The notes beneath the pieces are model-generated. The model had not been told where the DNA came from and made no database searches. It saw nothing but the letters and a program-made list of their open reading frames with translations. Below are positions 1-64,000 of a stretch of DNA of 64,000 nucleotides, one piece after another (position 1 is the stretch's first letter; each line of letters begins with the position of its first letter). Location: assembly GCA_965222655.1 (NCBI GenBank), contig CBDCUP010000004.1, forward strand, positions 10,134-74,133, given 5' to 3'. The position numbers and the translations under genes were made by a program. The stretch comes from Acidobacteriota bacterium. GTDB lineage: Bacteria > Acidobacteriota > UBA6911 > RPQK01 > JAJDTT01.

Positions 1-290
1 ACCGGTGAAGGTCAGATTTTCCTTGACGAACTCGATGCGCACGCCGCGCTTGGTAAGCTTCTGCACGATGAGCCGCAGGTTGTCCAGGTTGCGCGCCAGC
101 CGGTCCATGCTATGCACCACCACTGTGTCGCCCTCGCGCGCAAAGGCGAGCAACCTTTCCAGTTCCGGACGCTGCGTGTCCTTACCCGAAGCCTTGTCGG
201 TAAAGAGCCGCGACCGGGACATGCTCGAGTTGGCGTTCCGGGTTCTGGTCGAAACTGCTCACCCGGACGTAGCCGATACGGTGACCGGTT
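1..290 (-). pseudogene. tnpR: Tn21/Tn501-like serine resolvase, frameshifted, runs off the window
   Basis: One frame reads GHRIGYVRVSSFDQNPERQLEHV. After a shift near 210 another frame reads FTDKASGKDTQRPELERLLAFAREGDTVVVHSMDRLARNL...IEFVKENLTFTG, which matches Tn21-type TnpR. No proper start codon. Confidence 0.85.
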
Positions 291-319
291 GTTGGCCACG
301 AGCGGCCATTCGGATGGCT

Positions 320-357
320 CTTAGCGTACGATTTTTTCCGTTTCGTGAGGTGACCCC
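320..357 (-). repeat. Tn3-family 38-bp terminal inverted repeat
   Basis: Minus strand reads GGGGTCACCTCACGAAACGGAAAAAATCGTACGCTAAG, the Tn21/Tn501-type GGGG...ACGCTAAG pattern, exactly 38 bp. Confidence 0.85.
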
Positions 358-581
358 TGAAAGCGCGCGTCGATTTTCTAGAAGAGCTGCTGGATGTGGT
401 CATGGAAGAGTTGCCTCTAGGAGCCTGTCGGACTTTCGGCGTAAGTCCTTTGTTTTCAACAACAGTGATTTTTTAGCCTGAATCTCACACTCTTTGTTTT
501 CAACGACTTAAACGATTCAGATCGTAAATATTCGGTGAACCCATAACCGAGCAATGACCAGCGGAAGATGCGCGTGAGGAC

Positions 582-1442
582 TCAAGTGGAGCGAAGCGAT
601 CTTCGGAAGTGTCTGCTCAGGGGGTAGAGCCAGATGCTTTTGGTGGGCAGATCGGCCTTGTGGTCACGGTCCAGTTTGCCGCGCCCTTGGGTCTGTCCGA
701 CGTGGATCCAGTTGGCAGCCTTGTAGCAGGCGCCGGTGAAGCGTTGGGTCTCGACGAAGGTTTCCAGCAGAACGGGTCGGTAAGCGGAGCGGTCCTGCCA
801 GTCCTGGGGGAGTTGACGCGAGGCCAAGGCCAGCAGCTTGGAGGCGAGGTTCTTGGACTGGACCCAGGGAAGGATCAAGAAACGGGCGTTGTTGACGATC
901 AGTTGAAGGTTCCTCTCCCGTTCCGAAGGACGCCAGCCGATGAAGCGGTCGCGAGGGGCGGTTTTCCAGGCGGGGGCGCCAAAGCCAAGCAGGGCCAGGA
1001 TGCGGTCCTCCCAACGAGCGAAGTAGCGCAGCTGAGCCCCCGGCAGAGGGGTGTGTCCCAGATAGTGATAGCGGTCGATGTATTCATTCCACAAAGCGGA
1101 GTCCGGGCGGCTCAGGACCGGCTCCAGATGCACGCCGGGCAGCTCATGCACCGGTCGGGACAGCGGCGGCTGTGGGGCGCTCCAGAAAGTGTGCTCGATT
1201 CGGCTCGAGCCTCCTTTGCGGTTGCGAGGGGGCGGCAGCTGCAGAAGCCCCTCACGATGCATGCGCAGCATGGCCACCCGGCAGCTCATCTCCTTGAGGC
1301 CCCCGTCCGCTTTGCGCCACTGGAGCAGTCGACATGCCAATCGGGACAGCTGGGCGCGCGTGCGGCCCGGATTGTCGGCAATCAAGGCGCACAGTTGCCC
1401 GATCTCCTCGCCAGTGAAGCGGCGGCCGCAGTAGCGCTTCAT
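582..1442 (-). CDS. DUF4338 (DruA-like, Mom/GNAT-like) protein
   Basis: Motifs YHYLG..PLPGAQLRY, NNARFLILPWV..KNLAS, LLETFV, GACYKAANW..VGQTQGRG. The ATG at 1442 overlaps the transposase stop (ATGA). Confidence 0.85.
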   Translation of the reverse strand: MKRYCGRRFTGEEIGQLCALIADNPGRTRAQLSRLACRLLQWRKADGGLKEMSCRVAMLRMHREGLLQLPPPRNRKGGSSRIEHTFWSAPQPPLSRPVHELPGVHLEPVLSRPDSALWNEYIDRYHYLGHTPLPGAQLRYFARWEDRILALLGFGAPAWKTAPRDRFIGWRPSERERNLQLIVNNARFLILPWVQSKNLASKLLALASRQLPQDWQDRSAYRPVLLETFVETQRFTGACYKAANWIHVGQTQGRGKLDRDHKADLPTKSIWLYPLSRHFRRSLRST

Positions 1443-3070
1443 GCCGCCTCCCGGCCAGAGGGTCGACCCCAGGCCGCTCTTTGGGCGGGGTCCATTTCCC
1501 AGGGCAGGAATCTCCTCAATTGCGGCGGTGCCCGGTTGCCCGATTCGGCGCAGGATTGCAGATAGCAACTCAGCCAGCGTTGCGGGTTGATCTGCCACAG
1601 CTCCAAGGTCTGCAGGATCGTGAACAGCACCGCGGCCAGACGGGCACTCCACCGACTGCCCGAACCGTAGTAGTTCTTGCGCCCCACCACCGGGCCTCGC
1701 AAGGCGCGTTCGGCGGCGTTGTTGTCCATGGCCACCTCGGGGTGATCCAAAAAGACGGTCAACCCTTCCCCGTGTCTCTCGAGGCTGCGCAGCACCTTTT
1801 TGCAGGCTTTAGGCAGGGTCGGGCTCCCCAGCTCCGCATCGCGCTGCCTCGCCAGTCCCCAGAGCGCCCCGCGCAGTTCCCGATCCCAGGCGGCAAAGCT
1901 TTCGGGCTGTTTTCGGACCTGCAGCCGACGCCGGTTCAGATCGAACAGGCCCCCGATGCCCTCCACCCAACTCATCGCCCAGCCCTCCTGTTCAGGCCAA
2001 GCCTTGGCCAAGCAGAAAAAGTCGCGGCGCACGTGGGCCCAGCAAAAGGCCAGTTCCAGGCCCTCCCATTGTCGGGCCAACTTCTTGTATACGACGTAGC
2101 GGTCGCTCAGCAGAATGCCGACCGTATCCGCTCCGAAGTGCGCCTCCGGCACCTGGGCCGAACGGCTGGGAGACAGGGTGAACAGTACCGTCGAAGGGGA
2201 TCCGAACACCCACAGATGCCAGCCCTGACCCGCCTTGCCCTCTACCTCCACGAACACTCGCCAGCCGGTCTCGTCTGCCTGCCAACGATCCTCGCTCAAC
2301 TGCCGGCTCCGGATGGCCTCCCGCACGGGCTCCAACAGCGGGAGCAGTTGCCTCAGTCCTCCCGCGATCGTCCCCGGCGAGAGCCTCACTCCTTGGCTTG
2401 CCAGTTCCTGCAGCAGTCGGTGGCTGGGACGCGAATAAAGATACTTGTCCAAGATCACCCTCACCCACACCGAAATGCCCAGCTTGCCGCGCCGGATCAA
2501 ACGGGCTGGTGACGGCGCCGTCACGATGCCGGGCAAGACCCCGCAACCACAGCTGGGATGGTATCGCCTACGTCGGATCACCCGATGCCAGACTCGGGTC
2601 TCGATCTCCACCACCTGGGCCTCGTCTGTCCCCGGAAACGGATCCAGGGGTCGTCCGCAGCGGGGACACTTCTGCTGCTCTTGGGGCAGCTCCGCCACTT
2701 CCTCGCGGGCTTCGAGCCCCTCCAGGCTGCTGCGACCATGGCCCCGACTCCCCGGCTGCTGTCCACGAGGGCGCGATGAGACCGGGCGCCGGGACGGGCT
2801 CTTGCCCTCGCTGACCAGACACTCACTTCGACGGCTGTAAAGACGGCCTTCCAGCTCTCGAATTCGAGCCCGCAGCTCTTCATTGTCACGCTTGAGGTCG
2901 GCTTCCCTTTGGACCGCCTCCCCGTGACGGGCCTTCCAGTACGCCGCCGCCCAGCGCAGGCCGATGTACTCCTCCTTATCCACCCGGATCTGAATGCCGG
3001 CTGTCGACGCCGGCTGTAAGGACTCCCGATTCTCTCCGGCTTCCTCCGCTTGACCTCGGGCGACTCCCAT
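1439..3070 (-). CDS. tnpC: IS66 DDE transposase (TnpC)
   Basis: N-terminal coiled coil, CPRCG Zn finger, QADETGW, SDRY, CWAHVRRDF, DNNAAERALR. Confidence 0.95.
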   Translation of the reverse strand: MGVARGQAEEAGENRESLQPASTAGIQIRVDKEEYIGLRWAAAYWKARHGEAVQREADLKRDNEELRARIRELEGRLYSRRSECLVSEGKSPSRRPVSSRPRGQQPGSRGHGRSSLEGLEAREEVAELPQEQQKCPRCGRPLDPFPGTDEAQVVEIETRVWHRVIRRRRYHPSCGCGVLPGIVTAPSPARLIRRGKLGISVWVRVILDKYLYSRPSHRLLQELASQGVRLSPGTIAGGLRQLLPLLEPVREAIRSRQLSEDRWQADETGWRVFVEVEGKAGQGWHLWVFGSPSTVLFTLSPSRSAQVPEAHFGADTVGILLSDRYVVYKKLARQWEGLELAFCWAHVRRDFFCLAKAWPEQEGWAMSWVEGIGGLFDLNRRRLQVRKQPESFAAWDRELRGALWGLARQRDAELGSPTLPKACKKVLRSLERHGEGLTVFLDHPEVAMDNNAAERALRGPVVGRKNYYGSGSRWSARLAAVLFTILQTLELWQINPQRWLSCYLQSCAESGNRAPPQLRRFLPWEMDPAQRAAWGRPSGREAA

Positions 3071-3363
3071 GTCCCCCTATATACACGACTGAAAATCCTG
3101 TGTCCAGCTAAATCTGATGGGGTCGGCGCAGGGATGGGTTTACCGAATATTTACTTCAGATCAGGTAAGCCCGACAAACTCCTAGGTGGCGATAAAAGGG
3201 TTTCTGGAGAACAGGTTAGCGTCAAGTATTCTCGATTCTACAGTCGAATAAGCCCGAAAAAGAAGCTGGGGACCGATGTTCATCAGAAAAACCCAAGGTG
3301 TCCATGTAATGTGTCCCCCCGGTCCTGAAGGAGCTGGGTACCGGCCGCACCCGAACGGGCGCG

Positions 3364-5268
3364 CTACTCCTGGGGACCCTCCGTGTCCGGCGGCGGCAGC
3401 CCGACAGCGTGCAGCGCCTGGTCAAGTGCTCGTTCCGCCGCGCTGCCCGGAGCGAGATCCACTGCCGCCTGACGGAGGACCGCTGCGGCGATCGGCAACG
3501 ACACTGCAGCAGGCATCAGGTCCTGCATCGCATGGAAGAAGATGCGCTCCATCACCTCCCGGTTGGCTCCTCCGATGCCTTCGACCGTGATGCCGCTGTT
3601 GCGGTGCGTGCCGCCCTCGACGGCCAGATAGTACGCATGGCTCAGGATCAGCGAATTCCAATGCTCGGCGCCATACCCGAATTCATTATTGAGAGTGCCG
3701 GCGTACTGGCCATCGAGGAATACGAACCCGGAGTAGTCCCAGAACTCGTCTTCGTCTAGAGTGAGGGCGAACTCGTAGCGGTCGCGGTAGACATCCGGAT
3801 AGAAACCGTCCCTGAGCGACTTGGGGTCGCTCAGGGAGCGAATGGGTCCTCTTTTCGTGTCACCGCCCACGCGGTAGTCAGCCGTGGCGCCTTCACCTTC
3901 ATAGAAGAAATCGAGGGACTCGCCGAAGATGTCGGAGTAGGCTTCGTGGATGGCGCCGTCTCCCGAGTAGGCGAGGACAAAACGGCCATCGACACACCAG
4001 GCCGGGACCAGCCCTTCTTCTATCCCGTCAGGCGTCTCGACCAAGCCGGGGAACCGTGCGGTGGCGCACGTGTAGGTTTCGCCGTCGACGTGTGTGAAGC
4101 TTTCCGGGCCAAGCCTCGCATCGAGTGGGAGCGGGTTGTAAAGACCCATGGGGCTTCCGGTGCGATTGCTCACCGAGAAGTGCGTCACGCCGTGCATTAA
4201 CTCGTGGCTCACGATATCGAGCACCGTCAACGGGTCCTCGCTCGTTTCGTCGATAGCCCGACCGAAACCGAACACGCCTCTACCTTCCGGGCCAAACGGC
4301 GGGGGAGCGAAGAAGGCACTCTCCTCGTCAATATTGACCATGTTGATCGTGCGTCCGTTGGCGCCGTCGATGCCTTCCCAACCGTGTCTGTGGGAGAAAT
4401 AATCGTACGTCCAGCCGCTATAGACATGGGCGCCCACCACAGCCGGGTCTTCCCAATCGTTATCCGCGTCGACCGCGATGTCGTCCATTGTCCAGAGCGG
4501 TTCCCCGGGCGGCATCTGATTGAAGAGATGACCGAAGATGAGACGAGTGAAACGCAGGAGGTTGAACCGGGTGTCGAGAGTGATGAGTTCCCCCGGCCGC
4601 ATCCGGTCGTGTGCTCCGAAGCCGCCGTCCCCCTGCGTCGTGCTCAGCTTCCTCCGTATACCCGTGGAGTCTGCGCCGGCCCCGACCGCCGACTGCGACT
4701 TGAACGCATGGACGCGGTGCAGAAGTTTGCCGTTGGCGGCGCCGGCGAAATAAAAGTATCCGTCACTCATGGCCACTTGGTAGGCCAGGGCGTAGGAGCC
4801 GTCGGGACGCGGCAGTATACCGAGCAGCGGCTGCCGGTGGGCGACGAACTCTCCGCCGTGCATCCCTTCGAGAAGCGCGGCGACCTCGGCCCCGGACAGA
4901 AGCGGCGTCGTATCCACGTCGATCCCCTGGTGCAAGGTACCGAACAGCGACACGGTGACACCGCCAGGGTCGAGCTGCCGGGAGACGCCCCCGCCGTGCA
5001 CGGGAATGCCCGCATGGTACTGCGCGAGATATTCGTGGGTGCGTCCTTCCTGGGAGGCGTCGCTCCGGCGCGACATGACGACGAGGTTACCGGTGCTCTC
5101 CATGCCGTGGGCCGTCGCGTCCCACCGTCGCAACGCGTCGAGGCCCAGAGATTGTCCGGCTGCGATGGAAACGATGTCGAGTTCCTGGGCCGTAGCGTCG
5201 TGCTCCGTTGCCATGAGTGCGATCCCGATGAGGGCCAGAGCGATAACAATTCGTGGAGCGGTTCTCAT
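3364..5268 (-). CDS. Secreted M4 (thermolysin-like) metallopeptidase
   Basis: Signal peptide, FTP/PepSY-like propeptide, HELMH zinc motif, GAIHEAYSD third ligand, H.NS.I motif. Confidence 0.9.
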   Translation of the reverse strand: MRTAPRIVIALALIGIALMATEHDATAQELDIVSIAAGQSLGLDALRRWDATAHGMESTGNLVVMSRRSDASQEGRTHEYLAQYHAGIPVHGGGVSRQLDPGGVTVSLFGTLHQGIDVDTTPLLSGAEVAALLEGMHGGEFVAHRQPLLGILPRPDGSYALAYQVAMSDGYFYFAGAANGKLLHRVHAFKSQSAVGAGADSTGIRRKLSTTQGDGGFGAHDRMRPGELITLDTRFNLLRFTRLIFGHLFNQMPPGEPLWTMDDIAVDADNDWEDPAVVGAHVYSGWTYDYFSHRHGWEGIDGANGRTINMVNIDEESAFFAPPPFGPEGRGVFGFGRAIDETSEDPLTVLDIVSHELMHGVTHFSVSNRTGSPMGLYNPLPLDARLGPESFTHVDGETYTCATARFPGLVETPDGIEEGLVPAWCVDGRFVLAYSGDGAIHEAYSDIFGESLDFFYEGEGATADYRVGGDTKRGPIRSLSDPKSLRDGFYPDVYRDRYEFALTLDEDEFWDYSGFVFLDGQYAGTLNNEFGYGAEHWNSLILSHAYYLAVEGGTHRNSGITVEGIGGANREVMERIFFHAMQDLMPAAVSLPIAAAVLRQAAVDLAPGSAAERALDQALHAVGLPPPDTEGPQE

Positions 5269-5330
5269 TTCGTGTAGGTCTCCTTGGAGTCAGGCTAGCG
5301 AGTTTGCCGGTTCGCTGTGTAGAGGCGCAT

Positions 5331-6149
5331 TCAGAACCGCAGGCGCAGGCCCCCTGCCGTATGCAGCCCACCGGGCTTGATCTCGAGGGTTCCGTTGCCA
5401 GCGGACGGAAGCTCCAACGTGGCCCGGCTGTAACGGGTGAACCAGCCGATACCGACGTGGTCCGTGAAGTACCAGGCGACGTCGGCTCCCACGTTGAATC
5501 CAATGGTCGAGCCGGATTCCCGGCTGGCGACCGCACTGGAGAACGTAGCCGTGTTGAAGGGGTATGCGTGGGTGAAATTCACGTCGGTGACCAGTTGCTG
5601 CTTCACGTTAAAGAACGTGGGTCCGGCAAAGCCCATTACCGTGAGCGAGTTCGTGGCCGGCACCACCACGAGCGCCTGCAGGTGGACGGCCATCTCACTG
5701 CGGGTGAGAGGCGACGAAACGCCCGAGATAGAGCGGGTGCGGTTAAAGAAGAGCGGGTGCGGCAGCTGTGCCGATACGGCGGCGGTTTCCTCAGTGCTAA
5801 ACCACGATATGCCGGCGCCGAGCGCGAAGTACGGCGCGACGCGCACGCCGCCGCTCACATCAAAGAGCGGCCCGGTCCTGTAGCGGTAGTCGCTCTCGAG
5901 GCGGGCCTGCTCCTGGGCCGCAGCCGCTGACAGGACCTCGCGGTACACGCCTCCTGATTCCGGAAAGACGACGCTTTCGGTGAAGCTGCCGGTCAGTGCC
6001 TGCAGTCCTCCGTTGATGCTAATGAACGTCCGCGCGTTCCCTGCGGGCTGCTGTGCGTGGGAGGTGCCGACGCCAGTCAGTGTCAGGACTGCGGCGGCCA
6101 GCCGGAGGGCCAGTGCTGTCGACGGTTGCGTGTTCAAATGTGTGGTCAT
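5331..6149 (-). CDS. Outer-membrane beta-barrel protein
   Basis: Signal peptide, alternating amphipathic strands, C-terminal GLRLRF. Confidence 0.75.
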   Translation of the reverse strand: MTTHLNTQPSTALALRLAAAVLTLTGVGTSHAQQPAGNARTFISINGGLQALTGSFTESVVFPESGGVYREVLSAAAAQEQARLESDYRYRTGPLFDVSGGVRVAPYFALGAGISWFSTEETAAVSAQLPHPLFFNRTRSISGVSSPLTRSEMAVHLQALVVVPATNSLTVMGFAGPTFFNVKQQLVTDVNFTHAYPFNTATFSSAVASRESGSTIGFNVGADVAWYFTDHVGIGWFTRYSRATLELPSAGNGTLEIKPGGLHTAGGLRLRF

Positions 6150-6478
6150 GAGGTTTCCTATGGTTAATATGTTCAGAACGACCTGTTCGGATCGGCACTG
6201 ACGAGGCCGAAGTCTTGTACCAGTAGAAACGAGGTATATTACCCGGAATTTCCTTTCTGGCCTTTCGGCGATTGAAAATATACACCCATTTGCGTAGCAG
6301 TGACCTTGCCCCCACGGCCCCCAAGGGTATCAGGCATATCGGTGCGATTTTGCACGCTAAGGCCGTGAGCGCGCCCGCCGGACAAGTCTGCGATTGAGGA
6401 CATACTTACCGTACAGGACATTTGGACCCCAGATCCGATCCTGGCCCTGCCGCTTAGTCTTGAGGTTTGATACGTAAG

Positions 6479-7795
6479 CTAGTTGATCCCAGCTCCTAGC
6501 ATCATGTCGATCCATCCAAACTCTCGTCCCTCGTTGATTATTTTTAGAATCCCGGCCCGGCAGAGGTCTTGGCTCGCTGTAAGCAGTCTTCGGTTTTCTT
6601 TTTTTTCCTTGTCTTTTAATTCGCTTGCATGCACGGCATCTGAGGCGATCTTGTACATTTTGCGGAGCGTTTCGTAGTGCTCAAGTCGTTCCGTGAAGTT
6701 GGTGCCTAAGTGCCATGCACCATAGGTGGCGAGACGGAATCCCTTCTCTCCTGACCCGTCTTTTAGGTACAGCGCTTCCAAAGCGATCCGCAACTCGATG
6801 AATTGATCCGGCAGGGGCGATTCGGGTCGTTTCGAGTTCGCCCATCGACTGATCGTCATACTGAGACTCTGCTTTTCCTGGCTAGAATCTCGCTTGGACT
6901 GGATGTCCAGCGCCTGTTGCAGATGTTCCTGCGATAGATCTATCCTGGGTCCCCCATCCGGAACATTGCTAGGTGAGACTCCGCGGCCAATACCCAGATT
7001 GAATTCCTGTAGATCGCCGAAGTCGGGCCAACTGTATTTCCGACGGACACAGTGGTTGCAGGCTAGCGACAGTGCCTCGCAAAATGGGTCAATCGCATAC
7101 GGCGGGATTTTCCCTTGCGCCCAAGTGAATTCCATATTCTCGATATCGTTCAGCAATCCCCTGCTCTTTATTGACGGCGCGTAGAGAGCTGGTCCCACTT
7201 TGCAATCAATAGACAACGCCACACCGCCCCGGAAGTCCTCGGAACCGTGCAAATGCGTGCTGAGGCTGAACGCGGGCACATGAGCAGGCAGGTCAGTCCC
7301 TGATTTGGGTAGACGAGTAATGCGTAGTCCTTCCTCTAACTCCAATGATGGTTGATCGGTAGAAACGCCGGAAAGTAATATTTTCATCTGGTAGTGGAGC
7401 GGTTCCCCTTCAATCCATCCGAAGACCAACCGCGCCACGCGATCTGGTCCGAGAGTAGCTGCCGCTCTGACTAGAATCCGGGCGAAATCAGTTATCTTCG
7501 GACGCGATAAACCACCCATCAGGTCGACTATCCCGTACCCAATGCGGTCGGATTCGGGTTCGATGTAACGGCTTAACAGCGGACGAAGTTCATGGACAAG
7601 CGTTTCAAGACTATCTTCAGGCACATTGGCTTGGACGCTGGCCGCTGAAAGACCGCCCTGTGCCTTGTCGTGACTGTATTGAGTGCGCAGCTTATCCAGC
7701 GAAAATACTCCCGAGCGTCCAGCATTGAACTTTGTCTGCTGCACGATCTCATCTAGCGACTTCACCATTTCTTGCATTTGCGGAGCCTTTTCCAT
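6479..7795 (-). CDS. ApeA-like HEPN-domain protein
   Basis: C-terminal LRIALEALYL...FRLA..GAW.LG...MYKIASDAVH fits the HEPN pattern, with a variant Rx4H motif. Confidence 0.6.
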   Translation of the reverse strand: MEKAPQMQEMVKSLDEIVQQTKFNAGRSGVFSLDKLRTQYSHDKAQGGLSAASVQANVPEDSLETLVHELRPLLSRYIEPESDRIGYGIVDLMGGLSRPKITDFARILVRAAATLGPDRVARLVFGWIEGEPLHYQMKILLSGVSTDQPSLELEEGLRITRLPKSGTDLPAHVPAFSLSTHLHGSEDFRGGVALSIDCKVGPALYAPSIKSRGLLNDIENMEFTWAQGKIPPYAIDPFCEALSLACNHCVRRKYSWPDFGDLQEFNLGIGRGVSPSNVPDGGPRIDLSQEHLQQALDIQSKRDSSQEKQSLSMTISRWANSKRPESPLPDQFIELRIALEALYLKDGSGEKGFRLATYGAWHLGTNFTERLEHYETLRKMYKIASDAVHASELKDKEKKENRRLLTASQDLCRAGILKIINEGREFGWIDMMLGAGIN

Positions 7796-7862
7796 GGTTC
7801 GTTTACGATGTTACCTCAGCCATTATCGAGCGCGGCTAGTTGTAGTACCGGGCTAATCATTG

Positions 7863-8181
7863 GGTTCATCCGGTAAATGGGGAGGTGCCGCCAGTCAAAG
7901 GCAGGCCGTGGAAACTGCCGCACTATGCAAACCGTGGAAAAACAACTAGTTCTGGAGGAGAACTGGCAAGTGCTCGCAGTTGTTTTTCCACCGTTCGCAC
8001 AGCGCTTGGAAAACTCCGTATCACGGGCTTGCTGGCCCAGTTCGATGTCGCTCGGAGTTTTCCACAGTTCCCACGGCCTCTGCTACTGCAGCCGACTATA
8101 TTGACAAGCGAACGGGGAACCAGATTTGGGATCCGGAAAGCGCCGAACCACGTTCCCACCTCCCCATTTACCGGATGACCC
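7863..8181. mobile_element. ISL3-like MITE (319 bp)
   Basis: TIRs GG(T/G)TCATCCGGTAAATGGGGAGGTG match at 24/25. An 8-bp TSD AATCATTG lies at 7855-7862 and 8182-8189. No credible coding content. Confidence 0.85.
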
Positions 8182-8668
8182 AATCATTGGCTTTCCATCT
8201 TCCTCCCACGTTCTTGGACACGTCCGGTCCTCCACCCCCTCCCCCCCGCGTCGGCGATCCGGTTCAGCTCTGCCTTGCGCGTGGCAGGACTGTTCAACGT
8301 TGCACAAACCTCTCACCATTCGATCCATTAGCGCAATAGGTTTCCGCTATCCCTAAAGCCTTGAAAGTCCGTCTCGGGCCAGAGGGGTGCACAACCGCTC
8401 CTTTGTGCAAGCGCACCCTGCTGGATTCTCACCGTTGCAGTTCCCCCCTTTCCCTCATAAACAGCGAGGCCCCAGGCTCGGCCCGGAGCCGTCAAGGGCG
8501 CGAAGCGAGGCGAAGCCGATCCCTTGACGGCGAGGACCGGGCCGTACAATCTCGTTTTTCAGGGAAAGGGGGGCATGGCCCGCGTTGCGGCGGCGGAGCC
8601 GCCTCCGATCCGGGCTTTGGATTCTTTGATTTCGTTTCCATAGGGCCAGCCGTTCCTACTACTTGTAT

Positions 8669-8790
8669 ATGTTTCCACTTTCACCCAAACAGCGAGGTTG
8701 AATGTTTCCACTTTCACCCAAACAGCGGGCCGGGAATGTTTCCACTTTCACCCTGGAAAACTGCCCCGGATCACCGGTACCTGTGGATAA
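8669..8790. promoter_or_regulatory. Plasmid replication origin: three iterons plus DnaA box
   Basis: ATGTTTCCACTTTCACCC starts at 8669, 8702 and 8736 (33-34 bp spacing). TGTGGATAA, a perfect DnaA box, lies at 8782-8790. Adjacent to the rep gene. Confidence 0.85.
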
Positions 8791-8919
8791 ACTTCGCGGG
8801 GAGTGAGCAAGGGAAGCCCCAGGAGCGGTTTTCAGCGGGCCGGGCACCTAGAAAGGGCCGACGTCACGGCTAGGGCCTTCAGAGGTCGCCCATGCGACGG
8901 GAATGGGGAGACTAGCGGT

Positions 8920-9765
8920 CTAGATTGCGAGTTGTCGTTGATCCGAGGGTGCGATGGAGGGTGTCGAGGGATGCAGGATCAGGAGGCCCCTGGCCGCCGA
9001 GTAGTTCAACTCCGGCCAAGCCAGCTTGATCTTCTTCAGCTCGCGGAGCACCTTGTACCGGAAGTTTTGAACAGTTTGATTATCGCTGGCCTTCTCCGGG
9101 TCCACTCCGAACTGACGGTACACCTGCCGCCAGGAGAGCTGTAGCGGAGTACGGAGGGCGAAGGTCCGGTAGGTGAGCCAGAGGTACAGGTCGAGACCCA
9201 GGGCGCAGCGTTTGAGCGCCTTGAGGGTGTTCATGTCGAGCGGCACCGGGTGACTGATGATCTCGTTGTAGAAGTCTTCGCCGAGGCGGATTTTGCTGTC
9301 CCACAGCACCCGCTCGTCGGGCTTGCGTTCGTTCCACCAGAAGTCGGTCCGGTCGGCTACGAACGAGGAAGCGCTGGCCTTGCGGTGCTCATCCTCGTAG
9401 ATCAGCGAGACGGTGCAATGAAAGAGGCGCCGCATCTGGTTGCGCAGCCGGGTCCGGTCGCCACGGCTGCTTCCGCCGCTGGTGTGCAAATCCAGCTTCC
9501 GCATGAACTCCGATAGCGACTTTCCCAGGACCAACTCGCGGCTTTGGGTGCGAACGGCCTCGGTCGAAACCCAGGCCATCAAGAGCCGCGGCAGGTTGCC
9601 GAAGGGGAGCTTGTTATCGCCTATAGCGTTCATGACCAGCTTGTAGGGACCGTTGCGCCGGACATACTGCGTCCGGTTGCCGGGGTTGGTGCGGGGGATC
9701 GAGCAGAGTGTCAGTAGCCGCGCCATGAAGCCGAGATCAGCGTCCGCTTCGCTGGCCCCGATCAA
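8920..9765 (-). CDS. repA: Plasmid replication initiator RepA (RepA_C family), probably 5'-truncated
   Basis: GFMARLL.LCS.PRTNPG, LPFGNLPRLL.AW..TEAV, PVPLD, LDLYLWLTYR. The start lies inside the end of the citE-like gene. Confidence 0.8.
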   Translation of the reverse strand: MIGASEADADLGFMARLLTLCSIPRTNPGNRTQYVRRNGPYKLVMNAIGDNKLPFGNLPRLLMAWVSTEAVRTQSRELVLGKSLSEFMRKLDLHTSGGSSRGDRTRLRNQMRRLFHCTVSLIYEDEHRKASASSFVADRTDFWWNERKPDERVLWDSKIRLGEDFYNEIISHPVPLDMNTLKALKRCALGLDLYLWLTYRTFALRTPLQLSWRQVYRQFGVDPEKASDNQTVQNFRYKVLRELKKIKLAWPELNYSAARGLLILHPSTPSIAPSDQRQLAI

Positions 9766-10633
9766 CTTCCAGAATCTGTCGTGCCTGTCTGACTATGGCC
9801 TCGTCGACCATGGTACCGTCCACGTCGACCACTCCCGCATCCGCAGCAGAGAACGCCTCCACAATGTGCCGCGCCCACTCAACCTCGGCAGCACTCGGAG
9901 AAAAGACTTCATTGATCACGGCAACCTGCGCCGGATGAATGGCAAGTTTTCCCGAAAACCCGAGATTCCGCGCTGCCTGCGAGTGAGCTCGGACCCGAGC
10001 CAGGTCCTTGAACTCCAAACAGGGGGAATCGACAACCTCACATCCGGCAGCCCGGGCCGCGGTCGCGATCGCCGATCTGGCGTAGAGAAGCTCAATCTCC
10101 TCGGAGGTCCTGGCAATGTGCATCTCGGCCGAGAAATCCTCAGCACCGAACATCAATCCTGCTACTCGGGCACAGGAGCTGACCATCTGAAACGCATTCA
10201 GGACGGCTTGCGGAGATTCCATCATCAGATAGATGCGGTGCGGCGCAACTCCCTCTCCATCACCCAGGGCCTGATCGAGGCGCAGCACTTCGTCGACCGA
10301 ACGGCATTTGCTTAACAGTACCCCTTCCGATGGGATCCGCCGAAGAGCGAGGCAGTCTCCTTCGAAGCTTGGACTGTCCGCTGGATTACAGCGGATGAGC
10401 ACTGAGCTGTCGCTGGGGCCGCCAGCCAGCACAAACTCGAGGGACAGCTCCCGCGCCCTCGCCTTGTTCCCGGGCAGCACCGCATCCTCCCAGTCCAGTA
10501 TCAGCACATCGGCTCCCCGCTGCCTCGCTTTCGCCAGTTTGCGCTCGCTGTCACCGGGGACAAACAGATAGCTTCGCCTCATGACCGGCTCCCTGAATAA
10601 TCCTTGTTGCTCAGACCCTCGCTCCCCTATCAT
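9737..10633 (-). CDS. CitE/HpcH family CoA-ester lyase
   Basis: RRSYLFVPGD, LILDWEDAV, FGAEDF, GKLAIHP.Q, DGTMVD. SD GGGAGG precedes the ATG at 10633. Confidence 0.9.
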   Translation of the reverse strand: MIGERGSEQQGLFREPVMRRSYLFVPGDSERKLAKARQRGADVLILDWEDAVLPGNKARARELSLEFVLAGGPSDSSVLIRCNPADSPSFEGDCLALRRIPSEGVLLSKCRSVDEVLRLDQALGDGEGVAPHRIYLMMESPQAVLNAFQMVSSCARVAGLMFGAEDFSAEMHIARTSEEIELLYARSAIATAARAAGCEVVDSPCLEFKDLARVRAHSQAARNLGFSGKLAIHPAQVAVINEVFSPSAAEVEWARHIVEAFSAADAGVVDVDGTMVDEAIVRQARQILEVDRGQRSGR

Positions 10634-10753
10634 GGTACCCTCCCGCGGGGGACGAACGATAGCGTCCGAGCGGCTCCTTTCAGGGCATGGATTCAGCACG
10701 GAAGAGCAGGAGGACAACCGTAGGATCAGATCGACCACTCCTCCAATCACAAA

Positions 10754-11251
10754 ATGAATCAAGAAAATCCGAACCAGCCAAGTAGTCCCTCAACAGCTTC
10801 CGCTGTCCCAGATCTGGTTCCCGCTGAAAGAACCTCAGAGGAGGAGTTCCTTCGCCAGATCTTCGTGCGGGCCCAGATGACCCAGTTCGTGAAGGAACCT
10901 TTCATCGCCGCACGCGCCGATGGCGTGTACTACTGGGACGTGCGGGACAAGCGATATCTGGATGCGATCTCGGGTATCTACGTGGTGTCCGTAGGCCACA
11001 ACAACCGCACGCTGATCGACGCTATTCGGAAGCAGATGGACGTTCTCCATTTCTCTCCGACGGTGCACGGCACCAACCCATTGGCGGTCCAACTGGCGAA
11101 TCAACTGGCCAAGATTGCCCCTGGAGACCTGGAGGCCGCCAAGCTGCTCAGCGGTGGATCGGAGGCGACCGAAGCGGCCATCACCATGGCGCGTCAGTAT
11201 CACCGGCTTAACGGCAAAGCCGGCAAATTCTTGGTGAAGCTTAGGGCGTAG
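10754..11251 (+). pseudogene. Class III aminotransferase, N-terminal third only
   Basis: G.YYWD...RYLDAISG...VSVGH and SGGSEATEAA are present. The ORF stops before the SYHG motif and the PLP lysine. Confidence 0.8.
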
Positions 11252-12048
11252 ACCAGAAAACGCCTGGCTTCGTCCAGCTGCCACAACCAGGGCTGACTGA
11301 ACTCGGGGTCCCGGATCCCACTCCTGGCGGCGGCTCGCTCGAGGGCCTCTGAAACCGCTCCTGGGCTCAGACCCGTAAAGCAGGAGCCCGTCCGTATCAG
11401 GGACCCCATCAGATCAGAAGCCTTCGCCTCTGGACACTCGACCAGATCGGGAGCGCAGCCGGATGAAGACATGTCGGTCACGATTACACCGGCGCCACCA
11501 GGAGCAACCATCCCGCTCATCAGGCTCAGGTGTCTATCCCGGACCTGCAGCATCAACTCCCTCTCTGTCCGGTCGTCGAGATCGAGCCTCCCGACTGTCT
11601 CCATGAGTTGACTCAGTACACAGGTCGAGATCACGAGATCGAATCCTGCCTCCTCATCCGGACCGATCCCTTCAGACTCGCAATCTGGCCTCGAAGAAGC
11701 GTTGTTGCAGGCCCGCCCAGAAAGATCAACTTCGTCGTGAAGCTGAATCTTTGACACATCACCAGGACGCTGTCTGGAGACGCCGTCGGCCATCGAACCG
11801 GGGTCCAGGTCGAAAAGGTGGATCTCCTGGAAACTCGATGCCAGCTCCTTCAAGTCCAGGTCGTTGCAATTGCCAGCTCCCAAGACCGCAATCTTCCCTC
11901 GGCCGACCTTCTGAGCCTGCCGGATCAGGTTCATGATCCGCTCTCGATGCCCCCTGAAGGACTCCCAGTTGTGCCTGGTGCTCTGGTTGTAAGCCCGCTG
12001 TTTCTCCTGCAGCAGTCTCATCTTCAGCACACTGGAAGGTATAGTCAT
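11200..12048 (-). CDS. Putative class I SAM-dependent methyltransferase-fold protein
   Basis: IAVLGAGNCND, LFDLD, FDLVIS..VLSQ. Confidence 0.6.
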   Translation of the reverse strand: MTIPSSVLKMRLLQEKQRAYNQSTRHNWESFRGHRERIMNLIRQAQKVGRGKIAVLGAGNCNDLDLKELASSFQEIHLFDLDPGSMADGVSRQRPGDVSKIQLHDEVDLSGRACNNASSRPDCESEGIGPDEEAGFDLVISTCVLSQLMETVGRLDLDDRTERELMLQVRDRHLSLMSGMVAPGGAGVIVTDMSSSGCAPDLVECPEAKASDLMGSLIRTGSCFTGLSPGAVSEALERAAARSGIRDPEFSQPWLWQLDEARRFLVYALSFTKNLPALPLSR

Positions 12049-12068
12049 TTTAGTCTCGTCACTAGGAG

Positions 12069-12149
12069 CGTGGCGGCGGTCTCCAGGCCGCTGTGGGTCG
12101 AGCCAACGGCTCGAAAGGAGAATACTTCGGCCTGAAGACCGAACCCACG
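12069..12149. repeat. REP doublet (GTGGCGGYGGYCTCCAGGCCG family), copy 1
   Basis: Palindromic arms around an internal CGAGCCAANGGCTCG hairpin. Six related copies in the window. Confidence 0.8.
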
Positions 12150-12304
12150 GGCCTCTAGCCGTGAGCCCGAATTCTAGTGACGCCCGGTTCAGGCGTCAAG
12201 CGACGCTTGGCACACAGCGGCGACTGAGCTAATATCGGGCGCCGTAGGGACTACTTCTCTCTGACTCGAGACAATCTGGGAAAACGCCGTTAGGAGTTTA
12301 GACT

Positions 12305-14233
12305 TTGAAGGGTTTCGCGACTGCGACTGCCTTGTTGTTTCTCTGGATTTGCAACATCGGACTGGGGGCGTCTGGGGTTGTGATCAACACGCCCATGAGT
12401 CCTCCCTACTGGGCCCTTCTGGAACGGGAGCTCCTCAAGTCTCAAACCGTGGCCTGTGAGCGATTCTTCGAAAAGTATTTCGACCAGCGGGGTTATCTCC
12501 AATGCGTGGAGCGCTGGGGTGGACTCGACGGCCCTGATGACGCCATCGAGAACCTCAGGGACTGGCCCACACTGCATGCGCTGGGAGCTCCTGACGTGAT
12601 CCATGAGATGTACAGCAAAGCCTGGGAGGGACACCTTCTCCAATACACCGAGGCGAAGACAACCGACGTAGAGTTCGCCCGCGACGGTATGTACTACAAA
12701 GAGTTCCCGACAAAGATGGACTGGATGCACAACGGCGAGGGGCTGGTTGTCTTCAATTTGCAGGGGCTCTCCGACCCTACCGATCCTGACTTTCAACGTC
12801 GTCAACGCCGCTTCGCCGGCTTCTACATGGGTGAGGAGCCGGGAGCAGACAACTACGATCCCAAGCACAAGATCATCCGCAGCCTCTTCAACGGCAGCCG
12901 CGGCCCCCTCCTTCGCAAGGCGATCCCGGCAGACTGGGCCGGAGACCCCATCGTGCTCGAAAACCGCTTCAAGGCGCTTCACGGCGAGTCCACCTACGAG
13001 GAAATGCTGGAGCACTTCAAAGACTACACCGACGTGGTGGGAGATCACCCTCTCAACCTCCTCACTACCACGCTCGCTACCAACGCCTATATGCTGGCTC
13101 ACGAGCGAAAGTACAGGGATTGGGTGCTGGAGTATGTGGACGCCTGGATGGAGCGGATGGAGGCCAATGACGGGATCATCCCGAGCAATATCGGGCTCGA
13201 CGGCAGTATCGGCGGTTCGGCCAACGGCAAGTGGTATGGGGGGGCCTATGGCTGGGGCTTCACTACTCCGATAACCGGAACCACTACCCTCGCTCACCGA
13301 AACCGCCACAAATACGGTCTGGTTGGCTTCATCAACGCTTTCCTACTGACCGGCGACAGACGGTATCTGGATATCTGGCGCCGGCAGATGGATAGGGTAA
13401 ACAGCCATTTTAAAGTGGTGAACGGAGAGAGAGTCTACCCCACCATGTATGGAGATGAGGGGTGGTATCAATACACTCCCAAGAAATATGACGTCGGGGC
13501 CCTGGAGCTCTACTATTTCCTGATGGAGAAAGAAGACCTGAAGAGACTGTCGATCACCGGCTGGTTGGCGTTTCTGGAAGGAAAGGATCCGGACTATCCC
13601 GAGCGAGAGCTGCGCAAGGATCTCGACGTCTTGAGACGTCAGATGGCAACCATGGAAGAGGATGCGACCTCTCCAGACACTCGCCTTGCCGATGACTCCA
13701 TGAAGTTCAATCCGGCACGGGTAGGGACCTTGATCCACCTGATGCTCGGCGCCCTCCACCACATCGCTCATGAGACCCAGTTTATCGGGACACCTACCCA
13801 AGACATGCAGGACTTCATCCGGCATGGAAAAATCCACGCAAAGCGCACAGGCCATCGCGGCAGTCTGCTCCACTCCCGTCTACGCTACTTCGATCCGCAG
13901 AAACGCCGCTCCGGTATCCCCGAGGATGTGGCAGCCCTGGTAACAAAGCTCTCGACGACCGAGACGGTGGTGACGCTGGTCAACATCGATCAGGTAAACC
14001 CCAAGTCTGTCACCGTGCAAGGTGGGGCCTATGGGGAACACCAATGTCTGGAGATCGACGTGAACGGGGTGGTGACGCCAATCAATCATCCCTTCGTTCG
14101 GGTAGAGTTGGCACCCGGCGCCGGCGCCAAGGTGACCCTACGGATGAAGCTCTTTTCAAACCTGCCGACGCTGGCCCAACCCTGGACCCGGGAGTCGGTG
14201 CCGCAGGCCCACAAGACGAACAGCGGAAACTAG
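12305..14233 (+). CDS. Conserved exported protein of unknown function (possible alpha/alpha-barrel lyase or hydrolase)
   Basis: 642-aa ORF, signal peptide, W/Y/D-rich motifs such as RWGGLDGPDD and DWMHNGEG. Confidence 0.6.
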   Translation: MKGFATATALLFLWICNIGLGASGVVINTPMSPPYWALLERELLKSQTVACERFFEKYFDQRGYLQCVERWGGLDGPDDAIENLRDWPTLHALGAPDVIHEMYSKAWEGHLLQYTEAKTTDVEFARDGMYYKEFPTKMDWMHNGEGLVVFNLQGLSDPTDPDFQRRQRRFAGFYMGEEPGADNYDPKHKIIRSLFNGSRGPLLRKAIPADWAGDPIVLENRFKALHGESTYEEMLEHFKDYTDVVGDHPLNLLTTTLATNAYMLAHERKYRDWVLEYVDAWMERMEANDGIIPSNIGLDGSIGGSANGKWYGGAYGWGFTTPITGTTTLAHRNRHKYGLVGFINAFLLTGDRRYLDIWRRQMDRVNSHFKVVNGERVYPTMYGDEGWYQYTPKKYDVGALELYYFLMEKEDLKRLSITGWLAFLEGKDPDYPERELRKDLDVLRRQMATMEEDATSPDTRLADDSMKFNPARVGTLIHLMLGALHHIAHETQFIGTPTQDMQDFIRHGKIHAKRTGHRGSLLHSRLRYFDPQKRRSGIPEDVAALVTKLSTTETVVTLVNIDQVNPKSVTVQGGAYGEHQCLEIDVNGVVTPINHPFVRVELAPGAGAKVTLRMKLFSNLPTLAQPWTRESVPQAHKTNSGN

Positions 14234-14245
14234 GAAGGCCCGAAA

Positions 14246-15406
14246 GTGGAGAATCCGAAGCACTACGATGTCCTCTTGAAGCAGGGGACGGTCATCGATC
14301 CCGCCAGCGGGCACAACCAGGTAATGGATGTCGCCCTGAAGGATGGGAGAATAGCAGCCATCTCCCGAGACCCCATATCCGCCAGCGCAGAGCATGTACT
14401 CGACGTGGCAGGCAAGCTGGTGGTGCCAGGCCTGATCGATCTGCATATCCATGCCTACAAGGATGTCTCGGTCTTCGGCGTCGAGGTGGACGATCTCTGC
14501 CCACAGACGGGCGTGACCACCGCCGTTGACACGGGGTCAGCAGGACACCTCAACTACCAAGGACTGGAACGCTACGTCATCGAACCTTCCCAAACCCGGA
14601 TTCTGGCTTACGTGAACCTTTCTGGAGTAGGACTCCCGTCCCTGCGTGGCGAGCTTATCAACCCGGATTACATCAATCCCGCCGAATGCGCCCGCTGCGT
14701 CGAGGAGCATCCGGAGACGGCCCTGGGAGTAAAGGTGAGACTCTATGCCGGCGTCGGAGGCGATGCCGATTTGAGAGATCTGCTGGGGCTTGCTCTGGAC
14801 GCCGCCAACCGCTGTAGAAAACCTCTCATGGTGCACATCACAAATGCCGACATACCCTTGGAGGATATCCTCGCACCCTTGCGTCCAGGCGACATCATCA
14901 CCCACTGCTTCCATGAAAAAGGGATAGCTTCCATTCTCGACACAACGTCCCGGGTCAAACCGATTGTTCGGGATGCCCGGGATCGAGGAATCTTGTTCGA
15001 TGTAGGCCACGGACAAGGCAGTCTCACCTTCAACACCGCGCGCAGAGCCCTGGACGATGGCTTCGCACCAGATACCATCAGCACCGATATCCACTCTTTC
15101 AACCTCGACGGTCCCGTCTACGATCTTCCGACGACGATGTCGAAGTTTCTGAACCTCGGAATGCCCTTGGAAGAAGTGATTCGGAGAACGACTATCGAGC
15201 CGGCAAGGGTGATCGGCAGAGAAAGCGATCTGGGACATCTGGGCGTCGGCGCGATCGGCGATATTTCGATCCTCGCCCAAGAGACCGGCGCCTTCAACTT
15301 CCTGGACGCCTCCGGCCAGACCCTTCGCGGAGACCAGCGTCTGGTCTGCAGAGCCAGTTTGCGTCAGGGGAGCATCTGCTGGCAGGAAGATCATCTGCAC
15401 TCTTGA
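14246..15406 (+). CDS. Amidohydrolase/deacetylase (dihydroorotase-like)
   Basis: PGLIDLHIH, GVTTAVDTGSAG, MVH, THCF, DVGHG.GS, ISTDIH. Confidence 0.9.
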   Translation: MENPKHYDVLLKQGTVIDPASGHNQVMDVALKDGRIAAISRDPISASAEHVLDVAGKLVVPGLIDLHIHAYKDVSVFGVEVDDLCPQTGVTTAVDTGSAGHLNYQGLERYVIEPSQTRILAYVNLSGVGLPSLRGELINPDYINPAECARCVEEHPETALGVKVRLYAGVGGDADLRDLLGLALDAANRCRKPLMVHITNADIPLEDILAPLRPGDIITHCFHEKGIASILDTTSRVKPIVRDARDRGILFDVGHGQGSLTFNTARRALDDGFAPDTISTDIHSFNLDGPVYDLPTTMSKFLNLGMPLEEVIRRTTIEPARVIGRESDLGHLGVGAIGDISILAQETGAFNFLDASGQTLRGDQRLVCRASLRQGSICWQEDHLHS

Positions 15407-15499
15407 AACTCTACCCTCTCGGAATTGACACCCCTTTCAATTCCTTGACGCCTCTCCCAGACTGCCCATTCTAAAGCTCTTGTAAGCAAAACCCCGACT

Positions 15500-15556
15500 T
15501 ATCAATCTCTTAGAAACAGAAGCAAAATCCGTCCTGACTATGGTCCCGAACTTGCT
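15500..15556 (+). promoter_or_regulatory. Putative IHF site plus sigma54 promoter
   Basis: TATCAATCTCTTA (WATCAANNNNTTR) at 15500-15512. TGGTCCCGAACTTGCT (GG-N10-GC) at 15541-15556. Confidence 0.55.
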
Positions 15557-15629
15557 TGGTCACAGGCAAATGCCATCAGAATTTGGCAACCGAGTCAGAC
15601 CCAAATTGGGAATTCAGGAGAGGAACGAG

Positions 15630-15899
15630 ATGAAAGATACTGAAAGCTGCTGCATCTGTGAAACGGAGATCTTGTTGGGAGCCGACACCGTCGAAGATCG
15701 ACCCACGGGATTTTTGGGTACTGTCGAAGAGTGGCACTACTGCCCAAGCTGCTGGTCCAACATGAAGCAGCTTCGTCAGCGTGAACTGGACTTTGAGCTG
15801 CTCTTCAAGGCCGTCTTCCAGGGTCTAGAGCCGAGCACAGGGATGACCTTGCCCACTCTCGAATATGACCCATCGGGTCAGCAAGCCGCCTCGGCCTAA
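15630..15899 (+). CDS. Small putative zinc-finger protein
   Basis: SD AGGAGAGG before the ATG at 15630. CxxC (CICE) and CPSC pairs. Confidence 0.55.
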   Translation: MKDTESCCICETEILLGADTVEDRPTGFLGTVEEWHYCPSCWSNMKQLRQRELDFELLFKAVFQGLEPSTGMTLPTLEYDPSGQQAASA

Positions 15900-17449
15900 G
15901 CCGAACCTTCATTGGCGACCGTAGCTTTGGCCTCCAGGCCGAAGTCTTCTTCCGAGCCTTTGGCTCGGACGGCGGGTTGGAGGCCACCGCCACGACGGAG
16001 TCTTCGCGACAGCCACACCGCAAGGTAGTTGCCGAAGAGGCCGATCACACCGGGCTGAAGCCCGTAGAGACTTCGTAGATCGCTTCGATAGAGCAGAAGC
16101 GTCAACACTCCCCCGACTGCCAAACCGGTAAGGATATCCCGCGCAGTAAAAGCCTTCTCCTCCTCCCCAGAATGCAGCGTTCCCAGAACAAACGCGGGCG
16201 ACAGCTGAATCAGGACCTCGAACTTGATGACGATCAGACCCCAAAGGGTGGTCAGGGGGGAAAGAGCCAAGACCACCAGGAGGCTCATGGTGCAGATGCT
16301 GAAGACGGGGGTCAAACGCATTCCCTGCATTCCCCCGACTTCCTCGGGAGCTCGCAAGCGAACCGCGAAGTCCTTGGTAAGGATCGAGACCAATGAGAGC
16401 AGACAGGAATCGGCAGTCGACATGATCGCGGCGACCACTGCCAACAGCACCAGGAGCACTGGGTAATAGGCCAACTCGTGGTTCTCCACCAGGTGCGCAA
16501 GTACCAGGAAAGTGACTCGGTCGGAGGCAACCCCTTCCAACTCCGGGAAGAGCACGATCCCAGTCAGTCCGATGAAGATCACAGAGGAAACGGCTACCAG
16601 CGGAAGGAAGGCCATCACCGTGAGCGCCTTCTTCAATTGAGCAAGACTGCGGGCGGCGTAGATCCTCTGAATCGCCTGCGGATACAGGGAGGCCCCCAGG
16701 ACAACCATGACAAAATTGTTTATCCAGGCGACGCAAGTCTGCCAACCTGGGTTCGCAACCTTCGCTGGTGCCACATCCCGAATGGCTTCAAGTATCTGAC
16801 CCGGAGTGCCCACCACCGCAATGATCAGTGCGACAACCAGCAGGAGTCCGACACCCAGAATCGTTCCCTGGAGGACGTCCGTCCAGGCCACGGCCCGCAT
16901 TCCTCCCAGAAGCTCGTAGCAGAGGATAACGAGGCCTCCCCCGATGACTCCCGCCTCATATGGAATGGCGCCTCCTGTGACTCCGTCGAAAGCGTGTCCC
17001 AGCGCCATGAGTTGTGAGAGCAGGAAGTTCACCAGGGTAAAGGCAAAGATCAGAGCTGACAGATAGTGCAAAGGAGCGCTCTTGAAGCGGTCATCCAAGT
17101 AGTCCGTAGGCGTCAAGTATTCGCCTCTGCGAGACAGGGAAAACAGCCGAGGGGCGAACAGGGTATAGCCGGTGATGACACCGACCATGAAGGTAACCGT
17201 CATGAAATAGGAAATGCCCAGGCGATGAGTTTGCCCTGGAAAGGCGGAGAACGAGTTGCCACTGTATTGGGTGGCGAACAGCGTCAAGAGCAGAACGACG
17301 AAACCGATCGACCTTCCTGCCAGGAAGTGGTCGCTTAGCGTCTGTTCCTTCTTTGCCCTTCTGCCAAGAATGCCCAGAATCAGCAGGACACCGACGTAGA
17401 GGGCAGTCCACAGAATCAGGCTGGAACCCAGTTCAGTCAGAGCCACCAT
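15896..17449 (-). CDS. Sodium:solute symporter
   Basis: FLAGRS, ATQYSG, GGMRAVAWTD, AAIMSTADS, many TM helices. Confidence 0.92.
   Translation of the reverse strand: MVALTELGSSLILWTALYVGVLLILGILGRRAKKEQTLSDHFLAGRSIGFVVLLLTLFATQYSGNSFSAFPGQTHRLGISYFMTVTFMVGVITGYTLFAPRLFSLSRRGEYLTPTDYLDDRFKSAPLHYLSALIFAFTLVNFLLSQLMALGHAFDGVTGGAIPYEAGVIGGGLVILCYELLGGMRAVAWTDVLQGTILGVGLLLVVALIIAVVGTPGQILEAIRDVAPAKVANPGWQTCVAWINNFVMVVLGASLYPQAIQRIYAARSLAQLKKALTVMAFLPLVAVSSVIFIGLTGIVLFPELEGVASDRVTFLVLAHLVENHELAYYPVLLVLLAVVAAIMSTADSCLLSLVSILTKDFAVRLRAPEEVGGMQGMRLTPVFSICTMSLLVVLALSPLTTLWGLIVIKFEVLIQLSPAFVLGTLHSGEEEKAFTARDILTGLAVGGVLTLLLYRSDLRSLYGLQPGVIGLFGNYLAVWLSRRLRRGGGLQPAVRAKGSEEDFGLEAKATVANEGSA
15920..15994. 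repeat. REP doublet, copy 2 (inside the symporter 3' end)
   Basis: CGTAGCTTTGGCCTCCAGGCCG...GGAGGCCACCGCCACG. Confidence 0.75.
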
Positions 17450-17645
17450 CCTTCCAGAAACGTCGGATACCCCAGGCGGTAACAGCCGAAAGACAGGCGG
17501 TGAAGAAGAGACTGGACCAAAGCCACAGAGGAAATCCCAGAAAATCTAGCGATTCCTGTTCGACGAAGAGGAAAGGCACACTTCCCAGGGAGCAGATCGC
17601 AACCATCAGAAGGTAGCGCGGATGTCTTCGGGGTTCGTCTTCCAT
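17433..17645 (-). CDS. Small 2-TM symporter partner protein
   Basis: 70 aa with FLGFPLWLW, overlapping the symporter start, which is typical of SSS accessory genes. Confidence 0.7.
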   Translation of the reverse strand: MEDEPRRHPRYLLMVAICSLGSVPFLFVEQESLDFLGFPLWLWSSLFFTACLSAVTAWGIRRFWKDGGSD

Positions 17646-17661
17646 GTCACTGCAATCCCAA

Positions 17662-17753
17662 GTAGGGGTGGCCTCCAGGCCGCCGTCGATCGAGCCAAAG
17701 GCTCGAAAACTCGAAAAGAAAAAGAATACTTCGGCCCGGAGGCCAAAGCTACG
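17662..17753. repeat. REP doublet, copy 3
   Basis: GTGGCCTCCAGGCCG...CGAGCCAAAGGCTCG...CGGCCCGGAGGCCAAAGCTACG. Confidence 0.75.
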
Positions 17754-17805
17754 TGTGCCGACCACTTTCCGGTCTCGACAAGGTCGGATCGGCTAAAATG
17801 GTTGG

Positions 17806-19686
17806 GTGCGTCACCTTCCTCTCGCCTGGGTCCTTCTAGTTATCTCCAACCTCTACGCTCAGACCAGTGGCGAATTCAGTCGCCAGGCCCAGGAATTGAT
17901 CCGTCGATACCAGTGGGAAGAGGCCGCACAGCTTCTGGGGAAAGGCCTCCACACCTATCCCGAATCCGCTTCCCTGCTGCTTCGGCTCGGCGCCCTGAGG
18001 ACCCAGATGGGAAGCCCGACCGAGGGCGAGGCGCTTCTCAAGAAAGCCCTCACCTTGCAGCCAGTCAACCCCGAGGCCTGGCACCAAATCGGCGAAGCCC
18101 AACTGCGTCAGGGTCAAAGCGCCTCCGCCGTCGACTCTTTCCGGAAGGCAATCCACCTGGACCCAGCCAACCCTCGACATCACTATAGACTCGCCTACGC
18201 CCTGTTTACCCGGGGCGAGGAACAGGCCGCCTTGAAGAGTGCCAAAGAGGCGACCCGGTTGAAATCGGACTCTCCAGCCATCCTCCGCCTCTACGCCGTT
18301 CTGCTGCACTGCACCGGCGACCAGCGCGAGTCTTCCCAGCAGTTGCGACAGGCACATATCCTGGCACCGGGGGATGCTCGTCTCCTGTTCCAGCTCAGTG
18401 AGGAGCGAAGGCTCAAGAAGCAATGGTCTCAAGCGCTGGAGTATCTGGAGCTTGCAGCTGTAGCCGATCCTGAGAATCCCCTCTATTACGAGCGTCTGGG
18501 CGCCGTATATCAACAACTGGAGGAGCCGCAGGCGGCTAGAGAGCAGCAGCAGCGAGCCGAACGCCTGGGAAAGGCCTTCGAGGACTACGCCTGGGCCCTG
18601 CTTCTGTGGCGTCGAGGCTTCGTTTCCGAGGCCGTCAGGGATCTGAAACAGACGGTTCAGCTGAATCCGGAGTTTGTGACCGGGAAGATGCTACTGGCAA
18701 ACCTTCTTCAGCAACTCGGCAACAAGCAGGAATCCCTTGAGCTCTACCTCCAGATCCTCGATCAGGACCCCTCCCAGGCAGCTGCCCGAGAGCAGGGTCC
18801 CTGGATCCGAGTAGAAGACGGCCTGCTCGACTCAGCTTTGGACCTGCTGAAAGGTGCCCAGGTCACTTCACCCAATCAGGCGTTGGTTGAAGGCTACCGA
18901 GGCCTGGTTCGGGAAGATTGGGAGGGCGCGCTGGAGCAGTTCCGCATCGCCGAAGCTGCCAATCCTCTCACACCGAGCTTGCTTAAGCTGGTCAGCCTCT
19001 GCCTGCAGGAACTGGGTCGAACCAAGGAAGCGCTGGCCTATCTGGAAAAAGTCCAACGGCTGCAGCCAGACGATCCTACTATTCAGGAGCAGATTCTGGG
19101 GATCAAGCTCGAGACCGGGATCCATCGTATGGAAGCCAGGGAATGGAAGGCTGCACTTGAGATCTTCGAGCCGGCGATCGAGAAAGGGTCCGCTGACTCG
19201 AACACCTATCTCCGATCTGCCTACTGTTACCAGCAGCTCAACCAACTGAGAAGAGCGGTGCGACTGTATCGGGTTGGCTTGGCAAGCGATCCAGCCGCAG
19301 CCTGGGCCAGGACCAATCTGGCGGGCTGTTTGAGTCGGCTGAGACGACACCAGGAGGCAGCCGAGGAGTGGCAGGAGATCGTTGGTGAATCAAGAACACC
19401 CGAGGCATATCTGCAGCTCGGCTTGTCCTACTCCCACCTGCAACGCTTCCCCGAGTCGGAGGAGGCACTCCGGCAGGCCCGTGAACTGGGAAACGACAGC
19501 CCCAGACTGATCTATCATCTGGGGTTGGCCAAGCTCCATAACCACCGGTTGGAAGAGGCCTGGGATCTAATCCATCGAGCCGCCAGGGCCGGCTTCGAAC
19601 CAGCTATTGAGATGACGCGGAAAGGCGCCCGTTGGACTGAGACCAAGGGCCGGGGCCGGGCCCGGGCCAGAGTCAAAACTGATTGA
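17806..19686 (+). CDS. Exported tetratricopeptide-repeat protein
   Basis: Signal peptide followed by many 34-aa TPR units (A...P...A...LG). Confidence 0.85.
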   Translation: MRHLPLAWVLLVISNLYAQTSGEFSRQAQELIRRYQWEEAAQLLGKGLHTYPESASLLLRLGALRTQMGSPTEGEALLKKALTLQPVNPEAWHQIGEAQLRQGQSASAVDSFRKAIHLDPANPRHHYRLAYALFTRGEEQAALKSAKEATRLKSDSPAILRLYAVLLHCTGDQRESSQQLRQAHILAPGDARLLFQLSEERRLKKQWSQALEYLELAAVADPENPLYYERLGAVYQQLEEPQAAREQQQRAERLGKAFEDYAWALLLWRRGFVSEAVRDLKQTVQLNPEFVTGKMLLANLLQQLGNKQESLELYLQILDQDPSQAAAREQGPWIRVEDGLLDSALDLLKGAQVTSPNQALVEGYRGLVREDWEGALEQFRIAEAANPLTPSLLKLVSLCLQELGRTKEALAYLEKVQRLQPDDPTIQEQILGIKLETGIHRMEAREWKAALEIFEPAIEKGSADSNTYLRSAYCYQQLNQLRRAVRLYRVGLASDPAAAWARTNLAGCLSRLRRHQEAAEEWQEIVGESRTPEAYLQLGLSYSHLQRFPESEEALRQARELGNDSPRLIYHLGLAKLHNHRLEEAWDLIHRAARAGFEPAIEMTRKGARWTETKGRGRARARVKTD

Positions 19687-20731
19687 CAGCGTCGATGAGC
19701 TGCCGCAACCTCCCAAAATGGTACCTGTCGAAGGACAGGAGCAGGCGCGGGAGCCCAGCCAACTCTTCCTCACCAGCCTCCTCCGGCAAAGCCTCACTCG
19801 ATTCGATGGCTCCCTCTCGCAGGATGTCCTCGAAATCCTGGTTCAGTTTCTCAACGGCTCCCTCGGGGAGAGACTGCTTGAGCCGCAGCACCAGTTTTCG
19901 CTTGTGGTCGACGTAGCGGCTGGAGTGGTACCTACGGTAGAAGTCATGGATTTCCCGGAAGGCTGAGTCAATATCGTCGGTGATAAAGAACAAGGCTTCA
20001 TCCTCCGGGGAGATGTAGCCTCCTCCGAAGAGCTGCTTACGTGCAAACTCGAGCCAGTCCTTCCAGTAGCTGCCTCCCGGAGCATCGAGCATGACGATTG
20101 GCATCGGCTTGCCCTTCCCCGTCTGGACCAGAGTCAGCACTTCAAAGCCTTCGTCCAGGGTCCCGAATCCCCCCGGCATCAAGACAACCGCATCCGACTC
20201 CTTGACGAAGAAGAGTTTGCGAGGGAAAAAATAGAAGAAGCTGATCAGCTTCTCATCCCCCAGAATCGTCTCGTTGGCGTTCGGCTCGAAGGGCAAGAGG
20301 ATGTTCAACCCAAAGCTCTTCGCCCTTCCAGCTCCGGCGTGACCTGCCTCCATGATCCCAGGGCCGGCGCCGGTGATGACCATGAATCCAGCCTCCGCCA
20401 TCTTGCGGCTGAACTCCAATGCAGTCGGGTATGCGGGATCCAACGGGAGAGTACGGGCAGATCCGAACAAGCTGAGCTTCGGCGTCCCCCGATAGCGCGA
20501 GAAAACCTTGAAGGCGTAGCGCATTTCCTTGATCGCGGCACGCAGCACCCTGAGATCACCACGGGAACAGTCGTCCTGGGCTAACTTGACTCCCGTTACG
20601 AAGACTTCTCGGAGCAGCTCGAGGTGGGGATAGGGGGCCACTTCCTTGATCAACTGGTCGATGAGAGCCTCGATCTTCTCATCATCGACCCTGTATCCGG
20701 CCGGTTGCTGGGAATCTCTAGTGTGCGCCAT
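19673..20731 (-). CDS. LOG-family (TIGR00730-like) nucleotide-binding protein
   Basis: FGSAR, ITGAGPGIMEA, PGGFGTLDE. Confidence 0.92.
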   Translation of the reverse strand: MAHTRDSQQPAGYRVDDEKIEALIDQLIKEVAPYPHLELLREVFVTGVKLAQDDCSRGDLRVLRAAIKEMRYAFKVFSRYRGTPKLSLFGSARTLPLDPAYPTALEFSRKMAEAGFMVITGAGPGIMEAGHAGAGRAKSFGLNILLPFEPNANETILGDEKLISFFYFFPRKLFFVKESDAVVLMPGGFGTLDEGFEVLTLVQTGKGKPMPIVMLDAPGGSYWKDWLEFARKQLFGGGYISPEDEALFFITDDIDSAFREIHDFYRRYHSSRYVDHKRKLVLRLKQSLPEGAVEKLNQDFEDILREGAIESSEALPEEAGEEELAGLPRLLLSFDRYHFGRLRQLIDAVNQF

Positions 20732-20820
20732 GACCTTACGTCAGTCCCGCCCCCGCTACGCGGCCCCATTCGAGAAAGAAACTTTCGTTATGACTGCCGT
20801 GATTGTCGCTACCGCCTCAG

Positions 20821-20961
20821 ACAGAGCCGTGACTGCAAAGGAGCGGTCCCGATCACCGATCGGGACCTGCCGCAAAAAGGGGCCAATTGGCCACCGTCCG
20901 TTTGGTCCGTTTTTTCCGGCATTCTTATGCCGGGACCGCTCCTTTGCAGTCACGGCTCTGT
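20821..20961. repeat. REP doublet/REPIN with a perfect 31-bp IR
   Basis: ACAGAGCCGTGACTGCAAAGGAGCGGTCCCG at 20821-20851 and its exact reverse complement at 20931-20961. Confidence 0.85.
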
Positions 20962-21028
20962 TATTGGCGGTTCTTGGGTGACCTCCTACCAAATGAAGTT
21001 TCAGCTTAGTATAGCTTATAATCGAGCC

Positions 21029-21994
21029 GTGCCGGCCAATCTGACTGCTCAGTATTTCGAGGCTGAATCGAAGTTCAAACAGGCTTCCACGTCTGCTGAA
21101 AAGGTCCAGGCATTGGAGGAAATGCTGCGGGCCATCCCAAAGCACAAGGGGACCGAGAAGATGCAGGCGGATATCAAGAAGCGCCTGTCTAAAGAACGCA
21201 AAGAATCTCAGAGGAAGAAGTCATCGGGTGCTTCGCAGCGACCCGACCACTACGTCAAGCGTGAGGGAGCTGGTCAGGTGGTCCTCTGTGGGCCACCCAA
21301 CAGTGGCAAGTCACAGCTTCTCACCAATCTGACCGAGGCCCAGGTAGAAGTTGCCGACTACCCCTACACGACACGCAGTCCCCAGCCGGGCATGATGCCC
21401 TTCGAAGACATCCTGATTCAGCTCGTCGACACGCCTCCCCTGTCTCCAGAGTCGCTGGAGCCCTGGCAGTTGGCTATGATCCAGCAGTCAAACCTATCGC
21501 TAGTTATTTTCGACATCAACGATTCCGAATTGCTGGAACAGACGGAATTCGTCCTATCCAAGCTGGAGGAGCGGGGGATCATCATCACGCCAGATCAGCG
21601 CCCGGGATTGGTCTTTCTGGGAAACAAGTGCGATCAACCCCAGGGCGAGGCCAACTACTCAGCCTGGAGAGAGCTTTACGAAGACCGGTTCCAGGCAGAG
21701 CCCTTCAGTGCGATTTCTCCCACCCACCTGGAAGCGCTCCGGCACCGGCTCTTCAAACTCCTGGACATCGTCAGGGTCTACACCAAGCCGCCCGGCAAGA
21801 AGCCAGAGCGGAACACCGACCCCTTCGTCTTTCCACGCGGCAGCACGATTCTGGAGGTGGCCGCCACCGTCCACAAAGATATCGCCCAGAGCTTCAAGTT
21901 TGCTCGAGTCTGGGGCCACGCCCGCTTCGAAGGGCAGATGGTCGAGAGAGGCTACGTGCTGGAGGACGGGGACATAGTGGAGATTCACGCTTGA
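21029..21994 (+). CDS. DRG/Obg-family GTPase with TGS domain
   Basis: MPANLT start, PKHKGTEK, GPPNSGKS, YPYTT, DTPP, NKCD, C-terminal L.DGDIVEIH. Confidence 0.9.
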   Translation: MPANLTAQYFEAESKFKQASTSAEKVQALEEMLRAIPKHKGTEKMQADIKKRLSKERKESQRKKSSGASQRPDHYVKREGAGQVVLCGPPNSGKSQLLTNLTEAQVEVADYPYTTRSPQPGMMPFEDILIQLVDTPPLSPESLEPWQLAMIQQSNLSLVIFDINDSELLEQTEFVLSKLEERGIIITPDQRPGLVFLGNKCDQPQGEANYSAWRELYEDRFQAEPFSAISPTHLEALRHRLFKLLDIVRVYTKPPGKKPERNTDPFVFPRGSTILEVAATVHKDIAQSFKFARVWGHARFEGQMVERGYVLEDGDIVEIHA

Positions 21995-22073
21995 ACTCGG
22001 CCCTTGGTCTCGCAGTAGAAGCTCGGTCATGCGACGATTGACAAAGGTTACGTGTCCACATACTATGTGTGCA

Positions 22074-22301
22074 ATGAACCTAACCCTTTCCCTTGATGAG
22101 AAGCTGGTCAAGAACGGACGCAAGGTTGCATCGAGTATGGGGAAGAGCTTAAACCAGCTGATCCGCGAACACCTGGAACAGCTCACATCCAGCCCGAGCC
22201 GGGAAGACACCGTCGCTGAACTGAGGGAGCTCTCCGGAAAGGCGGGGGGGAGATCGGGGGGCTGGAAGTTCGACCGTGAAGAGATCCATGAAAGGCCGTA
22301 G
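22074..22301 (+). CDS. Antitoxin (ribbon-helix-helix type)
   Basis: MNLTLSLDE...SLNQLIREHL...REEIHER, overlapping the PIN toxin gene. Confidence 0.8.
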   Translation: MNLTLSLDEKLVKNGRKVASSMGKSLNQLIREHLEQLTSSPSREDTVAELRELSGKAGGRSGGWKFDREEIHERP

Positions 22302-22707
22302 CTTTCTTGACACGAATATCCTGGTCTATATGGACGATCTGGATTCCCCTGGCAAGCGAGCCCGTGCTCTAGCATTGGTTGAAAGGTGTGGCGGAAGTGG
22401 GCTGGCGGTCGTCTCGACCCAGGTCTTACAGGAATACTTCAACACCGCTGTTCGCAAGTTGGGGATCGACCCTACGATTGCCCGTCGGAAGATTGAGGTT
22501 CTGGCGCGTTTCGATCTGGTCCAGATCGGACTTCCGGAAATCCTGGGAGCCATCGACCTCCACCGCCTGCATTCGTTATCTTTCTGGGACGCCCTTATTC
22601 TTAGAGCCGCTCAGGCCTCAAACTGCAGAATCCTCTACAGCGAGGACTTCCAGCATGGCCAGGTCTTCGGTGCTGTTGAGATCGTCAATCCATTCCTCCC
22701 TGTATGA
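22288..22707 (+). CDS. vapC: PIN-domain (VapC) toxin
   Basis: FLDTNILVY, STQVLQE, SFWDALI, LYSEDFQHG. Confidence 0.92.
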   Translation: MKGRSFLDTNILVYMDDLDSPGKRARALALVERCGGSGLAVVSTQVLQEYFNTAVRKLGIDPTIARRKIEVLARFDLVQIGLPEILGAIDLHRLHSLSFWDALILRAAQASNCRILYSEDFQHGQVFGAVEIVNPFLPV

Positions 22708-22715
22708 GGCCTTCA

Positions 22716-23903
22716 TCAGCGAACGCCCAGGATCACTTCTATCGTCAACTGATCCAGCTTTTCGTAGGGCAGGCTTCGCGACGCCAGTCGTCGTCTATCC
22801 ACCTCAGCTTCCAGAATCCGTCGCGCATTATCGGCGCTATAGCTCTGAATAGCGGAGAGCCCCAGCTCGGACTCGGCCCCTTGTATCTCGCTCAATAGAC
22901 CCTGGATCTCGGCATCTTCATTGAAGCGCTGCGCCTTATCCTTCAAGATCAAATAGGTACGCATACAGCCGGCAGCAAAGTCCCGGACACCCTGTGCTCC
23001 CTCGCTTCGATAGGCGTGTGCATCGAAGTGGCGTGAGCCTTCGTAGCCGACGTCCTCTAGAAACTTCACCAGGAAGAAGGCGGCCTTCAGGCTCTCTGAC
23101 CCGAAACGAAGGTCCTGATCGAAGCGACCGAGCTTCTGGTCGTTCAAATCGATATGGAAGAGCTTGCCCGCCTCCCAGGCCTGGGCCACGGCGTGGTAGA
23201 AATTCAACCCTGCCATGTGCTCATGGGCCAACTCGGGGTTCACCCCCACCATCGAAGGATCATCCAGGGTATGGACAAAGGCAAGGATGGCGCCGGTCGT
23301 GGGCAGGTAGGTGTCTCCCCTGGGTTCATTGGGCTTCGCTTCCATTGCGAATCGCAAATTGTAGCCGTTGTCTTTCACGTAGCCGATGAGGAAGTTCATA
23401 CACTCTCGGTACCGCTTGATCGCCTCGGCTGCGTCCTTGGCGGCATCCACTTCCGCCCCTTCGCGTCCTCCCCAGAAAACGTAGATCGTGGCACCTAGCT
23501 CTACTCCCAGATCGATGCCGCGCATGGTCTTCTGCAGGGCGTAGGCTCGGATATTCGGATCGTGGGAAGTATAGGCTCCATCCTTGAAAACCGGATCGGT
23601 GAAGAGGTTGGTGGTTGCCATGGGAACGCACACATTGTACTCAGCCAGGGCCTGCTTGAAATCTCGCAGGATAGACGCTCTCTCGGCGGGAGTTGCGTCG
23701 ATAGGAATCAAGTCGTTGTCGTGGAAATTCACCCCATAGGCCCCTTCCTCCCCCAACAGACGGACGATCTGGGGCGGTGGCAGGGGTTCTCGCGTAGGCT
23801 GCCCGAAGGGATCCCTACCCGGGTTTCCCACGGTCCACAGGCCGAAGGTAAATCTATCTTCAGGTTTAGGCTTAAGGTCTCCGTTCATGGCCCATCCTTT
23901 CAT
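22716..23903 (-). CDS. xylA: Xylose isomerase (short Streptomyces/Thermus type)
   Basis: [49 protein letters not shown]. Confidence 0.96.
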
Positions 23904-25408
23904 TCGATGAAGCGTCGATGGCTGGGAAAGACATCGCTCTTGAGCAAGGTCTCACTCAACTTCGCATAGACTCCGTACAACTCCTCGTAGGTGGCTTGCA
24001 GCCCCTGCTCAGGAACCTGGCGAGTGGCTTCGTCCAGCTCGACGTATTCCTCCACCAAGGTCGCGATCTCGCTTCCCTGGTCGCACCAAGCTGCTTGGAG
24101 GGCGGCACCGAATGCAGGCCCCTCTTCGTTTCTCGGACCCACGCAGGTGACTCCGAGTGCAGCTGCCACGATCCCTCTCCAAACGCGGCTTCTGGAACCA
24201 CCACCGATCAGTCGGATCTCGCTGGGTGCCAAACCCAGATCCTTCAACCGCTCGAACCCGTACTTCAGCCCCAATGTCACGCCTTCCATGGCCGCGCGAC
24301 CGAGGTAGGGGGGTGTGGCAGTAGCCGGCCGGATCCCAAGAAGGACTCCGGTCCCTTCAGGGGAATTCGGAACCCGCTCACCTTCTAGATAGGGCAGCAG
24401 CAGAAGCCCCTTCGAACCGGGAGGTACCTGGGCGATCTGCTGATCGAAATCTTCGAGACCGGATTCGAAGAAACCCGACCGGACCATCTCGGTGGCTACG
24501 GTGACATTCATCGTACAGACCAAGGGCAACCACCCTCCGGTGCTGGTGCAGAAGGCAGCCACATCTCCGATGGCATCGATCAGAGGGGAACCGCTGCAGC
24601 CGTAGAGGGTTCCGGAGGTCCCCAGGCTCACGGTGAGTGTCCCCGGGCTGACGTTCCCAGAGCCGATGGCCCCCATCATGTTGTCTCCGCCGCCAGAGCT
24701 CACCGTCACGGCGGCGCTCAGGCCCCACTTCTGAGCGAGAGCCGCTCGGAGGGCGCCAGCAGCTTCGTCTGACGGGATCAGACGGGGTAGGTATGATTCG
24801 AGGTCCGTATCGGGATCGATCCAGGAGAGTGCCCGGGTCGACCACTCTCGCTGCCGGACCCGAAAGTAACCGGTCCCCGAAGCGTCTCCTGCCTCGGCCG
24901 TCATCTCGCCGGTCAAATAGAAGTTGAGATAATCGTGAGGCAGCATCAAAGAGCGGATCTGGGAATAGTTCTCGGGTTCATGCTCCTTGATCCAGGCTAT
25001 CTTGGAGGCGGTGAAGCCAGGAGGCAGCGCATTGCCTATCTCATCCATATAGGACGAGGCACCCCCAGCTGTCTCCAGGATGGAGCGGCACTGGGCTGCT
25101 GTACTGGTATCATTCCAAAGCTTGGCAGGACGGATAACCCGGTGCGACGAGTCCAGCACAACCAATCCATGTTGCTGACCTGAAACCCCGATTCCTCGAA
25201 CGGCACCCAAATCGACTCCTTGCTGCCGCAACGCGCCCATACAGGCTTCCAGGGCATCAGTCCAATTCGACGGGTGCTGTTCCTTATGACCCGGCGGCAG
25301 GTTCCCGATGAGGTCGTAGGATCCCGAGGCAGAGTAGCAAGTTCCGGTGATCGGGTCCCATGCCAGGATCTTGAGACTCTGGGTGCCGCAGTCAACTCCA
25401 AGGTACAT
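23900..25408 (-). CDS. xylB: Xylulokinase
   Basis: [36 protein letters not shown]. Coupled to xylA. Confidence 0.95.
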
Positions 25409-25673
25409 CTTCAGTCTCCCAGGACGACGGTCATGAAGTGTACTCTCTCTACTTCTCCTGGCCCTGTCAATCGCCCTTGCCGAATTGCTGACCGCGCGGA
25501 CCGGAGCGGTTAAGCGTCCGGCCACCCGCCAGGGCTCCCTGACCGATCCAGATATTTGTATTCACGTATCTTCAAGAAAAGGGGTGAGTTACCTATGATC
25601 AAGGCAGAAGCACCCAATTTTTTGAATGTTTTGGGTCAGGTGGATCTCTCGAAAAACTTTTTTGTATCCTAGT

Positions 25674-25733
25674 TAACTTGTTGATAAAACAAGACTAATA
25701 GGACTCTATCAGCTTCTAGGCACGGGGCGTGCA
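25674..25733 (+). promoter_or_regulatory. Putative IHF site plus sigma54 promoter
   Basis: TAACTTGTTGATA (reverse complement TATCAACAAGTTA) at 25674-25686. AGGCACGGGGCGTGCA (GG-N10-GC) at 25718-25733. Confidence 0.55.
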
Positions 25734-25739
25734 GGGTAA

Positions 25740-25878
25740 GTGGTCGATACGGTCAACCCTCTCACGAGGGTGTCTCGGTGGGAAGTTGTCAGAGGACTCA
25801 GTTACGAATTGAGCCTGGGATGCAACAATGAGTTAGAGTCTATTCTGACAACTCCCACTCTAGACCTTACGTCCACCA
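25740..25878 (+). ncRNA. Candidate structured small RNA
   Basis: Hairpin ACCCTC/GAGGGT, long stem GTGGGAAGTTGTCAGA/TCTGACAACTCCCAC and 5'-3' end pairing, directly downstream of the sigma54-like motif. Confidence 0.4.
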
Positions 25879-25880
25879 CC

Positions 25881-26276
25881 TCACTTTGTTTCTTTTAGCT
25901 GTCGATTTCTTCCAGAACGATTGCAGTAGGGACAGCGATAGTCGATGATGCCGTCGTTGTACTCGGTACAGATGACGTAGCAGTCATCGACTGGACAGCG
26001 GGGTGCCTCGCCCTTGCTATAGCGCTCGCGGCAATAGGCTAGTTGTAGATCGGTCCAAGACGTCCGGGGACTTCCCTGCTCCCAGACGTCTTCAGCCTGA
26101 CAATCCGGGCAGCGTATTGAGAGACGAAATACCGAAGACCCGGATGGATACTTGGATTGGAGTTGCAGAACTTCGCCACACTGGGGACACCGCGGATTCT
26201 CCTTGGGGCTGCCCGGACCGAAGTACTCAGTAACGATCTGGTCCCGTTCCTCCTCAGAATACTTTGGCATCTTCAT
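25881..26276 (-). CDS. Double zinc-ribbon protein of unknown function
   Basis: CPQC, CPDC, CPVD..C, CPYC. Confidence 0.65.
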   Translation of the reverse strand: MKMPKYSEEERDQIVTEYFGPGSPKENPRCPQCGEVLQLQSKYPSGSSVFRLSIRCPDCQAEDVWEQGSPRTSWTDLQLAYCRERYSKGEAPRCPVDDCYVICTEYNDGIIDYRCPYCNRSGRNRQLKETK

Positions 26277-26332
26277 CCCTGTGGGGTATCTACCCGATTT
26301 CTTTCTCCCCGATTTTAAACTCCATCGGCGAA

Positions 26333-26412
26333 CGTAGCTTTGGTCTTCGGGCCAAAGTATTGCTCTTTCAGGCCTTTGGCTCGAGGGACGGCGGCCTGGA
26401 AGCCACCGCTAC
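26333..26412. repeat. REP doublet, copy 4
   Basis: CGTAGCTTTGGTCTTCGGGCC...GGCCTGGAAGCCACCGCTACG. Confidence 0.75.
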
Positions 26413-26428
26413 GGCCCGGCCCCATACT

Positions 26429-28402
26429 CTATCGGCCACTCTCCCCGACCTCGAACCGTCCAAGACTACCAAGAACCAGCCCGACAGCGAGCAGGACAAA
26501 GACAAGGAGGCCGATCAGAGGAGCAGCGGACCCTGCCCACGAGTATCCCAGACCTGAAGGCGCCGCACCCTGCGCGAACGCCGCAGCAGCGATTCCCACA
26601 CCTACCAAACCTTCGCCTCCTACCATGCCCGATCCGAGGAGGATTCCCCTGTCGGTACGCTGCCGACCCGCACTTGTCGATGGAGCTCGACGCTCCAGGA
26701 AGAAGCGGATCAACCCTCCCGCACAGACCGATGCCATGGTGGTGACTGGCAAGTAGACCCCGACCGCAAACGGGAGACTGGGAACACGCAGCACTTCGGC
26801 GGTCAGGGCGATGGCAACGCCGATTCCCACCAGGACCCAGGGAAGCGAGTTCTCAAGCACGCCTTCCACGACCAGCTTCATAAGAGTCGCTTGTGGTGCC
26901 GGCAGCTCCTGCGAGCCGAAACCGTAGGTACGGTCCAAGACCAGCACGGCCAGACAGACGAAGGTCGCCGAACTCAGAACCCCAACTATCTCACCTAGCT
27001 GCTGTCTCCGGGGAGTCGCTCCCAGTAGAAATCCGGTCTTCAGATCCTGCGAGGTATCCCCGGCGATTGAGGCCGCTACAGCTACGACGCAGCCCACCGT
27101 GAGGACGGTCACCTTGCCCGCATCGCCGGTCCAGTCCATCAGCAGGAAAACGGAGGAAACTGCAAGCAGAGTAGCAATCGTCATGCCGCTGGTGGGATTC
27201 GAAGTAACTCCCACCAGACCCACGATTCGTGAGGACACGGTGACAAAAAAGAATGCTGCAACGATAACCATGAACGCCGCGACCGCCCGAAGTCCGAAAG
27301 GGGTGGCTTCGCCGAACACGAAAGGAAGAATCGACATAACGATGCCTACTCCCAGCAGTGCCAGCAGCACCCCGCGGAGGGGCAAATCCTGATCCGTCCT
27401 CAAGGCTGCCGAGACGGCGCCGGGGGCACGACCCCTTAGCTCTCCCAGGCCCAGGCGAAAGCTTTCGATCATCGTGGGGACGCTACGGAATAGGGTGATC
27501 AGGCCACCAGTTGCGACGGCGCCCGCGCCGATATAGCGGACGTAACGGCTCCAGATATCGTCGGGAAGCATCTCCGCGATCGGCAGAAGAGTCTCGGGGT
27601 AAAGGGGCTCGGTTCTTCCCTCCCCCCAGAAGGCAATCGCCGGAATCAGGACTACCCAGGAGAGCAGCCCACCACTCACCATGATGATGGAAATCCGCGG
27701 GCCCAGGATGTATCCAACTCCCAGCAGCGCCGCCGAAAAATCCAGCCCCAACTGGCTCTTGTTGAGGAAGGGGAGAGCGAAATGGATCTCCCGCGGGAAG
27801 AGCTGGACCCAACCCGCAAGCCCCTTGAAAAGCGCCCCGATGCCAAGTCCCCAGAAGACGTTATGACCGCGGCGGCCGCCCTCCTGGCCGGCACGAAGGA
27901 CCTCGGCACAGGCTGTACCCTCGGGATATGGGAGCCTTCCGTGTTCCCTTTGAATGAGAAAGCGTCGGAGCGGGATCATGAACAGAACGCCCAGGAGTCC
28001 TCCGGCCATCGCCAGGACCACCATTTGAAGCAACCCTGGAGCTAGACCCCAAAGAAAAAGAGCAGGCAGTGTAAAGATCACACCGCTGGCAACCGAGCTC
28101 GAGGCAGAGCCGATTGTCTGGGAGAGGTTGGCCTCCAAAATGGTGCTTCGGTGACCCGCCGACGACAATACCTTGAAGGCTGCCGCCGTCAGAACCGCGA
28201 CCGGAATCGAGGTGGAGATGGTGAGTCCTACTCTCAATCCGAGGTAGGCGTTGGCCGCTCCGAAAAGAATTCCAAAGAAGATGCCCGCGACGGCGGCCTT
28301 CGGAGTGAACTCTGCGAGATTCTCGAGCGGGGAAACGTAGGGGGAGTGAGTGGGGATCGTAGGTGCCGAATCCAGCTCCCGTCGATCTTCGTCCTGGGGC
28401 AT
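26429..28402 (-). CDS. OPT-family oligopeptide transporter
   Basis: NAYLGLRVG, LPYPEGTAC, SNPTSGMT, QDLKTG.LLGATP, APQATL. Confidence 0.95.
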   Translation of the reverse strand: MPQDEDRRELDSAPTIPTHSPYVSPLENLAEFTPKAAVAGIFFGILFGAANAYLGLRVGLTISTSIPVAVLTAAAFKVLSSAGHRSTILEANLSQTIGSASSSVASGVIFTLPALFLWGLAPGLLQMVVLAMAGGLLGVLFMIPLRRFLIQREHGRLPYPEGTACAEVLRAGQEGGRRGHNVFWGLGIGALFKGLAGWVQLFPREIHFALPFLNKSQLGLDFSAALLGVGYILGPRISIIMVSGGLLSWVVLIPAIAFWGEGRTEPLYPETLLPIAEMLPDDIWSRYVRYIGAGAVATGGLITLFRSVPTMIESFRLGLGELRGRAPGAVSAALRTDQDLPLRGVLLALLGVGIVMSILPFVFGEATPFGLRAVAAFMVIVAAFFFVTVSSRIVGLVGVTSNPTSGMTIATLLAVSSVFLLMDWTGDAGKVTVLTVGCVVAVAASIAGDTSQDLKTGFLLGATPRRQQLGEIVGVLSSATFVCLAVLVLDRTYGFGSQELPAPQATLMKLVVEGVLENSLPWVLVGIGVAIALTAEVLRVPSLPFAVGVYLPVTTMASVCAGGLIRFFLERRAPSTSAGRQRTDRGILLGSGMVGGEGLVGVGIAAAAFAQGAAPSGLGYSWAGSAAPLIGLLVFVLLAVGLVLGSLGRFEVGESGR

Positions 28403-28529
28403 GCGCGCTCCCTCGTCATCCTGCCAACATCGCCAACCGATAGGGCCTTGCCGCCGAGGATCTCAGCACGATCCTGGAGCAGGTACCCTACCATAGTTGA
28501 TGCCGGTCGAGGGAGCGCGAGCCCTCTTG

Positions 28530-28581
28530 TCCAGCGCAGTTGCGGCGACGCAGTAGACCAGCGATGAGAAATGCGGGCTAG
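28530..28581. repeat. Partial copy (one end) of the CTAGCCCGCATTTCTCATCGCT MITE family
   Basis: GCGGCGACGCAGTAGACCAGCGATGAGAAATGCGGGCTAG is the reverse complement of the left arm at 47350. Confidence 0.7.
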
Positions 28582-28582
28582 A

Positions 28583-29968
28583 TCAGGGATTCCCCGGATG
28601 GGGCGTTCCAAGGTACGGGAATCCCGTCAAATAGGGCACGTCATTCTGATCTACGCCATCTCCCAATCCTGCTCCCGTGCCATCCACCAGAATCCCGGCC
28701 ACGGCCTGGACGGCGACATCGAGCACGTCGTCGCCAACCCGTCGACCGTTGGGAAATCCGGCCAGGTCTCCGCCGACAACACCAAGCCGATTCTGACTAT
28801 CAGCCGGAGTTGGCGTGATCCCCATGTTCAGGCGCAGCATCTCGCCCGGAACTACATTGGGAGGTTGATTGAGCCCAGGGACTCCTGTCAGAAACACCTG
28901 CACCAGGTCATTGCGCGGGGCTGGAGGAACCTCGACTCCGAAAAGCAGGTTGAGAAGCCTGGCGAGTTCAGGGTCGGTGACGAAACTGAGGAACTGCCCG
29001 TCATCGGTCGGACGCGAAGAGTTGAATCGATCCTTCATAACTAGAGGAATGACGACCTCATTCACCAACGGCGAACCCAATCGAGAAACCTGGGTCAAGG
29101 TTCTAAACCCGAAAAGGTGCAGTGGTATCGGCGAGCCTCCAGTAACGGGTAGCCTGGAGAAGCTAGCCCGAGAGGCGGATGACCAGACACCGATGACCGC
29201 TGTGGGATCGTCTGCACCAGCTGGAAGGCTCCCGTCAGAAGTAAGTCTGGACATGGGTATCTCGATGGCAATCGAGTGCACGTTCTGCCCCGCTGTCCCG
29301 TCTACACCCGGAACACGCAGCGACAGCAGGTCGAAAATGCCGGCGAGGTCCACGTAGAAGCCTTCGTCTCGTTGTCCGGCGAAAAAGCGGCTTCCGTCGG
29401 GGAGGTCATGAATCGCCTGCTTGGCCAGCGCCTCATAATTTGGGGTCGTAGCCGAACCGATATTTGATGGCGGGAGGATGAGATCCTCGCCAAGAAGTTC
29501 CCTCGGTGCCGAGGATCGACGAGGACCGTTGACACGCCAGATGGTGCAGTACTGACGGACATTGTGGGTTGGATCCTGGAGCGACCCAATCGGACCGGTA
29601 GCCGTCAGGAAGGTTCCGCTCTCCAAAACCTCGGTTCTGAAGCGGAACTGGTAGGTGATTTCTTCGACCGCATCGCCGTCATTGTCGATCATGATCTCGT
29701 AGAGCACGTGCGGATCGAACTTGTGAAAGTTGGGCCCACCATAGGGCACCTGCAGGGGTATGAAGTTAGAGATCAGCATCACGAATTGTTCACGACCTGG
29801 CTCGTAGCTCACAAAGGCATAGACATCGGTGTTGTCAGCTGTTGGATCCAGAGTGATAGCGGGAGCCTCACGGTGACTGGATCCCAGTGTAGTCGCTGGG
29901 AGTAGGAGGCAGGCGAGAATCAGAACAAGCGGCAGATAAGACCTGGGTTGAGAAGGACTCAGATTCAT
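28583..29968 (-). CDS. DUF4331 exported protein
   Basis: SSHREAP, DNTDVYAF, FAGQRD..F.VDL, QVSRLG.PLVNE, GFPNGRR..DDV.D. Confidence 0.9.
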   Translation of the reverse strand: MNLSPSQPRSYLPLVLILACLLLPATTLGSSHREAPAITLDPTADNTDVYAFVSYEPGREQFVMLISNFIPLQVPYGGPNFHKFDPHVLYEIMIDNDGDAVEEITYQFRFRTEVLESGTFLTATGPIGSLQDPTHNVRQYCTIWRVNGPRRSSAPRELLGEDLILPPSNIGSATTPNYEALAKQAIHDLPDGSRFFAGQRDEGFYVDLAGIFDLLSLRVPGVDGTAGQNVHSIAIEIPMSRLTSDGSLPAGADDPTAVIGVWSSASRASFSRLPVTGGSPIPLHLFGFRTLTQVSRLGSPLVNEVVIPLVMKDRFNSSRPTDDGQFLSFVTDPELARLLNLLFGVEVPPAPRNDLVQVFLTGVPGLNQPPNVVPGEMLRLNMGITPTPADSQNRLGVVGGDLAGFPNGRRVGDDVLDVAVQAVAGILVDGTGAGLGDGVDQNDVPYLTGFPYLGTPHPGNP

Positions 29969-30072
29969 GGTCGAACTCCTTTCGTTTAGTGTTTCTAGTG
30001 CGTCTTCAATCAGCACTACGTGTCGCAGATCACTTTTGGATGTATCTTTTTTTTTCTAAGGAGCGTGCACGT

Positions 30073-30153
30073 CGTGGCGGTGGCCTCCGGGCCGCCGTAT
30101 TCTCTTTTCTTCGAGCCTCTGGCTCGACGTACGGCGGCCTGGAGGCCACTGCC
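30073..30153. repeat. REP doublet, copy 5
   Basis: GTGGCGGTGGCCTCCGGGCCGCCG...CGGCGGCCTGGAGGCCACTGCCA. Confidence 0.75.
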
Positions 30154-30285
30154 AGGTCGGGAGGTTCAGCCAAAGTGATGCGGGCCTAATGACCGGCGCC
30201 GTTGACGGCAAGACTGGCGGCGTGGAGAATAGCCCCCACAGAGATCACCCAGACAACTGGAGCTCTTCGAAAAGATAGGACGGAT

Positions 30286-31755
30286 ATGAGTTACGAATAC
30301 GGCGACTTACGGGACTTTATCAGACGATTGGAGCAGTCAGGCCAGCTCACTCGGATTCCGGTGGAGGTGGACCCCATCCTGGAAGTCGCCGAGATCACGG
30401 ATCGGGTCTCGAAGGCGATGGGTCCCGCCCTGCTGTTCGAGAATCTGAAAGGATCGGAGCTTCCTCTTCTGATCAACACCTTCGGCTCCTACCAGCGCAT
30501 GAATCTTGCCCTTGGTGTCGAGGCTCTGAAAGATGTATCTCAGAGAATCGAAGAGCTCCTGGACCTGAAGGCTCCGACCGGAACCTGGGATAAGCTCAAG
30601 ATGCTCCCCCGTTTGACCGAATTGTCTTCCCTCGTACCCAAGACTGTAAACAGGGGTCCCTGTCAGGAGGTGGTGAAGACCGAAGGCTTCTCTCTCCTGG
30701 AGCTGCCCATCATCAAGTGCTGGCCCGGTGACGCCGGACGTTTCATCACGCTGCCCCTGGTATTCAGCCGGAATCCGGCAACGGGAAAACAGAACTGCGG
30801 GATGTACCGGATGCAGGTCTTTGACGAAACCACGACCGCGATGCACTGGCAGGTTCATAAACATGGGGCGCATCACTTTCGCGAGGCCCGGCGGCAATCC
30901 GATCCCGGCGGCGATAGAAAGATGGAGGTTGCCGTGGCTATTGGTGCCGACCCTGCCACCGTCTTCTCAGCTATCGTGCCGCTTCCGGACGACCTCAACG
31001 AAATGATGTTCGCCGGATTTGTTCGCCGCCAATCAGTCGAGATGGTGAGTTGTAAAACTGTGGACATCAACGTACCCGCCAATGCCGAAATCATTCTTGA
31101 AGGGTACGTCAATCTGGATGAAACCCGGGAGGAGGGTCCTTTCGGAGATCACACCGGGTTCTATTCTCTGGCGGACCAATATCCGGTCTTCCACGTCACC
31201 TGCATGACCCATCGTAGGGATCCTATCTATCAGACCATCATTGTTGGAAAACCGCCTCAGGAGGACTGCTATATGGGTCACGCGGTGGAGCAAATCTTCC
31301 TGCCTGTGATCCAGAAACAGCTGCCCGAAATCATCGATATGCACATGCCCTTCGAGGGAATCTTCCATAACCTGGTCATCATCAGCATCCGCAAACGCTA
31401 TCCCGGGCACGCCCGCAAGATCATGAATGCCATCTGGGGAATGGGCCAGGCCATGTTCTCGAAGTGCATCGTGGTGCTGGACGAGGGAGTGAACGTCCAG
31501 GACTATGGCGAGGTCGTCTTGAGAACCTTGAACCACATCGATCCGGAACGGGACATCCAGTTCACGCTGGGACCGGTGGATTCGCTCGATCACTCTTCCC
31601 GGCTACCCAACTTCGGATCCAAGATGGGCATTGACGCTACCCAGAAGTGGCCGGAGGAAGGCTTCCATCGGGAGTGGCCCGAAGAGATCCTGATGACACC
31701 GGAGGTCAGGGAGCGGGTAGACAAACTGTGGCCGAGTTTAGGCCTCCCGGGCTAG
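30286..31755 (+). CDS. UbiD-family decarboxylase (menaquinone futalosine pathway, MqnL-like)
   Basis: GPALLFEN, N.GMYRMQ, EGPFGDHTGFY, KRYPGHARK, SKMGIDAT. Confidence 0.92.
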   Translation: MSYEYGDLRDFIRRLEQSGQLTRIPVEVDPILEVAEITDRVSKAMGPALLFENLKGSELPLLINTFGSYQRMNLALGVEALKDVSQRIEELLDLKAPTGTWDKLKMLPRLTELSSLVPKTVNRGPCQEVVKTEGFSLLELPIIKCWPGDAGRFITLPLVFSRNPATGKQNCGMYRMQVFDETTTAMHWQVHKHGAHHFREARRQSDPGGDRKMEVAVAIGADPATVFSAIVPLPDDLNEMMFAGFVRRQSVEMVSCKTVDINVPANAEIILEGYVNLDETREEGPFGDHTGFYSLADQYPVFHVTCMTHRRDPIYQTIIVGKPPQEDCYMGHAVEQIFLPVIQKQLPEIIDMHMPFEGIFHNLVIISIRKRYPGHARKIMNAIWGMGQAMFSKCIVVLDEGVNVQDYGEVVLRTLNHIDPERDIQFTLGPVDSLDHSSRLPNFGSKMGIDATQKWPEEGFHREWPEEILMTPEVRERVDKLWPSLGLPG

Positions 31756-31919
31756 TGGTGCCACCAGCTGGCGCTGGATCAATCAGGGGAAAGCTTCTCC
31801 AACACCTGCTACGCCGAAGGCGTTATTGCGCGGAGCCCAGACATCTGAGGTTTCAAGTCAAGTGTTTTTTCAAGTTTTTTTTCAGCCGGTTGCATTTTTT
31901 TCCACAGCTTGATTGCTCT

Positions 31920-33173
31920 CTACAAGAAGGCCAGCAAAGGGGCGTTGTTCGCCTTCAAAGAAGCCACATAAATGGCGTCGTCGTAGGGGACCCGGTTCTT
32001 CCAGCAGCGGTAGATTATGCGCAGCCACTTGAAGGCCAAAGAGCGCACCGCGACGTGATGATCTTTCCCTTGGCTGAGCTGCATCTGGTAGAACGCTTGC
32101 GCCCAGGGGCACCAGTGCCGGGAGTGAGCGGCGAATTCGTGAACGCCCTGGCGGACGAACTTGGGACAGGCCCAACGGTAAGACACGATGCGGGTCTTGC
32201 CACTGCTTCGCAGCAGGGGGGCGATGCCGGAGACGGTCTGTACCTCCGCGGCGCATTGGAAACGATCCCGATCCTCCCCAAAGAGAGTTAAGAGCCGCGG
32301 TCCCAGAGCCTTTCCAGAGCCGGGCAGACTGCTGAAAATGAAATGGTCGGGGTGGTGGTTGAAGAGTTCCTCGATTTTGGCATCAAACCGCTGGATGGAC
32401 TCATTCAAGTGCAGGATCTGTCCCGCCAAGCTCTGAGTCATCAGGCTAGCCGCCGTCACAATGGCCGCATCGTGGGTCAGCGCCCGGGCCTGCTTGATCT
32501 CCTCCAGCTTGGAGTGCAACTTTTCGCTGCCCCCCACCCGATGGCTCTTGAGAAAGCGGCGAATCGTGGTCGGCTTGACCCGCTGCAAGGCCTCAAGGCT
32601 GGGCCAACGGTTCAGGAAATCACAGGCCGTCTTCCCTTTGAGCGGGCCGACCCATTTCAGGGCCTGAGGAAAGTAGTTCTTCAAGTTGGCGGTCCACTGA
32701 TTGGTCAAGTCCGCGCGCAGATCGACCAGCTTGCGCCGTTGCTCGGACAACAGGCGCAGGGAGCGCACCTCCGGCGATTCGGGTTCCCACAATCGAATCC
32801 GTTCCCGATGCTTGAGCAGGTAGTCCAGCACCAGATCCGCATCCCTCGGGTCGTCTTTGCCTCCACTGGGATAGAAGGCTCCACGGTAGCGGCTCAAGGA
32901 CTTCGGGTTGATCGGGTAGATCAACACAAAATCGTAATCCATCAGCGCATACAGCAGCGCTCCCCGGCTCTGTTCGACGGCGATCGCGACCCAGCCGCCT
33001 CCGCTCCTTTCTCTCAGCCCGTTGATCCAGCTCTGCAGGGCCTCCGGTGTTTGTTTGACGTCGCCGGTCTCGATTTCGCTCGAGCCCGACATCCGCAGCG
33101 CGTAGGCATGCTCTTGGTCGGCCCAGTCCAGGCCCACCCACACTCCAATGGTCTGCTCCTCAATCGGCTTCAT
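31920..33173 (-). CDS. IS110 recombinase/transposase
   Basis: DEDD RuvC-like domain (GLDWA, AVEQ, KDDPRDA), coiled coil, C-terminal Tnp domain GIAP...SSGK. Confidence 0.96.
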   Translation of the reverse strand: MKPIEEQTIGVWVGLDWADQEHAYALRMSGSSEIETGDVKQTPEALQSWINGLRERSGGGWVAIAVEQSRGALLYALMDYDFVLIYPINPKSLSRYRGAFYPSGGKDDPRDADLVLDYLLKHRERIRLWEPESPEVRSLRLLSEQRRKLVDLRADLTNQWTANLKNYFPQALKWVGPLKGKTACDFLNRWPSLEALQRVKPTTIRRFLKSHRVGGSEKLHSKLEEIKQARALTHDAAIVTAASLMTQSLAGQILHLNESIQRFDAKIEELFNHHPDHFIFSSLPGSGKALGPRLLTLFGEDRDRFQCAAEVQTVSGIAPLLRSSGKTRIVSYRWACPKFVRQGVHEFAAHSRHWCPWAQAFYQMQLSQGKDHHVAVRSLAFKWLRIIYRCWKNRVPYDDAIYVASLKANNAPLLAFL

Positions 33174-33189
33174 GGCTCCTCTCCCCTTC

Positions 33190-33495
33190 TCTGGTGTTTC
33201 GTCGGACGCAAACCGGGGGCGGCGAATTCCTTATAGAAGTCCTCCTGAGCGGACAGCATCTGAGTATTCGTCCAAATCCGGCCCAGGGTCCGTCCGAAAG
33301 TCTGGGCTTAATCGTCCTCCCGATAAGGGTTGGCATTCGTGACGGACCCGAGCGTCCTGGGAGTCGACTATCGAGCTCCCGACTCCACACTTTTGCACAC
33401 CATCCACACCTTCCACAAAGAAAGAAAAAAGTAGCAAAAAAGAAAGAAAGGCGGCTACGGCTACTTGCCGCTCCCATCTTCCCGATCTCAGTACC
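33190..33495 (-). ncRNA. IS110 bridge RNA (boundaries approximate)
   Basis: Guide segments GCCAACCCT, AGCCCAG, CTCAGATG and CTATAAG, in this order, match target-left, target-right, donor-left and donor-right. Confidence 0.85.
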
Positions 33496-33580
33496 TTCCC
33501 AACTATAAGGGTTGGCGATGCGGAGCGAAGCGAGCTACCCTGGGTCAAATTCGTTGATGAAAGTGCGCTACCCTGAAGGG

Positions 33581-35669
33581 GTGCGATGAGCCGCAGTGGC
33601 TCGAACTAAGTCAAACCATGTTAGACAAACGGTGAGGCGTTTGGAAAGGAGGAAATAAAGCGATAAGAGAGGCAAGACGCCGAAGCCTACCTGTGCGAGT
33701 CCACGCTCGTACAGAACTTCCTGCTCGAACTCCGCGATTAACCAGCGGGGGTACGCAGCCAGGGCGCTCCCAACGGCTGGACCGGAAGAAGGGATCGTCA
33801 CGAAGGGGCCAGGCAGGAAGACTTCGGGAGACGGCACTTCGGCCTAGAGCAAAGCGCCAACGACCGCCCTTGAGTGAAGCGTTGGCGAGGTTCCCTGACC
33901 TCGTCTCCAGAGAGAACAGGTGGTTATCTCTCTGGAACTGCTTTGGGTGATACCTGTCGCCGCCTGAGGAAAATGGTTCGAGTCATGACCGGTGAATGTC
34001 CCCCGCCGTCCCCTGTGGGTGAGTCCGCGCTATAAGCCCCCGGTGAAAGGCGACGGATGATGCGGTGGTGCGGAGAAGGCTTCCTGAGCCGCCTCCGCTT
34101 TAGGGATTGCCGCAGAGCCGGAGTACTCCAGTTTCGGCTGGAGGAAAGGTCAAACCGAAGACGAGGTGAGGAAGAATCCTGAGTCTGGGTAGTTAGCGTC
34201 TCGGCCGTGGCCCCCCAAATGGGTCGGCCCGTGCTCTTGTCCGGGTCAAACCGGGAAAACAGACCCCCCAGGGGCCTGGCTAAGAAACACCCGATAGATC
34301 TCCGATCCGCCTCACCTGATGATGCAACAGAACAGGAACACCATGGTGAAGAACAGAAAAGTGCACTCCTTGACCGGTCGCATCACGATCGAGCTCATGC
34401 GTGCCGCCTTTAAGAAAGTCAAGCGCAACCGAGGCGCCGCCGGGGTGGACAAGGTCAGCATCGGGATGTTCAAGGACAACCTCGAACAAAATCTTCTCGC
34501 GCTGATGAAAGATCTTAAATCAGGCGAGTTTCGACCCGTTCCGCTGCGCCGAGTCCATCTCTCCAAGGGGCCTCACACGAAGAAGACCCGGCCGCTCGGG
34601 ATTCCCGGGGTCCGCGACCGCGTGGGCCAGGAAGTCCTGCGACGGCTGCTGGAACCTATCTTCGAGTCGCTCTTTCAGGAAGCCTCCTTCGGGTTTCGTC
34701 CCAAACGCAACTGTCATCAGGCGATCCAGTGGGTGTTGTCCCTTCACGACGCCGGCTACGGCTTCGTACTCGACGCCGACATTGAAGGCTTTTTCGACAA
34801 CATTCCACAAGACGTCATTATGCAGTTGGTGGCCGACAAGGTTGCCGACGGTAATATCCTTCGCCTTCTTCAACGATTTCTCACTGCCGGAGTCATGGAG
34901 GACGGTGTCTTCAAGCCGACCACGGTCGGCACGCCACAAGGAGGGGTGATTTCCCCTCTTTTGGCTAACATTGTCCTTAATCAACTGGACTGGGCTCTCG
35001 ACCGGGCGGGTTTTCAATTTGCCCGGTACGCCGACGACTTCGTCGTCCTGACCCGGTCCGAAAGGCAGGCGCAAGAGGCCTTGGCACTGGTCCAGCTGCT
35101 GCTGGCAACCCTTCAGCTAACGCTGAGTCCGGAGAAAACCCGGATCACGACGTTCGGAAAAGGCTATGAGTTTCTTGGCTTTTTCCTCTCGTCCCGTTCC
35201 CGGCGTATGCGCGACAAGTCCCAGCGGAAATTCAAGGATAAGGTGCGGGAATTAACCGTTCGCCACCATAACCTCGATGCCGAGGCGATCCTGAAATTGA
35301 ACCGAGTGATCAGGGGGACGGCTCAGTACTTCGCCCCCGAGTTCGCGACCAATCGCTGGCTCTTCCAAAAGCTCGACTCCTGGGTCCGTCTGCGACTCCG
35401 GAGTATGAAGCTCAAGCGGAAGAACTACAACGACAATCGCAAACTCAGGGTGGGGTTCTTCTGCCGAAAACTCGGCTTGCTTACCCTTGAAAGCTTCTGC
35501 CTCTATCGCAACACCTATGGCCAAGTCTGTTACGTCGTTCCCCGTCTTGGGGCAACGTCTTTGGGGTCGCCCGGTGAGTGACCCTCACGCCGGTAAATAT
35601 GAGGAATAGACCCCATCGCGACAACGGGGAGGGGCAGGCGGGAACCCCGCCTGTCTCTTACCCGCGTAT
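33581..35669 (+). mobile_element. Group II intron (3' end approximate)
   Basis: 5' GTGCG immediately after the REP sequence, ~740 nt non-coding leader, RT ORF, DV-like hairpin, DVI with bulged A at 35660. Confidence 0.85.
34319..35581 (+). CDS. ltrA: Group II intron reverse transcriptase/maturase without En domain
   Basis: N.GAAGVD, RPLGIP..RDR, SFGFRP, DADI..FFD, GTPQGGVISPLLAN, RYADDF, X/thumb domain LNRVIRG..YF. Confidence 0.96.
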   Translation: MMQQNRNTMVKNRKVHSLTGRITIELMRAAFKKVKRNRGAAGVDKVSIGMFKDNLEQNLLALMKDLKSGEFRPVPLRRVHLSKGPHTKKTRPLGIPGVRDRVGQEVLRRLLEPIFESLFQEASFGFRPKRNCHQAIQWVLSLHDAGYGFVLDADIEGFFDNIPQDVIMQLVADKVADGNILRLLQRFLTAGVMEDGVFKPTTVGTPQGGVISPLLANIVLNQLDWALDRAGFQFARYADDFVVLTRSERQAQEALALVQLLLATLQLTLSPEKTRITTFGKGYEFLGFFLSSRSRRMRDKSQRKFKDKVRELTVRHHNLDAEAILKLNRVIRGTAQYFAPEFATNRWLFQKLDSWVRLRLRSMKLKRKNYNDNRKLRVGFFCRKLGLLTLESFCLYRNTYGQVCYVVPRLGATSLGSPGE

Positions 35670-35930
35670 TGCCGACCGGAAACGCTTTTGCAACAACGCT
35701 TGCAGCGTAGAAAAGGCAGGCGGCTTGAACCCAGGGTAGCTCGCTTCGCATTGCAACCCTGGGCTACGCGCAGTAACACCTTCGGCGTAGGGATGCCTCC
35801 TGAAATCAGGCAAAGCTTCTGTCTCGAACGGGGCCAGTGCTTCCTGGGGTTGGGACTACGTCTGAAACTTCCTTGCATACGTATGCTTGAAGACGCGTCG
35901 AGCAAGTAGCCGTCAGGAGAAGCTGGTGCA

Positions 35931-37466
35931 ATGACTAAACCTCCCGTAATTGTTCTGGCAGTCCTGGACGGCTGGGGATTGCGCGACTCCAAAGAGGGTA
36001 ATGCGATTGCCCAGGCTAGCCTCCCCACCTTCGAGAAGCTGTACTCGCGCTACCCCTGGGCTTCTCTTACCGCGAGCGGTTCCCGGGTTGGTCTGCCTGA
36101 GGGGCAAATGGGGAACAGCGAGGTGGGGCATCTCAATATTGGGGCGGGACGTGTCGTCTACCAGGACCTCACGCGGATTGATCGTGCTATCGAAACCGGA
36201 GACCTGTTTCGAAACAAGCCGATCCTCTCCGCCTTCGAGGCAGCGCGGGAGCGGGCTCTACACCTGATTGGTCTTGTTTCGGACGGAGGGGTTCATAGCC
36301 ATATCCGTCATCTCTCGGCCCTGCTCCGTCTGGCCCAGGAGAGGGGCGTGCGTGAGGTCTATATCCACGCCATCACCGATGGGAGGGACACGGCGCCCAG
36401 GGGCGCTCTCGGTTTTCTGGAACAGCTGCAGGCGGAGGTTCAGAAGATCGGCGTAGGTCAGATTGCCTCGGTCGGAGGGCGTTACTACGCCATGGATCGT
36501 GACAATAGGTGGGATCGCATTGAGATGGCATATCGAGCCATTGTGGAAGGACGGTCCGATCGACTCTACCGCAACCCCCTGGAGGGCATTACGGAGTCCT
36601 ACGAGAACGGCGTCAGTGATGAGTTCTTGATTCCCTTTACGGTGGTGGATGGAGGGGGTAACCCGATTGGCAAATTGGAGGAGGATCATGCAGTTGTCTT
36701 CTTCAATTTTCGATCGGATCGGGCACGGCAGCTTACCCGTGCCCTGACGCAGGTGGACTTTCCCCACTTTGGTTTGAAGCAGGGGCCGGTCAAGTGCTTT
36801 CTAACGATGACTGAGTACGACAGCACCTTTGTAACACCAATCGCATTTCCACCCATTCGTCTGGAACATACCCTCGTCAAGGTATTCAGCCAGCGTGAGA
36901 TTCCCAACCTGCGATTGACCGAAACCGAGAAGTACGCGCACGTAACCTACTTCTTCAATGGGGGAGAGGAGCAGATTTTTCCCGGCGAGGAGCGAGTCTT
37001 GATCCCGTCTCCAAAGGTAGCCACCTACGACTTGAAGCCCGACATGAGCGCGGTACAGATCACGGACAGGCTGCTGGCCGAGCTGGATCGGGGCTTTTTT
37101 GAAGCCATCGTCGTGAACTTCGCGAATGCAGACATGGTAGGACACACCGGGAACTTATCCGCTACCATCAAGGCGGTAGAAGTCGTGGATGCGTGCGTCG
37201 CTCGGATCCATCAACGGCTGAAGCAGATAGGAGGTGTGATGATGGTGACGGCCGATCACGGCAATGCGGAACTGATGATCAATCCCCTCACAGAACAGCC
37301 CCATACGGCCCACACCAGTCAACCCGTACCCTTCATCCTCGTTGATGACCACTACAGTGGTAAGCTCCGTCCGGGAGGTGCCCTGGAAGATATCGGTGCC
37401 ACCCTGCTCGAGTATCTTCAGCTGGAGAAACCTCCTGAGATGACGGGAAGGTCACTCTTCTTCTAG
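35931..37466 (+). CDS. gpmI: 2,3-BPG-independent phosphoglycerate mutase
   Basis: LDGWG, GQMGNSEVGH, SDGGVHSH, ETEKYAHVT, DMVGHTG, TADHGN. Confidence 0.97.
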   Translation: MTKPPVIVLAVLDGWGLRDSKEGNAIAQASLPTFEKLYSRYPWASLTASGSRVGLPEGQMGNSEVGHLNIGAGRVVYQDLTRIDRAIETGDLFRNKPILSAFEAARERALHLIGLVSDGGVHSHIRHLSALLRLAQERGVREVYIHAITDGRDTAPRGALGFLEQLQAEVQKIGVGQIASVGGRYYAMDRDNRWDRIEMAYRAIVEGRSDRLYRNPLEGITESYENGVSDEFLIPFTVVDGGGNPIGKLEEDHAVVFFNFRSDRARQLTRALTQVDFPHFGLKQGPVKCFLTMTEYDSTFVTPIAFPPIRLEHTLVKVFSQREIPNLRLTETEKYAHVTYFFNGGEEQIFPGEERVLIPSPKVATYDLKPDMSAVQITDRLLAELDRGFFEAIVVNFANADMVGHTGNLSATIKAVEVVDACVARIHQRLKQIGGVMMVTADHGNAELMINPLTEQPHTAHTSQPVPFILVDDHYSGKLRPGGALEDIGATLLEYLQLEKPPEMTGRSLFF

Positions 37467-37489
37467 CCTGGTTTTCATCCCGAGCGAAT

Positions 37490-38545
37490 ATGAACCGGAA
37501 CATGGGATCAGACATCAGTATCGTGATCCCGTCCTGGAATGGACTAGAGCTTCTGCTGGAGACGCTTCCGTCGGTTCGGTCAGCGGCCAGGTTCTACCAG
37601 GAGAAAACGGGTAGCAGCACCGAGATCCTGATCGTTGATGATGGGGGTACAGACGCAACCGGGAAAGTGATCCCAGAGAAATTCCCCGAGATTCGCCTAT
37701 TGCGGAAGCGTCGAAACGAGGGGTTTGCGATTGCCTGCAACTTCGGGTTTCGACACTGTAGCCATCCCCTGATCTCGCTCTTGAACAACGACGTCCGAGT
37801 CGAGGAGAGCTACTTTTTCTACCAATCGCTTCACTTCCAGGATTCCGAAGTGTTCGCCGTCACCGCCAAGGTGTTCGCTTGGGATCGGCCTCTTTTTACG
37901 GCCGGTGGCCGCTTCGGCCGCTTTCGAAGAGGCTCCTGGAGTATGTACTTCAACTACGATGTTTCCACTGCGGCAGGAAGCTGGATCGAAGACAGGCAGC
38001 TCCTTTCAGCCTGCGCCATTGGCGGGTTTTCTGCCTATAGTCGAAAGAAGCTGGAGGAACTCGAAGGGTTCAATCCACTTTTATCACCTTTCCACTGGGA
38101 GGATGTGGATCTCTCCTACCGGGGCTGGAAGAGAGGGTGGACGATTCACTACGAACCAAGGAGCGTTGCCCATCACCGCATCAGCGCGACCATAGACAAA
38201 CACTTCGAGAAGAAGGAGGTAAAGGCGGCCGCATTGCGGAATCGACTACTTTTCCACTGGATCAACCTTCACTCACCCCGGTATTGGGTTCAGCATCTGT
38301 TAATGATGCTCGTTCTCCTCTTTACGCGCGTGTTCTTTCTCGACTACCGTTTCTACGGCTCCTTTCTGAGCTCGCTCAAGGAGTGGAAAAAGGTCCGGTG
38401 CCAGAGAAAGGAGGAGCGCAGCAGGTCCAAAAGGTCGGACATCGATGTCTCTCGTTTGCTTGATTCCTTCTACCGTTCCGCACCTATTCAGATCTACTAC
38501 GGCGAGCAGGAAGTGGTCGAGAAGCACCCAGACTTCCAAGCGTGA
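37490..38545 (+). CDS. Glycosyltransferase family 2
   Basis: SIVIPSWNG, VDDG, GFA.ACN.G, LLNND, WEDVDL. Confidence 0.9.
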   Translation: MNRNMGSDISIVIPSWNGLELLLETLPSVRSAARFYQEKTGSSTEILIVDDGGTDATGKVIPEKFPEIRLLRKRRNEGFAIACNFGFRHCSHPLISLLNNDVRVEESYFFYQSLHFQDSEVFAVTAKVFAWDRPLFTAGGRFGRFRRGSWSMYFNYDVSTAAGSWIEDRQLLSACAIGGFSAYSRKKLEELEGFNPLLSPFHWEDVDLSYRGWKRGWTIHYEPRSVAHHRISATIDKHFEKKEVKAAALRNRLLFHWINLHSPRYWVQHLLMMLVLLFTRVFFLDYRFYGSFLSSLKEWKKVRCQRKEERSRSKRSDIDVSRLLDSFYRSAPIQIYYGEQEVVEKHPDFQA

Positions 38546-38698
38546 AGAATCACGCGGCCATTCCGGCGCTGCCTTGGCAGCGCTGCCCGGCCGCCTACAA
38601 AACTTCTCCCTATTTCTCCGAGGCAGCAACTCCGTCTTCACGGAATCTGGTTCAAGGGATTACAATTGTGGAGACCTTAGTGGATCCGGGCAAGAGAT

Positions 38699-39469
38699 TT
38701 GAAAAAACTATCTGCTGTCCTCATCAGCTTTAACGAAGAAGAGAAGATCGAAGCCGCCTTGAGGAGCCTCCAGGGGGTGAGTGACGAAATCATCGTTGTC
38801 GATTCCTTCAGCACCGATGCTACGGAAAAGATCTGTCTTCAGTATGTAGACCAATTTCTTCAGAGGCCCTGGGAAGGTTATCGCAGCCAGAAGCACTTCA
38901 CTACTCAACAGACCAATCACGAGTGGGTGCTCAGTCTTGATGCAGACGAGGTCTTGAGCCCCGAACTGCAGGGGGAGATCGGCCGCTGGAAAGAAGAAGC
39001 CGAGGATGATGTGAACGGCTATTGGCTGCCGCGTAAGACCTACTTTCTGGGACGTTGGATCGAACACACCACTTGGTACCCTGACTGGCAGCTGCGGTTG
39101 TTCCGGCGATCCAGAGGGGAATGGAAAGGGGGGCGAGTCCACGAGTCCTTCAAGGTCACGGGGCCCACCGCGAGGCTGAAGGGTGAGCTTTATCATTTCA
39201 CCTACACCTCTTTGAAGGAGTACCTGGTCCAGCTGGAACGCTTCTCTTCCCTATCCGCGGCCGACTACTACGAGCGCGGCCTCAGGGCACGTCCCTCTCA
39301 CCTTCTGTTTCATCCCCCGCTGGTCTTCTTCAAGAACTACTTCGTACGATTGGGTTTTCTCGATGGCGTTCCCGGGCTGGCTGCATCCGGGCTCTCGGCC
39401 ACTTCCACTTTTTTCAAGTATTTGAAGCTGTGGGAGCTGCAGCTGGAGAGAAGGGCCGACGACACTTAG
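38699..39469 (+). CDS. Glycosyltransferase family 2 (WaaE/KdtX-like)
   Basis: NEE, VVDSFSTD, WVLSLDADE, YPD.QLRLF, VHE, GFLDG.PG. Confidence 0.9.
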   Translation: MKKLSAVLISFNEEEKIEAALRSLQGVSDEIIVVDSFSTDATEKICLQYVDQFLQRPWEGYRSQKHFTTQQTNHEWVLSLDADEVLSPELQGEIGRWKEEAEDDVNGYWLPRKTYFLGRWIEHTTWYPDWQLRLFRRSRGEWKGGRVHESFKVTGPTARLKGELYHFTYTSLKEYLVQLERFSSLSAADYYERGLRARPSHLLFHPPLVFFKNYFVRLGFLDGVPGLAASGLSATSTFFKYLKLWELQLERRADDT

Positions 39470-39737
39470 TGCTCCCTTCCATAAATACGATGATGTATGC
39501 AGATGGGGCTTGTGAGGCGAGATCAAGGCAGGAGGAGGAAGACGATGCTTGGCCATCTTCGACGACGACCAACGCAGAGATCGTCCACAACCCCCATCTG
39601 CCCTCCGGGTGGCGACGGGCCGGGCCGATGGCTTTGTCGCTCCTCCTCTACGATACCAGGCATCGCCTCGTCGTCGCTTCGCGCCCTCGACACCGTCGCG
39701 CTCGCCACATACATCATCGTATTTATGGAAGGGAGCA
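39470..39737. mobile_element. MITE family A, copy 1
   Basis: Perfect 30-bp TIR TGCTCCCTTCCATAAATACGATGATGTATG, flanked by direct CTTAG on both sides. Confidence 0.85.
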
Positions 39738-39748
39738 CTTAGCCTGAA

Positions 39749-40843
39749 ATGAGTCAGCTCAAGATCCTGTACGTGGATACGGAAGAGTTTTGGCGCGGAG
39801 GTCAGGAGCAGCTCGTCACCCTGATGACGGGCATGAAGCAGCGTGGCCATGAGGTGCACTTGGCTGCCCCGCCTGGGTCTCCCCTCGCCCAGGAGGCACT
39901 CCGGCGCTCGATTCGAGCCCACCCTTTTCGGCAGCGAGTCGAATTCAGTCCGCTGGCGCCCCTGAGGTTGCTGAAGATGGTCAGATCTAGCGCTCCTGAC
40001 ATCGTCCACTTCAACACCCCGCGTCCTATCCTGGCTGGGGGACTTGTATCTTTCTGGGGGAGGGCACCCTTGCGGGTTTGCTCTCGAAGGGTCAATTTCC
40101 CTCTCCGGTCGAAACTCAGTTATCTGAAGTACAACTTGTTTCTGGAGAGAATTGTCACGGTTTCCACCAGTATTCGGCAGACTCTCATCCAGCATGGAGT
40201 GGATTCCGACCGGATTAAAGTCATCTATGAGGGAGTCGATGTGTCGTGGATCGATCAGATCAAGACGAGCTCGCTCTTCTCAGATAGGGCTGGGCTTATT
40301 GTAGGAACGGTCGCACACCTGAGTCCGGAAAAGGGTCATGCGACTGTCTTGGAAGCGGCCGCGCTGCTTCGGTCTCGGTTCCCGCAGGTCACCTATGTGT
40401 TTGTCGGGGACGGGCCACTGAAAGCGAAGTTGATTGAAAAGGCGGTTGGGTTGGGGATTCGAGACCAGGTTGTTTTTGCGGGATTCCGGAGTGACAGCGA
40501 GGCCCTCATGAAGGAGTTCGACGTTTTCTGTCTTGCCTCTGATTCAGAAGGCCTCAGTTCTGCCATCTTGGCTGCTATGGCGACCCCGCTACCGGTAGTA
40601 GCCACGGATGTGGGTGGAATCCCTGAGTTGGTGGTTGACGGTAAGACTGGTTTCCTTTCTCCTGCCGGTGATCCTGGCTCCCTGGCAGCACGGCTTGGCC
40701 GGCTTTTTCTGTCGGAAGAGTTAAGATCGAAGATGGGGCAGGCTGGGCGTCAAAGAGTGGAACGGCACTTCACGCTCGAGAAGAAGCTGGATGAGACCGA
40801 ACTACTCTACCTCCGATTGCATGGCTCCTCTCCCATCGTGTAA
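39749..40843 (+). CDS. Glycosyltransferase family 4
   Basis: WRGGQEQ, EKGH, EGL...LAAMA...PVVATDVGGIPE. Confidence 0.92.
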   Translation: MSQLKILYVDTEEFWRGGQEQLVTLMTGMKQRGHEVHLAAPPGSPLAQEALRRSIRAHPFRQRVEFSPLAPLRLLKMVRSSAPDIVHFNTPRPILAGGLVSFWGRAPLRVCSRRVNFPLRSKLSYLKYNLFLERIVTVSTSIRQTLIQHGVDSDRIKVIYEGVDVSWIDQIKTSSLFSDRAGLIVGTVAHLSPEKGHATVLEAAALLRSRFPQVTYVFVGDGPLKAKLIEKAVGLGIRDQVVFAGFRSDSEALMKEFDVFCLASDSEGLSSAILAAMATPLPVVATDVGGIPELVVDGKTGFLSPAGDPGSLAARLGRLFLSEELRSKMGQAGRQRVERHFTLEKKLDETELLYLRLHGSSPIV

Positions 40844-40861
40844 GATCCCTGAGGAATACAG

Positions 40862-41611
40862 ATGAAGGGTGTTATCCTCGCCGGTGGACTAGGTACCCGG
40901 TTGCTGCCGCTCACGAAAGTAACCAACAAGCACCTCTTGCCGGTCTATCACAAGCCGATGATCTACTATCCACTGGAGACCCTGGTGGATGCTGGTATCC
41001 AAGACATCATGTTGGTAACCGGGGGGAACAATGCTGGAGACTTTCTCCGGCTCCTTGGCAACGGGCAGGAATTCGGCCTGCGCCAGCTTCACTTTGCCTA
41101 CCAGGAAGGGGAGGGTGGGATCGCCGAGGCGCTCTCGCTAGCCAGGTATTTCTCAGAAGGCGAAAGTCTGATGGTGGTTCTGGGTGACAATATCGTCGAG
41201 AAATCCGTTCGTCCCTTCGTCGAGGGATTTCAGGAGCGGGGCAGGGGAGCCAAGATTCTGCTCAAGGAGGTGCCTGACCCGGAGCGTTTCGGAGTGCCTG
41301 AGTTGTCAGGTGGACAGGTCATACGAATCGAGGAGAAGCCTCGGAAACCTGCCTCGAAATATGCGGTTACAGGTCTCTACATGTACGATCAGCGCGTGTT
41401 CGACATCATCGATACCCTCTCCCCTTCGGGGCGGGGTGAGTTGGAGATCACCGATGTCAACAATCAATACATCGATTGGCACGAGATGACGTACGATGTT
41501 CTCGATGGCTGGTGGACGGACGCCGGGACAATTCCTTCACTGCTCTCGGCCAGCCAGCTGGTTGCCGAACGGGAGCAGAAGGCAACCCGAAGCGAAGTGG
41601 GTGTCCTGTAA
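40862..41611 (+). CDS. rfbA: Glucose-1-phosphate thymidylyltransferase-like sugar nucleotidyltransferase
   Basis: GVILAGGLGTRL.PLT, KPMIYYP, LGDN, EEKP, RGELEITD, WTDAGT. Confidence 0.88.
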   Translation: MKGVILAGGLGTRLLPLTKVTNKHLLPVYHKPMIYYPLETLVDAGIQDIMLVTGGNNAGDFLRLLGNGQEFGLRQLHFAYQEGEGGIAEALSLARYFSEGESLMVVLGDNIVEKSVRPFVEGFQERGRGAKILLKEVPDPERFGVPELSGGQVIRIEEKPRKPASKYAVTGLYMYDQRVFDIIDTLSPSGRGELEITDVNNQYIDWHEMTYDVLDGWWTDAGTIPSLLSASQLVAEREQKATRSEVGVL

Positions 41612-41724
41612 TTTGATCGTCCTCCAATTGTGGTGCTGATTCTGTTTACCCTTATTCCTCGCCTGCGACCCGGTTTCTTTGTTGGAAGTTCGGACGGCGC
41701 CAGCAGGGCTGGCCTGGACCTTAG

Positions 41725-41995
41725 TACACTGGAACGTAAATACTGATACGTATTGCAGAGGGGGCTGGTGAGGCGAGATCAAGGCAGGAGAAGGAAGACG
41801 ATGCCTGGCCATCTTCGACGACGACCCACGCAGAGATCGTCCACAACCCCCCTCTGCCTTATGGGAGGCGACGGGACGGGCCGATTTCTTTGTCGCGCCT
41901 CCTCCACTATGGCAAGGCATGGCGTTCGTCGACGCTTCGCGAACTCGACCCGTCGCGCTCGCCACAATACGTACCAGTATTTACGTTCCAGTGTA
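41725..41995. mobile_element. MITE family A, copy 2
   Basis: TIR TACACTGGAACGTAAATACTGATACGTATTG matches at 30/31, flanked by CTTAG. Interior is similar to 39470-39737. Confidence 0.85.
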
Positions 41996-42036
41996 CTTAG
42001 TGCTCCTTCCCGAGTCCGGGCAGGATTGGACGAAGT

Positions 42037-43065
42037 GTGATGAAGCTGTTTGTTACGGGTGGAGCGGGTTTCATCGGGTCCAACTTCATCCACCATGTAC
42101 TGGAGCAGCCCGACTACGAGGTGATCAATTTCGATGCACTTACCTATGCCGGAAATCTGAAAAGCCTCTCGGACCTGGAGGGAAATAGCCGATACCGCTT
42201 CGTCAAGGGAGATATTACTTCTGCGGATCAGGTTGAGAGTGCTATTGAGTCTGATACGGATGCGGTAGTAAACTTTGCCGCCGAGACGCACGTCGACAGA
42301 AGCATCCTGGACTCGTCTGCGTTTCTCCAAACCAATGTTCAAGGGACTCAGGTCCTTCTGGAGATGCTCCGAAAGAAGAAGGCGCGACGCCTTCTTCAGA
42401 TTTCGACGGATGAAGTCTACGGATCCTTGGGGGCGGTTGGGGAATTCGAGGTTGAAAGCCCTATCCGGCCCAACAGTCCCTATGCTGCCAGCAAGGCAGC
42501 CGCCGACCTGCTGGTTCGAGCCTACCATCAGACCTATCGGCTGGATGTTGTCACAACGCGATGCTCGAACAACTATGGGCCCTTCCAGTTTCCCGAAAAG
42601 TTTGTCCCTCTCATGGTTCTGAACGCATTCGAGGAGAAGCCATTGCCGATCTACGGCGATGGACAATATACTCGAGACTGGATTCATGTTCGGGACCACT
42701 GCAGCGCATTGGAGCTGGTGCTGAACCGCGGCCGATCGGGATCCGTCTACAATATTGGAGGCGATGACGAGCTGACGAACCTGGAGTTGGTTCGACTGAT
42801 CCTCGAGATCCTCGGGAAATCTTCCGATTTGATCCAGTTCGTCAAGGACCGTCCCGGGCATGACAGGCGCTACGCCATTGACAGTCGTGGCACCCGAGAG
42901 GAGTTCGGCTGGGCGCCCGGGGTCCGCTTCCAGGAGGGCTTACGAGAAACCGTCTTGTGGTACCAGGAAAATAAAGAATGGGTCGAGCAGGTTCGCAGCG
43001 GAGACTACCGTGCCTACTATCAGAAGATGTACGAGGATCGCGAGAAGACGTTTTCCGACCTGTGA
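42037..43065 (+). CDS. rfbB: dTDP-glucose 4,6-dehydratase
   Basis: GGAGFIGSN, FAAETHVDRSI, STDEVYG, PYAASK, CSNNYGP, DRPGHDRRY. Confidence 0.96.
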   Translation: MMKLFVTGGAGFIGSNFIHHVLEQPDYEVINFDALTYAGNLKSLSDLEGNSRYRFVKGDITSADQVESAIESDTDAVVNFAAETHVDRSILDSSAFLQTNVQGTQVLLEMLRKKKARRLLQISTDEVYGSLGAVGEFEVESPIRPNSPYAASKAAADLLVRAYHQTYRLDVVTTRCSNNYGPFQFPEKFVPLMVLNAFEEKPLPIYGDGQYTRDWIHVRDHCSALELVLNRGRSGSVYNIGGDDELTNLELVRLILEILGKSSDLIQFVKDRPGHDRRYAIDSRGTREEFGWAPGVRFQEGLRETVLWYQENKEWVEQVRSGDYRAYYQKMYEDREKTFSDL

Positions 43066-43200
43066 TGTTCCCGGCAAGTTGCCCTCTCCGGGCCGGTAAT
43101 CCATCCTATTGTAGGCTCCCATTTCGCCGTTGCCCGGCATCCCTTCCAGAGCCAGCGCAGCGACTTCAGCGTTGACAGGACTTTCGAGTGGAGTTTGTAG

Positions 43201-43650
43201 TTGACTGACGGAGTGGTCGTTCGTAACAAGAAGGCATCCTTCAATTATGAGATCCTTGACCGCTATGAGGCCGGTCTTGCTTTGCAGGGAACTGAAGTCA
43301 AGGCCATTCGAGACCATAAGGTCAATCTGAAGGAAAGCTACGCCCGGGTGAAAAATGGCCAGGTGTGGCTCGAGGGTTGTCACATCGGACCCTATCGGCA
43401 TGGCAACCTGTTCAATCACGAGCCCCTTCGTCCCCGGAAACTGCTCCTCCATCGGCGGGAGATCAACAAGTTGATTGGGATTACCATGAGGAAGGGCTTT
43501 ACGTTGGTTCCAATTGCCCTCTATTTCAAGAACGGTAGGGTCAAGGTGGAAATCGGAGTTGCAAGGGGAAAGCGAAACTACGATAAGCGCGAGACGGCGA
43601 AGAGGAAGACGGTGGATCGTGAGATTCGAATGGAGCTGAAACGGAGATAA
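43201..43650 (+). CDS. smpB: SsrA-binding protein
   Basis: NKKA.FNY, G.EVK, RKLLLH, ARGK..YDKR. Confidence 0.96.
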
Positions 43651-43653
43651 GCG

Positions 43654-45129
43654 ATGGAAGTCCGATTGACGCACACGAGTTGGAACGAGATTGAATGTGA
43701 TCTGTTGGTGATTCCACTCTTCGAGGATGAGGGTATAGACGAGGAGTTTGTTGCCAGTCTCGATCAAGGACTAGGTGGTTTGCTGAGTGAGCTGAAGGAA
43801 ACCGGGGAATTTGAGGGGAAGAGGCATCAGTGCACAACGGTCCATCGGCCTTAGGGCGTAAGCGCTGGCCGCCTGGCGCTGCTCGGCGCCGGGAAGAAAG
43901 CCAGTTGGGCTACCGATGCCGTTCGGAAGACCGTGACTCGCGCAATCGGGCGGGTCAGGGGCTACAAACTTCGACAGGTCGGGATCGTTGTTCGAGGCGA
44001 GGAGGATACTCCGGCTGCTGCACAGGCAACCGCTGAGGGTGCTGTTCTGGCAGCCTACTCGGCTGACGAGTACAAGACTTCAGGCAAGTCCAAGACCCTG
44101 ATCGAGGAAGTCCTCTTGTCCCACCTCCAAGAGGGCGATTTGCAGCGCCTCGAAGAAGCAGTTCGTCGCGGTCAGATCCTGGGGGAGGCCACCAATCTGG
44201 CGCGCTCCCTCGTCAACCAGCCTGGAAACGAGATCAATCCCAGTCGATTGGCGGAGAGGTCTCGGATGGTGGCGGAGAAGGTTGGTCTCGAATTCGAAGT
44301 CCTTGGGGAGCCGGAGATGCAGAAAAAAGGGATGGAGACTCTGCTGGCCGTTGCCAAAGGCAGTGACGAGCCTGCTAGGTTCATCATCCTGAAACATCTG
44401 AAGGATCCGCAGATCGATGCCCGGCCCATCGTCTTCGTGGGCAAGGGGGTGACCTTCGACAGTGGCGGTCTGTCATTGAAATCCGCGGCGTCAATGCAGG
44501 ACATGAAGGCAGACAAGGCGGGCGCTTGCGCGGTCCTGGCAGCGATGCAAGCTATCGCTCGGCTACAGATTGAAAGAAACGTCATCGGCTTGATCCCGGC
44601 AGTCGAGAATATGGTCAGTGGGCGAGCCCAACGCCCAGGCGATGTGATTCGATCGATGGGAGGAAAGACCGTCGAAATCGTGAACACGGATGCGGAAGGG
44701 CGTCTGATCCTGGCCGATGCCCTGTGCTATGCCTCCGAGCTCGCTCCAGAATACATTGTTGACATCGCCACCTTGACCGGGGCCTGCATCATCGCGCTGG
44801 GAAACATTCGTGCAGGCCTCTTTTCCAATGACGATGAGCTTTGTGAGAAGCTCCAGAGGGCGGGGGATCGTGCCGGGGAGAAGTTCTGGAGACTTCCCCT
44901 GGACGATGAATACCGGAAGGATCTCGATAGTGGGATCGCCGATATAAAGAACTCCGGCAGCCGCTCGGCAGGTGCTGTGAGCGCCGCTAAGTTCTTGCAA
45001 GAATTTGTAGGGGAGCTTTCCTGGTGCCATATAGACATGGCCGGAGTTGATCTCTATGAGGACTCAGCCGAGGGAATCGGAGCCACCGGCTTCGGGGCCC
45101 GCACCCTGGTCGAACTAGCCTCGAGCTAA
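43654..45129 (+). CDS. pepA: Leucyl aminopeptidase (M17) with one in-frame TAG at 43852-43854
   Basis: The two listed ORFs are in the same frame. GKGVTFDSGG, NTDAEGRL and DIATLTGA are intact. Confidence 0.85.
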
Positions 45130-45139
45130 GTACTAAGCG

Positions 45140-45823
45140 ATGTCCCCCTCTTTGCGATCCGCCATTCAGTTTGCTTCCCTGAAGCAAAAGAAACAGGCTC
45201 TGGACGAACGCCAACAGGACTCCGAAGCCTTGACCCGTGAGCAACTGCTTCCACCCCTCCTGGAGTTTGAGATCGCCAAGTCCCGACGCTTCAGCCGTTA
45301 TCCGCAGACCTGGGAGATCGACTCTTCCAGCTTGAACAACCTGACCCAGGAATTCCTCCTCTTGCAGTCCAAGCCTGGCCCCGCTCAGATTGAGAATCTG
45401 CTTCAGCTTCAGCGCCTCACCGGTGCCTCCGAAGCTTCAGCGCTTCGCTCGGTCTCGGTTACTCCGATCTGTCCCAACCATACTCCCGTAATTCCCCAGA
45501 TGATTGGGTCGGCACTGGATCGATTTTTCGATTGGGTTCCTAGCCCGAGTTTTTCCGAGCTCCATCCAGTTGAGCAGATGACGCTTTCCCAGATCCGACT
45601 CTTGGAGATCTACCCTTTCGAATGGCCTTGTGAGGTTGCGATATCCCTGTTTTCCTGCCTGTTTCTACCTGCAAGGGGATACCTTCTGCCTCTTTACGAG
45701 CTCCATGAGCTGAGGCCCTTCTATGTCGCTTTGGAAGCGGCGTTTGCTTTCTCTACGAGCGAGTTGGTAGGCCTGAATCTTGAGGCCGTCGAGAGGGCCT
45801 ACGAAGTGGCGTTGAGTCACTAG
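45140..45823 (+). CDS. Fic-fold-like protein with degenerate catalytic motif
   Basis: HPVEQ...LLEIYPFEWPCEVAISL aligns with the Fic pattern HP..AA...L..IHPF.DGNGR. Confidence 0.5.
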   Translation: MSPSLRSAIQFASLKQKKQALDERQQDSEALTREQLLPPLLEFEIAKSRRFSRYPQTWEIDSSSLNNLTQEFLLLQSKPGPAQIENLLQLQRLTGASEASALRSVSVTPICPNHTPVIPQMIGSALDRFFDWVPSPSFSELHPVEQMTLSQIRLLEIYPFEWPCEVAISLFSCLFLPARGYLLPLYELHELRPFYVALEAAFAFSTSELVGLNLEAVERAYEVALSH

Positions 45824-45881
45824 TGAGCGCGCGCTGCACTAGTCGTGGCGAGCAACCTCCTACCGCAGACATCAGAGAGGT

Positions 45882-46139
45882 CAACCCCAACGGGGTTGCG
45901 GCGTACAGCCCAGGGTTTCTGAACCCTGGGTAAAGAGCCATCCCTTTTGATCCCATCCCTTTTGATCCCAACCCTGTAGGGGTTGTGGCCTCCTACTTCA
46001 ACCGGTGTGCGATTGCGCCCTGGTCCTCACCTTCCGCAATCCCTGCAAGGTTGATCTCCTAAGTCATCGGACTTGATTTATCCTGCGCATCCCAGGGTTC
46101 GGAACCCCTGGGCTATAGGACACAACCCCCTTGGGGCTG
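45882..46139. repeat. Uninterrupted REPIN of the CCCAGGGT/ACCCTGGG family
   Basis: CAACCCCAACGGGGTTG, AGCCCAGGGTT..AACCCTGGG and the inverted partner arm. Internal tandem CCATCCCTTTTGATC x2. Confidence 0.8.
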
Positions 46140-46198
46140 ACTTCTCTTGATGCTCGCAGCCCGAGGCGTCGGCATGGGATGCCGGGCGTCAGAGGCCT

Positions 46199-46561
46199 TC
46201 AAGCGAAAGGTTCCGAAGCTTCCACTGGTTCCCCCAGGAACTCCTCCTCCTCCTCGTTCTCGCTCTCGTTCTCCTTGTGCATGTATTTGATGAAGTGTTT
46301 TGGAATCAGGAGGTTGGGCTCTTTAACTCGGTTTACCTTGACACAGTCCCGATCGTACCACTCAATGATGCCGCGAATCTCCTCGCCATCCAGGAGTTTA
46401 ACCACCATGGGTGTCTTACTGGTCATCTGCTTCAAGTAATAATATTGCTCTGCGTTGGTTTGATCGGGAGGGACCCTCTTTTTTTGAGCATTCACGTACT
46501 TCGATGACCCCTGATCACGCAGTTCCAACAAGGACGGACGAATTAACTTACGATTAACCAT
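46199..46561 (-). CDS. hfq: Hfq-like Sm RNA chaperone (Acidobacteria type)
   Basis: E.YY.KQ...TPMVV.L.DGEE.RG.IEWYD and LI.KH.I, followed by an acidic tail. Confidence 0.75.
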   Translation of the reverse strand: MVNRKLIRPSLLELRDQGSSKYVNAQKKRVPPDQTNAEQYYYLKQMTSKTPMVVKLLDGEEIRGIIEWYDRDCVKVNRVKEPNLLIPKHFIKYMHKENESENEEEEEFLGEPVEASEPFA

Positions 46562-46879
46562 ATTACCTCACGCTCAGAACAAGTCTCCCTTCAGTCAGGT
46601 TGATGAGATCGACAACAACCTGGTAAGTTCGAAACCCCTTCCTACATTCGATCTGTTACAGCTCACCGACCCATGCCGGGCTCGACTGGCCCTCTCGGCC
46701 TGCGATACCCACTGCCGCTCTGGCCTCGACCACGAGCGTTGCCAAGTCATCTTGCGATGACCAAGCGTCAGAAATCTGGACTAGGGCAAATGAACGTTAA
46801 GCCTCAGTGTTTGCGCAACTTTACCATTTTTCGGTCCGCTTTGACAAGGGCCAAGGGACTGAAATAGACTGCCTTTTAG

Positions 46880-47353
46880 GTGATGCGATATAAACTGGGT
46901 CTAGCTTGTCTCCTTGCCTTGCTTCTTACGCCCTTTGCGCCTCTGCTGCAAGCCCAATCGCCAGCACAGTCGAGCGGAAAGTCGGGGCCGGAACGGAGGA
47001 AGCGGAAGCCGGTTCTGATTCGAGCCGATCGAGAAGAGCAGGCGATGAAAGAGGAGCTGCCGGTTACGCCTGATCCAGAGAAGGCTCGGAAGAGTGTCAG
47101 CATCGGGGACTTCTACTTCAAGCGTGAGAATTACAAGGCAGCCCAAACACGCTATGAGGAAGCCATCCGATACCATACCCGGTGGCCCACGGCTTACAGA
47201 AAGCTGGTCCGGGTTCTGGAGAAGCAGCTGAGCTTTCTCGAGGCAGCTATCGTTTGCGAGGACTTTGTCGAAGCAAATCCGAAATCAAACGACGTTTCCC
47301 AATTTCAGGGCCTGGCCAAGAAGCTCCGCGATAAGGCCAAGTCCTCGTCCTAG
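46880..47353 (+). CDS. Small exported TPR protein
   Basis: Signal peptide and IGDFYFKR.NY.AA..RYEEA. Confidence 0.75.
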   Translation: MMRYKLGLACLLALLLTPFAPLLQAQSPAQSSGKSGPERRKRKPVLIRADREEQAMKEELPVTPDPEKARKSVSIGDFYFKRENYKAAQTRYEEAIRYHTRWPTAYRKLVRVLEKQLSFLEAAIVCEDFVEANPKSNDVSQFQGLAKKLRDKAKSSS

Positions 47354-47532
47354 CCCGCATTTCTCATCGCTGGTCTACTGCGTCGCCGCAAACATCCGTC
47401 CTGGCTGTGTTACGCTCTCTCGGCCTCCTCGACGTACTGCACGAGTACGACTGCGGGGGCCTCGGTCGCAAGCCTTGCCAGGACGGCCCTTGCGGCGCCT
47501 CGCTACGACAAGCGATGAGAAATCCGGGCTAG
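47350..47532. mobile_element. MITE family C, copy 1
   Basis: CTAGCCCGCATTTCTCATCGCT...AGCGATGAGAAATCCGGGCTAG. Near-identical copy at 61784-61966. Confidence 0.85.
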
Positions 47533-47618
47533 CACCGTATTTGTGAAATGGGGTCACTACTGTCGGGCTGGGTTGATGGAGATGGAAACGGGGGTGCCGG
47601 CTACTGTTTTACTAAATT

Positions 47619-48305
47619 CTAGTTGGCCGGCTTGCCGCAGCCGCCACTTTCACAGGGAGTGCGTTTCCGGCCTTCGACTTCGAAGTTGAGGCAGCACTTC
47701 AAGCGACCACACATCCCCGAGAGTCGGTTGAGGCTCATTCCCAGATCCTGCTGCTTCACGGTTCGCACGCTGACGGACTTGAGCTCCTTCAAGAACAGAG
47801 CCGAGCAATTCTGGCCCAGTCCACAGCAGCCCAGGCCGCCAATCAGCTTGGCTTCATCTCGAGCCCCGATCTGCCGCATCTCGATGCGAGTCCGCAGCCT
47901 TCTTGCCAGATCCTTGACCAATTCTCTGAAATCGACGCGCTCGTTCACGGTGAAATAAAGGATGACTCGACTCTTGTCGAAAACACACTCGACTCCCGAC
48001 AACTTCATTGGCAGCTTCTGAGTTTTGATCCGCTTCCGACAGAGGCTGTAGGCGGACTCTTCTCGCTCGCTCTTCTTTTCGAACAGATACAGGTCCCGTT
48101 CGGTTGCCTTACGAAGAGCCTTCCGCATCTTCGAATCGGCTCCCTGCTCCGTCTCTCGCGCGGAGACAACCACTCCCACTTCAATGCCTCGGTCAGTTGA
48201 GACGACGCAGCGGTCGCCAACCCTTAGAGCCAGTTGGTGAGCCAGGAATCTCCCGGTTGCTTTTCTGGTGCCGAACCTGACCGTCAGTTGCTGCTGCGTA
48301 CTCAT
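47619..48305 (-). CDS. ricT: PSP1/RicT (YaaT) protein
   Basis: RVDFRELVKDLA, RIEMRQIGARDEA, CGRLKCCL. Confidence 0.92.
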   Translation of the reverse strand: MSTQQQLTVRFGTRKATGRFLAHQLALRVGDRCVVSTDRGIEVGVVVSARETEQGADSKMRKALRKATERDLYLFEKKSEREESAYSLCRKRIKTQKLPMKLSGVECVFDKSRVILYFTVNERVDFRELVKDLARRLRTRIEMRQIGARDEAKLIGGLGCCGLGQNCSALFLKELKSVSVRTVKQQDLGMSLNRLSGMCGRLKCCLNFEVEGRKRTPCESGGCGKPAN

Positions 48306-49357
48306 GCTCCCTGCCGATTCGATTTTCTGAGCCAGAGGGTCTCGAAGCAGATCAGAGGATTCACGTTCTTCTCAACGTCTGATCTGGCCTCTCCCACATA
48401 GTAGAGGAAATCTCGTATCCAGTCCAGCTGGAGGCGATTTGATAGCGGCCGAAGTTGCTGCAGCCTGTCATGGTTGACGATTCGCTTCTCGGTCTCCACG
48501 CCTATGAAATAGAGATCTTCGGCCAACAGCCTCAGCAGATCCAGATAGTAGATGACCCGCTCCCGCTGTTTGAGTTCGCTTCGCATGGGTTCCGTCTCAC
48601 AGAGCTGGTAAAGGGCAGCGAAGGATTGACGTTCCTCCCAGTTGCAGAGGAGCTCGAGCATGCGGTCCCGGTCCGCCTGAATCTTGGACAAGTCGAGGCT
48701 CAAGGCCGTCCCGATGCTGCCATTGGCAAAGGCAGACAAGTGCTCTGCGTCGTGTGGTCCAGAGTGGGTTTCCAGATAGATCTTCATCTCCTCCCGACTG
48801 AGACGGCCGAAACGAAACCTCTGGCAACGGGAACGAATTGTTGGCAGGAGGAGTTCGGGAAAGCCAGTTGTCAGAATGATATGGGACGTCGCCGGCGGCT
48901 CCTCCAGAGTCTTCAGGATCGAGTTGGCTGCCTCCTGGGTCATTCTTTCTGCCCGGTCGATGATGAAGACTCGGATACTCCCTTGAAAGGGGTGGAACTG
49001 TGCTTCCCGGCTCAAACGTCGCATTGCATCAATACTGATGGAGGCTCCGCTGGATTCGAAAAGGATGACGTCTGGATGGTTTCCAGAAGCAATCTTGATA
49101 CAGGATTCACAGTTACCGCAGAAATCTCCGGAACCCGCGTCTCGGCAATTTGCCAGGGCAGCCAGGCTTAGGGCAAGGGTGGTTTTTCCAACCCCTTCGG
49201 CACCCACGAAAAGAGACGCTGGGGGCAGCGGAAGCTTCCTCAGTAGGTTCACCAGAACTTCATTTCCAACAAAGTCCTGGAGCCGGACCAAACTGCGCTG
49301 CTCCGGAGCAGGAAGATCCGCTTTGGACCGTTTCGATTTTCCCTGGTCAGCCGTCAC
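48302..49357 (-). CDS. holB: DNA polymerase III delta' subunit
   Basis: G.EGVGKT, C..C.SC, HPD, AANSILKTLEEP, TIRSRC. Located between tmk and ricT. Confidence 0.92.
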   Translation of the reverse strand: MTADQGKSKRSKADLPAPEQRSLVRLQDFVGNEVLVNLLRKLPLPPASLFVGAEGVGKTTLALSLAALANCRDAGSGDFCGNCESCIKIASGNHPDVILFESSGASISIDAMRRLSREAQFHPFQGSIRVFIIDRAERMTQEAANSILKTLEEPPATSHIILTTGFPELLLPTIRSRCQRFRFGRLSREEMKIYLETHSGPHDAEHLSAFANGSIGTALSLDLSKIQADRDRMLELLCNWEERQSFAALYQLCETEPMRSELKQRERVIYYLDLLRLLAEDLYFIGVETEKRIVNHDRLQQLRPLSNRLQLDWIRDFLYYVGEARSDVEKNVNPLICFETLWLRKSNRQGA

Positions 49358-50009
49358 CGATGATCCCTCTTTGTCTCATTACATTGAGCACTCTCCGAAA
49401 GACTTGCTGAGGTGTCCCGGAAGCGTCGATCAGGGCGATTCGCTTGCTCTCGCGTTCAGCCAGCAGCTGGTAGCCTTCCTGAACCTTCTGGTGAAAATCG
49501 ATTCCCTCTGCTTCGAAGCGGCCGTAGTCTTGGTTTCCTTCTTTGCTATCCCGGTCCCGGGCGCGGCCCAATCCGAGCGCTACTTCGACGACGAGGACGA
49601 GCGTCAGGTCGGGCATCCTGATCTCCAGCAACCTGGCCAACTCGTCAATCCTGGTGTAGCCGATTCCTCGGGCATGGCCCTGGTAGGCCAGGGTGGCGTC
49701 ATGGTAACGATCACAAAGGACGTGGAGACCTTGCCTGAGCGACGGTTCGATGACCTGTTTGACATGTTGATGCCGGTCTGCCAGATAGAGGAGAAGCTCC
49801 GATAGCGGCTCTCTTGCCGGGCCGTCTGTCCTCAATAGGATCTGCCTGAGGTCAGATCCGAACAGGGTCCCACCCGGCTCCCTCGTCGATATGAAGGGGA
49901 GCTTTCGACTTCTGAATTCTGCTTCGAGTAACCTTAGCTGGACGCCCTTGCCCGAGCCTTCTATGCCTTCGAAGGTAATGAATCTGGGTGTTTCTGTTGT
50001 CGTCGGCAT
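49347..50009 (-). CDS. tmk: Thymidylate kinase
   Basis: FITFEGIEGSGK, TREPGG, CDRY..T.AYQG. Confidence 0.95.
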   Translation of the reverse strand: MPTTTETPRFITFEGIEGSGKGVQLRLLEAEFRSRKLPFISTREPGGTLFGSDLRQILLRTDGPAREPLSELLLYLADRHQHVKQVIEPSLRQGLHVLCDRYHDATLAYQGHARGIGYTRIDELARLLEIRMPDLTLVLVVEVALGLGRARDRDSKEGNQDYGRFEAEGIDFHQKVQEGYQLLAERESKRIALIDASGTPQQVFRRVLNVMRQRGIIGDG

Positions 50010-50183
50010 TCTTCAGACCGGAGCGCTTGCGATCATCCGCAGCCTGGAGCAGGCCTTCGCTGATTGTCTCAGCGGCCTCAACCTAGATCGCCTTGTTTCT
50101 GAATCACAGTACCAAGGATCCAGGTTGGAGAATCCACTCGACCCACCGATATACTAGCATGGGCTTTTGAGTATACTGGCTTT

Positions 50184-50882
50184 GTGGTAGATATCGCCTC
50201 CAACCTCGAGCGGCTACGTGATCACATCGATTCAATTGCTCGCTCTTGTGGACGTCGCCCCGAATCGATCGATCTACTGGCGGTCTCGAAGACATTTCCG
50301 GCGGACGCAGTCGAGCAGGCGTTTCGAGTCGGACAGAGGTCCTTTGGAGAGAACAAGGTACAGGAAGCGAGATTCAAGATCCCGGCGGTCGGGACAAAGA
50401 CGATTCAGTGGCACCTGATTGGGAATCTTCAGCTCAACAAGGTGCGGAGAGCGGTCGAGCTTTTCGATGTCATCCAGACGCTGGATCGGGAAACGGTTGT
50501 GCTGAAGGTGGCCCGTTGCGCCGAAGAACTGGCGAAAAGGGTCGCCGTCTATATTCAGGTCAATGTCGGATCGGAAGATCAAAAGCATGGGGTCGAGCCC
50601 GATACGGTCAAGCAGTTGGTTGAATTGGTTGATCGTCAGCGCGGTCTCGACTTCTTGGGCCTCATGGCAATCCCACCCCACCAGAAGGATCCGGAAGGCT
50701 CTCGTCCCTACTTCCAGAAGCTCGCCGCCTTGATGGCGGAAGTCAATGAAGGCCGGCACAAACCGCTGACCCGACTCTCGATGGGAATGAGCCATGACTA
50801 TTCCGTGGCGATCGAGGAGGGAGCAACGCTGCTGCGGATCGGTTCGGCAATTTTCGGACGACGTGCGCCGCTCAAGCGCTAG
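50184..50882 (+). CDS. yggS: PLP homeostasis protein
   Basis: AVSK, FGENKVQE, WHLIG.LQ.NK, LSMGMS.DY, RIGSAIFG. Confidence 0.95.
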   Translation: MVDIASNLERLRDHIDSIARSCGRRPESIDLLAVSKTFPADAVEQAFRVGQRSFGENKVQEARFKIPAVGTKTIQWHLIGNLQLNKVRRAVELFDVIQTLDRETVVLKVARCAEELAKRVAVYIQVNVGSEDQKHGVEPDTVKQLVELVDRQRGLDFLGLMAIPPHQKDPEGSRPYFQKLAALMAEVNEGRHKPLTRLSMGMSHDYSVAIEEGATLLRIGSAIFGRRAPLKR

Positions 50883-50914
50883 CGATTCAGGTGTTACAGT
50901 CCACTAGCACTAGC

Positions 50915-51211
50915 ATGACGCTGAAGATCCATGAAAAGCGGGGACTCCTGTGTTTCAGGGTCCGTGTTCAGCCGAGTGCGCGGAGAAACGAGATCATAGG
51001 GCTCTCGGATGGGTCGCTGAGAATCAAGGTCGCTGCTCCGGCCCAGGATCTGCGGGCGAACCGCGAACTTCTGGAGTTTCTTGCCGATTTGTTGCATTTA
51101 CCGATGCATCGGCTGGTCGTTCTCAGAGGTGACCGCTCCAGGGAGAAGACGATCGGAGTGAGAGGTCTGAGCCGGCTTCAATTGAGCCGATCTCTAGGTT
51201 CTCTTCCTTAG
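50915..51211 (+). CDS. yggU: DUF167/YggU family protein
   Basis: VRVQP.A....I, L.IKV.AP....AN..L, G..SR.K. Confidence 0.85.
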   Translation: MTLKIHEKRGLLCFRVRVQPSARRNEIIGLSDGSLRIKVAAPAQDLRANRELLEFLADLLHLPMHRLVVLRGDRSREKTIGVRGLSRLQLSRSLGSLP

Positions 51212-51390
51212 GGCTCTGTCAAGAATAACTTCGCAGAGTTGGCGCTCAGCTTTGCGCCAGATTTGGTCGCGAACGATTGAGCGAAACCGCAGGCGTAGCC
51301 GGGCCTACATTGAGGATTTCGCGATTGAGGAGCGGCCGAAGATGGTGTGGAGATGAGATGCCAGAATGTGAAGCTATTTTTGACAGAGCC
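51212..51390. mobile_element. MITE family B, copy 1
   Basis: TIR GGCTCTGTCAAGAATAACTTCGCA / TGTGAAGCTATTTTTGACAGAGCC, with direct CTTAG flanks. Confidence 0.85.
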
Positions 51391-51506
51391 CTTAGATCGC
51401 CCGGCTTTGTAGTGGCGCGAAACGGGATGGCTCCTGGGCCGGATTTTTATCAGAGGGGCCTGCTACTATTCGTGCCCACAATCCAAAATTTCGAACGGGA
51501 GATAGC

Positions 51507-54227
51507 ATGAAGAAAGCGGCAAAGAAAGAGGGCGCAAATTCGGGTCTGAGCGTGAAGAGAGTTTTTACGAAGTCGGGAGTTCACCCTTTCGACGGGGTGG
51601 ACTGGGAAACTCGAACTGCGAAGATCACCGATTGGAAGACCGGTAAGGTAAGCTTCAGTCAAGAGGGGCTCGAGTTTCCAAAGTTCTGGTCTCAGCGCGC
51701 CACCGATATCGTTGCCAGCAAGTACTTTCGCGGACACATCGGGAGCCCGAATCGGGAGCACAGTGTCAAGCAGCTGATCGGAAGGATTGTCAACACAATG
51801 AGTGACTGGGGCGAGAAGATGAAATACTTCGCGACGCCTCAGGATGCCGAGACCTTCAATCATGAACTGTCGCATCTTCTGGTGCACCAGATGGCGGCTT
51901 TCAACTCCCCCGTGCAGTTCAATGTAGGCATCAAGCAGAAGCCTCAGTGCTCCGCCTGCTTCATCAACAGCGTCGACGATTCAATGGAACACATCATGCG
52001 GCTGGCCAGGACAGAGGCGGTTATCTTCAAGGGAGGATCCGGTTCGGGTGTCAACCTTTCGAAGATTCGTGCTTCCTGCGAGCCTCTGGCAACAGGCGGC
52101 TTTGCCTCGGGCCCCGTTTCCTTCATGAGGGGCTATGACAGTTTCGCCGGTGCGATCAAGTCAGGTGGAGCCACGCGTCGCGCCGCCAAGATGGTGATCC
52201 TCAATGCCGACCATCCGGACATTGAAGAGTTCATCTGGTGTAAGGCCAAAGAAGAAAAGAAGGCACGGCAGTTGATCGAACTGGGTTACGACGACTCCAT
52301 CGACGGCGAAGCCTATCGAACAGTACAGTTTCAGAATGCCAACAACAGCGTGAGTGTCACCGACGATTTCATGAAGAGTGTCGTCAGCGACGGAGAATGG
52401 CGTACCCGCAGAGTGACCGATGGAGGGGAGGTGGACACCTACAAGGCCAAGGACCTCATGGGTGCGATCGCCGACGCCACCTGGGAGTGTGGAGATCCGG
52501 GGCTACAGTTCTGGAGCACTCTGAACCAATGGCATACCTGCCCCAACAGTGGTCCCATCGATGGATGCAATCCGTGCTCGGAATATGTCTTTCTGGACAA
52601 TTCAGCCTGCAATCTCTCCTCTCTCAACCTGATCAAGTTTTTGAATGAGGACGGCCAGTTCGACCAGGAATCCTTTAAACATGTGGTGTCGATCATGATT
52701 CTGGCCCAGGAGATCATTGTCGACAACTCGAGCTACCCGACCGAAGAGATTGAGAAGATCAGTCACGACTATCGAACCTTGGGACTGGGGTATGCCAACC
52801 TGGGAGCTTTCCTGATGGCCCAGGGGCTTCCCTATGACGGTGACCGAGCCCGGAACCTGGCCGCTGCCATCACCGCTCTGATGACTGGTCAGGCCTACCT
52901 CACGAGCGCGGAGATCGCAGCGAATATGGGACCCTTTCCCGGATTCGAGGATAACCGGGTGCCGATGATGGGAGTGATACACAAGCACCGTGAGTCGCTT
53001 TCAAAGATCGACTCCGCCATGGTCCCCATGGATCTTCTGCACGGCGCCATGGAGGTTTGGGACGAGGCCATCCGCCAGGGTTCCCAGGAAGGTTATCGCA
53101 ATGCCCAGGTGACCCTGCTGGCTCCAACTGGGACGATCGCCTTCATGATGGACTGTGATACCACCGGCATCGAACCAGACTTTTCCCTCGTGAAGTTCAA
53201 GAAACTAGTGGGTGGAGGGACGCTGAAGATTGTCAATCATACGGTACCTCGAGCGCTCAAGAAGCTGGGCTACGACGAGGACGAGGTGAAGGACATTCTG
53301 GTCTACATGGACAAGAGCGAGACGGTCGAGGGTGCGCCCCATCTGAAGGATGAGCATCTTCCGGTTTTTGATTGTGCCGACAACCCAGCCAATGGAGTGC
53401 GCTCGATTTCCTACCTTGGACACATCAAGATGTGCGGTGCTGTTCAGCCGTTTCTGTCGGGTGCGATTTCCAAGACCATCAATCTCCCCTCTTCGGCGAC
53501 TGCTGCGGAGATCCTGGATGCCTACATCGAGGGCTGGAAGAATGGCATGAAGTCGATCTCGATCTATCGTGATGGTTGCAAGCTGGTCCAGCCGCTCTCC
53601 TCAAAGGAAGCGGTCCCCCAGGTGGCGGCCGTAACTCCTCGCCGCAACATGCCCAAGGACCACCCAGCCTTGCAGCATGAGTTCAGGATCAGAGGGTTCA
53701 AGGGCTTCCTCACAATGGGGCTGTATCCTGACGACGATCAATTGGGGGAGATCTTCGTGAACTTCGCCAAGCAAGGGTCGACGCTTCAAGGAATGGCGAT
53801 GGCATGGGCAATTGCTCTCTCAATGGGTATTCAGCGCGGTGTTCCCTTGGAGGACTACGTTCGTATCTTTTCCCACATGAGCTTCGAGCCTGCTGGTTAC
53901 ACGGATAATCCTCAGATTCCCTTTGCTACCTCCATACCCGACTATGTGGTGCGTCACCTGGCTACCAAGTTCCTCAGTCCCGAGACTCAGGAAGGGTTGG
54001 GTATCCACCAGGTCGAGCCCAACGGAAGTGTCCAGAATGGCGTGCAGGTCAGTTTCCCTGATTACCCTGACGACGATGACGAACCCAGAGCTGCTCCAGT
54101 GGCCGAGTCTTTCAAAGTAGATGTCCGTGGCGACTATCCCACCTGTATGGGATGTGGAAACCTGATGCAGCGGAATGGGAACTGCTACGTCTGCACTGTC
54201 TGCGGTAGTACCTCGGGCTGCAGCTGA
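51507..54227 (+). CDS. nrdJ: Class II (B12-dependent) ribonucleotide reductase
   Basis: FNSP, QCSACFI, RRAAKM, NPCSE, ACNL.SLNL, APTGTI, ISKTIN, YRDG, C-terminal Zn ribbon CGSTSGCS. Confidence 0.96.
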   Translation: MKKAAKKEGANSGLSVKRVFTKSGVHPFDGVDWETRTAKITDWKTGKVSFSQEGLEFPKFWSQRATDIVASKYFRGHIGSPNREHSVKQLIGRIVNTMSDWGEKMKYFATPQDAETFNHELSHLLVHQMAAFNSPVQFNVGIKQKPQCSACFINSVDDSMEHIMRLARTEAVIFKGGSGSGVNLSKIRASCEPLATGGFASGPVSFMRGYDSFAGAIKSGGATRRAAKMVILNADHPDIEEFIWCKAKEEKKARQLIELGYDDSIDGEAYRTVQFQNANNSVSVTDDFMKSVVSDGEWRTRRVTDGGEVDTYKAKDLMGAIADATWECGDPGLQFWSTLNQWHTCPNSGPIDGCNPCSEYVFLDNSACNLSSLNLIKFLNEDGQFDQESFKHVVSIMILAQEIIVDNSSYPTEEIEKISHDYRTLGLGYANLGAFLMAQGLPYDGDRARNLAAAITALMTGQAYLTSAEIAANMGPFPGFEDNRVPMMGVIHKHRESLSKIDSAMVPMDLLHGAMEVWDEAIRQGSQEGYRNAQVTLLAPTGTIAFMMDCDTTGIEPDFSLVKFKKLVGGGTLKIVNHTVPRALKKLGYDEDEVKDILVYMDKSETVEGAPHLKDEHLPVFDCADNPANGVRSISYLGHIKMCGAVQPFLSGAISKTINLPSSATAAEILDAYIEGWKNGMKSISIYRDGCKLVQPLSSKEAVPQVAAVTPRRNMPKDHPALQHEFRIRGFKGFLTMGLYPDDDQLGEIFVNFAKQGSTLQGMAMAWAIALSMGIQRGVPLEDYVRIFSHMSFEPAGYTDNPQIPFATSIPDYVVRHLATKFLSPETQEGLGIHQVEPNGSVQNGVQVSFPDYPDDDDEPRAAPVAESFKVDVRGDYPTCMGCGNLMQRNGNCYVCTVCGSTSGCS

Positions 54228-54247
54228 TTCCTGGCGGGCGATCTAAG

Positions 54248-54426
54248 GGTCTGCGCAAAAATAACTTGGCATTTTGGCATCTCATCTTCACGCCATCTTC
54301 GGCCGCTCCTCAATCACGAGATCCTCAACGTAGACCCGGCTACGCCTGCGGTTTCGCTCAATCGTTGGCGGCCCAATCTAGCGCAAATCTGAGCGCCAAT
54401 TCTACCAAGCTATTTTTGCGCAGACC
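54248..54426. mobile_element. MITE family B, copy 2 (inverted relative to copy 1)
   Basis: TIR GGTCTGCGCAAAAATAACTTGG / CCAAGCTATTTTTGCGCAGACC with CTAAG flanks. Interior is the approximate reverse complement of 51212-51390. Confidence 0.85.
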
Positions 54427-54489
54427 CTAAGCTGAAACTTCATTGGCAGAAGGAAGGTGTAGGAAAGAGCATCTGACAGAGCACTGACC

Positions 54490-54548
54490 TGTAGCACGGG
54501 CACTCTTGCCCGTCGAGGACACCGACGGGCAGGAGTGCCCATCCTACA
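54490..54548. repeat. GTAG-type REP doublet
   Basis: TGTAGCACGGGCACTCTTGCCCGT...ACGGGCAGGAGTGCCCATCCTACA. Confidence 0.8.
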
Positions 54549-54648
54549 ACCGACACGGTGCTATCGATCCTAGCAGTAGGAGACGACCGAAGTTTCTTTC
54601 TCGAATGGGGCCAGGGCTTCCTGGGGGCGCGACTAACCTGAAACTTGA

Positions 54649-54731
54649 TGTGGCTTCGGTCTCCAGGCCGAAGAATCTTCTTGTGCCGAGCCTTTGGCTC
54701 GACCCACGGCGGCCTGGAGACCGAAGCCACG
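54649..54731. repeat. REP doublet, copy 6
   Basis: GTGGCTTCGGTCTCCAGGCCG...CGAGCCTTTGGCTCG...CGGCCTGGAGACCGAAGCCAC. Confidence 0.8.
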
Positions 54732-54765
54732 GCACTGACCCAAAACTCCGACTCCGGCCAGTGAT

Positions 54766-55587
54766 CTAAAAGGGCATGCGGAACTGCTTGGAAATCCCTA
54801 TGATCAGCCCGTAGGAAGGATCCGTGTCTCGGAAGCCGAACAAAGCTCCAACGTCCCAGTAGAATCCTCCCCCCTGAATCTGGGCTCCTAGACGCAGACG
54901 GGATTGTTCCTCTGTCCCGATACCACCGGGACCGACTCTCCCATACGCGTCGGCGATGACGTTCATCTGAGGCCTGACCGGGTAGATTACGCCGAAGCCA
55001 TAAGAGAAGAGATCATCTTGCGCCGCCGCGTCTACAGGGTCTCCCAGGAGCGCTAATCCCAGATTGCCTATGAGGCGCATCTTTCCCAGACTCTTCTCGA
55101 AAATCAGGCTCGAGAAGAAGTTGGTTTCATCATTCCCCAGCCCACTCTCATTGGAGGTATTCGGCAGTTGAACGGCGAAGCGAGTTGCCACTGCCGGGGC
55201 CCCAGGACGCTCATCCAGCAGGCGCAGCTTGGTACCCATCGTGAGATCACCCCAGGCGCTGGTGGAGTTCCCTGCGAAGTTGAGAATGGAGGAATGAGGT
55301 GCGGGGAAGCGCTCTTCGATGTTCAGTAGCTCCTGGAAAGAGCCGAGCATCTGCACCTCGATCCTCTTCCCAGCACCGATTCGCAGGCCAGCGACTCCGA
55401 CCCGAGTCAGATCGCCCCTCAATCCAGAGAGCCGGAACACCGAATTTTGGAGGAAGTCGACCCCGAATTCAAAGAGGGCATGACCTTCCGGGACGGTTTC
55501 GACAGTCTCAGTTACCAGGGGACGTCGCTGGGCCGGAACGTCGAAAGATAGAGCAAGGCAGAGGAGTGTGGTCAGAATCAGAATCAC
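54766..55587 (-). CDS. Putative outer-membrane channel/beta-barrel protein
   Basis: Signal peptide, RPLVTE, GDL..G.K, amphipathic strands, terminal F. Confidence 0.65.
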   Translation of the reverse strand: MILILTTLLCLALSFDVPAQRRPLVTETVETVPEGHALFEFGVDFLQNSVFRLSGLRGDLTRVGVAGLRIGAGKRIEVQMLGSFQELLNIEERFPAPHSSILNFAGNSTSAWGDLTMGTKLRLLDERPGAPAVATRFAVQLPNTSNESGLGNDETNFFSSLIFEKSLGKMRLIGNLGLALLGDPVDAAAQDDLFSYGFGVIYPVRPQMNVIADAYGRVGPGGIGTEEQSRLRLGAQIQGGGFYWDVGALFGFRDTDPSYGLIIGISKQFRMPF

Positions 55588-55872
55588 CGAGGCAGTGTAT
55601 CAGTCCCCAGGAGAGAGTCAACCGACTTCGGGACACGGGGGGCGACCCCTCTTTTCAACGCCTGCCCGCTCCACTGTTTCTGGTTCCAAGGGGCGACAAG
55701 AAGTCCGATCTAGGAGTCTCCGCGGTAGAAATGATCGTAGCGAGGAAGCGGGGAATTGAGGCCAGATCTTCTCGATTGCGAAAGGCATAGTTGTTCTATT
55801 CGTCGAGAAATCGGGGAAATATGGGCCGATTCTACCGCTTTCGCAGTAGATCAGTTTCTACCGCGCAGACTC

Positions 55873-56622
55873 CTAGGAATGGACTGAACCCGTTTTGTCG
55901 CACAGATCCCCTAGCTCATACTGAAGAATCGAAAGAGCAGCCACGGCAGCTGTCTCTGTCCGGAGCACTCGCGGACCAAGACAAACCGGGGTGATCCCAT
56001 ACTGATCGAAAATGGCTCGATCCCGGTCGTCCCAACCGCCTTCCGGGCCCACGAAGAGCAGCGCTTGCTGGGAACCTCTATGTTGGGCCAGCAGATCCCG
56101 AAGGCAGGTTCCCCCTGCCTCATCTAGTCTGAATGTCGTCGAGGGGACCGTCTCTTCAGCCAGGAATTGCTCCAGGCTGACCGGGTGGCGCAGATGCGGC
56201 ACCCGGGATTGTCCGCTCTGTTTGACAGCTCCCAGCAATATTTTGTTCCAGCGCTCGATCTTGTTTTGTTCGCGACGTTCGCCCAACCTCACCTCGGTTC
56301 TCCAGGTGATGATGGGTAGGACTTCCCAGACTCCCAGTTCAGTGGCCTTCTCGAGGACCCACTCGAACCTGTCTCTTTTGACAAGGCTCTGTGCCAGCGT
56401 CACTTTCAGTAATGGTTGCCGCTGTGTCAGAACCGTTTCTATCTGGCCCCACCATCGGCTCTGATCCCGCTCCAGACGGCAGCGAAACTCCTTACCCAGC
56501 CCGTCCAGACCCAGAAACATCTGGCCCGGTTGCAGGCGGCGTACGCGAACGAGGTGGTGGATTTCTTCCTCGGACAGTTCGACCTGCTCATCGCTGCGGA
56601 CCTTGACCAAAGCTCGGTACAT
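55873..56622 (-). CDS. rsmE: 16S rRNA m3U1498 methyltransferase
   Basis: HHL.RV.R, EKATELGV, QSG, VGPEGGW, LGPRVLRTETA. Confidence 0.95.
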   Translation of the reverse strand: MYRALVKVRSDEQVELSEEEIHHLVRVRRLQPGQMFLGLDGLGKEFRCRLERDQSRWWGQIETVLTQRQPLLKVTLAQSLVKRDRFEWVLEKATELGVWEVLPIITWRTEVRLGERREQNKIERWNKILLGAVKQSGQSRVPHLRHPVSLEQFLAEETVPSTTFRLDEAGGTCLRDLLAQHRGSQQALLFVGPEGGWDDRDRAIFDQYGITPVCLGPRVLRTETAAVAALSILQYELGDLCDKTGSVHS

Positions 56623-56666
56623 CTTCCCTCTCGCCTCGATCTTGCCTCGGAGGCTCCAGCTGCAGC

Positions 56667-57500
56667 TTACACGCCAAGCTGGTGGCAGCACCATCCGTTC
56701 TGCGACCAGGACTTCACCGAAGGCAGCGCAAACAGATCTAATACCTCCGCTTCCTGATCCTCGGTGAATCCTGACACGATCAGGTTGCACCTGGTCAACC
56801 GGGCTAGATCTGCCGATGCCTGGCGAAAGATTCCCAGCGTCAGATTAGCGACTACAAGATCGAATGAACCTCCCAAGATTGCGAGCTCTCCGGTAAAGAA
56901 ACTTATGTTCTCGATCCGGTTGCTGAAAGAGTTTCGCCTCGCCTCGGAAGTGGCCTCCGGATCGTTGTCCATGGCCACGACTTGAAGGTTGGCGCTCAGC
57001 TTCCGGGCCGCAATGGCTAGGATTCCAGATCCCGTTCCTGCATCGAGCAGATTGGTTGAGCCAGGGATCAGTGCTGCGAGAGCATCCAGACAAAGCTGTG
57101 TGGACTCGTGAGTTCCCGTGCCGAATGCCCGGCCCGGCTTGATCCTCAAGTTGAGAGGATGGAGATCGGAGGGTCTCTCCCAGGGCGGATGGATATAGAA
57201 GGTAGATCCCACTGAAAACCCACTAAACTGTTTTCTGAATTCCCTCACCCAGTGATCGGGATCGACCTTAAGCCGAGTAATCCGAAACTCGACAATCGAG
57301 TGATCACGGCCCAGCGAGTTGAGGGAGTTCTCTATGGGCTGGGTTGATTGGGTGGAATTGAAGAAGGCCTTGAAGAGGGTGTGATGCTCTTGCGGGATTT
57401 CCTCTACGCCGACGGAATCGAGTTCCCAACAAAGCTCGCTGAAGAGATCCGACTGTTCCACCGGAAGATATGCTTCGACACAAATCCATTCTTGGTGCAA
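56667..57500 (-). CDS. prmA: Ribosomal protein L11 methyltransferase
   Basis: PGRAFGTGTHESTQLC, LDAGTGSGILAI, VVANL. Follows dnaJ. Confidence 0.92.
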   Translation of the reverse strand: MHQEWICVEAYLPVEQSDLFSELCWELDSVGVEEIPQEHHTLFKAFFNSTQSTQPIENSLNSLGRDHSIVEFRITRLKVDPDHWVREFRKQFSGFSVGSTFYIHPPWERPSDLHPLNLRIKPGRAFGTGTHESTQLCLDALAALIPGSTNLLDAGTGSGILAIAARKLSANLQVVAMDNDPEATSEARRNSFSNRIENISFFTGELAILGGSFDLVVANLTLGIFRQASADLARLTRCNLIVSGFTEDQEAEVLDLFALPSVKSWSQNGWCCHQLGV

Positions 57501-57529
57501 GCGTGAACCCGGCGATGAGAACTCGAGTA

Positions 57530-57595
57530 CTTAGTGCAGCTCGCTCCAAGTTCTGACCCCTGGTTCAAAACTTGTGGCGCGCTGTACTAAGCTAG
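57530..57595. repeat. Short hairpin repeat after dnaJ, with a second copy after hrcA (59622-59686)
   Basis: AAGTTCTGA(C/A)CCCTGGTTCAAAA..TGTGGCGCGCTG(T/C)ACT...CTAG is shared. TTAGTGCAGC/GCTGTACTAA forms an IR. Confidence 0.6.
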
Positions 57596-58692
57596 CTGAA
57601 GACTTCCTTTACCTTACCGAAGAAGCCCTCCTGGTCGTGATTCTCCTCGTCTGAAATATCCGCGAGCTGCTGAAAAAGCTCCCTCTGCTCTTTCGTCAGA
57701 CGCTTTGGGATCGATACGTTTATTTTGACGAACTGATCTCCGCGACCTCCGCCGTGGGGACTCGCGACGCCCTTGCCCCTGAGGCGGAACACGGTACCAC
57801 TCTGAGTCCCTTCGGGAATCTTGAGCCTCTCGTTGCCTTCCAGTGAGGGAACCGTCATCTGCGTTCCAAGTGCCGCCTGTGAAACGGAGAGGGAAATCTC
57901 ACAGAAGAGGTGGTTTTGTTCCCTTCGGAAGAAGGGATGTTCTTCGACCGACAAGACCACGTAGAGGTCACCTGGAGGCCCTCCCTGGATGCCCGACTCA
58001 CCCTCGCCTGAGATCCTCAGCCGAGATCCGTCGTCCACGCCCGCGGGGATCCTGATCTCGAGCACTTTCTCCTTCTTTTCCCGGCCGGACCCCCTACAGT
58101 GTCGGCATGCGTTTTCGACGAATTGACCGGTCCCCTGACACTGGGAGCAAGTTCGGCTGATGGTAAAGAAACCCTGCTGATAGCGAACTTGCCCGTCCCC
58201 TTTGCATCCAGGACAGGTGGAGGGTGTGGAACCGGGTTCCGCGCCCGAGCCCCCGCAAACGCTGCAGCTTTCTTCGCGAGGTATCTTTATCTTCGTCTTG
58301 CTTCCGAATACCGCTTGCTCGAAAGGGATCTTGAAATCGTAGCGTAGGTCGGCTCCACGTTGAGCTTGACCTCCCCGGCCTCTTCGGGAGCTGCCGAAGA
58401 TGTCACCGAAGCCGAAGAAATCTCCCAGGTCAGAAAACGGGTCGCCGGCGGAGCCTCCTGCGCGTGAACTGACTCCGGCGTGGCCGAATCGATCGTACTG
58501 AGCTCGCCTTTCGGGATCCGCGAGAACGCTGTAGGCTTCCGCCGCTTCTTTGAAGCGTTCTTCAGCTTGGCTGTCCCCTTTGTTCTTGTCCGGATGAAAC
58601 TTGAGTGCGAGCTTTCGATAGGCGCTCTTAAGTTGCTGCTGATCGGTTCCCGGCTCGACACCGAGAACCTCGTAATAATCTCTTTTCGACAA
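57592..58692 (-). CDS. dnaJ: Chaperone DnaJ
   Basis: DYYEVLGV, HPD, four CxxCxGxG repeats. TTG start at 58692. Confidence 0.97.
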   Translation of the reverse strand: MSKRDYYEVLGVEPGTDQQQLKSAYRKLALKFHPDKNKGDSQAEERFKEAAEAYSVLADPERRAQYDRFGHAGVSSRAGGSAGDPFSDLGDFFGFGDIFGSSRRGRGGQAQRGADLRYDFKIPFEQAVFGSKTKIKIPREESCSVCGGSGAEPGSTPSTCPGCKGDGQVRYQQGFFTISRTCSQCQGTGQFVENACRHCRGSGREKKEKVLEIRIPAGVDDGSRLRISGEGESGIQGGPPGDLYVVLSVEEHPFFRREQNHLFCEISLSVSQAALGTQMTVPSLEGNERLKIPEGTQSGTVFRLRGKGVASPHGGGRGDQFVKINVSIPKRLTKEQRELFQQLADISDEENHDQEGFFGKVKEVFS

Positions 58693-58947
58693 CTTCCAGT
58701 CTCCTGAATGGTTTGTCAGTTGCGCGGACCGAAGTTCTTGAGGCCGCCGGCACCGCCAAAGCACCTGTATGTGGTGATTTGTCCCCGACTGGCCTGGGAG
58801 CGCGCCATTTCAAGCCGGCGTCCAAGGACATCTCGCCAAGACCGGGTACAAAGCCACGGACGCCTGATTCTTCCCAGGCAAGCTTCTAAGATAAGATCGG
58901 CCTCCCCGGTTTTCAAGGGAGGACCTGATGCGACAATTTCGATGCTG

Positions 58948-59541
58948 CTATTCGCCAGTCTTCGCCTCCACCGGCGGGTGCAGGGCTACCTTGACTTGAG
59001 AAGCTCGCAATAGACGGCCTCGAATAGTATATCCCTTGCGATATTCTTCTGCGATCGCGCCGTCTTCGTAATCTGTCGTGAATTCCCTGAGGACGGCCTC
59101 GTGAAGGTTGGGATCGAATTGACTTCCGACGCCTGGAATCACCTTGACTTCAAACTCTGTAAGCACAGATCTGAGCTGAGTCACAAGCAGCTCATAGCCT
59201 TCGTAGAAGGGCCGCACTTGGGGATCGTCCGAGGCATTGCCCAGGGTCTCGAGTCCTTTCTCGCAGGCGTCCAGTATCGGTAGAAGCTCGAGGATCGGTC
59301 CCGACTGCGATTCCATCCGCACATCGACCTTCTCCCTATCCGTTCGTTTGCGGTAGTTGTCAAACTCAGCTTGAGTGCGGAGAAGCCGGTCGTAGTACTC
59401 GTCCCGCTCGCTTTCGAGATTCTGCAAAGTAGAAGCGTCGACCAGAGTCTCGTTGCTCTTCTCCTCTGAGTGCTCTGGGTCAGCCTTCTTCTTGGATCGG
59501 TTCTTGGAGGATCCGCCCCGGTCCTTCTGCTCCTTATCCAT
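58948..59541 (-). CDS. grpE: Nucleotide exchange factor GrpE
   Basis: R..AEFDNYRKR, LLPILD, FDPNLHEAV, KGY....LLR. Confidence 0.96.
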   Translation of the reverse strand: MDKEQKDRGGSSKNRSKKKADPEHSEEKSNETLVDASTLQNLESERDEYYDRLLRTQAEFDNYRKRTDREKVDVRMESQSGPILELLPILDACEKGLETLGNASDDPQVRPFYEGYELLVTQLRSVLTEFEVKVIPGVGSQFDPNLHEAVLREFTTDYEDGAIAEEYRKGYTIRGRLLRASQVKVALHPPVEAKTGE

Positions 59542-59682
59542 ACAGAAACCTTATCGTTCGCGGCCAGATCTGGTGCAGTCCGGGTGACAACTCTACGAAG
59601 TGATTTTGCGCGAAAGGAGATCTAGATCGGCTCGCCATAAGTTCTGAACCCTGGTTCAAAATCTGTGGCGCGCTGCACTGGG

Positions 59683-60747
59683 CTAGTTACTGCTGAGGAT
59701 ACGCCCAAACAGCTTGGCGACCGAGCCAACCAGGCTGATCCCCTTTTCGTAGCTCATTCGGGCGGGGCCTAGAATCCCAAGGCTTCCAGCAACCTGCCGA
59801 TTGTAGAGGTACGGGGAGGAGATCACTGCCCACCCCCCCATCTCGGGGATATAATTATCGAGTCCAATGGTGACGGTTGGACCCGGCTCCTTCGCCTGGA
59901 GACATTCTGTGAGTATCTTGGCCAACTGGCTCTTTTCCTCTACCGCCCTCAACAGTGCCGATGCCTGTTGGCGATCGGCCAGTTCAGGCTTCTCGATGAT
60001 CCGTGCTGCTCCGCCGAGGTAGACTTCAGATTCGCCCTGTGAACTCGCATCTGAATCCTGCAGACCCGCTGAGCCAAGCAGGATCGCGTTCTTGACCGGG
60101 TTCTTTTGTGATTCCTCTCCCGAAGTAAGCGAGAGCAGCTTGTCGCGGATCTGAGGAAGCGTATTCCCCTCGAAGTGTCCGACCAGATACCGACCTGCCT
60201 GATCCAGATCAGTTTGACTCAGATTCTCGGGAACTGCCACCAGGCGATGCTGTACCGAGCCAGCTCCGGTGATAACGACGACCAGGACCCGCTTGGCCGA
60301 GACTTTGACGAACTGGATATGTTTCATCGCGGCCAGTTCCAGTGGTTGGGCCAGGACGAACCCCATGCTGTCGGAATGAGTCGAAAGGATCTGGGAGGTC
60401 TTGCTCATCAGGTTTTCCGGATCCATCTCCTTTTCCAGGGTACCTCTGATTCGTAGCAGTTCCTTTGGTGAGAGCTCGCTAGCCTTCGAGAGCGAGTCGG
60501 CATAAAAGCGGTATCCCGTCTCGGTGGGAACCCGACCCGCTGACCTATGTGGCTGCTTCAGGAAGCCCAGTTCTTCTAAATGCGCGGTGACACTTCGAAT
60601 CGTAGCAGGACTCAAACCCTCCTGGCAGAGGCCGGAGAGTCGGCGCGAACCTACAGGCCGTCCCGAACGGATGTACTCCCGGACCAGAATCCGCAAGATA
60701 TTCCCAGCTCGGCGGCCTGGCCTGACTGTAGTGCTGCCTTTCGTCAT
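59683..60747 (-). CDS. hrcA: Heat-inducible transcription repressor
   Basis: YI..G.PVGS, SPATIR, QPHRSAGRVPT..GYR, G.LGILGP.RM.Y. Confidence 0.95.
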   Translation of the reverse strand: MTKGSTTVRPGRRAGNILRILVREYIRSGRPVGSRRLSGLCQEGLSPATIRSVTAHLEELGFLKQPHRSAGRVPTETGYRFYADSLSKASELSPKELLRIRGTLEKEMDPENLMSKTSQILSTHSDSMGFVLAQPLELAAMKHIQFVKVSAKRVLVVVITGAGSVQHRLVAVPENLSQTDLDQAGRYLVGHFEGNTLPQIRDKLLSLTSGEESQKNPVKNAILLGSAGLQDSDASSQGESEVYLGGAARIIEKPELADRQQASALLRAVEEKSQLAKILTECLQAKEPGPTVTIGLDNYIPEMGGWAVISSPYLYNRQVAGSLGILGPARMSYEKGISLVGSVAKLFGRILSSN

Positions 60748-60921
60748 GGCTAAAAAGACCAGTTCGAGATTTATAGCATACGCCTCTGTCCCAATTCAAT
60801 GAGCTTGGAGATGTCCTGCTCGGATGACTCGAAACAGGCATGGCGAAGGGCGTCGCCAATTGCTATTTTGATTCCCCAGCTTGGGTGTTCTCGAATAGAA
60901 CCTGTACCCTTCCCGTTGCCC

Positions 60922-61659
60922 TCAGGCAGTCCTCTTCAATTGGACTCCAAAGCTCTCTTCCAACCCTTGTCGTAGAGCCGAAGAAAGTGTTTCGAACGCC
61001 ACCGGTTTTCCGGCAGCTTCAGAAACTGAGAGAGCCCTCGCGCGCAACAGACCGGGGTCGACTCCCAGTGCGGCCGCCATGCTTTGGTAGTCGATTGTCA
61101 GAGGGAGGGCTCCATGTTGTAGAAAGCTCTTCATCAACTTTCTTTGGGCGCTACCTACAATCTTTCGCGAGCCTTGTACGACTTCATGAAAGCAGGGGGC
61201 CGTGAAGCAGGGTTTCTGAGATTCGGTGGGGGAGGAGTCCGAAGGACGGTCACCTCGGGCTGCCAGAGTCGTCTCGATGCCGAGAAGCTGAAGCCCCCTT
61301 CGCAAGGCAAGCGAGATCTTCTGATGGGTCAGCTGAAGACTGTGAAGCGGGAATTGAAAGGGATCGTTAGAGACGACGGTATAGGTGAGCTCGTCGGCGT
61401 GAAAGACAGCTCGTCCTCCTGTGGGCCGGTGCACCCACGGGATACCCTGTTGAAGACAATGGCGGCTGTCCAGGGCTCTCTCTACGCGCTGGTGGGAGCC
61501 CAGGGAAACCGTGGGGGTTTCCCAGCGGTAGAAGCGGACCAGTGTGCATTGGGAACGGGACGTTTCGACACGCTCCAGCAGCTGCCGGTCCACTTCCATA
61601 TTCGCGATTCCAGGCCGAGGAGGGTCAAGCAGCCAATCCCACTGGACCGAAGGGCTCAT
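60922..61659 (-). CDS. Lipoate-protein ligase A family (LipM-like)
   Basis: NM.VD..LL, RFY.W..PTVSLG, RPTGGRAV.H, K.VGSAQ, LQHG. Confidence 0.9.
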   Translation of the reverse strand: MSPSVQWDWLLDPPRPGIANMEVDRQLLERVETSRSQCTLVRFYRWETPTVSLGSHQRVERALDSRHCLQQGIPWVHRPTGGRAVFHADELTYTVVSNDPFQFPLHSLQLTHQKISLALRRGLQLLGIETTLAARGDRPSDSSPTESQKPCFTAPCFHEVVQGSRKIVGSAQRKLMKSFLQHGALPLTIDYQSMAAALGVDPGLLRARALSVSEAAGKPVAFETLSSALRQGLEESFGVQLKRTA

Positions 61660-61783
61660 TGGATCCCATCCTCACTCATGGCCGTCTTCTAGGTACCACG
61701 ACCGACGGGGTCGCTTCGACCAAACTGGAGAGATCGTTCGCAACCCCCAGCTGCGAACGTTGCCGTATTTAGGTTCCAGTGTA

Positions 61784-61966
61784 CTAACCCGCATTTCTAA
61801 TCGCTGGTCTACTGTGTCGCCGCAAACATCCGTCCTGGCTGCGTTACACTCTCTCGGCCTCCTCGACGTACTGCACGAGTACGACTGCGGGGGCCTCGGT
61901 CGCAGGCCTTGCCAGGACGGCCCTTGCGGCGCCTCGCTACGACAAGCGATGAGAAATCCGGGCTAA
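61784..61966. mobile_element. MITE family C, copy 2, abutting a remnant of family A (about 61690-61783)
   Basis: Near-identical to 47350-47532. Preceded by GTATTTAGGTTCCAGTGTA, which matches the right TIR at 41977-41995. Confidence 0.8.
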
Positions 61967-63594
61967 GGCTTCCGAAAAGACACGTAACTAATTGTCGAAG
62001 CGCCTCTTCGGCTTACAGACAACACTCGAAGAATGATGCCTTTGCCGGCACTCATTGAGTTGATCCTGTCGTAGAACTGCTGAGCTGTGCCTACCGGCTG
62101 ACCATTGACCTGGGTCACTACCTGGTTCGGACGAAGCCCGGCTTCATCTGCCTTGCTAGCGGGAGATACTTCCGTGATGACGACTCCGTGTTCCCCATCC
62201 AGCCCGAGTTGCTCCGCATCACGAGCACTCAAGGTACGGAACTCCAGTCCGATCTGTTTGGGGCGCTCTTCCTTCTTGCGCTCTTCGAAGGAGAGTCCTT
62301 CGCTCTCCGAACGCTCCTGCTGCTCGATGGTTCGCTCGGCCAGCTTGACGTTCAGCTGCAGCACTTCGCCCTTTCGGACCACTACCATTGGCAGTTCCTT
62401 TCCGGGAGGCGTGTTCGCTATGGTGGAGCGGAGGTCCCAGACCGTCTCGACTTCGACGTCCCCCACCTTCACGATGACATCTTCGGGGCGCACGCCGGCC
62501 TGGTAGGCCGGACCTGACTCACCCACCTTGGCAGTCTCGTCGACCAGCTGCGTGACCAGGACGCCGTCCCCATCCTTGATACCTTTGGGGTCGGATCCCG
62601 CGACGCCAAAGAACTCTGCCATCTCTTCGGTCATGGGGAAGGTGTTCATCGAGACGCCCAGCCAGCCTCTTTCGATCTTGCCGGTGTCGACCAGCTGATT
62701 GTAGGAATTGACGAACACCGACGAGGGGATAGCGAAGCCAACGCCCTGCGAGCCTCCGGTCCTGCTGAAAATGAAGCTGTTGATTCCAATGACCTCACCC
62801 TTCATGTTGACGAGGGGGCCGCCGCTATTGCCAGGATTTATGGCTGCATCGGTCTGAATGTAATCGCCGAAAATAGTCATCCCCTTCACGACTCGGGCCG
62901 TGGCGGAAACGATTCCAGCGGTGACGGTTTTGCCCACACCAAAAGGATCTCCGATTGCCAGCACCCACTGGCCTGTGCGGACCTTGGAGGAGTCACCCAC
63001 CTTGGCAAAGGGAAGTTCTTTGCGAGCGTCGATTTTGAGAACAGCGAGATCGCTCTCAGGATCGACCCCAATCACGGTGCCATTGAAGGCTTCTCCCGTG
63101 TGTAGGGTAACCGTAATCTTGTCGGCCAGCTGTCTTCTTTCCCCTTGTCCGATAGGAGCGACCACGTGATAGTTGGAGAGGATGTAGCCCGCGCTGTCGA
63201 CGATCACGCCTGAACCGAGACTATCCCGCTTCTGCTCAGATGGCCCCCCGAACCGTTCCAGGAACTCGTCCCCGAAGAAGTCGCGCAGGGGGTCCGGAGA
63301 ACTTCGCTGCGTCCTTTGACGGTGGACGATAGAGGTCGTACTGACATTGACTACGGTGGGTGCCACTGTTTCGGCGACGCTAGCGAAGCCGTCCACCAGA
63401 CGGGCCTCTTTATCCAAGACCAGCGGTGCGCCGGCACCCTGAACCTTCAGCTTGTCGACGTCGGCTCGTTCAGCGCTGAAGACGCCTTCGTCAACCAGGA
63501 TCGTACCAATAGTGATTCCCAGGCCAAGTGTGACCAAAAGGACGAGAAACGTCAGACCCGTTCGAGATCGAAGAAGTGCGTTGATTCTTGACAT
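61963..63594 (-). CDS. degP: HtrA/DegP serine protease with 2 PDZ domains
   Basis: LGSGVI, NYHVV, SDLAV, QTDAAINPGNSGGPL. Confidence 0.95.
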   Translation of the reverse strand: MSRINALLRSRTGLTFLVLLVTLGLGITIGTILVDEGVFSAERADVDKLKVQGAGAPLVLDKEARLVDGFASVAETVAPTVVNVSTTSIVHRQRTQRSSPDPLRDFFGDEFLERFGGPSEQKRDSLGSGVIVDSAGYILSNYHVVAPIGQGERRQLADKITVTLHTGEAFNGTVIGVDPESDLAVLKIDARKELPFAKVGDSSKVRTGQWVLAIGDPFGVGKTVTAGIVSATARVVKGMTIFGDYIQTDAAINPGNSGGPLVNMKGEVIGINSFIFSRTGGSQGVGFAIPSSVFVNSYNQLVDTGKIERGWLGVSMNTFPMTEEMAEFFGVAGSDPKGIKDGDGVLVTQLVDETAKVGESGPAYQAGVRPEDVIVKVGDVEVETVWDLRSTIANTPPGKELPMVVVRKGEVLQLNVKLAERTIEQQERSESEGLSFEERKKEERPKQIGLEFRTLSARDAEQLGLDGEHGVVITEVSPASKADEAGLRPNQVVTQVNGQPVGTAQQFYDRINSMSAGKGIILRVLSVSRRGASTISYVSFRKP

Positions 63595-63689
63595 CTGTAT
63601 CCTCCAGTGGGCTAGCTATGGTCAATAATGGTCACTGCAAGAACTTATACGCTTGATTCTGACGAGGGTTCACTCTTTCAAATTTACTG

Positions 63690-63912
63690 GCTAAGAAGCA
63701 AGTCCCAAGGCTAAGAAGCAAGGATCCAAGACCCAAGGTACCAAATCCCAGCTAAATCCCAAATCTCAAGCACCAAGAACTCGAGTGTCTACTCCTTAGA
63801 GGACGAGATATTCTTGAAACCGGTTCAACTCGCATCCGAGAATCCCCTGGTATCGAGCCTTTGGACTTGAATGGGATTTGGTCCCTTGGGACTTGGATCC
63901 TTGCTTCTTAGC
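63690..63912. repeat. Long inverted repeat built of 7-nt units
   Basis: 63710-63750 versus 63872-63912 is a 39/41 IR. CCAAG-type units recur with 7-nt periodicity. Confidence 0.75.
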
Positions 63913-64000
63913 TTATACTAGCCGAAGTCTGGCGTAGCTCTGAAGCAGTTTCTTGATCCCCAAGCCGGGAAACTGAACCGTGACCTTGACATCGTCTCCT
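63913..64000 (-). CDS. pcrA: C-terminus of PcrA/UvrD helicase (partial)
   Basis: Translates to GDDVKVTVQFPGLGIKKLLQSYARLRLV*, the PcrA/UvrD C-terminal Tudor-like motif. Confidence 0.7.
   Translation of the reverse strand, partial: GDDVKVTVQFPGLGIKKLLQSYARLRLV

Follow-up and report, generated by a model that had tools for sequence, protein, structure and literature searches.

The 64-kb stretch of DNA analyzed here (the window) carries at positions 31839 to 33509, on the minus strand, an IS110-family element that is very probably a functional insertion sequence of the IS110 subgroup, moving by bridge-RNA-guided recombination. The reference for this reading is IS621 of Escherichia coli, a bridge recombinase with structures PDB 8WT6-8WT9 (Durrant et al. 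2024 PMC11208160; Hiraizumi et al. 2024 PMC11208158), and it is by analogy that we infer transcription, RNA binding, circle formation and programmability. Following the IS621 model, (i) the element would excise as a circle; (ii) its joined right and left ends would create the promoter TTGACT-17-TATAGT, from which the left end would be transcribed; (iii) the transcript would fold into a target-binding loop (GCCAACCCT ... AGCCCAG) and a donor-binding loop (CTCAGATG ... CTATAAG); and (iv) the 417-aa DEDD/Ser recombinase would bind this RNA, one loop pairing with the circle junction and the other with ..GCCAACC-CT-GGGCT in the 3' arm of a palindromic repeat, with strand exchange at the CT core.

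Boundaries of the element and its recombinase

The boundaries were set by 26 full-length copies (identity of at least 99.58%) that lie in differing flanks. They delimit 1,671 bp including the CT core at both junctions, i.e., 1,669 bp plus one CT, and the ends CTTATAGT.. and ..CAGATGTCT lack terminal inverted repeats. On the minus strand, the left junction, located by script, reads GCCAACC (33516..33510), CT (33509..33508) and TATAGT (33507..33502). GCCAACC is the left target half and part of the interrupted palindromic repeat, and the core together with TATAGT (33502..33509) forms the right donor half, which supplies the -10 half of the putative junction promoter. The right junction, on the same strand, reads CTCAGATGT, then CT (31840..31839), then GGGCT (31838..31834), the right target half. 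The noncoding left end comprises 334 nt plus the core (336 nt) and lies upstream of the recombinase gene. The right end (31839..31919, minus strand) has only 81 nt and contains TGTGGAAAAAAA (31895-31906), an A-rich stretch, the -35 box TTGACT (31856-31861), the left donor half CTCAGATGT and the core CT (31839-31840).

The gene at 31920..33173 (minus strand) encodes the protein of 417 aa, with a DEDD RuvC-like domain (residues 13-169), a long coiled coil with a helical insert (residues about 134-273) and a Tnp domain (280-363) containing Ser324. Its initial annotation as an IS110-family recombinase is borne out by three lines of evidence that agree, namely, Pfam (PF01548, E 3e-25, residues 13-169 corresponding to profile positions 1-155 of 155; PF02371, the C-terminal Tnp domain, E 6.9e-9), NCBIfam (NF033542, "IS110 family RNA-guided transposase", 143.8 bits, above the cut-off) and the fold. 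Both by sequence and by fold, the protein is closest to IS621 and ISCro4. In a Foldseek search with the AF2 model (pLDDT 85.9), the best match was IS621 (8wt9, E 1e-12), the top 10 matches were all IS621 and ISCro4 chains (E 1e-12 to 2e-11, target-normalized TM 0.56-0.58), and TasR and Nop5-type proteins ranked next. D16, E67, D108, D111, S324 and G325 are invariant among eight orthologues. By position, rather than by a residue-level alignment, the four acidic residues appear equivalent to D11, E60, D102 and D105 of IS621. In the phmmer alignment, the SG of ..RSSGK.. pairs with the SG of ..YESGS.. in IS621; assuming a 2-residue numbering offset in the PDB chain, the latter would be the S241/G242 named in PMC11208158. 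The protein had also been described as longer, but 417 aa lies within the 300-460 aa given for the family in PMC11208160.

Genomic copies, target repeat and activity

That the element is intact, as initially proposed, and has been active recently is supported by its 26 near-identical full-length copies, 13 of which are 100% identical. The genome holds a further 10 variant or damaged copies, and the same 436-codon open frame is kept in 29 copies. Nearly all copies interrupt a palindromic repeat at ..CAACC|CT|GGGCT, and CT is found at both junctions of every copy listed. In the 30 master-type copies, the left heptamer is GCCAACC (22 copies), TGCAACC (3), ACCAACC (2), TCCAACC (1), CTCAACC (1) or GGAAACC (1), and the right pentamer is GGGCT in 29 and GGGAT in 1. 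Empty sites of the form ..CAACCCTGGGCT are also present in the genome, and 96 read ..CAACC-CT-GGGCT. Occupancy differs with the left half, which suggests discrimination at position -6: 22 GCCAACC sites are filled and 13 empty, versus 3 TGCAACC sites filled by master-type copies and 81 empty (Fisher p = 4e-12).

The repeat has the consensus ACCCAGGGTAGCTCGCTTCGCATTGCAACCCTGGGCTACgCGCAaTAACGCCTTCGGCGTA with two hairpins, and its 5'-arm motif occurs 128 times in the genome. The hairpin CCCAGGGT..ACCCTGGG has the cut site in its 3' arm. At 2 of the 30 master-type sites (C18:1038715 and C22:1202697), no hairpin was obvious by eye, so a structural requirement is not evident. The repeat copy in the window, the single one looked at in this respect, begins past the stop of a UbiD-family ORF ending at 31755. 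The target had been called a REP repeat. Its palindromic, high-copy nature is confirmed, but a link to RAYT proteins was not found: the genome gave 19 PF01797 matches, and a repeat copy lies within 800 bp of only 1 of the 18 checked. The name REP is therefore descriptive only.

Within the genome, four high-identity copies carry the guide GGCAACCCT, and all are at GCCAACC sites; the three master-type copies at TGCAACC sites all carry the guide GCCAACCCT. The idea that the C177G guide variant covaries with its own sites inside this genome was thus rejected, since the polymorphism does not track its own site. Such guide/site mismatches are compatible with an RNA acting in trans, without lending support to the bridge-RNA reading.

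As initially predicted, joining the right and left ends places TTGACT (31861..31856) 17 nt from TATAGT. This promoter-like arrangement is conserved: a -35 box with at least 5/6 matches to TTGACA, 17 nt from the -10, was present in 32 of 39 nonredundant orthologues. The circle junction string itself had no match in the assembly. Public sequencing runs were also inspected (24 listed, 16 of them with at least half of the sampled words), four of them as assembled contigs, namely, X15 and X16 (RNA libraries), X10 and X1. The element was found in run contigs, including a 1,791-nt contig from an RNA library, and no junction that goes back from the right to the left end was seen in the contigs of the four runs, which cannot show rare forms or transcription. 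One joint in X10 that skips 1,684 nt (depth 8, side 22, 9 other letters between) resembles a further empty copy of the repeat and was rejected as an excision product. In the integrated element, left end included, a simple scan called no sigma-70-like promoter, which leaves expression from integrated copies unexplained, and only one terminator-like site, inside the coding sequence.

It is unlikely, in our view, that this bridge-RNA element is by now inactive in its host, either as a fossil burst or through silencing of the recombinase or the RNA, with the copies recording past activity only. The absence of a circle junction from the assembly and run contigs would fit such an inactive element, as would the lack of a called promoter in integrated copies, the MITE inserted in the leader of three copies and the internal deletion in one. 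Against it stand the 13 identical copies, the full open frame in 29 and the 13 perfect target sites that are still empty, as expected under ongoing low-rate transposition rather than saturation. Moreover, weak expression from integrated copies is, as published for IS621, the norm (PMC13626964).

A predicted left-end RNA with target and donor guides

The initial annotation had placed four guides in the left end, and all four strings are found there with the correct polarity for target and donor. On the minus strand, and in this order, they are (i) the left target guide GCCAACCCT (33326-33334), a 9/9 match to target-left plus core; (ii) the right target guide AGCCCAG (33302-33308), complementary (7/7) to core plus target-right; (iii) the left donor guide CTCAGATG (33257-33264), identical (8/8) to donor-left; and (iv) the right donor guide CTATAAG (33230-33236), complementary (7/7) to core plus donor-right. 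Each occurs once within the 336-nt left end. In 200,000 first-order Markov simulations of this end, the four strings had chance frequencies of 8e-4, 0.019, 0.003 and 0.007, respectively (product, about 3.5e-10), and two or more of them occurred together in 0.019% of the simulated sequences. The polarity is that described for IS621 in PMC11208160, where each loop carries on its 5' side the top-strand sequence of the left half and core, and on its 3' side the complement of the core and right half. The left donor guide had been described as offset by one base from the core; what is seen instead is that guide and donor fail to match at the base adjoining the core. Of 65 orthologue RNAs, only 35 have a T in this guide position, the donor T being nearly constant, and the position is the mismatch-tolerant LD position 7 reported for IS621 (PMC11208160).

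The guides lie in two modules on the minus strand. The target-binding loop module (33286..33349) has the closing stem GGGTCCGTC/GACGGACCC, followed by ACGAAT, the left target guide, an inner ATCG/CGAT hairpin (33311-33324) between both target guides, and the right target guide. The donor-binding loop module (33213..33284) has the closing stem GGGCCGG../..CCCCCGG, ACGAAT-A, the left donor guide, the inner hairpin GTCC..GGAC (33239-33254) and the right donor guide. Directly 3' of AGCCCAG is an AC (33300-33301), a candidate handshake guide; it is complementary to the donor GT, as is the G that follows the right donor guide to the core-adjacent target C, a placement that fits the description of handshake guides in PMC11208158. 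Both modules formed as predicted in a single-sequence fold, with the guides inside them. The stability exceeds that of shuffled sequences only modestly, with z = -1.95 for the 166-nt core and, for the left end as a whole, -0.97. In the whole-left-end fold, a 5' stem-loop GGAGTCG..CGACTCC (33360..33386, minus strand) is predicted to adjoin the upstream side of the target-binding loop and would occupy the place that the 5' stem-loop has in the consensus of PMC11208160. A search of Rfam over 31500-33900 gave no matches at E up to 1; as Rfam gave no match to any bridge-RNA family, this null carries no weight against the RNA.

More than 80 orthologues from several phyla (42-52% protein identity) have the donor ends and the RNA scaffold in common, with C(T/C)TATAG ends shared by most of them. 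A covariance model (R1) built from 18 orthologue RNAs, the present element among them, matched 33207..33353 (minus strand) with 96 bits (E 1.4e-17) as the sole match in the window; with the element's own sequence in the seed, this match is partly by construction. RNAalifold identified compensatory changes in 22 of 30 consensus pairs among the 18 RNAs. Over 78 distinct model matches, which are related sequences in an alignment fitted to the model, 96.4% of the cells pair, and double changes occur in 26 of 30 pairs. None of 500 shuffles paired as highly, and slid controls paired at 27-45%. Helix 1, the target-loop stem, shows double changes in 11 of 12 pairs, and helices 2-5, in the donor-binding loop module, covary as well. 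Fold and covariation together thus uphold the proposed IS621-type left-end RNA with one target-binding and one donor-binding loop.

A further expectation, that guides covary with flanks in homologues, was also examined and holds. The left target guide matched its own left flank at a mean of 6.98/8 positions (n = 46), compared to 4.00/8 for cross-pairs (n = 2,064), and the right target guide matched its own right flank at 4.44/5 (n = 41), compared to 1.45/5 (n = 1,626). Rows whose ends could not be placed by exact end motifs were dropped from these counts (29 of 75 nonredundant rows on the left and 34 of 75 on the right). Two multi-copy orthologues with independently mapped ends illustrate the correspondence: in G393, the right guide GCGGGAG faces the right flank CTCCCGC, and in G166, the left guide CTCTGCCAC faces the flank CTCTGCCA-CT. 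Elements with a CC core have GG in the right target guide and CTATAGG as the right donor guide. The donor guides are conserved jointly with the conserved element ends.

These data bear on a protein-only form of site-specific recombination, in which the recombinase would read target and ends directly and the left-end strings would be DNA binding sites or relics. The bridge RNA was not observed in the run contigs (contigs being unable to show transcription) and the scan of the integrated left end called no promoter, both of which would suit such a reading. The guide strings, however, lie in internal loops of helices with compensatory changes (26/30 pairs), which points to constraint on RNA, not on duplex DNA; their polarity matches the mechanism shown experimentally for IS621 (PMC11208160), and the recombinase has an IS621-like fold. 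We therefore regard protein-only recombination as very improbable. That this is an IS1111-subgroup (seekRNA-type) element, with its guide RNA downstream of the recombinase gene, is hardly credible: the superfamily is the same (PF01548/PF02371), but the right end has only 81 nt, which include the -35 box, and both the structured RNA and all four guides map upstream of the gene, to the left end of 334 nt.

Leader, known systems and significance

Upstream of the RNA modules is a leader of ~140 nt. Its block at 33385..33471 (minus strand) comprises a small GCGGC..GCCGC hairpin (33451-33471), a CU-rich tract (33417-33450) and a GTGGAAGG/TGTGGA/TGTGCAAAA block (33385-33416). The CU tract and TGTGGAA-type motifs recur in the leaders of a subset of orthologues; TGTGGAA was found 29 times in 18 of 43 leaders, compared to 0.7 times in shuffles and once in a coding-sequence control. 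The hairpin and CU tract were not called as a terminator by the simple scan, and in relatives the leader hairpins are, by eye, short, with the U run broken by C. In the fold of the entire left end, the CU tract pairs with AGAGAAGGGGAGAGGAG, which lies upstream of the ATG, as an anti-Shine-Dalgarno element might. Near the start codon, purine richness was 13-17/17 in elements with the CU tract and mostly 11-17/17 in those without it (two truncated rows lower), so that the groups are not separated. A reading of TGTGGAAAA / TTTTCCACA as DnaA boxes was not supported, and no cluster exists near dnaA (2 boxes in 12 kb, no 500-bp bin above 2). The relaxed DnaA box TTWTNCACA occurs in 14 of 43 leaders, and TGTGGATAA in some right ends. 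Judged from the MITE sequence, most of the 350 genomic copies of TTTTCCACA probably come from the MITE.

In relatives only (L033, L104 and L108), the left end appears to have two tandem target-binding loops and one donor loop, for which a literature search on two or tandem target-binding loops returned nothing relevant. We offer, speculatively and with more doubt than confidence, the idea that the leader, which holds repeated TGTGGA(A/T) motifs and separates the junction promoter from the bridge RNA, forms, together with the right-end TGTGGAAAAAAA, a clade-specific control module gating expression of bridge RNA and recombinase from the circle and, relatedly, that the two-loop relatives have two target specificities per element. 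Control could be exerted by a host factor that binds DNA or RNA, or the CU tract could pair with the purine-rich ribosome-binding region to this end. If true, the module would constitute a layer of regulation undescribed in IS621-type elements, and two tandem target-binding loops feeding one donor loop would provide two target specificities in one element.

Several features are shared with IS621: a DEDD RuvC-like domain, a coiled coil and a Tnp domain with a catalytic Ser; a CT core, a predicted junction promoter spanning it and a palindromic repeat as the insertion site; a left-end RNA, predicted here, whose parts are a 5' stem-loop, a target-binding loop and a donor-binding loop; and a left target guide of 9 nt, core included, together with a mismatch at the core-adjacent left-donor position. 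The differences are also clear. Identity is ~18% in the structural alignment, and the sequence match is weak (E 9e-9). The protein has 417 aa compared to 326 aa in IS621, and most of the extra length is a helical insert at the tip of the coiled coil (residues about 168-235). The right target guide is naturally 7 nt long, compared to the 4 nt given for IS621 in PMC11208158, and the right donor guide is a contiguous 7 nt, whereas that of IS621 is discontiguous. The left end measures 334 nt compared to 191 nt, with a leader containing a CU-rich tract and TGTGGAA motifs. Engineered bridge recombinases of the ISCro4/IS622 type, as described in 10.1101/2025.05.14.653916 (PDB 9T56), have the same fold (Foldseek E 4.7e-12) and represent the same type of system, but identity is about 17% and the present element is known from sequence alone. 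ISPpu9 and ISPpu10 of Pseudomonas putida are, according to PMC12288879 and 10.64898/2026.03.19.712850, likewise multi-copy IS110-family elements that enter a repetitive palindromic intergenic sequence at a single position, a likeness in insertion pattern. For ISPpu10, a target-encoded stem-loop is described as adding specificity (10.64898/2026.03.19.712850; PMC12288879), and ISPpu9 is described as having an extra small-RNA gene downstream, of which none was seen here.

It is thus confirmed that an intact, multi-copy element of the kind of system described in 2024 is present, a genuine and expected member of that kind, and it leaves the current understanding of the mechanism unchanged. A literature search combining IS110, bridge RNA and Acidobacteriota found no report; this element or its clade may already be among the supplementary orthologues of Durrant et al., where thousands are predicted. 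Bridge recombinases are under development as programmable tools for DNA insertion, inversion and excision, for which new working orthologues are useful. The candidate value of this element lies in its natural specificity record, with 30 master-type insertions versus 94 scored empty sites (13 GCCAACC and 81 TGCAACC), and in its naturally long, 7-nt right target guide. With constant donor ends and changing targets, this multi-phylum clade is a natural counterpart of target reprogramming.

The element and its predicted bridge RNA

The IS110-family element covers window positions 31839..33509 on the minus strand (1,671 bp), starting with CT-TATAGTTGGG and ending with ..TTGACTTGAAACCTCAGATGT-CT; in the minus-strand reading, it is flanked by ..CGCATCGCCAACC on the left and GGGCTCCGCG.. 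on the right. Its sole long open reading frame (ORF; 31920..33173, minus strand) encodes a recombinase of 417 amino acids that matches the Pfam families DEDD_Tnp_IS110 (full length, E 3e-25) and Transposase_20 (E 6.9e-9), as well as NCBIfam NF033542, "IS110 family RNA-guided transposase" (143.8 bits; cutoff, 140). The only solved relatives retrieved by sequence were IS621 (E 9e-9) and ISCro4. An AlphaFold model based on an alignment of 8 orthologues (pLDDT 85.9) had chains of these same two proteins as its ten top Foldseek matches (E 1e-12 to 2e-11, ~18% identity), with TasR and Nop5-type proteins at lower ranks. Residues D16, E67, D108, D111, and S324 were unchanged in the 8 orthologues. Most of the length beyond that of the IS621 recombinase (326 amino acids) is predicted to form a helical insert at the coiled-coil tip (approximately residues 168-235). 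The initial annotation regarded the longer protein as a special feature, but since IS110-family recombinases range from 300 to 460 amino acids (section 5 of PMC11208160), its length is ordinary.

Four guides had been proposed in the left end, the non-coding part upstream of the recombinase gene, and all were found in this 336-nt segment as single copies and in the proposed order on the minus strand, namely, the left target guide GCCAACCCT (33326-33334), the right target guide AGCCCAG (33302-33308), the left donor guide CTCAGATG (33257-33264), and the right donor guide CTATAAG (33230-33236). First-order Markov simulations gave a joint chance of ~3.5e-10 for the four strings. In the predicted fold, the guides sit within internal loops of two modules, each starting with ACGAAT. 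The target module is closed by the stem GGGTCCGTC/GACGGACCC, and a small ATCG/CGAT hairpin separates its guides; the corresponding elements of the donor module are the stem GGGCCGG/CCCCCGG and a GTCC/GGAC hairpin. [quoted passage not shown] Furthermore, the AC directly after the right target guide complements the donor GT, and the G directly after the right donor guide complements the target C adjoining the core, which fits the handshake-guide positions of Hiraizumi et al. (PMC11208158). From its family membership, we infer that the element would be programmable.

The annotation had also noted that the left donor guide lies one base off the core. The mismatch is present, as the base after CTCAGATG is C in the RNA and T in the donor, but it is not special to this element. 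At this position, the base in 65 orthologue RNAs is T (35 RNAs), C (17), A (11), or G (2), whereas the donor T is nearly constant, indicating that the position next to the core is unconstrained. It corresponds to left donor guide position 7 of IS621, at which mismatches were tolerated in the screen reported in PMC11208160.

As predicted, joining of the element ends yields a promoter sequence at the circle junction (TTGACT, 17 nt, TATAGT), and 32 of 39 non-redundant orthologues have a -35 box at the junction that agrees with TTGACA at 5 or more of 6 positions and is spaced 17 nt from the -10 box. The junction string was absent from the genome assembly, and a scan of the left end in its integrated form called no promoter-like site; IS621 is reported to be weakly expressed when integrated (PMC13626964).

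Covariation of guides and flanks in relatives

Relatives at an E value of 1e-30 or better were found in 13 of 401 same-phylum genomes, including that of the window, the best being 50% identical. A one-genome-per-species scan resulted in 542 confirmed relatives, the best 80 of which are 42 to 52% identical; no relative above 52% identity was found in these two collections. These best 80 are mostly from Acidobacteriota metagenome-assembled genomes (MAGs), and others are labelled Gemmatimonadota, Verrucomicrobiota, Planctomycetota, Myxococcota, and cyanobacteria, among more groups. The ends of two multi-copy orthologues, from genomes G393 and G166, were mapped independently by comparison of their copies. 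Both have the same ends as the window element (CTTATAGTTA.. / ..TTGAC(T/G)..GCTCAGATGTCT) but differ in their targets, and their RNAs share the scaffold ACGAAT, left guide, hairpin, right guide, and ACTTTCG, the guides in each case matching the element's own target (G393, target ..CAAGGCGC|CT|CCCGC, guides TCAAGGCCCC and GCGGGAG; G166, target ..CTCTGCCA|CT|ACA, guides CTCTGCCAC and TGTAG).

A covariance model seeded with 18 sequences, in which RNAalifold identified compensatory changes in 22 of 30 pairs, produced 91 matches among 95 sources, nearly all directly upstream of a recombinase gene; the window contains exactly one (33207-33353, minus strand). In the 78 distinct matches, whose alignment was fitted to the model, 96.4% of the cells pair and double changes are seen in 26 of the 30 pairs. 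All of 500 shuffles stayed below this level, and slid controls were 27 to 45% paired. Two equal-score matches, L110:548-714 (minus strand) and L110:1281-1447 (plus strand), lie ~570 bp apart on a Verrucomicrobiae MAG contig, which suggests two copies of a related insertion sequence arranged head to head.

The guides were then compared with the flanks. Element ends were placed solely by the conserved donor motifs C(T/C)TATAG and CAGATGTC(T/C), independently of the target guides, and the target guides of each RNA were scored against its own flanks and against those of all other rows. Among 75 non-redundant rows, the left flank was available in 46 and the right flank in 41, the remainder, which had no exact end motif or extended past the contig end, being excluded. 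The left guide matched its own flank at 8 of 8 positions in 17 rows, at 7 in 16, at 6 in 9, at 5 in 3, and at 4 in 1. The right guide matched at 5 of 5 positions in 26 rows, at 4 in 8, at 3 in 6, and at 2 in 1. The mean was thus 6.98 for the left guide, compared to 4.00 in 2,064 cross-pairs (three registers allowed in both sets), and 4.44 for the right guide, compared to 1.45 in 1,626 cross-pairs, in rows that are related and hence not independent trials and whose guides themselves differ. The guides consequently covary with the flanks in homologues, as the initial annotation had anticipated. In addition, seven relatives (L066, L068, L069, L071, L085, L118, and L033) have the core CC instead of CT, with ends CCTATAG.. 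/ ..CAGATGTCC, a right target guide ending in GG, and the right donor guide CTATAGG. Judged by their sequences, the core of these relatives has been reprogrammed in nature, and the guides have changed to match.

Copies and target sites in the genome

The 9.47-Mb assembly contains 26 full-length copies at 99.58 to 100% identity, 13 of them identical, along with four damaged copies of this master type (3 with a ~317-bp MITE in the leader and 1 with an internal deletion), 4 copies of a 93% variant, and 2 truncated copies at 91%; 29 copies retain the same open frame. The truncated copies (C21:629856-631197 and C1:170-1511) may stem from a segmental duplication or from one locus assembled twice, since both flanks are identical and one copy is at a contig end. 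The MITEs (C20:13234-13550, C22:563046-563363, and C22:1653315-1653630) are inserted in the T-rich leader tract at element positions ~79-87, with an 8- to 9-bp duplication. Their terminal inverted repeats are GGTTCATCCGGTAAATGGGGAGGTG and its reverse complement, and BLAST with the MITE gave 268 pieces in the genome; the three insertions comprise two MITE subtypes, so that the same spot was hit independently at least twice.

Almost all copies split the palindromic repeat ACCCAGGGTAGCTCGCTTCGC..CAACC|CT|GGGCTACGCGCAATAACGCCTTCGGCGTA in the 3' arm of the hairpin CCCAGGGT/ACCCTGGG. The left heptamers of the 30 master-type copies are GCCAACC (22 copies), TGCAACC (3 copies), ACCAACC (2 copies), and TCCAACC, CTCAACC, and GGAAACC (1 copy each), and the right pentamers are GGGCT (29 copies) and GGGAT (1 copy). 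The repeat has two subfamilies, with 13 empty sites of the GCCAACC type and 81 of the TGCAACC type. Occupancy is therefore 22/35 for the GCCAACC subtype, which matches the guide perfectly, versus 3/84 for TGCAACC (Fisher p = 4e-12).

In all four 93%-variant copies and in four otherwise near-identical high-identity copies (C18:362850, C19:251233, C19:273367, and C22:563450), the left target guide has G instead of C at position 177 and reads GGCAACCCT. Three of the four variant copies are at TGCAACC sites. All four high-identity carriers are at GCCAACC sites and none at the subtype better fitting GGCAACCCT, and all three master-type copies at TGCAACC sites carry GCCAACCCT. Against a simple reading, guide variant and own site are thus unlinked in the genome. 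A trans-acting RNA shared by ~35 copies would be expected to give this distribution, but the distribution does not count as support.

In the window, the interrupted repeat and the element lie directly 3' of the stop codon of a UbiD-family decarboxylase ORF (30202-31755, plus strand; domains UbiD_N, UbiD, and UbiD_C). At a distance of 0.8 kb from the element is a 420-amino-acid ORF (34319-35581, plus strand) with RVT_1 reverse-transcriptase (E 1e-35) and GIIM group II intron maturase (E 2e-8) domains, probably a group II intron protein. Shortly past it is an empty TGCAACC-type repeat (35754-35765, plus strand), 2.2 kb from the element, and a one-mismatch repeat copy, AAACCCTGGGCT, is located at 45907-45918 (minus strand).

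Leader motifs, tandem loops, and relation to known elements

The distance from the core to the start of the target loop is 156 nt here and 51 to 374 nt in relatives. The leader contains a small hairpin, a 34-nt CU-rich tract, and a GTGGAAGG-TGTGGATGG-TGTGCAAAAG block, and tracts much like it are found in several relatives with only 45 to 50% protein identity (L033, L109, L082, the G393 type, and L032). TGTGGAA was found 29 times in 18 of 43 leaders, compared to 0.7 times in shuffles and once in a coding-sequence control, and 8 of 39 orthologues, including the window element (31895-31906), have it in the right end as well. Across the clade, TGTGGA(A/T)AA-type motifs recur with one strand orientation in both the left-end leader (33385-33416 in the window) and the right end; the right end of the G393 type contains TGTGGATAA. 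We found no support for the leader acting as a terminator or an anti-Shine-Dalgarno sequence. The motif fits a DnaA box in relaxed form, but this reading is unsupported, with no box cluster found near dnaA.

In three relatives, L033 (genome G084), L104, and L108, a single donor loop is preceded by two target-binding-loop modules in tandem. The left guides of the two modules differ in L104 and L108 (CGCAGAGCC or CGCGGAGCC versus CGCGTTGCC or TGCGTTGCC), and the right guides are nearly identical. The flank of L104 fits the second module, whereas that of L108 fits better to the first-module type. A literature search for double or tandem target-binding loops returned nothing relevant.

In its architecture, its core, and its insertion into repeats, as well as in its predicted mechanism and junction promoter, the element agrees with IS621 and its relatives, described in 2024; at ~18% identity to IS621, it is a distant member of the clade. 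Insertion of IS110 elements into REP sequences has been on record since 2003 (Choi et al., cited in PMC11208158). Orthologue RNAs were predicted by the thousand in PMC11208160 (5,511 target pairs), and the element might already be among published orthologue lists. Possible departures from what is already known are limited to the unexplained leader motifs and to the tandem target-binding loops of L033, L104, and L108. The element is of modest interest, as a tool candidate and for its natural record of specificity.
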